64,000 nucleotides of DNA from Trichosphaerium sp. ATCC 40318. Taxonomy: Eukaryota; Protista; Tubulinea. A program made the position numbers and the translations under genes. Positions 1 to 64,000 of this stretch are shown one piece after another; position 1 is the stretch's first letter; the number at the start of each line of letters is the position of its first letter. The stretch lies in NCBI GenBank assembly GCA_038496445.1, contig JALMLS010000612.1:248001-312000 (forward strand), given 5' to 3'. The notes below the pieces were generated by a model. The model was not told where the DNA came from and searched no databases. It was given only the letters and a program-made list of their open reading frames with translations.

Positions 1-2300
1 CGCTTCGATTTTAAATAGACCTGTTAAGATTACATTGACACGCACAGAAGATTTAACAATGACTGGCCAAAGGTTAGTTTTAAACGAAACTTTTCTTTTT
101 ACCAGGTTTATACATCTGTTTTTTAAACTGTTTTTAACAGGGCCGCTGCTTGGATTAAGTTTAAAGCTGGCTTCAATAAAGATGCTTCTATCAACGCACT
201 AAAGTACCATTTCTACACCAACGCTGGATTTGAGTTGGATTTATCAATGGGTGTTAATATTCATGGTCTTCACAAGGTAATGTTGGTTTCTATAGGGTTT
301 TTTGAGTTAATTTTGTTGTGTACGTGTCTAATTCATATCTTAGATGGATGCTTCGTACCTCACACCTAACTTTTACTCATCTGGAGATGTTTGTATAACC
401 CACAGACCAAACAACACTGCGTAAGTATTCGAAAAGTTCTCTTTCTTGAGGCATTTTGTTCTTAGTTTTGTTGCAGATTCCGTGGCTTTGGTACTCCTCA
501 AGGTTTACTAGCAAGTGAGGCTGTTATTGACTACGTTGCAAGAACGTTGAAAATGGATCATAATGACGTTAGGGTACAACATCAGAAAAACAGTGAATTC
601 CTTGTAAAAACTAATCCGTTTGCTTAGCTGAAAAATATGTACAATAAGGGTGATTGTACACCTCAAGGACAACAACTAGAGACGGATAACTTACGCCAAG
701 TATTTAATGAAGCATTAAAAATGAGCAATTACGACCAAGCAAAGAAAGATGTTGAAGCTTTCAACAAGAAACATCGTATGCACGAAAAAACTTGAAACAA
801 AAGAAAAAAAAAAATACACTTTTGATTTCCTGATACACTATAATGTAGGATGGAAAAAGAGAGGTATCAGTTGTGTTCCTTTGAAATATGGCATTAGTAT
901 GGCTTCTAAGAATGTATTCTTTGCATTAGTTCAGGTACACCTTTTGTAATTAAGAAAACTTGACAAAGTGCTAATCAATGCTTTTAGGGTACAGCCCTAG
1001 TAAACATCAATACGGATGGAACTGTGCTAATTTCACATGGTGGAGTTGAAATGGGTCAAGGACTTCACACAAAAATGGTTCAAATTGCCGCTAGAGAGCT
1101 TGGTATACCAACATCTATGATTGAAATCAAAGCTTCTGATATTGATACTGTACGCCTTTTCCAAAAATGATTGTATTAACCTGTTTGATCAAGATTCCTA
1201 ATGCGTCAGCGACCGCAGCATCACTTGGAAGCGATGTATATGGTATAGCTGTGCTCAATGCCTGCACAATACTCAAGGAAAGGTTAGAGCCTATGAAAGC
1301 AAAGTTTCCTAAGGCATCTTGGGCTGAGGTAGATCATACTTTTTTCTTTAAATAGTTGTTTACTGTTTTTTGCTCATGGGTTTTATTTTAGGTTACTCTT
1401 CAGGCTTGGAAACACCAAATAAGTTTGTCGGCAGTAGGATTTATGAAATCAGATTTGTGTGAGTTTGATTTTGCCACAGGAAAAGGAAGACTATTCGAGT
1501 ACTTTACGTAAGGGTTTTTGTAGCATTCTAATAGAACTGACTTGTTTCTTGTGTCTTTATGCTTATTTTCTTTTTAGATATGGTGCATGTACAAGCATTG
1601 TTGAAATTGACTGCTTGACTGGAGCTTATCAAGTTCTAACAGCTGATATTTGCATGGATCTTGGGCAGAGTCTTAACCCAAGTACTGTTTTTTTTCTTAC
1701 CTTTTGATTTGATTCATTCAATGAACTTGATTCTTATGTATCTGTTAAAGGTATTGATATTGGCCAAATTGAAGGCGCTTATGTTCAAGGACTTGGGTTG
1801 ATGCTTCTCGAAGAGATTGCTGTGGAAACAGATCCAAAGTCGAACAAACGAGGTTCAATACATTGAAATATATTTTTCCTAACAACTGTTAGGACATATG
1901 GTGAGCCCTAATTTGACAGGTTATAAGATACCTAGCTTTAGGGATATTCCTATAAAATTCAACGTGAAGCTCCTAGAAAACTCTCATAATCCTTACGCAG
2001 TGCACTCCTCAAAAGGTATACGCAAATCTTTGTCCAAAGAATTTCTCAAATATTTCTTAGCTGTTGGCGAACCTCCTCACTGCCTTTCTGCAGCTTCATT
2101 CTTTGCTGTTAAGGATGCTATTTATAGGTATGTACAAAGTAAATTACAGCCATGTTTAACCCTTTAATAGTGCAAGAGCAGAAAATGGTGAAACTGCGTA
2201 TTTTGAACTGCCTTGTCCTGCCACTTGTGAAGTAATTCGTTTGGCATGTAACGATGACATTGCAAAAGCATACCCTCAACAACCATTTGAATACCAATAG
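1..2300 (+). CDS. Xanthine dehydrogenase/aldehyde oxidase family molybdo-flavoenzyme, C-terminal Moco-binding part (5' end outside window; ~12 introns)
   Basis: Spliced translation gives [65 protein letters not shown] and SSKAVGEPP, all XOR/AOX hallmark motifs. Stop TAG at 2298-2300. Confidence 0.93.
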
Positions 2301-2412
2301 AGTGTATGGTGTAAAGTGGAAATAGTTAACACTTGTTTTTAAGGCTGATAAACAAGCGATGAGTAATAATACAAACACATTTTATTTCTAATTTTTATCG
2401 GGTTTATTCAAT

Positions 2413-5400
2413 TTACTTTGAACTCTTTTTCTTGGCTCTACCAAACAATCTCTTCACTTGATCCTTTGAAACAGTCTTCTTTGTATGTTTTGCACCAGTA
2501 GATTTACCCTCTAGGAAAAAACATACTGTCAGAAAACCACAGCAACACAAAAAAAAAGGAGAAAAAAAAAAAGGATTTATCCGTACGTTTAATGTTCCTG
2601 TTAAGGCCTGGATTCATAGCTTTTTTAAGTTCCTTTGAGAACCTCCCATGCTCAATCATGAGATCAACATTTGCGTAATCGAACTCACTGTAAATATTAT
2701 CAACCTCAAGCTGCTCTGTCTCAACATTTTGTTCTTGCAACGAGAATGTCAATAAAGCCAATAATTCCTCTTCTCCGATCCCTGGATTCTCGGAAACAAT
2801 ACGTTCAATTTCAGCTTCAGCGTGGTCTGACATTTGATGAAGTGAGATCTCTTCAATGGCACCACCAATAATAACTTGTGGGAGGACTTGAGCGTTATTA
2901 AGTGGTAAGAATTGTCCATTTGTCAGAATAGCGATTGCAGCCCTATGAGGTACTTGTAAGAAAAAGAAAATTGACTGATTTAAACCACGTACATGTAATC
3001 GCGAGCGTGCTTGTAACTGCCTAACAACGGTTCGACACCAACAGCATAAATTGTGATAGATTTCTTGGCAAGGCTGGCTGCAACTTCTAGAGGGTCGAGT
3101 TTGCTTGGAGGTCCTATGAAAATACATAAGAAAAAAATGAAGAACAGTTATCTAAAAAAGTATTATTTCGCACCATCAGGGAATCCATCACCAGATGGTT
3201 CACATCCGTGAGGTGGGGCATCAGAGATGAGAACACAAATTCTCGCAGATTTTGGTCTGTACTCAAATTTGCCTACCGCTTCAAGACCAGCAGTAACTGC
3301 TTCTAAACACAAAAGTTAAATTCATAACACAAAAAACAAAAAGATAGAAATAATTACCTGGGCCATCACCACCGCCACTTGCACTCATCTTATCTACATA
3401 AGATTTCATCGTTACAATAGACTTAGTCCAAGGATGAACACGTGTTACGAAACTTCTATCTTGAGGTGGGTGATCACGGTACTCAACAAGAGCAAACTGT
3501 ACATCCGCCTAAAACAAAAAGAAGTCAGAAAACGTCAACGCGAGAAAAAAAAAAGAAGAAAAGAAACGAGTACTTACGTTTCCTGATACTGCTAGGGACT
3601 GTGCAATATCCCTGATATTATTCTGAGCTGATCTGATATACGATCCCATTGAACCAGTGCAATCACAGCAGAACACAAGATCCAACTTTGCCTTTTCTGT
3701 TGGCTTTTTAGGCTTTTCTTTTTTCTTCTTTGGTTCTTCCTTCTTTATCTCTAACTTTTCTAATTTTATATCTACTCTCTTGCATAGCTCATCCAATGCT
3801 TTTCTTAGAGTATGATTAGGTAAAAGCTTCTTTGAATCAAGATATTTTCCTGTCAATGGAGAAGTATCATGATTGCTCAACCAGTTCTCCTAAAAAAAAA
3901 GTAAACAACAATGTCGACAAATAAAATCCCAGAAATACAAACGTACAACTGCTGAGCGCTCGTATGTATGACCATCTTGTGTTAAAACAGGATCTCTTAG
4001 TAGTAACCTCGTAATAGGGCAGATGAACTCGTCTGGTACTGGCTTGTTGCCAAGGATGGACTCCAGTTTAGCCAACATGACTTGTTCTGCTTCATACTCC
4101 TCTAGTGCCTTTTCTGCGTTCCTTAAAAGTTCTCGTTGAGCGACCTTTATGGTATCCTTCTCCTCAAGGCTTTCAAACTCCATATTATCGAACTTTTGAA
4201 CTAAAACATCAAGTCCATCCTTTTCATACAGTGGTACAAGTCCTTTGACCATACTAACAAAGTTTCCACCATCGCAAGACAATGTACCAAGGAGTGAATC
4301 CAGTTTGGTTAAATCAGGTCTTGCACCGTTCAACTTAAACTCAATGACTGGAATTTCCTTCTCTTCAAGTTCTTTAGCCTGTTATATGGTCAGCAAGAAG
4401 CACAACATGAAAGGATAAGAGGAACGTACCATAGGACCCTTTTGTGATGGATTATCAAGAAAACTAACAAAAACTACTTTGCAAGGGTATACGTGCTTTC
4501 TGTACATATCTAGCAACGTAACAAAGTAGTGTCCGTAATATGGTAAGTTCTCTTCTTCGTCAGACACCTAAACAAATAACGACAATGAGAAATCAAAAAC
4601 GTTGAAACAATTTTCTTTGAACGTACAAGTACGATGCACTTGGTGACTTGACGAAGCTTGTAGTACGTCCAAAGACAAGCCGCTGGACGTGTAAGACCAG
4701 ATGCTGTTACCTAAACACAAGAGTAAGTAAATAAAACGACAATGTAACAAAGAAATATTTGTTGTATACCTTATTGGCAACCTCGAGAACTTGCTCAATG
4801 TTCTTTGGGATGCAAGGTGGATCAACCAATTTGTTGTTAAAGAATGTAAGACGCGCATTACACAGTGCTGTGAGAACAGACGCGATAATTGTAGAGGTTT
4901 TAATGGCGACATCCATTGAGCTGGATGCATCACCGAATACAGCTACAGGGCTCTCCAAAGCCAATTTTATCTTCGATAAACGTGCCTCAGCCATTGGCAT
5001 GAGGAGAGAATAGAATGGGGCTTTGATACTCTACACCAAGGTGAGAAATTTGCATTTAAAACAAATAAAATGTCTTCTTACTTGAAAGTACAGTAAACGC
5101 TCTACCAATTTACCGTAGCCAAATTTAGGCTTTTCTCCGTCTTCTAAACGTTTCTTTATTATGTTATTAACAGCAGAGCACGCCAACTATACCAGAGAGT
5201 AAGTTCAAAACCAACACAAATTATTTCTACAATACCTCTTCGTGATACCAAATTAAAGTATCGAGTGGAGCATACTCGGCTACTTTCGCTTTTGCCTTCT
5301 CTGGTAGTGGTTTTATTTGTAGACGGAGGTAACTGTAAGGCACTTGAACGCTCTCAAGGACGTCCTGGAGAAAAAACCGTTAACAAACAAAAAACAATCT

Positions 5401-6428
5401 AAAAAACGTACATTGATAGTTTCAGCCGTAAGGCTTTTGCAAGCATGTATAACTGAGCTCTCTGGTGCTTCACCACCAAACATGTAAGCTATGTAAAGAG
5501 TTACAATACGTTTTTGAGCCAAAAAATTAAACAATAAGTTGATATAATTATCAACGCGATAGAAGACTATAAAAAGCGTACGAAGGAACCAATCAAGTTT
5601 AAATGATTTTGGTTTAAGATGTAGAATATCAGCCATCTCCTTCCAAGGCTCTTTAGGCATATTAAGAGCGTAAAACGCTAACTTCTCCTCATCTATTTGG
5701 TACAAAAATTTTGCAATCTTTTTCGCCAACGAACCAGACACGGAAGCTATTTAAAGTTAAATACAAGGTACACGAACGCGTTACTATCTATTGATAGACT
5801 TTTATTGTATTTCGTACCACCTGGGATAACCTCTTTTTGTAGATCGTTAATGGCACTCTTAACATTACCAATTTTGCGCTGTTTGACTGTTCCCTGCGCC
5901 GAAATTAGTTGTATAATTAGCAATTTTGTGTACTTGTTTTTCGAGGTTGGCAAGTTTTTTCTCCAAGCATCTTATTTGACGCCCACAATCAAGGAGTTTT
6001 AGAGCGCGAAGCAAGTCAGGGAAGCCAAATTGATCTAAAAATTATTATTAACACAAAAGTGTCCTAGGATTGTTAAATACCTTCAAAGCGCGACAGCAAG
6101 AGCTCTGGAAGTTTATAAGCCTTTCTATTCCAACATGTTGCCAGGATTCGGGGCTTTGAGCTTTTTGAAACGTTTACACCTTGAAACAATAAGTTCAAGA
6201 GTGTACACAAGTACAGAGAGTAGTTTTTCTCTTGAGCCTAAAAGTTGGTTATTTGTGTCGATCAAACAACAATAGCTTACCTCGTGGTGTTGTTTTATTG
6301 TGCTTTCTTGTATAAAAATTGCACGTAGATTAGCTACGGCATCATCTTGTGTTTCAACCTGACAAAGTAAGCGTTAACGTCTTAAAAACATGGTTTAGGC
6401 GTACAGTAGGAGTAGTAGTTGGTTCCAT
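2413..6428 (-). CDS. Multidomain protein: uncharacterised helical + vWA-like domain, U-box, second vWA (vwkA-type) domain
   Basis: Exons join in frame through GT-AG introns from ATG 6428 to TAA 2413. Motifs: VFGDASSSMDVAI (MIDAS 1); EFICPITRLLLRDPVLTQDGHTYER...WL..HDTSPLTG...LLPNHTLRK (U-box); DLVFCCDCTGSM, EYRDHPPQD, GGGDGPEAV and DAPPHG (vWA 2). Confidence 0.85.
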
Positions 6429-6945
6429 AGTGTTTTTTGGTATTTGGCGTTCTTGAATCCTCATCACAGAAAACTCATTGTTTTTTGCTGCTTACGTAAT
6501 CAAACATATCTCGGATATTTTTTGGTTTAATAGCATATGGCATACTTTGTATTTTATCTTTAAATATTCTCCGAATGAGAGTGTTTTCTTTGTGTAATTT
6601 ACAGAACGTTACTATTTAACTACTAACTGCTTGTTTTTCGGCTGTTCTAATATCTTCCTGAACAAGGCTGATAAGACCATAATGGCCTTTGTTATTAGAG
6701 ATGGATGGGAAACTGCAATAGTGAAAAGTACGAAATTTATAACTTCATGTTTCTTTGTTAACAATTTCGGTTTTCCATACCATCTCTGTTGCCATTTTTC
6801 CGTTGTACGATGTCACTTAACTTGTGTCGTTTGCATCTTTCAGGATAGCTACAATGAGTCGTAACAATTCTACAATTCTATTGTGGGATGGTTCTTCAGA
6901 AAGTCGTTTTAAGCACGTGTTTAAGTTTCTTCTTTCAAGATACAC

Positions 6946-9900
6946 ATGAGATCACCTGCGCGAAGTAAAAACAAACACAGCAGATGGAAGAACTTCCTTG
7001 CAGGCGCTGCAAAGAAGAGGGATGAAATTAAGCGTAGAAAGAGTTCTGCACCAATAATAGTAGCTATACTCGTCATTACAATAGCTTTCAACTACAACCA
7101 AGCACACCGGACTTTGGTAATTTTTCAAAAAAAAATTGGCTACGTGTTAATTACTTATGTAGCGTACAAGAGATAACGCATTCTTGGTGGCTGCTACGAG
7201 CCTTGTTGTATCAGGAATACTTTCGTTTGTAACATCGCTATTATTTGGTGTATTCTGCGTTGAAGAACAGTGTAAGGGTAAAAAAGCAAAGACAACACCC
7301 TTTCTGCACACGTGTTTGATAGCTCTTTGTCAGTTTGGGTAAGGACTTTATTTCTTTCTTCATTTCGTACCTAACGATGCGTAGATCTACTATATTGACT
7401 CTACTTGTTCTTCAGAGGAACCCAGCGTTATACCCAGTGACTCTAGGCAAGTATTAAAATTACACAAAGATAGTTTTTTTCTGATCTTTTTTCTAGCTGG
7501 CGTAGCGCCATTCGCATGTTGTTTCGTTCTTATCTACGCCAAACAACCTTTTGCAAGAATTACTTTTATTACAACTGGATTGTTGTTTATAGACATAGTC
7601 GCCGTGTACATGCGCGGTAACATAGTAGGTACGAAAGGCATAGCGTATTTTTGTAGTTATTTTCGAAATGCTAAAACAGTGAAACATAAGATATCCTATT
7701 GGCGAATGCTATGGCTATTTTGAATATTGCTAGTATAGTCCTATTAAAGAGATACTCCTCTCAGATGATGGGTGCATGGAAGACTATTTCTCGCGTCATA
7801 ACGTACAAAATGATAAAAAACCTCCGACGATACAATCACACGTGATTGTTTTCGTATTTTTTTGAATAATATTTATGCTATGATTAGTTTCACTGCAGTA
7901 GCTGCTCTTCCTGTTATGATTGTGTATGCTTACTTTGAGTACCATATTATTTCCCCTGAAGAGAAGTTTTATTTACACCCTGGGTTTGTGGGCCACACAG
8001 CAATATTCGGTACGCACTACTCTCAAACACTACTTAAACTGAAAATTTTTAGGCCTATCCATCTTTGCTGTTCAACTTGCATCTGTGACACTCATTTATA
8101 TGGTACGTCTATCTTAGTAAAAATCGCTTGATTGTAATACTTGGAAGGTTATGGCTGTCAACTATGGACTTGCTTTGGGTGCAGCAGGTATTCTTGCCCT
8201 TACAATGGACTCTGTTTTCCCAAGTACGCAGGAGCTTGCTCCAGAGAATCAGCACTTTCTAACAGTTTGGGTAGGTGGCGAACCAAGTACAATGGCACAT
8301 CGAATAGTGCTTGCGATAGCTTCTGAGATATTACTTATTCACTACTTGTGTCATCCACCAACGAACGTTTTCAAACCACATAAGAAAATATTCAAAAAGA
8401 AGAAGAAATCAGTATATATCGGTATAGCTATTGGGACTACTATCATAATAGCGCTACTAATAGCACCTTCATATACTCGCCAAGCTGTTACTGAACCAAT
8501 GAATGCCTCTACACCAGATTCCAATCATATCCAAGGCAATGAAGTTGAACCAATGAACACTGGAGTTACAGAACCAGTTAATACAAAGCCAAAACAAGGA
8601 GGTGTTGATTTGTTGAACTCAAAGCCGACAGAAAAACCAACGGAAAAGCCAACGGAAAAGCCGACGGAAAAGCCGACAGAAAAACCTCTGCCGGACAACA
8701 AAGATAAGGCCACTTCAACACATGCTGGGATAATAAGTACTTCAGCACCTACATCGCCACCAACTACTGGGGCTTCTGCCGTAAACCCTCTTTTATTGAA
8801 TACAACCAAAGCATCTAAAGGTCTAACAAGGGACGTACAAGACGGTTATGAGTTTTTATATAGAAAAAACATAATGATTATTATACCGCCACATTATTTT
8901 GTTGATCCTTGTTCGGCTCTTAGACTATCAGTACGTTTGAAAGTTTTTTCAAAACATATTTGTTAATATGTTTGTAGGGATTTCAAGCTGTTGTAACGAG
9001 TGTTGGTGCAAAATATGAGTTGTGCTCGCTTGGAAGAACGTTTACTGATAGTCCGCCATGCTCGTCAAAGGACTTAACAAGCTATGACATGGTGTTTGTT
9101 GTTACTTCTGGTAAATACAAGAAAACGTTTTCTTTTTTGGTTTTTCTTGGTTTTCATTCCTACCCTAGAAATATCTACTACTGTGAAAATAGAACAAGAA
9201 AGAAGGGAAAAGGATTTGGTGTCAAGTCTTGATGATTTGCGTAAAACTCAACCTGAAGCAAATTACATTCTTCTTGGAGTTCCAAAGTTAAATCCAATAC
9301 CTCAGAGTGGATTGCTGACATTTGTTGGTACCATCACGAGAATGCAAGTTATAGTGCATTCAACAACACAAAACGAGAACCTTAATAAGCACCTCGATGG
9401 CGTCAAACCCATACTTGTTAAAATTGATCCTTCTTACTACAACAAACGTACGGATTCTCTATTTTTTCTTATTTTTACAGTTTTTAGTTGGAAATCACGT
9501 TCCAGCCAAAATGGATGTGTTTTGGAACATGCAAAACGACAGTGTTTCTAAACAAGATATCATACAAAATGCATTAAAAATCAAAGAGATATTCCAAAAA
9601 GAGGCACCTGGAGGAAGCCTCATCATTGAGGTAATAATTTAAAGATGTTAACTTTTTTTTTGAACTAACATAGTCGTATAGGATATAAACGCTTGTACCC
9701 TTTACGAAGATGTTGATCAAACAATTAGGAAGTGTATGCATTTTCACGTGACTTTACTTGGAAGTGCAAGAGTGATTGTAGCTGAAAGGAAATGCGTACA
9801 CACATATGCTGGTATTTCTTATTAATTCTTATTCACTTTCATCTTTAACTCTATGTCTAAGCGCTCATTGGCATACCCAACGTTCTTGTAGAAACAACAA

Positions 9901-10092
9901 AAACAGGTTCTGTAAAGGCATACTTTGACGAATGGATTAAAAAACGATCAAACAATGCGTAAGTCTTTACTTCTTGTTCTTCTTTTTCAGAATAATTTCA
10001 TACGTTCTCATTCCTATTTTTACAGAATCGTTTACAGTCCAAATAATGAGGAAGCAATAAAAGATTCATTGAGTTTACTATCGCAAATTTGA
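6946..10092 (+). CDS. Multipass membrane protein (DMT/TPT-transporter-like N-terminus) fused via a Pro/Thr stalk to a polysaccharide pyruvyltransferase-like domain
   Basis: Continuous spliced ORF with ~9-10 hydrophobic helices, then polybasic KKIFKKKKKS + TM and a KPTE repeat stalk. C-terminal LLGSARVIVAERKCVHTYAALIGIPNVLVE...VKAYFDEW resembles the Pvg1/EpsO VITDRLH..LLGIPHV motif. Confidence 0.6.
8622..8686 (+). repeat. 12-bp coding tandem repeat (KPTE x5), mucin-like linker
   Basis: aagccgacagaa/aaaccaacggaa/aagccaacggaa/aagccgacggaa/aagccgacagaa. Confidence 0.9.
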
Positions 10093-10469
10093 CTACAATT
10101 TGAACTGAACAATTGTGTCAACTTGTATATGTTTGAAATAAACCGATAATAGTCAGTTACTTTGTACATCAAAGAAGTACCTCTCTTGACACCAACTCAA
10201 TATACATAAGATCCAATATGCACTTCACTTGTTGGCACGATTATGTATAGCGTCCGTTTCAGTCAGTCAACTAGTTATTTCATCAGTTGTTGTTTATTTT
10301 ATGTACGTAACACGCCGCAGTGTTCAACAGAACCAGAAAACATTTAAAAAAAACTCGCTTTTCCAAACACATGATAGGTTGAGATAGATGTAGAAACACA
10401 TGCTACACTTACGTAAAAGTGTTCAGTGAAGTCCATCTCATTCCCAAGTATTGTTACTGTTAAAACACC

Positions 10470-13330
10470 ATGGCGTATTGGACTCCAGAAGGTATAAAAC
10501 TTAAATGTGCGCATGCTTTACTGATCAATTTTAGTAAAATGGCCAAAACAGCCACCACAACAAATAGGATACATTTTAAGCAAACAAGAGGGTTTTACCG
10601 GCAGAAAATGGTTATTTGACATTATTCTAAAGTGGCTACGCGACCTTGAGAATGGTGTTCAACAATTTATGCTTATAGTAGGTTCGTACAACTAACGAGG
10701 CTTGCTACATTTTATTTTAAGCGTTATTCCCTATTTAAAAGTGATCGTACGCTTATTTATCATTCTTATACCTTCTAGGTCCTGCAGGATACGGTAAATC
10801 AGCAGTGATAGCAACAATGCTTCAACACGAGTACTTTAAGGTACAAACGAACTCTAAACCTCTTTTTTTTTTTTTGATTACAAAAAAGGAACACATCCTG
10901 GCGTTTCACTTTTGTCAGTTTAACAATGGTGATACATGTAAACTATCGGACTTGATACAATACCTGACATTTCAAATTGCGGAGCACATACCTAGTTACA
11001 AAGAGGAGCTAAGCAAGAAATACTCAATTGCTCTTCAACGTCTTAGTAAGTACAAAGTTTTTTCCTTTTTTTTGTGAAACTGTTTCGGTCACGCCTTTGG
11101 AGGTTTTATTTTCCCTTCTAAATCAATACCTGTTTGCTATTACTATTGGTTTAGTTTGTATCATAATAAAGGGCTAACAGATATTGTTTTAGACTCGTAT
11201 ACCGACCCAAAAGACGCTTTTGTTCATGGTGTTCTACGATTCTTACCACGTGCGAAATACCTCTCTTTCTCATTGTCAATGATTTTAACTCTACATTAGA
11301 AACGTATGATAAACCAATGCTTATACTTATCGATGCGCTTGATGAAACATTACATTTTGTTCAATCGGTACATGTCTTTTTTTTTGGTTCAGTTTGTCAA
11401 ACCTTAACTCACAGTGCTCTTCTCTTCAGGAATCTTACTCGTTTCATCAATTTTTCCGTGACATAGAAACAGAGATTCCTAAATGGCTAGGCTTTTTATT
11501 AACTACAAGACCAAATGGTGACATTCAAAAAGCGTACGTACAAGAGCTCAACGAGCAATAGAAAAAACTTAAAAAAGTACTAACTTCTCTTTTTTGTTTA
11601 CAGGTATGAAGATAGAAATACTGTAGAGTTGTTATACTTGGACCAACATAATGTAAGTGATGTGCATGCGTTTATGAGGGAAAGAGGAGTAGAACCTAAT
11701 CCAGGTCTATCATCTATAATTGGTGGTAGTTTCCAAGTAGCAAAGTTCTTTGTCGAGGAAATTGCAAACGAAGATTGGAGTCCTTCTGAACTCAAAGAAA
11801 TGACTGGAGGTACATCCACGTTTAAAACTAATTATATGCTCCCTTTAATACATCGTCACCCTATGTTCTCTTACACGCGATCTAGAAATCGCGAGAAATC
11901 CAGGAAACTTCTTAAAGGATCCAAATAATCAACTGTTTTCTTTGTATCGTATAAGATTTCAACGTGGATTGAATGTAAACGAAGCGACATACAGGAACAT
12001 TGTTCGCGTTCTTGAATCATTGGTATTCCTTAATGTATCCCTGCGCACAGATACAATCATGTGTGTTGCAAGTAAGTCCATTATGGTTTCTATGAGATGT
12101 CCTAAATAACTTGTTGTTTAGATCTTACAAAGGAAGAATTTTCAGTTGCTATGGCGAAGTTGAGCGGATTTATTTTAGTTGAAAACAATCTTGTAAGACC
12201 AGCTCATAAGACATTCTATGATTGGCTTAGAGGAGAAAACCCAGGAGTTAAATATCTGAGAACAAAAAGGGTAAACAGTCTCGTATGAAACAAACCGTTG
12301 TACTAATTTTTTACTTAGGAATGCTTTAAAGAGTATACAGACATGCCTTCAAAGCTTGTCGCTCAATTTCTATCACGCAATTTGATACGTGTATTGAGGA
12401 TAGTAAAATGGAATAAATGGGGAGCTATAACACCTTCGGATATAGCAAACAGATTGAAGTTCCTAGGTTGGGATGGTAAGCTAAAAATCCAAATTTTTTC
12501 CTGTTTTATGGTTTAATGGTAGCGCACCACGCGTAAAAGCAAACGATGGGGTCTTTGGCCCCTTGAAACCATGAGCTTTGCAACTTTTTTTGCATTTTTG
12601 TTGCTAGTGATAAGCTTTTTTTCCGCCTTTGTTTGTCTTCGCCACGTGGTTTTTATGATGATAGCGTTACATACTTATAAACACTTATCTAGCTCCACGT
12701 GAACTCGACCAATGGAAGAGGTGGTCAGAGCTAACACTCGAAGATATCATCAATAACGCTCAATACCTTGGGAACGGTGGAGTTCGTGAAATAAGAAGTG
12801 CAGGGTTTTCACGTCTTAAATATCTAAAACCTCAACAAGCATGTGATATGCTTAAACATCTTGGTGACTTTGGTATACAAGAATTAACACGCGGAGGCTT
12901 CAAAGATTGGAACAAAATAGAAGCAAAAGAAATAGTAAAACAGTTAAAGTATATCAAAGGTATCGGTGTAACTCAATTGAAAAGAGCAGGGTATATCCTT
13001 TTGAAGGATATAACGGATGAAGACTTAAGAGATAACTTAAGGTATATGTCTAGTGGTGGTATGAATACGCTTGCTATTTATCAGCCAGACTGGGCGAAGG
13101 TTTATAGCGATATTACGCCTATTATTAAAGCTCTAGTAAGAACGAAGAAGAAGTCTGAGGAACAGACTTATTGGAGTCTTATTGCTCGTCATGGCGACTT
13201 AATTGATTGGTCGGTTGTTGATGAGAGGGAGATTATACTATTAGCCCAAAAGGGGCATCAAAACCTGAAGAATTTAAACACCCATGGAGGTGAAGTAGTA
13301 CAAAACATACTGAAGAAAAATAAGCTCTAG
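10470..13330 (+). CDS. NACHT/STAND-class P-loop NTPase (NPHP3/TANC-like) with C-terminal ~31-aa repeats
   Basis: FTGRKWLF, Walker A GPAGYGKS, AFHFC, Walker B LILIDALDE, sensor-1 LLTTRP and winged-helix HKTFYDWL. ATG 10470, TAG 13330. Confidence 0.85.
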
Positions 13331-13517
13331 GTTTTAAGAACTTGATCAACAACAAATAAATACACTCTTTTCAAAGTCGAAAAAAACGAAAAGTGATAAA
13401 TATTCTCCAATAAAAAGCACAATCATGTCAAAAGGACACCCTTGCGCAACTCTAGGAGCTTAGACCAGACCTTTTTTGAACCTGACGCATATACTAGTAA
13501 TATGAAAGACTTGCAAC

Positions 13518-13947
13518 ATGAACATTTTGTCTCCTGTTTATCACCTATCTCGCTACCAACGAAGTACTCTTAACACTAACACATCTAGATTGTGCGAAAC
13601 CCACATCAGGTACCAAGCAGCAATTTTCAATAGCACGCAAGCTTCCTACCTTAGCTATCTACGATGGAGCACAAACGCTGAAATTAGTGAGCTAACTCTC
13701 CGTAACGAGCGCCGAAGCGAGCAAGAAGAACGCGACTCCTTTTATGGATCACGAGGAGGTAGCAAACCACAGGGTAGTAGACGCCCATCATGGAATAGCA
13801 ATTATAGAAATAAGCGTTCATACTATGAGGATCTCAGAGAAAAACGGTCATTGCTATATAAGAGTAAGCTACCACTGTGTTAGCGGTCGTTCCACTTCTA
13901 ATGGAGGTGGAGGCGGCGGTGGTGGCGGCGGTGGGGGTGGTCACTAA
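13518..13947 (+). CDS. Hypothetical Arg/Ser/Gly-rich small protein ending in poly-Gly
   Basis: ORF 13518-13846 joins the GGN tract in frame if a 37-nt GT-AG intron (13847-13883) is removed. Start uncertain; no homology recognised. Confidence 0.25.
13903..13941 (+). repeat. GGN trinucleotide tract (Gly13)
   Basis: ggaggtggaggcggcggtggtggcggcggtgggggtggt; third-position variation suggests coding. Confidence 0.8.
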
Positions 13948-14375
13948 ACCCCTCCTTCCCTCTATAACTTCGTAACACAATAAAACTAATACTGCATTAT
14001 TCACACTTGTTTTTGAAGTAAAGTCTTTTATGTTGGAATATTGAGAAAACTCGCGCACTAAGTTAATATCCCTTTTTGGTATAACTCCACAAACGACCTT
14101 GTAAATACACTAGGTCTGCTTTTCTGCGTATATACAGCGTATGAGGCCTAGTCACATTTATCTGACATCCGACATTGTGTCAGAGTTTGATGCAATTTTG
14201 AGTTGTCATTTAAAGCGGATAAAACTGTTTATACTAGCGTGATAGTTGCAGCAGCGTGCAATAAATTGTTTGTGACGCCTCATGCGGAAGAAGTTCAGTA
14301 TTAAGGTACAATAGTAGGTATTATTGTGTTTACAAAGACTTGTGATGTATTGTAAATAACTGTTTGACTCTGTAG

Positions 14376-15392
14376 TTATACACGTAATGTCAATAACTTT
14401 ATAATAGATGGGGTTTTGATTTGCTTCATTCCGCTTGGTTTACGTGGTTGTCCGTTTGTTTTCCACTGTTTTAGAGAACCAACAATAATGTCATTAGAAT
14501 ATTCACACTTACATTCTAGTGATTGTTGGCCATTAGCATGCCACTCCTTACACACACCGCACTTCTTATTATCTTTGAAGAAATAATCACCTTTGATTTG
14601 TCCTGTAGAGTACCACGTTTTGTATTGCCCATGCAAACAATTATGACGGAAATATGCCATCACTTGTACTTGCCCATTGGCATACCAGACTTGTGTCAGT
14701 CCTTCTCTGTTCCCTTTCTTGAAGATAGCTCTACAATAGATCTGCCCAGTATTATAATAAGTACAGTGTTCGCCTTCCATGATACCATTAACAGAGCAGA
14801 AGTGAGAAGCAAGCTGACCGTTCTCAAAAAACCGTTTTTGATCACCGTGTTTAACACCATTTAAAAATTTGCTATGCTCTTGAATCTTTCCTGAACGATA
14901 CCATACTTTGTAATCTCCTTCCACTTTATGATTTACATAGGTTATTTGCTGTATTAATACCTTTGTTTTCGTATCAAATACCCTGTACTCACCAGAATAA
15001 CTGTGCAAATTTTTCATTAAACATTCTGTTTTAATGTCATAATTAAGTCTTTCCCATTTATAACTATCTCTATCCCACCTCTCTGACAAGTATTGTGTTC
15101 CCTTTTTCCATATTCCTGTCGGCTTCAACTGAGCGTTGAATCTTGTCTTCATTGCTGCTGTCTTGTTCAAAAGTGGCCAGGTGTAACTGACACTTTTATC
15201 AAAAGTACACATGTATTGTTGTATTTCTGGTGGCAAAGAAACAACACTGAAGCGTTCATAGAAGAGCCAACTCTTAAAATATCGAAACAGCTTGTATATA
15301 TACAATAGTATTGACACAAACACTAATAACATCGCCCAGGTAGCGACATTTGTGCTTGAAAGCAAAATCAAATATGCCACGTCAAAAAGCAT
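14376..15392 (-). CDS. Intronless membrane-anchored F-box-like / MORN-variant (YwqK-like) repeat protein
   Basis: TM segment, then F-box-like SLPPEIQQYMCTF, then ~7 24-aa repeats of the type G.YK.WY.NGQ (e.g. HGQYKTWYSTGQIKGDYFFKDNKKCG). Start placed at ATG 15392 because the longer ORF (15617) overlaps the divergent gene. Confidence 0.8.
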   Translation of the reverse strand: MLFDVAYLILLSSTNVATWAMLLVFVSILLYIYKLFRYFKSWLFYERFSVVSLPPEIQQYMCTFDKSVSYTWPLLNKTAAMKTRFNAQLKPTGIWKKGTQYLSERWDRDSYKWERLNYDIKTECLMKNLHSYSGEYRVFDTKTKVLIQQITYVNHKVEGDYKVWYRSGKIQEHSKFLNGVKHGDQKRFFENGQLASHFCSVNGIMEGEHCTYYNTGQIYCRAIFKKGNREGLTQVWYANGQVQVMAYFRHNCLHGQYKTWYSTGQIKGDYFFKDNKKCGVCKEWHANGQQSLECKCEYSNDIIVGSLKQWKTNGQPRKPSGMKQIKTPSIIKLLTLRV

Positions 15393-15503
15393 TCGCCTGC
15401 GACCGCCAATGCGTAGAGTGGCGTTTGTTGAAAAGAAAACAAAATCAACTAAAAAAGAAAACCGTTGAATTTTTGTTTGTGAAGTACAAATTTGCTGTAA
15501 GGC

Positions 15504-17703
15504 ATGGCATCTTTGCCCTGGGGACAACATTTTCCCCCTCGCCACTTCCCAAAGATACAAGCCATAAATGTACGCCAACTGAAGCCCAAACCTAAACCAA
15601 AGCCCAAAATTGTACATACATGGGCTTCAAGATGGCCATATGTACTTGTGGTTGTATTGGTTACCCTAGGAATGGCAGGTATCGGAAACTTGTTATGGTA
15701 TTGGTGGAGGCATTACAGCCAACAAAGGAAGCTCGAAGCGGCGTTGTACGCATATTTGAGCCGGTTGTCAAACATTAACGCTCATTTTGAAGGAAAAAGA
15801 CTCACTTACGCTCACGCGCGCAGCCTGAAGACCGTATGTCTGTTAATTGCGCAAGCAATCTAATTTTTTAAACAGAAGATGAATTCGACGTTGTAGTTGT
15901 TGGTGCAGGTCCAGCTGGAGCTACATGCGCGTATTATCTTGCAAGAAAAGGTTTAAAAGTATTACTTGTTGACAAGCAGACATTTCCTCGTGACAAAATC
16001 TGTGGAGGTACGCATCGCATTTTACAACGCGTCAAGCTCTTAAGGTACTTCGTGGCCTTATTTTAATAGATACTTTACACCCTTTGGCACAACAGCATCT
16101 TAGAGAAATGGATATTCTTGATGACTTGCTTCAAGATGGAAACACAGTGAATTGGGTTCGTCTTATTAATCTCTTGGCGAAACCGTGACGCTTCTTAGCT
16201 AAAACAAAGGGGATTCGTGTCACCAAATGGAAGTAGCTTTGTGGCTCCTGTTCGCCTTCAATCGCCTAAAGATGGTGTATTGGTTGTACAGAGGATTATT
16301 CTAGACGAAAGAATTGTAGAGGCTGCCAAACGTGTTGGAGCGTTTTTCAAAGATAATACTTCTGTCCGTGTACGTTCGTTGTCGATGTATATTTCCTTTT
16401 TGGTAACTTTGTCTTAAGTGGACCGAGTACTCTCAGACAGAACAAATGTGGAGTATTCACGTGAACGGACCAAAAGGTTTTGAAAGTGCGTACATCATTT
16501 GTGATTGTTGATGAAAACAAAAACGTTTATTCATTACATAGAAACAATCAAATGCCACGCTCTCGTAGCAGCAGATGGTGCCTCGTCATACATAGCCAGA
16601 AGTCTTAATATTGTTAAAACGTACGCAAATGTCTTTTGTACCTTTCTATTTATGGTACATTCAACAGGAAACCTAATGGCATAGCTGGACGTTCTATTAT
16701 AAAGGTGAGATTCTTTTTTTTTTCTTGTTCTTTCAACTTAGTTGGTGGTTTAGGCAGGAAGTCATGAGTGTCGCGCAGATGAACTTTTCTTCTACTCAAA
16801 GTATATTGCTGGAGCTGGACACGCTCACATTGCAAAGGAAGTTGGAAATTTCTTGAATTTCACTTGTTTTCTTGTATCAGGTAATTGATTTGGTTGAACC
16901 ACGTGATTGTATTCCTTAGTTTTTATTTTTTGTCTAGGAGACTCTAAACCCGCTCCAAAAGTTGAAACATTAGTACATGTATATGACACGCTAAAAACAC
17001 GTGACTTGAGCGTAAAAAAGGTTTTAGGTGCCTCAGTTGATTGTTCACAATTTAAAGTAAGTTTTCTGTTGTTCTTTTTTTTGTTGTTTACATTGTAATG
17101 TTCGGTAGATGGCATCTTTAAGATGTGGAGGCGTACCAAAAAGCTATGGACATGCTTGCCTCGTTGTTGGAGAGGCCGCTGGTCAGGTGAGCAAAAACCA
17201 ACAGTGCTGTAAAAAGCATCTCTAATATTTTTATAGGTTGATCCTTTGACAGGTCATGGTATTCACCTGGGGATGGAAGGCGCTAAGATTGGTAATGATG
17301 AGAAATATCATTTCCCTTAAACTGTTTTTATTAACTATCTGCTCTAGCTGCTGACACTCTTGAGCGTGCTTTCAAGCTTAATGATTTTTCTGAAGAACAA
17401 TTGAAGTTATATCAAAAAAAGTGGAAGAGTAAGATGAACCGCGATTTTTATTGGTAAGAGAAACTTTTGAATGTAGCAATCAATTTTGTGATATTCGAGT
17501 TTTAGGTCAAGATTTATTGTTGATCTTGCAACATACCAATCGAAGCATTTTTCGCTTAACGGCCGTTATTTTTAATTAATGTCAAAAAATAGGCAATGTC
17601 TGGTGTTAGATCAAAGCTAGAATTGATATTTTGGTTTCTGCGACCTGACGTTATTGTTCTCGTGTTCTACTACGCTCTTAGTCGCTTTTCTGATGATACA
17701 TAA
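15504..17703 (+). CDS. Geranylgeranyl reductase-family FAD-dependent oxidoreductase with N-terminal membrane anchor
   Basis: [47 protein letters not shown] and C-terminal WFLRPDV; ~13 introns. Confidence 0.85.
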
Positions 17704-17846
17704 GAATGACGTGTGTAAGATAAAGTATTGTACATTTAAACCTTGTTGTCTCTGGTGCCTACGCAAAGTTGGTATAAGGTGGAAGTTAAGTCTTGCTTAA
17801 TAAGTTCTAAAACGCTGTACAACGACTCCATTGTAACGGTTATACG

Positions 17847-19197
17847 ATGGGAGATTCAAGGGCGCTTGCTAAAAGCCCGTTGCAGTTTAGACTTATACAT
17901 TCGCCAATAGTGCCATTATCTACTGCCACAGGAATGGGTATTCGCTCTGCAGGCCATGCAGCGTTCTTTGGCTTTCTTTTTTATTATGACCATGCTACAA
18001 AGCCAATAATGAACTGGGTAATGTCTCTTACTAAAGACGACATGAAAGACGTACGCTATGCTTGTATTTCAAACTCACAGTAAAGTTTACGGAACTCGGT
18101 GCAAAAAGTCAAACATTTCGAGAATGCTCAGCGAATTTGAGACATGCATGGCGTAGAAGGCGGATTGTCAATCATAAAGATTTCGGTCGTGATTTTTTTT
18201 CTTACGTGCGAAACGACCTCCAAATACAACTACTATGGAACTACACGAACTGGTATTTGATGTACGTACAGTACAAATTGGAACAAGCAAGAGAATAAAA
18301 AACTGACAACCTGAAAGGCAGTGCCCTAACCGTCCTATCGAATACGTCATACACCACACTCAGAACATCATAACATTCCTGGCACGCAATGTCAAAACTA
18401 TTTTTTTAAATCGCTAACAATCACTCCAGACGCCTTCATATGTTGTTGAAACAGTTGCACCTGTATTAAACTACACATCTGCATTCTTAGAGCGACCTAT
18501 AACTTACTTCTGTGCGTGCTACAGCAGAGACAAAACAAATAACAACTTCATTTTCTTGCATTTCATTGTCAAATTATTCACTCCCAATCCTAGCCACAAA
18601 TGCAGAGTATGCCTTGAAGGAAGCATCACAAGTATACGGTGTCAGTGTTTATGGTGCATTAGCAGCATCTATTGTATACGCAGGTTACGATACATACTAT
18701 GTCTTGACAAAATCTATTGACTGGTCAGAATTATTTAAGGTAAAAAATTATCATCCGACACAACGTGTCAAAAATCTCATTCTTCTACTATAGCGAGCAA
18801 TTGAAAATTTAGCAACAGGCGTAGGACAGATAGTGAGTATTACAGCAGCAGTATATACAGCTTCATACTTATTGGGAGCACCTGGTTTTTGGACAAAATG
18901 GCCATTGTTCCTTTTGTGTGAACTTTACGGTACTTATGCGTCTATTGTTATTTCTTTCTCATTCTTTTTCTCTGTGTAGTACCATACTCAGCATCACAAA
19001 CAATGAGAAACTTTACAAGGCGGTATATTACTCGTGGTGTAGAGCCAGTAAAGCCATACTCATATGAATTGAAGTATGAAGCAGATGACACTTTCCTTTC
19101 GTTTAATTCATTCGCTGCGCTTTCAACAAGTCAAGAAGTGAAGAATAACGGATATCATAATGGAAATGAAGGTGATGACGAAGAAGAATTTTTGTAA
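17847..19197 (+). CDS. Hypothetical protein with hydrophobic helices
   Basis: Spliced exons in frame from ATG 17847 to TAA 19197; acidic C-terminus; no recognised domain. Confidence 0.6.
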
Positions 19198-19735
19198 TTG
19201 GAAAAAAAGGACGCAAAATTCTTCTCTTCTGTCGCAACTGACAACCAAAATGTTTGGCCATATATTATATTCGACAGACACCATTTTTATGTACAGCGCT
19301 AAAGTCGTTTGAACGACTTTCAAGCAAGTAAATGATCAACTTACTTTTACCACTGACAAAGTTGCAATAAGCCGTTGATTAATAAGGAAATAAGTGTTAA
19401 CCAGCTAGTGACGCAGGCTGTATTGTTGTGCAACTCTACGCAGACTTACAGCCAAAAAAACGCATTCGAGACTTGAGCAGACTTAGCTTAAGCGAACTGC
19501 TTTTTCAGCCCAATCAGCGTGGTTTTTATAAAAGGTGTAGCGCACGGGTCACGCATATAACCTTTCTAATTCATTATGTAAGATAACCAAACTAGCTTGT
19601 TGTAAAAATAATGTTTGAAACGATACTCGTTTGGAGCCTATTTTTCAAGGCAGTTGATGTTATACGTTAATCTGACGGTTTTAGACGATTATTAGTATCT
19701 TCTACACCAAACACAAGTGACACAAACATAACACA

Positions 19736-21615
19736 ATGGCAGACGCTGCTGAACGTGAAAAGAAACGCGCAGTACGATTTATAGCTTACAACAAAAAAAA
19801 CCTTCTTACGCCGTCGTTTATTAGGAGCGATTAGCCCGTAGGAGAGCCAGGCAGACCAAGAGCGAAAAACCTAAACCCATAGTAGAAACAAAAAATGTAC
19901 GCAAAACAGTATGCCTAGTTATATTACAAAACCATTGGCGTACACATTGACACTACCACGCTAGCTTGAAACTAAAACGGTAAAAGGAAAAAACAGAAAC
20001 CCGCGAGGAAGCTGCAAGAAGGAGAGCAGCTGCAAGAGAAGCTAGACGCAAAAAAACAGCAACAAGCCCATCTAAGGCAGCAGATTCCGAACCAAAACCT
20101 GAACCAACAACACGTACATATAACTGCACTGTTTCACCAGTAAACTAACGGATGTACGTAGCCAAGGAAACTGCAGCGGAAAGAGCACGTAAACGTGCTT
20201 TGATGCGTCAAAAGAAGCGCGAAACAGGAGAGTACGTTACCTATAGCAGCGAATACGATGTGTTAATGCCTTTTAGAGATTTGCTTAATCTGGCAAGCGA
20301 ATTAGATGATTGGTGGGATAACGAAGGTACATGTGCTTCCTATGGCACTGCTGAATCTAAAGACACCCCAATTCGCTGACAAAAGAGAAAAACTTTTCAC
20401 ATAGCTGATTTTTATTGCTTTTTTTCCTTCATTCACTTAAACAATTTAAATAGCTCCTGTCGTACACAAGATATCAGGACATTATCCTAAACCAGGACCA
20501 GGATCTATTAAAATAGAACCAGGACCAGGTTCCATGAAACTAGACGCTTCAGGTCATGGACAACAAACTCCTGGGCCAGGATCTGTAAAAATGGTACAAG
20601 GATCTCGACCCAAGAGTGTTGCTTCGATATCTCCTATTTCTCCCTCCTTCGAGGAGGCTCCAGCAGCTTCTACAGAGAAGCCTGTAGAACCAAAGGTAGC
20701 TAGTGCGCCGCCTCCACCACCTGCGCCTGTAGTTGAAGAGAAACCAGAGGAAGAAGAGGAAGAAAGCGGACTTAGTCCTTTGGAAGAATTTAAGAAGTTT
20801 ATGAATGATAACGGTTTTTCTGATTATATTGAAAAATTAATGAATGAGGGTTTTGAGGATCTAGAAGATATTGAAGAGGCTGACCTTATTGATATTGGTA
20901 TGAAGAAGGGTCATATAAGAAAGTTTACAAGACTTCTTGCTTCAAGAAGAGAAAATCAAAAGAGTAAACCTAAGTCTTTTACAAGAAAGGCAAATCAAAA
21001 ATATATTGATCAATGGCGCTTTGTAGCACTTGACAAGCCAGGTAAGAAACAATTTTTTTTTTTGATTTTGTTGTTGATTGTGAACAAAGAGTGCTTTTTG
21101 TTATATCACAAAAAGCACTTTCTTTGTTGGTGATGACATGGAGAACAATAACTTTCTTTGTTTTGTTGGTTTTTTTTTTGCTTGCTGTTGTTGCTTTGGT
21201 GTTGATGGTTTTTTTTAGGAGAAACTTTGTTAGAAGGAAAACCTGCGTGGGAACCTGGTGCAGCATTTTATAGAACATCACCTATTGAGAAATTTCATTT
21301 TCATAACGGATCTTACAAGTCATGGTGCGTTCTTATTTTTTTCTATTTTATACCAACATCGTGCTCTAAAATAAGCTAATATTTGCTTGAGCACATTTTT
21401 ATTTCAAATGTGAAAAAACTGCAAAAAATTACAGTAAAACAGAAGCCTCACGCGATTAAACTTTGAGGCGGTTTTTTGTTAACACTTTTGCTTGTTGTTG
21501 GTTGTGGGCTGACTTGTATTTGCCTTTTTTTAGGTTTATTGATCCTGATCAAATCAAAGATGTTGAATATGTTGTTACACTTTCTGGTAGTATTTACTAC
21601 TTGGGCCCTACATAA
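19736..21615 (+). CDS. Low-complexity protein with a SAM domain and a C-terminal SANTA-like beta domain
   Basis: SAM: FKKFMNDNGFSDYIEKLMNEGFEDLEDIEEADLIDIGMKKGHIRKF. C-terminus: IDQWRFV...LLEG...YRTSPIEK...VVTLSGSIYYLG. Three PGPGSxK repeats. Confidence 0.7.
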
Positions 21616-22064
21616 ATACAAAGTCCTTCCTCCTTTTTTTTTTCAGTTTTTTTGTGAAGAAAAAAATAAAACACATTAAAAAAAAACCCCTCCTCCTTCC
21701 TTTATTCTTTGTCTACATTATAAAACTACCATCTTAACGAATGGATAAGAGTAAGAAGCCTCGTTTTAGTCTTTGGAACGCAAAAGGTTTTAATGGAACT
21801 TCTTAAAAAAGTCCATTACTTGCAAAACTAGAACTTGACATGTCCTTGCCGACTCATTCATATTTTTAACTCCAGAGGTCTAAAACACGCTTTGTAACGC
21901 TATACTTCAATAAACGTATTCATCTTAAAGTCTTTGGCTGCTAAGAGTAGTGTATTCACAGTGTATGCTATGTAGTGTTTATCGCAGCACTTAATTGTGA
22001 ATTTAAGCTATTTCCGTTCAGGTAAAGATCTTGTCTTTAAACACTCAACACGTGCTCCACCAAT

Positions 22065-23453
22065 ATGGCGGAAAATAATAACCATGATAACAATGAATCA
22101 GATACTGTTGATAGAGAAACTTTATCTTCCTCTTATAACCCAGGAAGAAAGATGACAATAACTCAATTCGAAGAGCTAGATAAACAAGATGAGTCCCTTA
22201 AAAAATACAAAGAAACTTTGTTAGGCAGTTCCGGAACAAAGAAAAAAAAAAAGGGAAAGGAAACAGGCGGTACGTATTACTGTATAATATAGGAGCATAG
22301 ATAGAAAACGAATCTAGAATATAAACGCTTATAAAGACTTTGTTGAGGTTTTTTTTAATAATTTTTTTGGTAATCACGTGTTTAGATGATAGAACAGTTG
22401 TTGTTGAAGAGATGACTCTTATTGCGCCCGACAGGCCGGAGGGAAATATTATGTTTACGGACCTGTATAAGACTGATAAAAATGCAAAGAACATATCATT
22501 CACGTTAAAAGAAGGTGACATTTTTATTTTCGACCTAACAAGATTATTTTCTGTGTTCGCCCTTTTTTTTTTTTTTGGTTTATTTGTAGTTTACGGTTTT
22601 CTTGCTCACACTGGTTTTGTAAAGGGTGTCAGTATAGATTCAACGTAAAATTTCATGTTCAGAATGATATTGTGTCTGGTTTGAAGATAATCAATCAGGT
22701 TTTTCGCAGGAACATTAAAGGTAATCCTTTTTGTCACGTGATTTTTTTGTGCCTCTGATTACACCAAAAATGCCCAAAACTGTTTTCTTTTTTTTGATAT
22801 TTTCTAACGTCACCCTTATCTTGTATGTTAATCTTACACGAAAATAGTCGCTAAAGATGAGGAAATGTTGGGAAGTTATGCACCATCAGACGAGGTTAGA
22901 AGCATAACATTTCCCAGGTAACAAACAAAACCTTACTCCAAAAAAGTAACTTCTGATTAGACACGACTGGGAGGAGGCACCATCAGGCATGGCTGGTGCG
23001 TAAATCCGTGTGTTTATACCTCGACACAATACCTAATTCTTCACAATATAGGTAGAGGATCGTACCGTGGCGTATCCAAGGTGAGTAAAGCGAAAACAGC
23101 TCAGAATTTTTTTGTACATCCAAAAACATACTTTGTTTTTTCTTTTCGAAGTATACAGCGCTACAACCAAAGCAAGTGACTGCGTCGCTATTACTACCTT
23201 TTTGAAAAGAACGCCACATCTTTAAGCGTTGTTTCAGTTGTTTTTTCGCCAAATTATCTTCGTCGTACACGCATCACGTGGCATAAACTCTACAGGGTAT
23301 TTTGATTAATTTGTCTTTTAGTTTATGGATGACGATGATCAGCTTCATTTAAAGTATGAGTACGAGTTTACTATCAAGAAGACTTGGAGTGGCGCAGTAA
23401 AAAAAAGAAAACCACGAAAAGGGAAAAAATCTAAAGGAAAGGGCAATACTTGA
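22065..23453 (+). CDS. RhoGDI: Rho GDP-dissociation inhibitor (RhoGDI)
   Basis: DKQDESLKKYKETLLG, FTLKEG, FHVQNDIVSGLK, MLGSYAP, WEEAPSGM..RGSY, FMDDD...YEFTIKKTW. Confidence 0.95.
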
Positions 23454-24288
23454 ACAAAATCCACAAAACATCCACAAAAACAAAAAAAAAAATTTACCTC
23501 ACGGTATTAAACATTGTCCAATATACACCTCAGTTAATATTGAATGCGCTCCAAATGTAGCTCAACTTGTAAACAAACAGATTTCTTTCTTGTTTTTACA
23601 GAAGATGAACCAATAAAACACGTCAAACACTAAGCTTTTTTACCTTCTATCGCATTTTGGTAAACATCGTACTTTCAGCACTCCAGGATTTTACCTGAGG
23701 TTTCGGTCTGCCACCACCAAATTTGATGTAGTGCTAACACTAGTGTAAGAATAAAGACTAGTACGAATTGTTTGTCTAAAAAAATGTCGCAGCCAAGAAC
23801 AAGCTTGCATAGTTATCAATATCGCCAACAAGTTTTTCCACTGCATTGTCTATCAGACTGGAGCCTGACTTCGTTGGTGCAAAAACAATGAGTTGTCTAG
23901 CTCACTGTAACACAATAACATAAACTATGACTACACGCACGTGAGAAAACGTGATTTGCGTGAGCGAAGTAATAAACAATTTTAGAGTAAATAATAACAG
24001 AGAAGATAGTGAGCAGTGGAGCTGCAGTGGCCAAAAAGCGCAACCAAAAGGGGTGATCCTCACTCTTTATGTGGCAGTCTCTATTACTATAAAGTTGTGT
24101 GGAAAATCGTGTGACAAAGAAAGCTTACGTCCGAATTAAAAATTGTATCTTTTAATAAGTACTAACAAGTGGAGGTTTTTTTTCTGATGGTGGGATAAAG
24201 AATTGAGGGGAAAAAAATATACGACTGATTTCGAGTCGTAGATATCGACAGATATATCATATCTCTTCGTTTTTTGGATTGAAGTTAA

Positions 24289-27200
24289 TTAATATTGTCT
24301 TGCACGTGCTCTTCTGACAGCTTCAGCAATTGTCTTCAAAATACGTGTTTGTTTCTCTGTGTTCTTAACTCTGTGACGTAGACTCAATCCAGAAACAGCT
24401 TGCATGATATGATTCAATTGGTCTCCAAGACCAACAGCAGCAGAAGCTACTTGACCACCAGAATCGGTACCTAAAAACGAAAAAATTAACAAGAAGAATA
24501 CTTGCAGAGAAATGTTTTTTATGGTTTTTGCCTTGCTTAGACAGTCACGTGTTGGAAAATGATTGAAAAATAAAATGCAAGCATGTTCTTTACCTTCAGC
24601 GGCCTTTACAGCTGCCAAGATCTTCATCTGTAGTGCTTTATCATTAACAATCTTGCTACCGTTATCTAGCTTGTCTTTTGTCTCAGGGTCATCACAGTGA
24701 CTCTTCATAGCCCTCATGAGCTTTCCTAGATCTTTAGAAGCTATAGCAATATCGCGAGCGCTTGTAAGTAATTCTTCTCCACCCAATAGTGGTTTTCCAG
24801 GACCTATAAAAGACAAACAACATAAGCATCACAACAAAAAAACCCCAAAAAACCGTAAAACTACGATCATCAAAACATTGGCCGTACCGAATTTACTTTT
24901 AATCTTTTTCTGAATTTGTTCGAGGCTTGCAAAGAACTCTTTGATCATATTTCCAAGCTCATCATCCTTTTCCTCCTATTAAACAAAAGTAAGAAAGCAG
25001 AATTCCAAAACTGATTTCTTCAGTTATCTTGGCTTTACTTACTTCCTTTGCACGTGTTGCTTCATCCAAAAGACGCAATGCTTCTGACATATCGGCACCA
25101 GTACCATGTGTAAGTTGTACAACCTTAGTAATGAACGTGTTAATAAAAAAGAACTTCACATTTTCAAATTTTTTTGATGAGAAAGTGACGGGATACCTTT
25201 GTTACAGCCTTAGCAAGCTCTTGTTGTGCGTCCTTGTAGCGACCTTGAGCAAGCAAGTCATCTGGATCTGCTGCAGCAAGCTTTGAAGCATCAACAAGTT
25301 CACGTGCCCAAGTCTTTAATAATCGTTAATCTCTACAACTGCAAACATTTAGCGTACTCTAATGTCTTCGCCGGCAGCATGTACTTGCGCGAGGAGGTCT
25401 GGGTCATTTTCTACACAAAGATTAGTATTTTTTAAAGATGTCTAATGGGGAAACGTACGTGCTGCGAGTTCTGCTTCACGTAAGATCTCCAAGGCAGCTA
25501 GAGCCTCTTCTTTAGCAGCTTTGACGAGCGCTGGATCATTAGGATCGATTTGGAAGTACATTTCGTCGAAAGTATCAGCCTGGTTTTTAATAAGCACGCC
25601 ATGAAATAGTTTAACAAAATGCGGAGAGACGTACGACAACTTCTTGTGCGTCAATAAAAACAGGAAGTGCGTTGAAACCTGCTGGTGTTGTTTCAAGTGT
25701 TCTGGCACGGTTAACAGCGTCGACAAGATCGTCGTAAGCGCCGTGAAGCTTCTTTTTATTGGCTTCTGAAGGATCTCTTGCAGTGTTGCGTGCAGCAACA
25801 ATAAGGTTGTGGCTAGCTTTTTTGAGTTCATCAGCGGCTGCAAGGATTCTCTAAACAAAAAACATGAGATAAAAAACAGAGATGGAAGCAAAAAGTCATG
25901 CTTGGAGTGGGGCTCGAACCCACGCGTTGAATTCAACAAATGATCTTAAGTCACTCCCCTTAACCAACTCGGGCATCCAAGCAACTGTGTTGATGAAGAA
26001 GTAAAAATTTGTGGATATTATCCCAAATAGTTTCGTTGAAAAGTCGTTTTGTGTTAATTAGCTTGTAGCTCTTTGGAGGCCAGAAGATCATTTGTTATTT
26101 CTAATTAGCGTTTATGACGAACACACGCACCCTTTTTTCTTCTGGATCTTCTGTTCTGTTGGCAAGATCTACCAAATCTTGGTGTACGCGCTTGGCTACT
26201 TCAACAAGTCTCTGTGCCTCACGTAGTAAAGCATCAGTATCTCCTCGCTCAGCAGCATCCATTACTATAGCGAATTAACAAATTGAAACAGATTAAGTTC
26301 CTTACATCTTTTTGCTACGTTTAGAAGAGCATCAGTTGCAACATGAATTGGGTATTGATCCTGAAGAAAAAATCAACACCTGCTTTGAACAACCTTGTAT
26401 TAATAGTGAATCAACGCACCATATCATGCTTCTTGGTTCCGAGAATGAGACGCTTTGCTGCTTCAAGCATACCAGCATGTCCTACAACAGCATCGCGCTT
26501 GTTCTGCTCTGTGGCACCGTCTCTTATTGTGCTGTTGCCAGCATTCAAAAATTGATCACCGTATTGGGCTAAATCCTCAATGGCTCCCTTAATAAATTCT
26601 TGACGGACCTGAAGCAAGTCTTGTAAGCAACTGGATTTTGGGTGTGCACAAATAAACCAAACGTACAACATCCTTCTCCTTGCTGAGAGCGTCTCTTCCA
26701 AGGCGTGCAAGGTCATCTCTGTGTTTTCTGACATGAGGCAGCTCTCCTCTTGTTTGAGGTTAATTTAGAATGAGATGGAACCAAAAAAATATATCAAACC
26801 TAATGGCATTTTTGTCATCTTGGAGAATAGCTTCTACCAAAATATTGGCGTGCTTAGATAGCTCCTTTGCGCTTTCAAGCAATTTTCTAATAAACTCAAG
26901 AGTCTCCCAGAAACCAACCATATGATCTTGTTGCTCTAGCTTAACAGCACTACGAGAAAAAAATTATTAACAATATCTAATCATTATTTTCTTTTTTTTG
27001 TAGTTTTTGCGCTTCAGCTTAATTCCAAACGCATAAAAAAAATACGACAACGTACCTGACAATGAGTTTATAGCCCTCAGATATACGTTGAGATAAATCA
27101 GTAAATTGACCACGTAATTCTTGTTTGTTTGGTCTATCAACAATATGCTTTGCAGCCTCTACGATTTCAGGTGATAATTCGCGAATCTCATCAGAACCTA

Positions 27201-28003
27201 AGTACTTTAGGCCAAAAAATTCTTTTTTTTTTCAGTAACTATGGCGCTTGTGTATTACCTTGTTCAAGGAGACGCTTTTTATCTTGTTTTGAGGTAGCAA
27301 GGGCAGCTCTAGCAGCAACTTCGACTAATTTGCAAGTTAATCTGGAATTTACGTAATTGTAGTTAAAAATTTTCAGTAGGTATTGATATGGCGTATTACG
27401 CGGTTTTAGAGTGTTTAGTGGTGTTTAGCCAAAAGTGGAAAGTATTTCGTTGCAAGAAACTGAGAAAAGCGCTTTCGGAAACGTACTGAGCTTGTTATTG
27501 TGCGTGGTGACTTCGCGTGAGGCGCCGGAAACGGCTCCCATTTGTGGGTATTTTCCAAGCGTTTTTTCGAGCGCTTTCATACCGTTGATGGCGTTGCGCA
27601 CCAATGCGGTCATTCTACGCTGACTTGTCTCGTCGGTTATTATAACTAGCGTGTTTATTGCCTCTCCAACAACCTTTGATGCGTCTGCGAATTTGGTGGT
27701 CGCTCCGTGGTTACCAGGGTCCCTAATCAAGATCGTGAAAGCATCAACAAAAACTTCGATATTTGAAGCAATTGTGTTGATTGCTTCCGTTATTTCGACA
27801 ATGAGCTTTTCGTCGTCTGATTGTAGCGCTACTTTTTGCGAAATGGCAACTACTGAATTGACAGAGTTGGCCATTGTTATGCAGTGGGTTTGTACTTCCG
27901 CCATGTTGTTAGTAACGGTGCACAGAACCAAGGCAGAAAGCGAGTCTACCAAAGGTTCGAGTGTCGCCTTCAATTGGCTTGGGGTTACTATTTCGGCGGT
28001 CAT
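24289..28003 (-). CDS. Vinculin/alpha-catenin family helical-bundle protein
   Basis: Amphipathic helical-bundle exons throughout. Tail ELLTSARDIAIASKDL...CDDPETKDKL...QMKILAAVKAA matches the vinculin tail. Confidence 0.8.
25899..25982 (-). tRNA. trnL: tRNA-Leu(TAA), intronic in the vinculin-like gene, same strand
   Basis: GCTTGGA acceptor stem pairs with TCCAAGC; D loop GAGTTGGTTAAG; anticodon loop CT-TAA-GA; long variable arm; GTTCGA T-loop; downstream TTTTT Pol III terminator. Confidence 0.95.
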
Positions 28004-28217
28004 TTCGTGATTGTTTTGTGGGTGGAGTTGTTAACTTCAACCGTGTGAGTGTATGTCGTTTTTTTATCGCTTTTCTAGACACACGTTGACTTTCCTTCTT
28101 GTCTCTTTTCAATAACCAGCGCCTATGCTCAAAGCTAGCGTCTAGTTTTACGCTTATATTTGTAACAAACAGATTGTGCGTCATTTTAACCGCCTCAAAT
28201 ACCACGTGGGACGCGAG

Positions 28218-30426
28218 ATGTGGAACAGGAAACAACTGCTGAATACGTTGGTGATCATTGTGCTATTTTCTCTCTTGTTTTCCTGTGCGCATGCTATACC
28301 TAGCACAGAGTTATCTGCTATACGAGACTTACGAACAGCACTCCAAATTTCTCACTGGGGCCCTATAAACGATACAATATGCAACACAGCAGAAGTCACA
28401 TGCGAAGGGAACCACGTTACAAAGTTACATATTTCAAACACTGCACTTGAGGGTTCTCTCCCACAATCACTCAGCGAGCTTACTGAGCTAACACGCATGT
28501 ACGTTACGTTAAGTTTAAAGACAATAAAGCGTATTTTGTTAACTTACACCCACGTGATAGCGAGATTTTCGGAAATAGGATATCTGGCACTATTCCAGGC
28601 TCTATTGGTACCCTATCAAAGCTGACGTGGCTGTAAGTTGTGTTGAATTGCTAAAAAACTAATACAATAGGCGACTAAACCACAATTTACTTACAGGCAG
28701 TATACCAGATAGTATAAGCGATTTAGAAGCGTTAGACTCATTGTACGATTATTTTCAATTTTTTTTTGTCTGTTGCTTGTTTTAAGATCATGACCAGGTA
28801 CTTACATGACAATATGCTTACTGGTGGTATACCACGTATGCCGCATGGGTTAACGTGGGTGTAAGTGTTTTATGGATATCAGACAAAGAAAAACTGACTT
28901 AGTGTAGTTGGCTGAATAGTAATAATTTAACTGGTAGCGTCCCTGAGAGTATTGGAGAGTTAAGAAATATGGTGTCATTGCACGTGATTTTTTTGAAATT
29001 TTTTCAATTCAATTTGAAAATCTTTTTTTTATGATTGGTTTTGTTTTTCCACAATCGTTGAATGTGAGTTGTTGAATGCGAGTTGTTCAACTGTTTATTA
29101 TTTATTTAATGTTTTTAGGTACTTGCATGATAATCACTTGGATGGTACATTACCACAATCAATAAATGATTTAAAAGAGATGCAATGGTTTAGATTGCAT
29201 TCGAATAAATTTAATGGATCAATACCTTCAATGAATAACCTTACTAATATGCGTGAACTGTACACATCATTAATGGCTCGTTCGATAACCTAACATTTTC
29301 AAAGGCGACTGGAGAATAATGAGCTTACAGGAGATGTACCTGTAGGCATTGTTAATATGCCTGACTTGCAAGTTCTGTAAGCTTTTCTTCTTTTTTTTTT
29401 TTTGGCATACTAACAATAATTAGTGATCTCTCATTTAACTACCTTGACTGTTCTCCGTTGGTACAAAATATATCAGATCTTATACGATTGGCGACATGGT
29501 ATGTACACAAAACAGCGTATCTTTCTTTCTCTAAGAACTTTTTTTCTTAGTGACTTGACTCGAAATCTTTGTTGCAATTCAACTCATACAGGTGTATGTT
29601 CTGTTTTACCTTGTCGCACATTCCCTGAACCTTCAGCGCCATCGATAAACCCTCCAGAGTCTCCATCACAATCTCCAGAACCGACACCTTCTACGATTCC
29701 GTCAGTTGCACCTTCACTTCAACCTACCGGCTTAGTTGTACCAAGTAGTTCCCCTCCCACACTTCCGGCAAGTATTCTTCTTTATGTGTTTACATCGTAA
29801 GCTGACTATCATCAAAAGCCGAACAATAATCAGAATGATACAAGCGGAGGAGGGGATACCGACCAAGGAAAATTATCAACATGGGCTCTTATTCTAATCA
29901 TTCTTGTTGTGGTACGCACCTGACAATGTCACCATTTGTGCTTATAGTACAATTAGCTCATTTTGGTATTATTGATTGGTATATGCTTTGTTTTAGGGTT
30001 CTTAAAGTACACAAAAGAAGAAGACGAAGAAGAAGTAGAAATGACAAACGGACTTTTAAACATATCTAATCCAACGCCCAAAACAATCTCAGAATTCATT
30101 GATGCAGGACCAGCAGTAGATGCAGGTCAACTACTGACATCGTGGTACGCTAAATTTGGATTTTTAACGTTGAAGTAAGCACGTGCGCTGATATTTGTGC
30201 TTTTTTTAAACAGGCCACAGTTTACTGTGTCATTACAAGATTTGGAGCTTTCTTCAACGGCTACGGGCACCGCTGAGTTTTCAGTTTCTACGCCTTCGAG
30301 TAGGTCACGTTCTCCTACCTTCGAGAGCGTCAGTCTCTACGGACCTCGTGTAGGAAGCGGATATTGGTACTTGAACTCAAGAATTTCCTCTTAACTATTT
30401 TTAGGGATGAAAATATTGTAACATAA
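28218..30426 (+). CDS. LRR receptor-like protein: signal peptide, LRRNT, plant-type 24-aa LRRs, Pro/Ser stalk, TM, short tail
   Basis: LxxNxLTGSIPxxI repeats mostly on single phase-2 exons; TM WALILIILVVVVLLIGICFVLGFL. Confidence 0.9.
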
Positions 30427-30775
30427 CAATTGGTTTTTCTAGTTTAGACAACTTCCTGTACATAACCCACTACCCTTTTTTTGCGTAAACTTAAAGTGAA
30501 ATAAAACTAGCAAGTACAAACAGGCCTCAAAGTTAGTTAAATAGTGGCGTAGGGTCACGTGAAAATCGTAAAAGAGGTTTTTCATTCAGAAAAAGAAGCT
30601 TGGTTTTTTGTCATGTGTTCGCTCTTGGTTGCAGTCAATTTATCGTTATAAGTGATTTAACATATGTACCATTACTTTAGGATGTTGAAAACATTTTTTA
30701 TCGAATACTAGCTAATACTTACAGCCGGCATTTTTTAAGCCATTTTTTTTTGTTTTGGTTTCTCTTCGTCACTAT

Positions 30776-33223
30776 TTAACAAGCCAATCGCTCTTGCATC
30801 TTACTAAGAAACGCTAATACCTGTGGAAACATTGTATTAGTAAAGTAATAAATCCATGATAGAACTTTACTTGATCAATACTATATCCCTTCTCTTGTAG
30901 CTCAACACGTATTAAGCTAGTGCCCATACCATCCATTAGTTTTTCAAGATAAACATCAAGTAATGCATCTGTAGGGTCTTCATTTTCTTTTGCTTCATGT
31001 TGATCTTTAGGAGGACCCATTACTGGCGAAGGTGGTGGTGACGCTGTTGGTGGTGATGATGAAACAGGCATTGGTTTTTTTATAGGTGATTGAATTTCTT
31101 CTATTTCACCCCAACTTTTTGATCTTCCTCTCAATTGACGAGCACCTACAATCATAATTAAGCACTGTAGTTTTAAAAAAAGCCAACGCGCTGATTTGGA
31201 CGTACTGAGTTCTCCATATGTAAATTTTTGGTGTGGTTTGCGCGAAGGTTCACTTAGGGCACAATGAGTTTGTGATTGAAAGGTAGTGTTTGGTACCTTT
31301 GACCTCGTCTAAATTTTGACGCCGAAGGGGGTTGAGGTGGAGTTCTACTGGGTCTTGCATATGACACATTCGACTTTGATTGTACATGCCTACAAATACG
31401 TAAATCAAAACTGTCACGTGCACGTGTCTTTGAAAATAAATCGCGTGACAAACTTTTTTTCAAATAAAGAACTATTTTACGTACGAATTAACGCGACCGC
31501 CTTGTAGCATGTTATTGCTAGCTTTTTTGTGAGTCAGTAGTGGTCTTGAGCGACTAAAGCAAAGTTAGCACAGTTGAAAGAACGTCTTTCATTTACTTTA
31601 GCGTAGGTCTTCCAGGCGGAGTAGTACCCATTCCTACGGATGGTAGTGATCGAGTCTCATAACCTGAAGGTGGCGAAGCTGATCTTCCAGACGAGCTAGA
31701 TTCTTCTTCAGGTATGCTTTCGCGATTGAATATATCAGTCACTCTTGCATGTTTTGCTCTCTTTCCGTTACCATGGAATAGTACATCTGCCATTTCTTCA
31801 AACTCTTCTTTCTCTTTTGGGTTTGCAGAAGCAAGTTCTCTTGATATTTCTTGTTGCTGGTTTGAACAATTTTTTAATTCAACGAAGCACGGTTCGGAAA
31901 AGGAACTATTTAAAACAAATTTTGACGTACGACTTTCATCATTTGTTTCTTCTCGTTTATTTTTAATGTTCCAGCTTTGAGTGTCTTTGTAAACTCTTTT
32001 GTAAATTCCTGAGCCTTCTCATCTTCTTCATAGTCATCTTCTGGAAGAGGTTTGCCCTAAATATTCTGGTCATTACAAATGAACTTTTGACTTTTTTTGT
32101 CGACGGTGTACAGACAAGGTGCACGTACGCAAAATAATTCTTCATAGTAAGTTATCATTGCAACAAGTAGCTTTGCCCCTTTTGCATTATTTCTAACTAC
32201 ATCCTCCATCGTTGCAAACGTCTGCTTCAGGAAAGTAGGCGCAAACACAATTGCCAAATTCTTTACAAAGTTAACATTAACTAACTATTTCAGCATCTAA
32301 TCGATTTTGACGTACCTGTACGGTCATTAGATTTACTTCTGCGTTTTGACTCATTCTCCACATAAATTCCAAAGATATTTTTAGTACAGCTTGATTCCCT
32401 CTGCACATGTTATGTCAGCACCAAAAGAAACTTTTTTTTTAAACTACAAATGGCAAAAATAGTACGGTGGAAGTAAATCATAGGCTTGCTTGATGGAACG
32501 TATACGAGGTGCTTCGAAAGGAATACCTATATACTTCAGAACCATTTTAAATAGAGTCAATCGTTCTCAATACGGATCACGTGCACGAACTACGAACGAT
32601 GGCATGTGAACGTACCTGCGGCTGTCAGAAAACAATCAGTTAACTCTTGTGTCATTATAGAATCGCTCAGCTCGCCGAAAAAGCTTTTGAAAACGCCAGC
32701 TATAACGTGGTGATCCTGACATAAATTGAATTTCTTCGTGCTCCCTAAATACGTTAAATAAACATAGATTGTTTCGAGTTGTAACATCAGAGTTCTTTTT
32801 TTTTGGCTTTTTCAGTTTTTTGCAGTTTCAGAAATTTTAAAGGCTTGCTTCTTTGTTGTTTACCATTAAACGCACGTGTACATACCTCTATCCAAGTCTC
32901 TTTTTATCAGTGTTATTTGAGCAACACTTCCGGATACTCTAAATAGACCAGGTTCATCAATACCGCCTTTAAAAAACACGTGATTAGATAGTAATATCGC
33001 GTTATAGAATTTGTTGTATTTCTCTTCTGTAGGTACCATTATCTTTGAGCCATGATATTGGTAGTAGTACTGGTAGTGGTATCTCATCGCTTAGGGGATT
33101 AAACTTTGAGAAGAATTAGATGAAACGCGTGAATAATCACCCAAAAAAACCAGAAGCTATGCTAAATAGGTTGGGAGTATATACCTCATTTTTCTTTTTA
33201 AACCGGTTGAGGAACCGTGACAT
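30776..33223 (-). CDS. RhoGAP domain protein
   Basis: GIDEPGLFRVSGS (arginine finger intact), DHHVIAGVFKSFFGEL, NLMTVQNLAIVFAPTFL; long low-complexity C-terminal half. Confidence 0.92.
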
Positions 33224-33808
33224 ATTGGCGAGATGGCTTCAAGCGCCTGTAAATAATGCAAAAAGCACGAGAGATTTAACTAAATGAAAAAAGAAGTTGG
33301 TTGACTTGTAATTGGTTTCGGCCTCAGTAAAAGAGAGCGTACAATGTAAAAAGATCCGTAGGGAACAAATTCTCCATATATTTATGTAGGAATCATTCCC
33401 TTGAGACTGCCTTGCTGTAATAATTCACGGAGTTCTGTGGTACGTTGCCTTACGTTCAAGATCGAAATTTCATTCTAGAATTAATTGAACCATGAATTCT
33501 GATTACACAAACTTCACTTCGTTCGTGACTGATACACATAAAGTTATAAAATTACGACTTGCCTTAGTTGCGCAAAGTCCCAAAAACGTGAAAAGATAGA
33601 AGAGAGTGTAAATTTCAAGTGCTTACTAGTATGTTGTTGCAAGATATAACTGACTGCAAGTAGGACAAATGTAGTGATTGAACATGTGAGTCCTAAGGGT
33701 AAACTACGGCATGTTACATCTTGGGTTACCACCAGTTTGGAGGAGCACCTCTGCACCGTACGTGCTATTTATGTGAAAATTTTATTGTTTATTTATGAAA
33801 CAAGTGTT

Positions 33809-35194
33809 TTACGCATTTGGTACACGAGTAATAGGTCCAAAGCGGTTGCCTGACTTCTCTTGTACAATTGAAAATAATTTACGTAACTTAAGTACACCCT
33901 CCTCTTCAATAGGGTCATGTTCTGTAATGATACTATTAGCCAAATCTTGTACTTGTCTACTTGGAAATAATTTTAGGACAGCTTTTTGATACTTCAAAGC
34001 AAACTCTCTAGTGTACTTAGGTGCCTATAAAAATAAAAATTAAGCCATCAACATAACAAATATATATTAAACGAAATTACAATTCCAAGTCAAAATGTGA
34101 TAGAATGATGCGGCGGGTAAACAACTCTTTGAAAAAAAATGTCGTATTTTTTCCTTTCAAAAACTTTCCGCTTTTTTTCTTCTTTATCGCTCTTTGAAAA
34201 TAAAAACGTACGTCAACCATTTTTTTGCTTATCTCCAATAGCTGCTCTGATGTCTCTACACATTGTAATAAAATTGTAAAAGTTCCAATAAAAGGCTTCA
34301 ATCTTTTTCTCTTCAACTCAGAAAAATGGCTAAATGCCTCTGCTGAATCACCAGCCTTAGCAGCAATACCAATGATAGTATTAAAGTTCGCTAAAGTTAC
34401 TTTTACAGGAGATTTTTTTAAATTCTCAAAAACTCTATAAGCCTTCTGATACTTCTCTTGCTTAGCGCAAGCCGTCATTAGATTATTATACGTGAACTGA
34501 TCAGGTTCAAGACCAGCAACGTTTCTAAGGTCATCAACAAGACGGAAGGCAGTATCAAGATGAGCTTTTGAAGAACCACAAATCGAGATCAAAGTATTGT
34601 AGTTTTGCAAGTCTGGGTTTATGCCATCGGCTTGCATCTTTGCCAACAACCCCAGGGCTAGTTCTGGGTCTTTTGAGTACTTTTTAAACATAATGTTGTA
34701 TGACGTGTTGTCTGGTTGTACTCCTTGTGATTGTAGTTGCTCAAATAATGCTGTAGCGTATTCTTGATCTTTACAAATGTTTAAAAGTACGTTGTAAACA
34801 CGTAACTCTATTTTAACGTTGTTTTGCTCTAGCCATTGAAACTCCTCGAGTGCTACTTCCCAGCTGTTTACTTTTGGCATTGCCCAAAGGTAATTGACAG
34901 CGTGGTTGCATGTATCCCTTAGTTTTAACCTGTAATAGCGATCTAGTACATCCTGTGATGAAATACGCGGGCGCTTTATCTTTTTGGCAGCTTTCTTTTT
35001 GTAACGGCCTTTAGGTGCTACCACAATCTTTTTTAGTACATAAAAGCGCGTATGAGCTCACCATCGGTTATGTTGTACGATCCTTGTAAATTCTCGAGCG
35101 ATAGGCGTGTAAAACTTATATAGCGTGTACCCAAAGCCTCTTGGCGCGTCTGCGAACCACCACGAGAGATACGGAGCTGTTGGAAGCGAAGCAT
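33809..35194 (-). CDS. P-class pentatricopeptide repeat protein, probably mitochondrial
   Basis: 35-aa repeats, e.g. PDQFTYNNLMTACAK and PDLQNYNTLISICG; Arg-rich N-terminus MLRFQQLRISRGG. Confidence 0.9.
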
Positions 35195-35389
35195 CAAGAA
35201 ATGGAAAGAAAAGTGTTGAAAAAATGTTTGAAATGAAAATGTCACAATCTTTGGTAGACTGGTTCGACGTTGTTTGTTGACGAGTATCAAGGCGGCGACG
35301 GTGCTGCTGTCCAAAAAAGAAGTCAAAAAAGTTTGGTTTTTATTAAATTATTATTGTCTGTCTACTCGAGTAGCCTGAGTCTTTAGGAC

Positions 35390-37569
35390 TTATTTTTTGG
35401 TTTCTTTTTTACCCTTTTTCTTCTTGTCGCCCTTTTTTGTGTTTCTACGGGTTTTCTTTGATTTTTCTTCCTTTGGAGAGGCGTCCTTTGGTTTACTAGC
35501 TTCTTCACTACTTGCCCCTTTGTCGTCTTTGTCTTCTCCTTCCTCCTTTGTCTCTTCTCCAGAAGGTTTTCCTTTCTCGTCACCGCTCATACTTTGGCTC
35601 TTGCTCGTTTCTTCTTTACTTCCTTTCTTTTCTTCTTTGCTCCCTTTCTTCTCTTCTTTGCTTCCTTTCTTTGTTGAGCTCTTCTTCTTAGCTTCAGGAT
35701 TTTCAGCTTCTTCGATTTCGTGTTGTTTAAGAAGTGCTTGTAACTTTCTGTTTTCGCTCTCAAGAGACTCTGACAAGTAAAGCAATTGACCTAAAACAAT
35801 AGTGAGTAAAACGGAGAGGTTATTGGCTCTTGTTTTTTTCTTTTTGCTTACCATCTACAGGACGAGCTTTAATATCTTCTTCTGCCTTTAGCTGTATTTT
35901 CTCGGATTCGTAGTCGCGATCCTGCTCGAGATAGTCCTTCCAGGTATTCATATCGGTCATGTGCTCCAAAAGATTCTTGCGCAAAATATCCAATCCTAAT
36001 AATTAATTAATTCTAGAACGAACTAAGCATCTCTTGTCATACCTGCGAGCTCGTTCTTCCGTCCTTCTTCCATTTTTTCACATAGCTTATTGTATTTTGC
36101 TTTCCACTCACTAGTAACTTATTAGCACGTGTTGTTTAATGCCAGTTGGTTGTACCGTAATTCATCATTGAGATCTTCGTTTTCTTGTTCTAGCTCTTCA
36201 ATCTTTGCGTCTCGTTGTTGAACAGTTTTTTCGTATTCTTCTTTTTGTTCCTAAACAGGTGTTAAAGGTTGCATGATAAAAGGATTAAGCCGTACCAGCA
36301 TCTCACGCTTAGACTCTGACAAGTTCGCTTCTAATACCTCTTTGGCTTCATTAACTGATTGTAATTGCATTGTTAGTTCCTCTACTTGAGTGGATAGCTC
36401 TTTCTTTTCATCGTGGAATGTGCTTTTTAATTTTTGCTCTTTTTTATCGGTTTCTTCCTTAGACATAAAAGCATGGAAGAACAGAGAATTGTAGAGCACA
36501 ATTGACCTCTCGTCAGCGGTTCCGTTCAAAAGTTCTTCAGGGTCAAGTAGTTGAGGAATACCCAAGTGCTAAAATACATGCTTAGCGCCAGCTTGCTGGT
36601 GACGAACATTCCAGAGAAAATAATAAAAAAATAGAAAAAGACTGTTGGTACCACGCACCTTTTCTGCTAGTTCAAGTGCAGCTTTAATATTTTGTTCAGT
36701 TGAGTACTCTTGCATCATATTATTATAGTCTAAGATCTCTGGGTCGAATTTATCGATCATAGCCAAAAACGGTAAACCGTTAGAGAAGGACGTCTTAAAA
36801 TCCTTAATATCAACACCCTCGTAACCTAAATATCATAACAATTAGCGTTTTTGCCATAAAAAAAAATTGTAGTTTTTGAAAAAAAAAAAGAATTAAGATC
36901 ACCTTCAGTTATTTGTCTTATCCACGACAACAAACCATCCTCAGTAGATTGTCCTTCCTCTTGGGTTGTTTGTAGGCGGAAATGCCTGAACAACATCCAC
37001 AAGAAACCCAACAAAAACCTAGTTCGTACATTTAGTGATCAGGATAAAAAAAAAAGGCTGATTAATCAGCAGGTAGTAAAAATCACGTGATTCTAAAATT
37101 AAAAACAACAAAACAGAATTTAGTAATTAAACAAACTGAAAAGGTGATTTATACCTTAAATCTCCAGGGTTCTTATCTACGAGGTTCTCTGCAGATATTG
37201 TAATATACTTTGCGTCAACACCGCATTCTTGTAGGAAAGTTAAAGCCAATGAACAGTTTTCCAAGTAGATTGGCCTCATCTTAGGGTTCTTGTTGTATCT
37301 CTTTTTTAGCTTTTGTCCAGTCAGTACCTCCAGAAAGTGGATTATAGTTAACCCATCTCCAAAGTCTTCCTGAAGGCTCACTTGGATCTTCATAGCGCGT
37401 TTCTCGAGGAATGTGTCAACCTAATCCCAAACGTTAATAATCATTATTTAGTACTTTTTGTAGTACTTACCCAGTGCTTGAAGGCTCTCACTTGAGTGTT
37501 TTGCCATTTTTTCTCTTTAATTTGGCTCTCTACCTTATCGCCGCTAGATACTGCTTGTTCGTCAGCCAT
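35390..37569 (-). CDS. ctx: Cortexillin (two CH domains, coiled coil, polybasic tail)
   Basis: [66 protein letters not shown]; Lys-rich C-terminus with KKGSKEE repeats. Confidence 0.9.
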
Positions 37570-38174
37570 TGTTTCTTATGAGATTGTATTTGAGAATTTA
37601 TGACCAAACCAATAAGTTTTATTTTTTCACAAACAAAACTTATAACGTCATAACAACCCATGTACTTATTTGGTCTTGTGCTTATTTTACAGTGTTTACC
37701 CTACATCTAAACAAGACATAGTGTGGTCAATTACTGTTTTGTTATTATTATAATGACGCAAACACAGTGATAAAACAGCGATAAAACATACAATGATGCG
37801 TACAAAAATGTCATTTCATTTTCTGTACTTTGGCATAGGCATTAACTTTCTATGATACATCAGTCTGCCAACGTTGCGTGCACACTATAGCGCATCATGT
37901 TAACACATGTACAGAATTTCTTTATGGTCATTGCGAAAAGCAAACAAGGTACTCAGTGAAACGGGAATACTAAATAAATGATACTGAGGTTCACTGTTTG
38001 TAGCGAATAAGATTGATAAACAAAGCCAAAAAAAAACCATCCTGAATTGACAGAAGGCAAATGCACGTTTATTTTCCTCTAGCTCTTTCCAAACTTAACG
38101 ATAGTTAAGCTGAAATTGATCAAAAACCAGCATAGCGACGTGGCCGTAGTAACGTTGGTTCTGTTGTTTCTGTT

Positions 38175-40653
38175 ATGAGGCTGCTTATCGTTCTAATGGC
38201 TTTTGCCATTGCAATAGCTAGTAACGGTCCTAACATGCCGTTATATCGCATAGTAACACAAGGGTCACAACACAGCATTTTGGTACGTTAAAATTGTAAC
38301 GACTTTTTAGCAGTTCCTTCCAATTTACCTTTCGAGAACCTTTTGTTTGCCATTTAGGCTCAATCCAGTAAAGCCAGTGGCGGTTTGAGTACCTAAAGTT
38401 GTTTTTAGCTTGTAGATCGTTCTGGTTCAGTAAAAGGATATGAAAGAGATGCGATACGCGTTACAGGTGCGTGGTAAAAGGTAGAGGATAGTTTTGTGCT
38501 AACTTTTAAAAGAGCAACTTTCACGTGCTGCACTCCATCGAAACGGCAATAAAATAGAGATAATTTCGTTTGCCAGTTCCGCAAACTCTCTCACAGGAGG
38601 TTTTATCAGTAGTCTTGACAAAGCAGCTACAGCATTCGGTACAACCGCATTAATGGTGTTGCTGATAAATTGACTACTTTCCAGCGCCGTTTAAAGCAAA
38701 TGGAAATACAAATTTGAGAAGCGGACTTGAACTTGCTGAACAGAAGTCTAGAGGCATCAAAAGTGTTAATCTTATGGTTCTAACTGACGGCCAACCTGAT
38801 GAGATTCCAGAAGAGACATTAAAACGTATGAGATCAGCTGTACGCTTCATCTATCATGTGACTTACCGATTTACAATTTTTAGGGATACAAGATTCTGTT
38901 TATTGGATATGGTTCTATTTCGAAATTCACACTTTCTCAAATGGCTAAACTTGCGACTGGTGATCCAAACTTCTATTTCAAATACGATAATCTCAAGGCG
39001 ATTGAGCAAGACTTGAATCCTTCTTGTCCTATTGAAATAACTTCGGCTGAAATCAATGAACTTCCTGGTCGTAAAGAACCGCTGAAGATTACAATGAAGA
39101 TGAAGTCTACCGGTCTACCAATACCTCAAACAATAGTTAAAGTAACCCAACCTGCAGCAGATATACCTTACTTTATGCCACAAAGCTTCAGCATTGAGAA
39201 TATTGGCAACCCGGGCAAAGAAGTTGAGGTAACTGCCCGATCACATACAATGCTTTTCTAATGACTACTTAGATTACACTGAATATAAATCCGTCTAGTA
39301 GGAAAGGTTACGAGTTACTTGACAGTATTCCGGATTCATTGGAGTTCTTTCTTAGCGAATCATGTGTTTATAAAGTACTCATACCTAACGGTAAGTGTCA
39401 GGTGGATTTCAAACAATAGATACTCATCAAAAAATAGAAGTAGCATGGTCTTTGTTTGACGAAATAGAACCAGGATGCAGACCAAAAGGTCAACCAATTA
39501 CTATTGCTTTCATGGGACCTGTGGGTTCAGGGAAATCTACTCGTATTAACCTGATAAATGAGTACGATTAATGAAAGCTCAAAGCACTTATTTAAAAACC
39601 GATTGGTTCCTCTCTTAAGTTGGTTGTTCCACGCTTATTTGACAACAGTTTAGAGGGTTAGGGATGACAAAAGTAGCTTTTGTTGGAGCTTCAGCAGATC
39701 ATGCTACAGTCGCAGTTAATATGTCTCCTTTGCTTTTGAAAAAACAAAACGAAACAATCAACCTTAAAATTCAGTTAGTTGATGTTTGGGGAATAGAGGT
39801 ATCACGTGACCTTCCTTTTTTTTCTAGGTTATTTACTGAATCTTTAGACTGATGACAAAGGACAAGAAAGATGGTCGGACGATAAATATACAATGTTTCT
39901 AGACGGACGAATTAAGATGGTAGTGTTAGTTGACAGCCTTTTTGCTTACGTGGACATTAGGGTGTTCACATGGATGATAAAATAGAATACATAGAGTCAC
40001 AGTTTAGGAAACCTTTAGATGCTATTGTATGGGTGATACCTGCTTCAGAAGGAAACATGGAAATTCTAACACGTATTAAACGATTCATTGAGATGGCACA
40101 AAAGAAAGGTAACCAAACAGTTTTTTTTTCAGGATAATTTTTGAGCGACGTCCCAAGATAATTACTAATTCTCCGTAGAAGTTGGTAGCGTAGTGGCTTT
40201 GTCTGGTTGGGAGAATAAAGAAAACCCGGAGATTCTGGTAGATGGTTGGAAAAAGTTTTTTAAATTACAAGATGTAGTTCTTTCTCATTACAGCGATCAA
40301 AGCTCTCCAAGCGTTGAACTTAAAGCTAGAAAGAGCGCGCTGAGTCTTATACTACGTGCTTTCGAAATTGCAAAGCAGTCGAGAAGGACTACTAAGAACC
40401 ACGGTACGGTTTTTTTTCTTGGTGTCGTAAGAAAGAACTAAAACGCTCGGCTTTTCTCTTGCGAAGAAATTTGATTCATGGAATTATTTTAGCGTGTCAA
40501 AACGAAAAGATAGAGCCTGAATGCGGAGAGGAGTGTGATAGCGGTGTTGGTTGTAATAATTTATGTATTTGCGACCCTGAATACGGTTGGGAGGCTTTTG
40601 ATCCTCCTAGACATGGCTGTGCGCGTATGATCCCTCCACCGGTGGAGCTTTAG
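38175..40653 (+). CDS. Signal peptide + vWA + beta-sandwich + IFI44-like P-loop GTPase + Cys-rich C-terminal module
   Basis: MRLLIVLMAFAIAIA; LLVDRSGS, GNTNL and VLTDG (vWA); FMGPVGSGKST (G1); LVDVWG (G3); CQNEKIEPECGEECDSGVGCNNLCICD. Confidence 0.75.
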
Positions 40654-41094
40654 CGAAGTGTACATTTTATTAACAAAAAACTTTTCAAATAAAAATTTAA
40701 GACCTTGAGTACTCTTTCCTTCGTAAAGCACATGATTTACCATCTTTGCGAGCATTTGTCTGAACGCTTGTTTTATTTATTTTTTTTGGGTAAAACAAAC
40801 CACGTGTTTGCAAGGTACGTATTTGCTTCGAACGTACTGGGAGGAAGATCTACAGGTTTAGAATTGAGTTCAAAGAATAAAATAAGTACGCAGTTTTGGC
40901 CACTGTCGGTCACTACCTGTTGCCACCTTTCTTGTTTGTTTGTCGTGAGACTTTGACAACATTTCTCCGAAAAAGAACACATTGTTTTTCGTCACGCGGT
41001 GTTACTTGAACCGTCTTAAGAAAAGAAAACTGGTAGAAAAGTGCGTAAAGGTGCGTTTTATTGTTTGAGGAGATGTTACAAGAGTTACTTAATT

Positions 41095-41310
41095 TTACAT
41101 GCTTCTGCTTCCAATCTTGTAGACTTTGTTGCTTCTACGGTCGATTTTGTCGCTTCCAATGGCGTAGACCTGGTTGCTGCGGTAATCTACCTTGTTCGAG
41201 CCGTATTGATAAGGCTTTCCAGATCTGATATCGGCCTTTCCATACCATCCTTCTAATTTTTTGAACCATGCAGATTCCGACATTGTGCTATCCATACCAG
41301 GTTGAGACAT
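41095..41310 (-). CDS. Small intronless protein with three 15-aa repeats
   Basis: KADIRSGKPYQYGSN / KVDYRSNQVYAIGSD / KIDRRSNKVYKIGSR; 45-bp DNA periodicity with synonymous variation. Confidence 0.6.
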   Translation of the reverse strand: MSQPGMDSTMSESAWFKKLEGWYGKADIRSGKPYQYGSNKVDYRSNQVYAIGSDKIDRRSNKVYKIGSRSM

Positions 41311-41851
41311 TTTTGTTGTGAGAGGGAGTGTTGTTGTTTCTCGTGTGACGCTTGATAAAAAGAGAGATTGCAAAGTCAACAGTATTCTGTGCGGGGGTTT
41401 TCTCTCATAGAGGACTTCTACGGAAAACTCAATCATTTGGTTTTCAAGACACGTGGCGCGCCAGTTTCACTAAATCTGACGTACTTTATGTGAAGAAATG
41501 TATTTAGTCTAAATTAGTTGGCCATTAACGTAAAGCGCTGGGGAAGTTTACTAACCACAGTGTTATATGGGCAGCTTTATACAAGGAAGCGCTATACCCA
41601 TCAGTACAGCAAAGAATATAAGCAGCTGTGCCTAACAGCTCGTGTTTAGTAAGGTTTGCGTAAGTTAAAGAGAACATTTTCACATTTAGCAGAAATGTGA
41701 TATTCTTTAACACAAAAACATAAATACCTTCTTTCACTGCCTTCCAATGAGCACGTGCAAATTGTATTGATTTGTTTATGGCTACCAATTATCGTAGTAA
41801 CGACAATACTTTTCAAAAGGTGTTTACACATTTCAAAAATAGTCTCCTTTA

Positions 41852-42996
41852 TTACTGTCTGAGATTAGGTAACAATACAGAGCACTTTTTTGATATATTT
41901 CTGCATTCACTGACACTAAGATAAACAGCTGACGTCAAATACTTGATACCCTCATCAGTTATACTATTACATGAGCGCAATATTATTTTTTCAACGCTTG
42001 CTAGTGCTTTCAAACCATTATCAGTAATGTTAGTATAAGAAAGATTAAGTGTTTTAACAGAATTTAGGTGTTTAATCCCTTCATCAGTTACCTTTGTATT
42101 ACTCAAATTGACAACTGTTGAATGTGCCAAATACTTAATACCTTCGCCTGTTATATTATAGCAATGTATCAAGATAACTTTGTTAATACCACAGAGATGT
42201 TTAAGAGCTTTATCTGTAATCTTTGTATAAGACAAATTGATTTCATTTAAAACGTTTCCATTTCCATTAACAAATGCCTCTATCCCAATATCCGTCACCT
42301 TTGTGGCCTTCAAAGTAATCTCATGAACACCTTTAAGCTGTGATATACCATAATCTGTTATACTACCACAATGACTAACAATTATAGAGAAAGCACCACT
42401 TAATCCCTTTAAGCCATCATCTGATATGTTCGTGTGACTTACATCTACTGTATGTACACCGGCAAGGTATGCATATCCTTTACTACTGATGAGATCACAA
42501 CCATAGATATCTGCAGTATGAACTCCAGCAATTGCTTTAAGTCCTTTGTCTGATATTCCGTGGCAGTCCCAAAGCATTACAGAGTGTACTCCCGCTATTG
42601 ACTCTAGACCCTCATCTGTTATTGTGAAATTATTTTCAACACTAATGTTCTTAATACCCTTTAATGCTTTTAATCCTTTGTCTGTTAGTGTAAAACTGCC
42701 TGAAGAAAAATCAATTATTGTGTTGTTTAGATGTAATACTGGGCTGTTACAAACAAGTTCAAAGCCTTTCTGAGATTTTATGTAAATAGCTTGATAGCCA
42801 ACATGATAATGTATCACGTTTGAGAGTGTCCAACATGATTGTGCTGCAGCATATCTTGTATCATCCAAAAACGTTAAAATACCAGCCAAAATCTCTGTAG
42901 GCATGTCTAGTAACGCAATCGAAGGTTGTACTCTTTAAAAAACAAACATTTAGTTTCTAATAGGTAAAACAATACCACAACATACGTAGCTTGCAT
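41852..42996 (-). CDS. F-box + LRR protein (ITDxGLxxL-type repeats)
   Basis: LLDMPTEILAGILTFL F-box; ~11 repeats such as ITDEGIKYLTSAVYLSVSEC; single short 5' intron, then a ~1.08-kb exon. Confidence 0.88.
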
Positions 42997-43325
42997 GTTA
43001 GAACAGATAGGTGTATACTGATGAGTTGTACGACACGCAATAGTTGCTTTTATGCTGAATTTTACTTAAACACAAATCTACTTTTTACTCTCATTGACTG
43101 TTTTCAAAAAGTTTTGACAATGTTGCACGTGCACATGCTGTATTCATACGCCCCTTTCAGATGGCGTCGCATTACACAAGTTATTATTGGGTACGCCTTC
43201 ATTCAACCCTCTAAGATCAGAGTCTACAACAAATAGTGAACCTTCGGTTTTTGTACAATTTACAGTGGCGTTTTATTTAACTTTGAGTTGGTTTTTTTTT
43301 TGTTGTTGGTTGAGCTGTCTCTTTT

Positions 43326-46300
43326 TCAGTCGTATCCATAATCATCATGATAACTTCTATTTATACCCCTTGTTCTTGTTAATGTGCTTGAAATAATGGG
43401 CATCAAAACAGACTCTTCTGCCTCCATAGCTTCTTGTTCAGAGTCGTAATCTTCAACATTTTGTTCAGACCATACATCATCTTCTTCATTATAAGCATCA
43501 TAAGTATCTTTTTTAGGTCGTTTTGGTTTTTTCTTTTTAGTTATCTTCCTCTTTTTCTTCTTTCTTTGTCTTGTTGTTGTATGGTATATATCATCATCTT
43601 CAGAGTTATAATCATTAACACCAACCATTCTATCATCTTCAAAACCAAAGTCATCGTCATCAACAACAAAGTCATCTTTTGGTTTACTTCTTCTTCTTCT
43701 CTTCGGAGGAGGTGGTTTTTCATCAAAAAATTCATCTTCATCATCAACAATAAAATCATCACTATTCGACCGCCGTCTCCTTGTAGTGCGCTTGCGTTCT
43801 AGGATAACACCATTAATAACTCACCCTTAATCCCAAAGGATGAACAAGTTAAAAACGTACTTGGTGGCCGAGCTACAGGCGCATAATCCTCTTCAATTTC
43901 TGGATTATATTCAGTTGCATTATTCATCTTTGACTTTACTCTAATACGTAATTTCGTACCCTCAACCCTTCTTGCTCCATCTTCTTTCTGTATAAAATAA
44001 GTGAGTATAAGATAGTAATATATAATTTACCGCGGCTATTGGCGATACGACAGGGAGCGGTGGGACAATGACAAGTTCGTCATTAACGCTATTTACATTT
44101 GATTCTGATGTACCGACCTTGAGCTTCACAGTTGTTGATGACCGGGTCTGTCTCTTGTTTATTGGCTCTGTATGCTCTGTGTTATCTGTAACCATATCAC
44201 TACCTAGCTCACCATCGCTAAAAATAGATTGGCACGTGGACATAAAAAGAAAAAAAAAAGCAAAAAGTTTTGAGTTTCTTTTTGTGTAGTTACCTTTCGA
44301 AGGTTGCTAAAACACTTCTGCTTCTGCTTCTCTTACGAAGTGAATATTTCTTTTCATTCTTAGGTTCGTCTAAGATATTAGCTTCATCAATAGAACTCGA
44401 GTCTTCTTCTCCTTCTGGAATAGCAGGACTCCTCAAGGTATACCTCCTGTTTATATTATTTAGTATGACAAAATACCTTAGATAAACAAGTGCGAACCTA
44501 TGAGGTGTATCAAGGTCATCATGAGTTTTTATTTCACGTTCTATATCATCATCGTCATCCTCACCATCGTCAATGAAACTATTATCTTCTTCGTCTTCAG
44601 AGTTACGTCTACGTCTCCGACGCTTTGAAACACCTAACAATATTAATAAAAAAGCATCTCTTTAATAACTTACGTCTTGAAGAAGTACGTAAAGGAGGAT
44701 CTGGTTCAGGAGGATCATCAAATGTTACAGAAGGTAATGGGAGATTAATGTACATGTTGTCTATCTCAACTATGAAATTATGATTAGCACACAAATCTTA
44801 TTGACTGAAGAGTTTTTTTGTGAATAAACAGTTAAGCCACTTACGTTTATTAAGTTTTGGCATTTGAACCATGTGGGTTCCAGGAAGCTGTTGTTGTAAT
44901 ACCGGCATAATACTATCAGAAAGCATTTTAGTAGCAGCACTAGCAATCAAGGCAATCTCATGCTCAGAACCATTATAAGCAGCTGCATTAGTTTCGATGC
45001 GTTGGAAATCAAAGAGCACTTGCTAAGTAGAAAAAAGTTAATAACTTAAGGCAAGGCCAACCATTAAGTAAAAAACCGTATACGTGCCTGTATAGACCTG
45101 TAATACATATATTTTAATCTATTCAATATAGTAGCGATATCAATAGGATAAGGAACGATCTTGGAGTACTCTGGATATGCCTGTAACGAGCTAAAGAATA
45201 ATTTAATTGAAGTGCATTTTCGGTCTAATAAACTCATCCAAGATTTGGGCTGCTTAAGCGTACACTGGTTGACGGAATGCTTCACAATCTGGTGTGTTAT
45301 ATACAGGTATAATAGATGAGATAATAGAAAAGCACACTACTTATTATTAGCATGTAAAAAATATGAAGTAAAAACGACTAAGAAATTTATCCATTACTGA
45401 AAACGGTGCCAACAGGGCTGAAAGGGAACTCCTTAGAAACTACGACGTACTTCGTGGGTTCAGAGTATCTAGTAGCGGTACATGTGATTTATCAGGTTCT
45501 ATATCCCACGGGCTTTCTAAGGCAACATCCTCATACCTGGGTAATGTTAAACGACAGAACCTTAAACAAACTGCATACCATTCAACTTCAAAGCAGTGCC
45601 AAAATCCAGGTCTTCTACCAACCAATCTGCCTTCAACCCAATCCTCACTACCATCTGGTTTCGTTGTTCTTTTATAAACATCTTGCTGCGGCTCCCATGT
45701 ACAATCAAGAGCTTCAGCAACGCGTCTTCGAAGTACAAGGAAGTTTGAAAGTTTACAAGGATGATAGTGTACAGTAAACGTTGCAGGTAGCTGCTGTTGA
45801 GATGGAGCTGCATTACCCATTACTAATCCATTCTGTACTCTCTGTGTTGTAGGTGCTGGTCCTGGCGCTGTATAACTTCTTGGTGCGTCCACGCCAAAGC
45901 CAAAAGACATTGTTTGTTGTGGGTTATTATTTATCAAGTTTTGCATGTTCATTGGGCTTGGCGCCTGTTGGGGTGGTTGTTGAGGCGCTTGTTGGGGTGG
46001 TTGTTGTGCTGGTGGTGTAGTTGTAGGTATTGTACGGCTTCGTAGCCGTCTAGAACTCGTTGAAGCGAGTGGTGTACTAAAAGAACCTTTTCCTTTTATA
46101 GGTGGTAATGTAGCTTGATTTACCACTTGTAGAACAATAGAACAATGAATAAAAGGCTCATTGAAATATTCAATTGCTACAAAAAAACAATGTAAGCCAC
46201 ATACGGAGTGAATGATAAAGTTAAAAAGACATATGGATCCACGTACATGTAACTTGACAGTATACATATGAAGGAAGGTTATTCGCAATCGGAGGGAATT

Positions 46301-49300
46301 TGAACTCTTGTGTGTACATTTCATAGCCTTCTTTAAAAAAAAGCACAGAATCTTCAAGTTGTGGTATGAACAGATCATGAGATGTTTCATGTATCATTCT
46401 GACCCAAGGCGGATATTTAACATAACGTGGCCCTTGTGATTTTTGAGCTTCCATAGCTAGTTTTTCCTTTTGCTCAATCTCTCGCTCTCTAACAAAACAA
46501 CTAAGAAAAAAAAAAGACCAATTCAAATTTCCGCCGGCAAACAGGAAAGTAAAAAGATGAAAAAGAAAATGTCGCTGGTACTTTCTCACTTGTATCACGT
46601 GATATTTTTTTCTAAATGGATAAACGCACGTTTGTTGTAAAAGGTTATATGATGCATCTATTTCCTCTCCAGGACGTAACTCAGAGTCACTAAAGTTGTA
46701 TCCACCAGCATCTTTAATTGGGACATGTTAATACAACTAAAGCCTTCAAAATAACACAGTTTTACCTTCGTCTTGGTATCGCGATCGCCTTCTTCGACGA
46801 TCATCAATAGGACCCATACTTCTTGTACGTAGATCACGTCTTAACCCTGTAGGGTCAGAGTAAGATCCTTCATCATCAGACGACATCTGATATCCGTCAT
46901 CAGAGTCATCATCAGCTTCAAGTTGCTCCGCTTCAACAAGGTCTAGTATCGCCTACAAAACAGAACAGTTAAATTCTCATAACTCTATTTTTTTATCATT
47001 ACCAGTAGCTCCATATCAGGGTTCACTGTTAAGTCTACTTCTGCTGGAGCTTCTTCTTCAACTACTTCCATCTCATTCTCCATACGAGCCCACTTTTCAA
47101 CACATTTCTGGTCTGTTTCAAGAGAGATAGAAGGATATGCTTCAGGTACAAATGACTGCATTATTGTAGGTTGCTCTTCATCAGGATAAGGATTACCACC
47201 AATGTCGACCTGTAGGTATAGATTTGTTAAAGTCCAATATTAAAACCCTTTAATAGTACATACCAGTGGTGGTCTCTCCATCAAATGAGGAGGAATCTCA
47301 GTTTCTCTGTCAGCAGCATTACCATCATCATCGTATGTGAGTTGATGATAATCAGTCAATAAGAATTGTTCATTTTTTGTATTTTTACAAAAATCAACAT
47401 CTCTAGTGCTGTAGCACCAGTGAGCGCCTAAAATACAAAATTAGCTATAAACAACGAAGGGTGGTGCATATTTCTAAATAAAATAAAAACCATACCATTC
47501 TTATCTGACACACTAAACATGTCACCATTCGGAGAAAAAGCTCCATCATGAATATAAGATCTTCCTTGAGTGAAAACTTTGATAGGTCTGGTCGTCTCTA
47601 AATCCCATAATATTACACGTCCATCATAACCGCCACTCATAGCAATACGTGGATCCTAATAGGGCATAGTTAGCTAAAAAGAAAAAGGAACAAATGTGAT
47701 CAGTACAAGAGGATGTGGAACAAGCACAAAAGCTTCTTTGGTATGACCTTCAAGATCACAATAGCTTTCACCTGTTTTCATATTCCATATCTTAATAGGT
47801 CCACGTTTTGTAGTTGTAACAACCTTTTCACCATCTTTAGTTATTGTAAGCATAAGTGGTGGATTCTTGCTACCGCCAGTAGACACTAGAAGGCGAAAAA
47901 AAGTTAAACTCAGAACAACCTTACAACTAAATAGCAGTTTAAAAAAAAGTACGTACAAACATGTACACAAACCCATCGTTTAAGTTCAGAAGAGTACTTC
48001 CATACACGAAGTGTACCATCATTACACCTTGTTTTAATACGTCAGAAGAAAAGATATTTTGGAGAGGTTGTGCATTACCCTGAAACAAACGCAGTTGAGC
48101 ATGGAGACCAACCTATTGTTGATATCTTTTTTTTTCCATGACCCCTTAACGAGTGTTAGTACATCAAAAAGAACAGGAAGAGGAAACGCTTTAAGTATTA
48201 AAACGGTAAACTACTGATAAAGTATAACTTATCATCAAAAGTTAGCCAGAAGTGAAACGTACTTTAGAGTTTGAAGTAATGTAGGTGGAGAAACATTCCA
48301 CACGTTAACACTACCATCACTACTTCCTGTTGCAAATCTTAAACCACCAGGACTCCAAGCTACAGTTAGAACCTCGCCTGTGCATTGGAGGAGTTCAGGC
48401 TTTAAAGAACGAATGAGCAAAAATCTCGCAGAGATGATAAACGCACAAGTTCGCCAAAGTTGTTGTAATTCCAAACACGTAATGCTCCATCTCTACCAGT
48501 GGACACCATTCTTGGTACTTCTAGGTATGGGCAAAAGGATATAGAGGTTATTTCTTCTTCATGACCTCTTAATATCTCAATAGGCTCGAAATTGGTCAAG
48601 GACCATATTCTTATTGTCTAAACTACATTTAGTTTTGAAAAGCAAATTTAGTTCACCTTATCATTGGAACATGACGCCAAGAACGTGTTATCTGGGGATA
48701 CAGAGAGGTCAGTAATATCTCCCTATGTTAATTGAAGTTTTAGTGGGTTGTATAGAGTTAAAGCAAGGTACATTGTGGCCGCGTAAGCTGTACAATAGAT
48801 GCATTGTTGACGAACACCAGACTTTTACTAATTTATCATCTGAGCCCTAACCACATGTAAATAATTACGCTGAAAACCCATCTCTAATCGTGTACCGTTA
48901 TCAAGTAATTTCCAGACTTGTCAAAGCTAACACAGTAAATAGGACTAACGTGACCATGAACCCTCTTCATCTAAAAGTGAAAAAAAAAGTTAAATCAAAA
49001 GAATCACATCACGTGATACAAACGTACAAATCTAAACTTGCTATATACAAAAGAAGGGGTGTTTAAAGTCAAAGGTAATCTAACTCCGAGCTGGCTTGAG
49101 GATGCAACAGTTGCTATAAAACGTAAGCGAAATAATACCAAATAAGTCTGGTTTTTTCGGTATCGCCAAGGCCTTTTACGTACCGTGATTGTACAATACT
49201 TTGCGACGAGGTAAAGCAGCATGAAGGCGTCTCTCCCTTTTAAGAATAAGGTTAAAATAAAGTGTGAAATATGAATTCTTCGCACTTTACGAAACTTTTC

Positions 49301-50155
49301 ATTTTTAACTTATCCGCAAATGAAACACCTCTGAAATGCCCTGATTCGAAAGTGCTCTTATCTTTCGATAGTTTAATACGATGCATAGGATTTTTCACAA
49401 TTGCAAAGTCATCCAAACCTACAAAAGAATGTTAACACCATCACAAAACTCAAAAAACTTGTTGAATTTTTCACATGCAGCTGAGAACGAAATAGCTTTT
49501 AAATTTTTGGCGAATTTCTGATGTCCGTCTAAGGCACGTAGTTCGCGTTTATGCTTATTCCAAAGAAGCAACAAGGTGTCACTTTCTCTGCAAAAAAACT
49601 CAAAAAACCGTCAAAATCAAACAATCTTGTCATGGAAGTGACAGGGCTGTGGTGTGCATGGCTTTTTGAAGGGTAGTTTTCGTCACGTGCCGAGAAGAGT
49701 GAATGCAGGCGCTGGGAATGGTGTGCGCGCATGTCGGAGGTTTAGAAGCTCTCGCAACAGTTGAGGCAAGTGATCTGTGCTTACATGGGACAATTTCTTT
49801 TGAACCTTGGCGTACGTTACCACACATGCGTGCAAAGAAATAATTTGCGATCAAAACGTTAAAAACAAATTTGTAGACTGATCTTAAACAAATTTTTAAA
49901 ATCTATGCTGGAAATTTGCCTACCAATTCACAATAGGGGACTACTTCCCTTGTGCCTGTCCAGGCCGTTCGTTGAGGCAAAGCGTCTCGATCTGTTAACT
50001 TTTTTTCTAATGCAGTCGCTATTTCTTTTTCACCAAGGTGTTGCAGGTAATGAAGTATAAGAAAGTTGAGTTCTGCGCCATAAATTAGTACACCGCACCA
50101 AAACGCTTTCATTCTATTAACCCGTACCTCGCTCATCTATTTGTGCCTTCTGCAT
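43326..50155 (-). CDS. PHIP/BRWD-like WD40 + bromodomain protein
   Basis: N-terminal ELNFLILHYL...LPQRTAWTG; WD40 repeats (GSDDKLVKVW, GHEEEITSISF, SGGYDGRVILWD); SPWDIEP; bromodomain FRQPV...YPIDIATILNRL..YYRS...NAAAYN. Confidence 0.92.
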
Positions 50156-50578
50156 ATTTACAAAAACCTCAACTTTTTGTAAATTACGTTCAAAAAAACA
50201 ACAGATTTTTTAACGCCTATCTTTAAACCGATCAAATTAGGAAACGCGATTGACGTTGTTTTTTTTTTTGAATGCGTGTAATTCCGTAGGAGCCTTGCTA
50301 TTCGCTATGGAAAGCTATTGTTGTTATTGGCGGGAGTGCAATAAAGGGCAGATATTGTCTGGTGTTATTTTTGAGTTCAAAAACCCCGACAGCCTTGTAT
50401 TACTTTTTTTGACCTTTTAGTGCATTGTGAGACGTTTAAGGTGATAGCTTATACCTCCCCGTAGGCACCAGTAGAGTTTTTGCATATTGGGATTGACCCA
50501 CAACGCAATTAGTTCAAAAAAATAAAAACTTCGCTAGTTTTTGTTTTTATTGTCACCTATTGGTAGTTGTCGCTTAAG

Positions 50579-52146
50579 TATCGCTTGGTAGGACTAGAAA
50601 GAGTGATGTGCTTGATAAAAACGAAATCATAAATGCGTATGTCAAAAACTGTACGAAGAAAATGTTGTGGAGTAACTCGTCGCAGTTACAGGCCGTTTGA
50701 GATTCTTACCCAATCCTGTAATACCATTCGCATTAGCTGAAGAGCAAAGAGCTCATATTAGCTCTACACTGAGCAAACAGCTTAAAGTGAAGGTACTGGA
50801 GGACTTTTACAAAGTAACGCGCAAACGTATCGATAAAGTGGGCGGTGATGCGTTTGTTAATGTTAAGCTATCAATGAGTACCATTTTAATCAAATTGTAC
50901 CCAGAGTACAACTGGAATGTTTATGGTTTCAGGTACGTTGCCTAAAGTCACTGTACATCTTTTAAATCGCGTAGTTCTGGCGTACCAAATGGTTACTGGG
51001 ATGACATTGCCCATCACAGACATTTTTTTAATTATTTTGGTGAGATGTTCTTGTTTCATGATTTAGACTGCTGGTACGATTGCAGTGTAGACTTGATAGC
51101 AACTCATGGCGGCGGTGGCGTTATAAATGACAAGTAGGTTTTTTTATTTCTCTTTTTCAAAAAAACGCCATTACTTCGTTACTGACATGCCAAGATACAA
51201 TGGCTCTGTATTCGCGGCGTTAGAAGCAGTGTATCCTGAACGAACATGGAAGCCATGGCTATTCAGGTAGGGTTGGCTTTGTGGAATAAGGTGAAGAACG
51301 TGCTGACTCTTTTTTTTGTTAGACATTCACCAGCACATATTTGGGATTGTTTACGAAATCAAAGGATGATGTGTGATCGTATTTGTGAGGCTATGAAGTT
51401 AAAAATAACAGAAGATATGTATTGCCTAACTACTTATTCATTCATTCAGCATGGTGGAGGAAGTATATTATCGCTAAAGCACGTGGAAGAAATTTAGGAG
51501 ATTACTTTTGTAAATTTTTTGACAAAATCCCTAATTTTTCGGATAGATACAGAGGTTCATTATTTCGCTTGTTGACGGCTGTATACCCAGAGTTTAAATG
51601 GGTTATTTACGAATTCAAGTACGTACTTCATACATGTAAGGCACAAACTGAACCTGGACAGGAGTATTTCCCAAGGGTATTGGAACGAACCCGCAAATGT
51701 CATTGAATTTTTCAAAGGTACGCTATTACAACATTTTGATTTTCGACTATCTCACCGCCCACATCAACCAGATCTCGAAACTCTTCTTGAGATTCAAGAA
51801 CCAAATGACTGGTATCGAGTAGGAAATGCAGTAGTAGGGAAATACGGTGGCAGGTAAGCATAGTACAGTTGTTCTGATGGCCATTACTAACATAATTTTT
51901 CTAGGTCATTGTTAACTAGCAACGGAATCTACAGGTATCCTACGTGCCTGAAACTACTATATAAAGATCATAACTGGGACTGGCAGCTATTTAGATCAAC
52001 TGTAATTCCCAATAAGTCCTCACAAAGGTATATTAGCTAGTAATGCTTTATACGAGTTTTAATGGTACAATAGGGTACTTATATGGTCCTTGAAGACTTT
52101 ATTGACTGCTAACGGTATTTCCGTTGAGCATGAAAGAAATCGTTGA
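50579..52146 (+). CDS. Uncharacterised ~70-aa Trp-rich repeat protein A (4 repeats, no nuclease; 5' end uncertain)
   Basis: Repeats GYWDD...DCWYDC...HGGGGVINDKYNGSVFAALEAVYPERTWKPWLF; ends KSSQRVLIWSLKTLL...TGA 52146. Confidence 0.75.
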
Positions 52147-52256
52147 CTTTGTAATGATTTTAGTGTAAAATAGTAATTAAATACTGCTGTGATAATTACA
52201 TTATGTTTGCTACGCGTAATTGATGCTTATTAGCGTCTGAGACACGCTTTAGGATT

Positions 52257-54798
52257 ATGAGAAATACAGTAGCCAGAAACACAATAAAAGCATCTCCAAA
52301 TGTATTAGCATACCACAGAAAATGTGTTGAGCGTATTGGTACAAAATTAGACATTAAAAATCCAAAAGAATGGAAGAAAGTGTCTCAAGGCGACTTCTCT
52401 CACTTTGGGGGTCAGTTTTTGCTTGACAGGTGCCGTTTATTTTGTCTAAAGTGTGTACCAACGAAACTAGATATGGCACTCTTCGGAATACGCTTTATAC
52501 GTTGTACCCAGATGCTAGAATGTCCATTGAAGAAAACCCAAATTTGTACTGACAACTACATTCAATAACTGTTCTAACGATTCAAGAAATCTGTCCATTG
52601 ATGCGTCTATGAAACCATTTAAAGCACTTGACACAATAGCAAAGAGTCTAGAGGTCAAAACGCTTGGTGATTGGGTGTCTGTTACAGGCCTACAAGTGCG
52701 TAAAATAGGAGGATCTGCTTTGTTGGCACAGTGAGTTTCAGCTTGATACTTTAAGTTAACATTTCTTGGGTATGGAGGATCGTTACAGTCCGCACTACGC
52801 AGTGTATATAGTCAATATGAATATGTTCATAACATGCATGACAGAAAACGCTGTTTATTACGTGCGTTAAGTAGAGAAGGACGTGCCAATGGTATCGAAG
52901 AAATTCATGATTGGTACAATATTCCATATGATGAACTCCAAGACACTCTTATAATACTTGATGACGGGTACAACTATTCGCAGTGAGTGTTTTTAATTGA
53001 TGGATTGTTAAACAGGGAAAGCGTTACACTAAAAGAAGCGTTATGTGAAGTATACTATGATAAGAAATGGGACATGACTAAATTTCCGTAAGTTCTTTTT
53101 TTTGTTTCGTTTTTTTGATAAAACTTGGTTTGCCACTTTCCATCAGTCACTAAGTATTGACTATAGCGGTTATTGGAATAATGATCATGTACAATTGAAG
53201 GCAATGGATAGAATAGCAGAGGCGTTGGGTGTGATGGTTATGGATGATTGGCATAAAGTGACAACTTCGCTATTTCTTGATGCTGGAGGTCAAGAGATGT
53301 TGAGCATGTGCGTTTGTTGGAGTCACATAACGTTGTAAATATAGTTTTATAATATACTTAGATGTCAAGGAGAGATGCCTAGCGTGCTTGGAAAGGTATA
53401 CTCAGGGTATAAATGGAACTGGATAGAGAGGATTAATAATTTTAAGTCTACTAAAGATCCATCATTATTTTACCCTGATTACTGGAAAGACGTGAAAAAA
53501 CAGATGGAACATATAGAAGATATATCAGAGAAAGATAATATTAAAACGTTAAACGAATGGAGCAAAGTGTCGAACGAGAAAATATTAAAGAAAATAAGTG
53601 GTATTCTTAAAATGTTAAGTCATTTTACACTTTTTTATTTTCTCTGTTGCTAATTTTAGAGCCTTAGGTATAATAACTCCTTACAAAATATGTTTTGTAC
53701 TCTATATCCTGATGCTATTGAACATATTGGATGGTCTAAAAAACGTACTTGGAAGGCTCCAAGTCACGTGGTAACGTTCCTGAAAAAAGCAGAAAAAAAG
53801 TTGAATATTCTTGATGCAGAACAATGGTAAGCAGGCTAAAGGTTCTTCGTCTCACTTTTCATTTGAGGTATCGAGTATCGGCACCTCAACTACAACAGAT
53901 TGGTGGAGGAGGATTTATGCCCTATTTTCCTTGGGCTCTTGAAACAATGTATCCAGATAATGAATGGACTTGGCATAAGTTTAAAGCAGGATTCAAAAAA
54001 TCTAATCAAAGGTACTTACTCAACACTTTTTACCATGGTTTTTTTCATTCCAAAATTAGTTGGCTATTGGCATGTGTAAAGAAGATTTTTGATACTTTAG
54101 AAGTTGAGGAGGAGCAAGTCATTGGTGTATTACATGCAACAGGAGCACCACTTGTTGTTGATATTTTTATACCTTTTTACAATATTGCGATTGAGTACCA
54201 AGGCAAGCTTACAAATCAACAATCCGGAAGGAGATGAGAGCGTTCTTTTTGTTCTGCTTTCTTCTGATTGTTATCTAGGTGAACATCATTATCATGATGC
54301 TTTACCACATGCTGCTTCAACACTTGTACATAAAGCGCGTGATATAGAAAAATCACAAGCATGTAAAGATCAAGGTAAATCATCTTTTCTTCTTTTTTTT
54401 CACTAGACTTTAATATTTATTTTCAAGGTTTCACACTGGTTCCTATCCCCTATTGGTACGCATAATTATATTATATTAAATACAAGAGCGATGAGTATCA
54501 TCGTATTTATAATGGTTCTGTCGAACATCGTCATTCCGGCCAGGCTTTAGAGCAACTTAAAGTTTCTACTTTGCGTAATTTTTTTTTTTATTTACACGGA
54601 TTACTAAGGTGGCAAGGTGATATTGATAGCGTAGCTTCAACAATCAAACATTATGCACCCGAAATAGAGATGGATTTTGATTCTAAAACAAAACCACTTT
54701 TAGGAACATCTAGTCCAGTACAACAACAGGGAGAAGGTATGTGACCCTATTCGATCTGTGTATAATGATCTATACAGATACTATACGCCAGAGCATGA
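52257..54798 (+). CDS. Uncharacterised ~70-aa Trp-rich repeat protein B (6 repeats) with C-terminal PD-(D/E)XK / RAP-Vsr-like nuclease domain
   Basis: Repeats as in gene A, then VVDIFIPFYNIAIEYQGEHHY...RDIEKSQACKDQGFTLVPIPYWW. Confidence 0.8.
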
Positions 54799-54885
54799 TG
54801 GCGCCCATAGCGAGTAGGTGACATAAAATAAAAGGTCATAAGCGAGGAGGACGCTCAGAAAGAAAAAAGGAAATAATTGAGTTCC

Positions 54886-57806
54886 TCAAGGTTGTTGTTC
54901 TTCAGTTTTTTTGCGGATTTCTTTTTCCTCCTTTATGATATCAATTATTGAGCTGATTGTATTATGTATAAGTTGTAGATTAACGGTGCTTCTTTCTTGT
55001 GATTTTTCAAGCTGATGGCCCTTCATCTTCATACCAAAGTTGGCCAACTATTAAAAAAAAAACTGTCAACACGAAAAGCAAGTAACCAGTGTCAATAAAA
55101 TAATAAGAATTTGCGCATTGGTGAAATAAACTTTCAAAAAAAAAAAAGGACAACTGGGGCTTGGCGAGGGTAACGCCAATACTCTTATCGTCAATGTTGG
55201 AATACAACATAAAAGATTGCCTCAAAAAGAAGACGAAAAAAAAAAAGAAGAAGCTGATACTTTCATTGACTAAAACGCACTTTTTTTAGCGTTTCTTGCT
55301 GCTTTGCATGTGTATTGTTCTCCCTCATGCTATCGTGGACTTGTTTTGCGATTGTTACTTCTAAAGGGATAACAAGAGATTCCACACGCTTCAAGTTCTT
55401 AGGTGACCAAATACCAATAATCTCAGCTACTCGTTCTCGAAGTAAAAGAAACATCAAGAAATGCGCTGAAGCAACTATAATATCGAATCTAATATACGTC
55501 AGTGTGTTTGTCAATATGTTGATTGGTTCATACCTGTTAGATACATCTGTAGGATTAAGTAGCTTCTCAAAAATATCCAATATTTTTGATGATATAAAAG
55601 GGGATGACGGGATGCTTGGGTCATTGTTTTTGGCCTTCCATGCACGGTCAACTTCTTGTTTGAACTTATGTACAATAACAGATATAACTGATGGGTAAGG
55701 GCAAGCATCAGTGAGCCCTAAATTTGTAGGTTAAAAAACCAGTTCAATTCTCAAAAAGCTAAAAAGAATAAGGTTACCCAGGATTAAATCGATGCTAATG
55801 TCATCTGTATACATTGACATAAAGTCTTTCATAAGTTTCATAGCTTTATCACGCTTATTCTTATCAGGACATTTTACCATCCAATCAATAATAGCCTGAT
55901 AACAAAACCTGTCAAACACAGAAAAAAAAACAATCCAATTAAAAAAAAACGCATCAAAGAAATAGTTTACCTGAACACAGTCAATACTCATTTCAAAATT
56001 TGAAATTGTGCTTATATTTCGTTTCCCAACGGAGGATACTATCTATAAAAAATATGTCAACACATAACAAACCAAAAGCAGAGAGCACAAGCAACAAGAA
56101 AAATAGTAGAATATGAGATCTCATCTGATATTAAATGTTTACCCTTTGAGCCATGTCAATGCCCATAGTCTGTAATCGATGGTCTGTATGCGTTATAAGA
56201 CGTGTGGCATGAGGAATACACATTGGGTAGAGATAATTTGTCTTGTAAATACAAGGCACAGAGCTAAACAGTTCGCTTTAATTAGTTCAAACCAGCAGCA
56301 ATGCAACGTACGTTTTCCCTTGTATTAAAGATAGGTATACAAATGCAGAACATCCTTGTCCCCATACATCAGGATCTGGAGCATTAGATGACTCATCCTC
56401 TTCATCATCTTCGTCATCATCTTCCATATCAAATTCACTAACATCTTTGTCTTCTTTGCTAGCACGCACTGGTGCACTCACACTATTTGAATAATTAAAA
56501 CGGATGTGCATTGTATGAGTTTAAAGGAAGGTGTTTATGGCAAAATGAGGCAGTACCGTATAGCATTAGACTCCCTGAAGAAGTTAAACATTGACATGGT
56601 TGGTACACCAACCGCTTTTATATTGGCCTACAACTCACATTTAGTATACTAATATCATTCGTTGTGTTGTTTTGTTTACCAGTGCTCCTTCAATGTACGT
56701 GTCATTTTTTTTAAATTGTGGTAGACAATAGTAAATAAGGTTCAAAGCAATTCTAAGAACAGCTCGCTTTTTTTTTTGTTCTTTTGAATCAGATGGTATC
56801 CAGCTCCATTTCTCCGTCACTATTTGCACTCATAAGCCATTAAAAACACTTTATACTGTAGATGAATCATGAAAAACAATTGGAGGTGATGAGTAACCTC
56901 TAAATGTAAAACACTCACCATTTATGCTCTTTGTCATTTCACCAACAAGAGCAGCTGTAGAAGGAGCAAGTGTAGATAAAAGTGTATCTAGAGCACGTAG
57001 TTTCTTTGTATCAGGTTTATTGGTATTATCAGCATCATTCATGAACGACACAGAGACCTACGAACAACTTAATACAAGAATAAACGAAGTACAATTGTCT
57101 TGGCTCACGTTTGGTTCTTCGTTTTCATCATCTAGCTCATCTAGATCCGGCATTTGCTCATCATCACGTCCTTGCTCTGAGTTTGCTTGCACAGCACGTT
57201 CGTAGACCCTTGAAACGACGTAGGCGGCCTACATAGACTAAGGATAAAGGTTGGCGGATAGGATAATACCTGATCTGCGAATTCAGCCGAGCGTTTAGTG
57301 AGAGGGCCAATAACTGGTTGTGGAGTTAAAGAAATGATGTACCTCAACTGTCATACCTTTTGATAGCCACAACAGCAAGCTTGCGTGCGTTTTGGGTGGG
57401 TACGGCGCTTCTAACGCTTCTAGAATAAATATAAAAGATTCTCTAGGTTTTGCCAGCGTAATCATATGCTCTAGTGATGCTCGTAGGTTCTCGTGGCGGT
57501 TGACAAGCGCTTAACGGCAATTAACGCTATAGCTATACTTTAAATGTAAATACCGATTACTGGGTGCCAAATCTGCCACAATAGCTCTAGCATATTATCA
57601 CTGTTTTCTGTTGTTGTGTTTTGAAAGAACTGAGCAATGTCTGCTACAAATGTCACCTTACATCATATTAATACTTATTTAAGCGTAGAAATCAATACCG
57701 AAGGCTCATCGAGCTCATTTTGTATTTCAGTGACTAACGGATCAAGACCCTCTTGAAATGCAGCAAGGTCAATGTTGGACTGAACGAGGGTCTTTACTTT
57801 CTCCAT
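54886..57806 (-). CDS. Glomulin/ALF4/Ybp family protein (RBX1-binding CRL regulator)
   Basis: AKPRESFIFILEAL, WMVKCPDKNKRDKA, CPYPSVISVIVHKFKQEV and DIIVASAHFLMFLLLRE resemble conserved glomulin/ALF4 blocks. Confidence 0.65.
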
Positions 57807-58139
57807 ACTCGGTATTGTTTACAAGATTGATATTGTACGTAAACTGATATTTTAACTTCACCCAAGACTGTTAACGACTTTCTTTCACCTCTACATTTTT
57901 CTGATGATTCCTTCTTAATCTTACTCTTAGACTTTTTATATGCCGCGTGCTGGTACTGATACCACTATCGGCTACATTCTGAGGCAATAAATGTCAATTT
58001 CTCTGAAATAGAGCGGGTCTATTAGGCTTTGCCTGCCCTAGAAGCTGTAAATACCGAGGTGTCTACATTAAATAACGTAGTAAGTTGATACCTGTTTTAG
58101 TGATTCTACAATCAAACGAATTGATCTCATTTTGTGCTT

Positions 58140-59292
58140 CTAGCTCTTATTTTTGCTACGCTTTGTCTTAGTACTTCCTATGAGTACTCTGGATTGCTTC
58201 TTCACCATTGGTTCAGGGAAAAGGTTCTTTGAGAACCAAAGCAGTATTCTATAAAATATCAGATCGACCGTGAGATGTGCTTAACTATTACCTTTGAGAA
58301 GATTTTTTGTTCGACAATTTAAACTTTGACCAATCCCAAGATTTATCAGGATGTAACAGTTGTAAACAGTGAGGGTACTGTCCTTTACGAAGTAATGTAT
58401 TACCATGATATTTCTTTACTTCATCTCTAGATATTCTATACCACTCCTGAGGATCCCAAATCTTAAACTCAGACTCCATATCTGATAAAAGAAAAATCAA
58501 CATTGTGACACATGTCAAAAAAAAATTTTGCAATTTCTTTTTTTTTGAACTAACCGCTTAGAAGGGCCTTAACATTCTCACTGTTTCTCCAATACCCTGC
58601 AGAAACTACTTTAAACTTCCATTTTTTCCAAGCATAGTTTGGGTATAAAGTCTCTAGAGACGTCACAAGAGAGTCTTTGTAACTGCGAACCAATTAGCAT
58701 CAAATCCATTCAAAGAATTACGCTAACAAGACGCCACTCACTTTCTGTTCATTATGCTACCTCCGTTATTGTCGTAAACATCTTGACATGTCATTGAGTA
58801 CCAACCATCAAGCGTTTTAATGTTCAAGTTCTTCGCAATGTTATCAAACATTTCTAGTTGGTTGCTTATATCTTGCCAATGCCTGCGCGGTGTTCTCCTA
58901 GTATTTTGTAAGGATTTATAACAATAAAACCGTTCTCACTTGAATTTCCATAATTTCCAATCGTAGTGCGGGTATAGCGTTCTCACAGCTGTGCTAAGCG
59001 ATTCATTGTACCTTCGGTTTGTTTAAAACAAACTTGGTTTATAGCAGTCTCAAACGTACTTTTTCAAGACTCCTTTACCTGCAGTTACATAGATATCGCG
59101 ACTAGATACATTGTACCAATCATCCATTGTTTTAAACCGCAATCGCACGCCAATAGCATCGAAAAGCTGTATTTGGTTGTCAGTATTGTTCCAATGACCC
59201 CAAGAGATGACATGTTGCGCGTCATGTCTTGATTTGGCTACTTCTAGCGTAGGAGCGTACAAAAACTGCCGTTTGTGAGGTATGAACCTCAT
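58140..59292 (-). CDS. Uncharacterised ~70-aa Trp-rich repeat protein C (3 repeats, no intact nuclease)
   Basis: GHWNNTDNQIQLFDAIG...DDWYNVS...YNESLSTAVRTLYPHYDWKLWKF repeats; ends NKKSSQRILLWFSKNLFP. Confidence 0.78.
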
Positions 59293-59387
59293 TAACACTC
59301 TAATATAAAGATGTCAACGAATTTCTGGAACACCAAGCCAAATTAGTGTCATATCAACCACACCTCGACTACTGCGTACCTCTGCGC

Positions 59388-61368
59388 ATGAGCACGCCAT
59401 CGGTACGATAACAAGTCATCTTACATACAAATTACGCCAAGAACGACTGTGTGGCTCTTAAGTACTTTCTGTAGCAAAAATATACAACAAAAATAGTAAA
59501 ACAAGGGTATTTATGGACAAGAGGTTCGTACAAACTCAAAAAACGAGTCCGTTATTCACCCCAATCGTACCCTTCTAGAAATACATCTAACAAAGTGTTG
59601 GAACAAGTATTGGTTTATCCTAAAAGGAAATATTTTGCAATGTTTCGTGTCACGTGAAGATTTAAATAATCTGCAATGGGTTGAAAGTGTTTGGCAGGCA
59701 AACGTTGCTAACGAACCAAAAGTAAAATACAAACACCAAAGATGCATCACGTTGTCTATTGATGATCGACAAAAACTAGCTATTACTGGAGTAGATAAAA
59801 AAGATACTGATTCATGGTACAACGCACTACTCGAGGCAACCAAGTGAGTACACTGGTGATGTTGTTTTATTCTTTTTTTCTTCCGTTTTATAAATTGTTA
59901 TAGATGCTCAAGTGATAGTAGAGAGATTACAAAAATTCTACTATCCGCGTTCAATCCAAGTGACCCTTGCAAGGTACCCTGAGAACATATGGTTTTGCTG
60001 ATACCTGACAGGCGATGCCAAAGAAATGGGTTCCTTTAGTGAAAAGCTGTTCTTTAGAAGAAAAGGCATGAAAATAGTAAACCTACTTTATGCTTATCTA
60101 TTGTCATAGAACCTTCTCCAAAATCCTTATGTCACTCTCACGGTAGTTGCTTTTGTTATGGACAATTACTATGGAAGGCGTAATCGTCTTCACAACTCAA
60201 TACAGGGAGAATTAAATGAAGGTACACCTTTTTCTCCATGAAAGCTAAAATCAATGCTCTAGGCGTTCTTAAACTGGCAAATAATGACTATTTGATGAGC
60301 CATATTATTTGTAGAGGTATGTATGTAATGACACATAAACGCACACAAGAGCAGGTTATGGTAAAAGATGTTGAGAACAGTAATGATTTACAAAAAATCT
60401 TATGTTTCCTTACATCTTTTGATTGCCCTCATCTCAATGTTGTTAACGTTGTACTCAAAAGTGATGAAGAAAGTAAGTATTGTTGTGTAATGTTTTATGT
60501 AAAAAGTGTACTGTAGAGTACATTCGCCTTGTACATCCTTGGGACAGAAACTCAATTACACTCACTGACATTTTGGAAGTGTTTGAGTATGTTGACATAC
60601 GAGAATCAGAGATTGCTTATATTGTGCGACAGGTACTCTTTTAATACATACTGTAGAGTTTTTTTACTCTTGGTTTGATGTTTTGCAACAGGCACTTATT
60701 GGCTTGGATTATTTAGAATCTAGACAGTGTTTATGCTCTAATTTGACTTCTGATAATATTCAAATAACACCACATGGTGTAGTAAGAATACGTACATAAA
60801 CACAACCGTCACTTGATTTTCTTTGATGTTAATGTTGTACAGAGTTCGAACCATACGATTCATTGTACACAAGCAGACATACTAGTATCGTCGGTACACC
60901 ATACTGGGTATCTCCGGTACACAAAATCACTCAAGTATCCATGTTGTTAATTGAAAGAAATAGGAGGTAGTACTTGATGGAGTAATCACACCAGCGGCTG
61001 ATATTTGGGCACTTGGGATCGCCACCTATGAGTGCATTTTTGTATGAGCTTAGATCAAGTGACACGTGATTTAATAACATTATGAATTATAGGGTGAACC
61101 TCCCCACATGGAAATACCTCCTCCACAAGCATTGTATCACATTGTGCTTAGTGATTTTCCAGAGATTAAGACAGTAGGGGTATCATCAGAGCTTAAAGAC
61201 TTTTTAAATCTTTGCTTAACACAAGACTACAAAAAAAGACCTTCAGCAAAGGATCTATTGGCACATAAGTTCTTGACAAGGGCTTGTAATCAAAACGAAA
61301 TTTTAAAGCTTATAAGACAATCTAGAGAATGCACGAACATTTCTTATGGCAGTGCAATACATGGCTAA
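59388..61368 (+). CDS. PH domain + degenerate PBD + STE20/PAK-family pseudokinase
   Basis: PH (KQGYLW...WNKYWFILKG...WYNAL); AMPKKWVPLV..NPYVTLTVV (PAK autoinhibitory-like); ESEIAYIVRQAL, VGTPYWVSPE, DIWALGI, GEPP, KRPSAKDLLAHKFL. Confidence 0.85.
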
Positions 61369-62405
61369 TACAATAAATAGTCATTTGACACTTTTTTTGT
61401 AGTTTGTTTGTATCGGCTTATTTGTTGGAACATTAACATTTTTCGTGTAAAGTTCCACCTCACCCTGACAGCTAGCGTCAATACGCTTTTGATCCAGTGG
61501 TTTATAATATGAGACGCATTACTGAAAGAGCCATTAACCTAATTCACCCACGAGCTACTTAATGAATCAAATGAAAAAAGCACACACTAAACACATGCAC
61601 AAAGAAAGTCTCGCTTTACCAAAAGTCATCCAACAAGAGCCTGAGCATTTGCTCATACTTTATTAAAGAAACTCACGTTAATGTAGAGTTCAGACATGTT
61701 GTATAACTTAGCTAGGGTTGTGAGGAGTTGTTACAGGCATAAAGAATAAGGAGAATCCTGGTTTTATTAATAACTTTATCACAACACAGATTATTTCCAC
61801 CATCCCTCTGCTAGAGGAGTGAGTGAAGGAAAATCGCTTTAGTTCGTTGAAACTCTAGCGCAATACATTAATGCCAAGTAAACAGCACAAAAAATCCGTA
61901 CATCAAATTGACGCTGTGTTGCCATTACTTTGCTTTGTACTGAGGTGCTTGCTCTTTTTATCAACACACTTGCGATTGAAAGCACAAGATGTCGTTTTAA
62001 CTACCCACGTGAAGAAAAGTCAGTGCTCATTCTGGGAGACAGCTTCAGATACTCCGAAAAATGAATCAGTACTATCCCTTAGTACAAGCGAATCACAAAA
62101 TGCTCTGTGCCTATAGCCACATTCTACCAAAAGCAAATTAAGTTTAAGGTGGTTTGAGGCGAGTAAAAACGCCTCAAAGATTATCGAAATCCTGTAATGG
62201 TATCATATCATTGGAGCCCTTCTACAAAAAAATAGCTAATGGTTTTTGCTAGCAAAAACTCACGAAACAGTCTCAAAACCGCTGCTGCCCTCTATCCAGT
62301 AACAGGTCTTGAGTCTCAACAAGACATCACGAAATAATTCGTAACCTTATCAACTTTTGACAAGTAAGTTTATTTTATGTTTACAGTACAACTTCTCATT
62401 CTTTT

Positions 62406-64000
62406 TCAAACTGAATCTTCTAATTGTACTTCATTAGAAGTCATAAAAGAATCTGGGCTAAAAGGTGCATCAGACTGCATATTATCAGTTTCACCTCCAA
62501 CATCCTCCATCTATTTCACCTCTTAGTAAAAAAAAGAAGAAAACTATTTGCACTGCACAAAACAGTTTAAAGTATACGTACCTCCAATGTATTGTCTCCG
62601 CCTGTATAATCATCAGCTCTAAATGGAATTGGAGCAGTAATAGTAAGAACAAACATCATATAGACATTAAGAATGACTAAAGAAGAGCAATAAAACCCAT
62701 GAGCAAGTTGACCCCAAATATGCCTAGGATTATTCCTAATCCGTAAGTACGCTAATAAAAACGCAAAAACAATTGCGATTATCAACACAAGATGAGCCAT
62801 ATAGAGCTCAACCACTTTAAGCATACGATAGCCATGCGAAGATGAAATAACAGCCTCAGTGAGACGAGCAATAGCATGTGCAATCATCAACACAATAAGT
62901 ATTGCACAAGTAACGCCAAGACCCTTAAAAGAAAAACACATTAATTTTCAAAATCACGTGCACCAAGCTGAAAATGTTTCGATTAAAATAACGTACAAAG
63001 AATAATGGAACCTCCACAGAGAGCTTGTATTGAATAAAAAACGGATATATAACAGCAAGACCAACAGGAAGTAAGATGAACGGCAATATTATTTTAGGAA
63101 CATAAAATCTAAGCCATGGGCGATCCTCTGGTGACTAATATGGATCAGTATAAATAGTAAAAGTGGTTAAAGAGTAGTAGTTTTGTACTGTGCCAAAGCC
63201 ATGTGCGTGAAGTATGAACACAAATAATAAGTAGACCAAAAATAGCCAAACTGGAATTGCATTAAATATGTCAAAGATTTCCACCTCGCCAATAGACCAT
63301 ACAAAAGGAACTATTTCTTTGATAAGTAACTATAGTATTGACCAAACTGAATAAAATACGCACAGTTGACAAACGGGAGCAAAATTGCAAGAGGGAGTAA
63401 AGTCCTTGAACAGCATTAAAAATACTTGTCAAAAAAGTTATAAATAACAGTAACATACATTTGTGTCCACATGTCGACGTTCTTCAACTTCAATTTTGTG
63501 TAGGCACTCATTGCTATATATGCAACAAGGAAAATAATACTTACAATAAATAAAGGTATTTGTGCCGGCGAAATACCATCGACAAGTGACGTATCAATGG
63601 TTTGTATAACAAATCTCATAGCACTAACTTGTGAGTATAAAACTTTGTTTTCTTCCTCAGGAAAGGCTACATTAAGTGTAATATCAGAATGGGACCAAGG
63701 TAATGGTAGTTCGTCCTATAGAATAAACATGTTAACAACCAACAAAATTCACGTGTAATGGTATAAAAATGGAGACAAGTTTTTTTTTTTGAGTTAACAG
63801 TTTTTTGCTTTTTGAAGAAAACGTTTCGGTTTAGGACTTACAATTGTGAAGACGCATGAAGGGTGTCCGGTAATCTCTGTCCTCTCAACACAGTATAGTT
63901 TACGAGTAATTCTTGAGTCTACAAGGCGGTCTGGTGTACGTTTTGTTAGAGATTGCTTTCCAGTGATAAGAAGATCGAAAGTGACTTCGTATGTGCCATA
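62406..64000 (-). CDS. Multipass membrane protein, TMEM181/Wntless-like (5' end outside window)
   Basis: About 7 hydrophobic helices; LLPLAILLP and RFYVPKIILP resemble TMEM181; acidic C-tail; stop at 62406. Confidence 0.5.

Follow-up and report, generated by a model that had tools for sequence, protein, structure and literature searches.

Paralogous genes for four-helix module arrays, with and without a Vsr/DUF559/DUF2726-like nuclease domain, in Trichosphaerium sp. ATCC 40318

Helical-repeat proteins carrying a RAP domain, including FASTK/FASTKD, the OPR-RAP proteins of Chlamydomonas and the apicomplexan HPR-RAP proteins, are built from hairpins of 35-40 residues, whereas the proteins considered here are built from a 75-residue, four-helix module. 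Hollin 2021 (PMC8190603) could detect RAP in neither Amoebozoa nor Excavata, and gives about 50% conservation for the putative catalytic residues of the RAP domain. VSR, DUF559 and DUF2726 were grouped together by Steczkiewicz 2012 (PMC3424549); nucleases of these types (1cw0, 3hrl, 3r3p) are bacterial, stand alone or are otherwise fused, and act on DNA. PPR-E/DYW, TALE and PUF proteins share with the present family the idea of a modular array possibly reading nucleic-acid sequence, as well as the coexistence of catalytic and non-catalytic members, but they resemble the present module in neither fold nor sequence, and no recognition code was seen in it, since no code-like position pair stood out among 822 repeats.

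The locus lies in a 64,000-nucleotide stretch of DNA, hereafter the window, and comprises three genes, A, B and C (Table 1), which are paralogues within a very large, unnamed protist family. Short introns split every repeat, so these "genes" are spliced models. Transcript support is limited to the gene A model; those of B and C are predicted, the former by a frame-keeping intron search combined with local translation.

Table 1. Positions of the gene models and their parts, numbered from the first letter of the window
Feature	Position	Strand	Remarks
Gene A transcript	50544..52195	+	10 exons, then poly(A); 4 modules, no nuclease; cDNA-backed
Gene A exons 1-5	50544-50636, 50686-50932, 50975-51133, 51195-51266, 51323-51478	+	cDNA
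Gene A exons 6-10	51547-51618, 51662-51717, 51772-51853, 51905-52027, 52074-52195	+	cDNA
Gene A CDS	50633-52146	+	347 aa; spliced model identical to protein P0039
Gene A GC-AG intron	51479..51546	+	Donor GCACGT, acceptor AG-ended; cDNA-confirmed
Gene A terminal WYR cap module, K-S-S-Q-R helix and 23-aa tail	51666..52146	+	
Gene B CDS model	52257..54744	+	13 exons, 584-595 aa; 6 modules and nuclease domain
Gene B irregular junction	52731..52802	+	Donor GTGAGT; expected acceptor before 52770 is GG, not AG
Gene B terminal WYR cap module	53744..54011	+	
Gene B nuclease domain	54060..54744	+	Four exons
Gene B predicted GC-AG intron	54203-54278	+	Inside nuclease domain
Gene C CDS model	58140..59292	-	6 exons, 295 aa; 3 modules, no nuclease
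Gene C exons	59292-59060, 59011-58940, 58897-58742, 58682-58555, 58481-58292, 58248-58140	-	
Gene C terminal WYR cap module, K-K-S-S-Q-R helix and 35-aa tail	58140..58612	-	

An earlier note on this DNA had described 13 repeat copies, the last one in each gene being of a distinct subtype, and both points were borne out. Three-frame reading and local alignment of the spliced repeats gave 13 copies (4+6+3) with the consensus gyW..nq..d.I..L.IK..DWY.V..GG..lL..Y..SL..L..LYP..W..kF and a mean pairwise identity of 23%, and the final module of A, B and C is of the WYR(V/I) subtype, after which comes KSSQR, KKSNQ or KKSSQR. HMMs from which one gene had been withheld still recovered the exons of that gene (E 2e-13 to 7e-3), shuffled sequence yielded zero matches, and the repeat HMM matched nothing further elsewhere in the window. 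The module has a period of 76 aa, and the AF2 model of the gene A product (pLDDT 86.7, pTM 0.73) shows four helices in each; it is thus not a two-helix repeat of 34-40 residues of the PPR/OPR/HPR/TPR alpha-solenoid type. Each of the three proteins forms a rigid all-alpha array in which modules of approximately 75 residues and four helices end in a special cap module. With Foldseek, nothing in the PDB matched at E<=0.001, and a sequence search of the PDB was likewise negative.

Searching with a profile of the 13 window repeats gave 8,393 protein clusters at E<=1e-3, of which 1,406 also passed E<=1e-30; a protein has as many as 25 modules, and the median protein pI is 9.15. The repeat family has no Pfam model, and no paper on it was found; a Pfam scan of 18 exon pieces of the window returned no match. 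Scattered Myb_Rap1, SAM_TNK and CH matches to Pfam fell below cut-off and were rejected. Phage records gave no match. The repeat had been proposed as an undescribed class, and the module is indeed real and uncharacterised, but it does not stand wholly apart, as the window modules are distantly homologous to repeats of Bacillus plasmid proteins with DUF4046, the family's nearest relatives. This relationship is seen by structure (TM 0.60/0.62 over 277 residues), by tblastn (E 3e-4 to 6e-3, 43 plasmids) and by the family HMM, which scores 44.6 bits over five repeats in register. The DUF4046 (PF13255) proteins of Bacillus/Priestia plasmids likewise consist of tandem modules of approximately 75 aa and have the landmarks P..F/YW, Y..S and L..YP..W in common with the present family, but they lack the nuclease of the full-length eukaryotic members. 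The Pfam DUF4046 model itself spans just the first ~85 residues of the Bacillus proteins that it matches, and gave no match to the window exons, to P0039 or to 50 family members.

Beyond its cap module, B alone runs on into ..VVDIFIP..IAIEYQG/EHHY..RDIEK..C..G..L..IPYWW, as had been noticed earlier, and thereby retains D, E-Y-Q-G, H, R-D-x-E-K and P-Y-W-W. In a local phmmer search, this C-terminus matched 105 of 153 top family members. An HMM of the nuclease family, built from the domains found in that search, matches the four exons of gene B in order, the last two weakly (E 0.1-0.35). Across 69 sequences, D115, G129, H132, D151 and K154 never vary and E126 is conserved in at least 90%, gene B keeping all of them, in contrast to the approximately 50% conservation in RAP (PMC8190603). 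The domain combines the Vsr/DUF559/DUF2726 fold with the signature D ... E-x-(D/Q)-G-x-x-H. Pfam DUF2726 matched 21 of the 69 family domains at E<0.1 (best 1.6e-6) and DUF559 matched two, P0050 reaching 23.6 bits against a DUF2726 cut-off of 24.7; Pfam RAP (PF08373) matched one of the 69 C-terminal domains (E 0.055) and none of the window exons. The earlier assignment to a Vsr/RAP-type PD-(D/E)XK fold holds as to the fold, while the sequence lies closer to DUF2726/DUF559 than to RAP. Full-length members, B included, are module arrays joined to a Vsr/DUF559/DUF2726-like PD-(D/E)XK putative endonuclease, which differs from the bacterial nucleases in being eukaryotic, in its attachment to a long module array and in scoring near or below the Pfam cut-off.

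A and C, by cDNA and by model, respectively, end within the region of the first helix of the nuclease domain and are nuclease-less truncated paralogues; both stop soon after the KS(S/N)Q helix, as first read, 23 aa (A) and 35 aa (C) past QR. A cDNA contig from JGI sample 3300016894 (L001) corresponds to gene A with 100% identity over 10 exons, every block exact, and terminates in poly(A) about 60 nt upstream of the gene B ATG. Since this spliced cDNA ends in poly(A), the truncation of A is real, and A is not the untranscribed pseudogene that the earlier note had allowed for. The poly(A) at 52195 also excludes a transcript reading through from A to B, or one gene comprising both. The nuclease-family HMM, in a local six-frame scan of the window, found no nuclease remnant downstream of A or C. 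The same JGI sample holds the cDNA of a nuclease-bearing paralogue, P0062. Other nuclease-less family matches may be gene-calling artefacts on intron-containing contigs.

The introns of gene C are all GT-AG and 42-73 nt long, and no gene C transcript was found in the public data searched. All 13 exons of gene B are open, but one of its junctions is irregular (Table 1): the sole in-frame GT-AG intron there ends at 52802 and deletes a conserved 11-aa stretch of module 2. The intron that follows (52983-53015) has just 33 nt, and a second, of 39 nt, is also unusually short. No transcript or protein of gene B was found in the public protein data or JGI contigs searched, and a word search with its 111-aa exon gave no match. 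Exons of B and C also gave none against metagenome contigs, a collection that may exclude the sample with the cDNA of A. A mixed alignment search with P0039 and exons of B and C returned distant paralogues alone, with no close orthologue of A and no B or C product.

The N-termini, described earlier for B and C as Arg-rich and acid-poor, are basic and have no acidic residue before position 20 (A), 25 (B) or 17 (C). Family-wide, Arg makes up 8.2% of the first 30 residues versus 4.9% of the remainder, and D+E 8.3% versus 11.9%. Judged by composition, these short, Arg-rich, acid-poor N-termini suggest mitochondrial import. The explanation that we favour, with a rough probability of 0.5 for the whole, is that the locus encodes paralogous module arrays, of which the B type carries a nuclease, that would be guided by nucleic acid and are probably mitochondrial, A and C being non-cutting members or remnants. 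The basic module array would recognise a specific nucleic-acid site and position the nuclease for cutting there, and mitochondrial action would parallel that of the FASTK, OPR-RAP and HPR-RAP proteins in other lineages. For A and C this would mean binding without cutting, as blockers, stabilisers or competitors; alternatively, they may be young remnants. As the nuclease is nearest to DNA-acting bacterial enzymes by sequence and fold, its substrate could be DNA, and a role in RNA processing is not required. We regard as speculative, and on balance doubtful, the more specific proposal that the module is a new sequence-reading nucleic-acid-binding repeat guiding a Vsr-type nuclease in protist mitochondria or against foreign DNA, with expressed nuclease-less paralogues such as A serving as site-specific blockers or regulators.

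The affinities of the nuclease also bear on a different reading, in which these proteins are DNA-targeting nucleases akin to homing endonucleases or restriction enzymes, serving conflict or selfish spread; their substrate would be DNA of nuclear, viral or mobile origin, and they would not process organellar RNA. The top structural and sequence neighbours (Vsr, DUF559 (3hrl), the homing endonuclease I-Bth0305I, PvuRts1I/AbaSI and DUF2726) all act on DNA, VSR, DUF559 and DUF2726 form one group (PMC3424549), single modules bear a weak likeness to HTH DNA-binding domains, the bacterial DUF4046 relatives are plasmid-borne and adjoin IS elements, and the family is big, diverse and tandemly clustered, with truncated copies. 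Nevertheless, the N-termini are presequence-like, the genes, like ordinary host genes, contain many introns and are spliced and polyadenylated, PADLOC gave no match, and the repeat is missing from BFVD and from the 80 viral loci, on viral contigs, that have a related nuclease domain; we consider this reading rather unlikely. Marginally less so is that A and C, and possibly also B, are recent duplicates in decay without a function of their own, the A mRNA being residual expression. Truncations that remove precisely the catalytic domain, the GG acceptor and short introns of gene B, the failure to find B and C in the protein collection or JGI contigs and a close orthologue of A, and the coverage by one sequencing run (X1) of 0.14 of the 9-kb stretch, which would be about the size of the A mRNA alone, are all consistent with decay; three runs were examined as contigs, none recorded as RNA. 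Against this, the frames stay open over the 10 exons of A and the six of C, with working splice sites and conserved module residues, the A cDNA is fully spliced and polyadenylated, and B has every exon open and all invariant nuclease residues present.

A purely structural, non-catalytic role in binding RNA, for instance as mitoribosome or rRNA-fragment scaffolds like the HPR/RAP proteins of Toxoplasma, is improbable: the lack of detectable RAP in Amoebozoa and Excavata leaves a niche that the present family could fill, but its putative catalytic residues are invariant and not half-conserved as in RAP (PMC8190603). Least probable of all is the model of the earlier note in which A and C contribute only specificity and B, recruited in trans, the catalysis, much as PPR-E factors make use of a borrowed DYW domain. 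A is expressed without a nuclease, and A and C both retain the cap module and the subsequent helix; however, neither an interaction domain nor a motif of that kind was found, the entire catalytic core is lost with the truncation and no surface for docking remains, neither B nor C was found in the searched public cDNA and protein data, where A is present, B has its irregular splice junction, and the remaining nuclease-less matches may be gene-calling artefacts. Recruitment in trans is unsupported, A and C having the look of paralogues truncated at the C-terminus.

The favoured reading, of nucleic-acid-guided and probably mitochondrial arrays, concerns a family of thousands of diverged members, with as many as 25 modules each, that Pfam does not yet model. 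Its architecture, with a Vsr/RAP-type nuclease placed after a helical array, echoes that of organellar RNA processing in other lineages, and the family may account for the apparent lack of RAP proteins in Amoebozoa and Excavata. Should the modules prove to read sequence, they would constitute a new natural scaffold for nucleic-acid targeting. What this locus concretely adds is a genuine spliced and polyadenylated mRNA from a nuclease-less paralogue.

Gene A, one of three neighbouring paralogues that carry arrays of a ~75-aa module, is transcribed, spliced and polyadenylated, since a 1,190-nt cDNA contig from JGI sample 3300016894 (L001) matches the window in ten blocks with zero mismatches and terminates in a stretch of A. 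Splicing removes nine introns, each 42-68 nt long, and the exact spliced product (P0039, 347 aa) was returned by the large profile search described below. Polyadenylation occurs ~60 nt upstream of the ATG of gene B, and A is a separate gene. The earlier note had placed the stop of A shortly after a KS(S/N)Q helix and before any nuclease; the cDNA confirms a genuine stop, 23 residues past the QR of its K-S-S-Q-R sequence.

Genes B and C are predicted models. C comprises six exons encoding 295 aa, with every intron GT-AG and 42-73 nt long. For B, a 13-exon reading gives 584-595 aa and has three irregular features. After one donor, GG stands where the repeat pattern calls for an AG acceptor, and the sole in-frame GT-AG intron costs module 2 11 conserved residues; the following intron is just 33 nt, a 48-nt alternative being present; and a predicted GC-AG intron lies within the nuclease domain. 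GC donors, one of which is cDNA-confirmed in A, may be fairly common in the Trichosphaerium sp. genome. The products of B and C were absent from a 15-billion-protein collection within the searched length range, and scans with a B exon and a C exon found no copy of either gene in the JGI contigs. A sequencing run kept as contigs (X1) covers 0.14 of the 9-kb stretch, a share that would correspond in size to the mRNA of A alone.

The window is nuclear eukaryotic DNA of ~37% G+C with numerous short introns, and because every part of the finding is broken into small exons, the sequences of A, B and C were read in three frames and spliced models were then built locally. Local alignment of the spliced repeats bears out the 13 module copies previously proposed (4 in A, 6 in B, 3 in C), which average 23% pairwise identity and share the landmarks GYW, NQ, DWY.V, GG..LL, Y..SL, L..YP and W....F. 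Leave-one-gene-out HMMs recover the exons of the omitted gene (E 2e-13 to 7e-3) and match nothing in shuffled sequence; no further module was found in the window outside the three genes. As the earlier note held, all three arrays close with a distinct WYR(V/I) module, after which comes K-(K)-S-(S/N)-Q, and B alone runs on into a nuclease motif, no remnant of which was found downstream of A or C. Introns recur at two places in the module, immediately before the conserved Tyr of Y..SL (9/13 modules) and immediately after W....F(K/R), between modules, which suggests that the arrays grew by DNA-level duplication of exon pairs.

Coordinates of the features (positions in the window unless stated)
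Feature	Positions	Strand	Remark
A, cDNA match	50544-52195	+	
A, first coding exon and intron	50633-50685	+	only four coding bases (ATGC), then 49-nt intron (cDNA)
A, GC-AG intron	51479-51546	+	one of the nine
B, irregular intron	52731-52802	+	donor to in-frame acceptor
B, GC-AG intron	54203-54278	+	
C, model	59292-58140	-	
Recurrent intron sites	50900-54000	+	
Recurrent intron sites	58500-59100	-	
Multi-exon gene	55000-58000	-	between B and C; acidic stretches
Open frame	34077-35024	-	pentatricopeptide-like repeats; maybe a second organellar RNA-binding protein
tRNA gene	25899-25982	-	Rfam, 55 bits; at edge of 165-aa open frame 25442-25939
Long intronless open frame	14376-15617	-	MORN-like repeat protein
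Long intronless open frame	41852-42904	-	leucine-rich-repeat protein
Bacillus mycoides plasmid region	L082:6940-9216		DUF4046 gene followed by 758-aa P-loop NTPase (AAA_22/AAA_16); faint PADLOC mad8 match, E 0.003

Structure prediction and Foldseek, proposed earlier for the repeat, gave a confident AF2 model of the A product (pLDDT 86.7, pTM 0.73), all-alpha with four helices in each module, and no match in PDB (best E 0.84) or BFVD. In the ESM Atlas, the model resembles bacterial DUF4046 clusters (TM 0.60/0.62 over 277 residues), and tblastn with the A product gave matches at E 3e-4 to 6e-3 within DUF4046-annotated genes on 43 plasmids of Bacillus and Priestia. These bacterial proteins share the tandem ~75-aa module; the B. 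mycoides example has five, with landmarks identical to those of the family and 44.6 bits against the family HMM. The Pfam DUF4046 model spans just the first ~85 residues of the matched proteins, and their gene neighbourhoods were uninformative.

A profile of the window's repeats (A2), run against 1.84 billion cluster representatives, matched 8,393 proteins with a cut-off of E<=1e-3, of which 4,414 reach E<=1e-10 and 1,406 reach E<=1e-30, with up to 25 modules each. Among the best 153, the period is 76 aa and the medians are 7 modules and pI 9.15; 105 carry the C-terminal domain of B, almost always at the extreme protein end. Sources are mostly metagenomes, with two members from a Heterolobosea transcriptome (EukProt), Atlas look-alikes labelled Discosea and Tubulinea, and a nuclease-bearing paralogue (P0062, 690 aa) that is a cDNA contig from the same sample as A. 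Pfam recognised no consistent family among 50 members, and full-text searches on DUF4046, DUF5882 and "DWY repeat" turned up no pertinent literature.

Across 69 aligned C-terminal regions, D115, G129, H132, D151 and K154 are invariant, and E126, P119, Y127 and a P-x-W-W motif are conserved in at least 90%; the predicted B protein retains all of these positions. The domain had been described as a Vsr/RAP-type fold. The fold wording is right, because structural comparison, Pfam matches and the single grouping of VSR, DUF559 and DUF2726, with the same three structures (Steczkiewicz 2012, PMC3424549), point to Vsr-type nucleases, but these do not establish membership in RAP itself. RAP matches 1/69 domains, whereas DUF2726, the commonest, matches 21/69, followed by PvuRts1I_N (4/69) and DUF559 (2/69).

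Since the arrays are basic, a polar N-Q-R is conserved at the start of helix 1 of the module and the nuclease active site is invariant, we infer that the family would carry out site-directed nucleic-acid cleavage. That A and C recruit B in trans, as once suggested, found no supporting evidence. In the family, the first module begins near residue 25, leaving a short N-terminus that is Arg-rich and acid-poor, a composition correctly noted earlier for B and C, and these properties would fit mitochondrial import. Because the nuclease is most closely related to DNA-acting enzymes, its target may instead be DNA, or it may have a role in conflict. RAP is undetected in Amoebozoa and Excavata (Hollin 2021, PMC8190603), where its role could be taken by this repeat-nuclease family.
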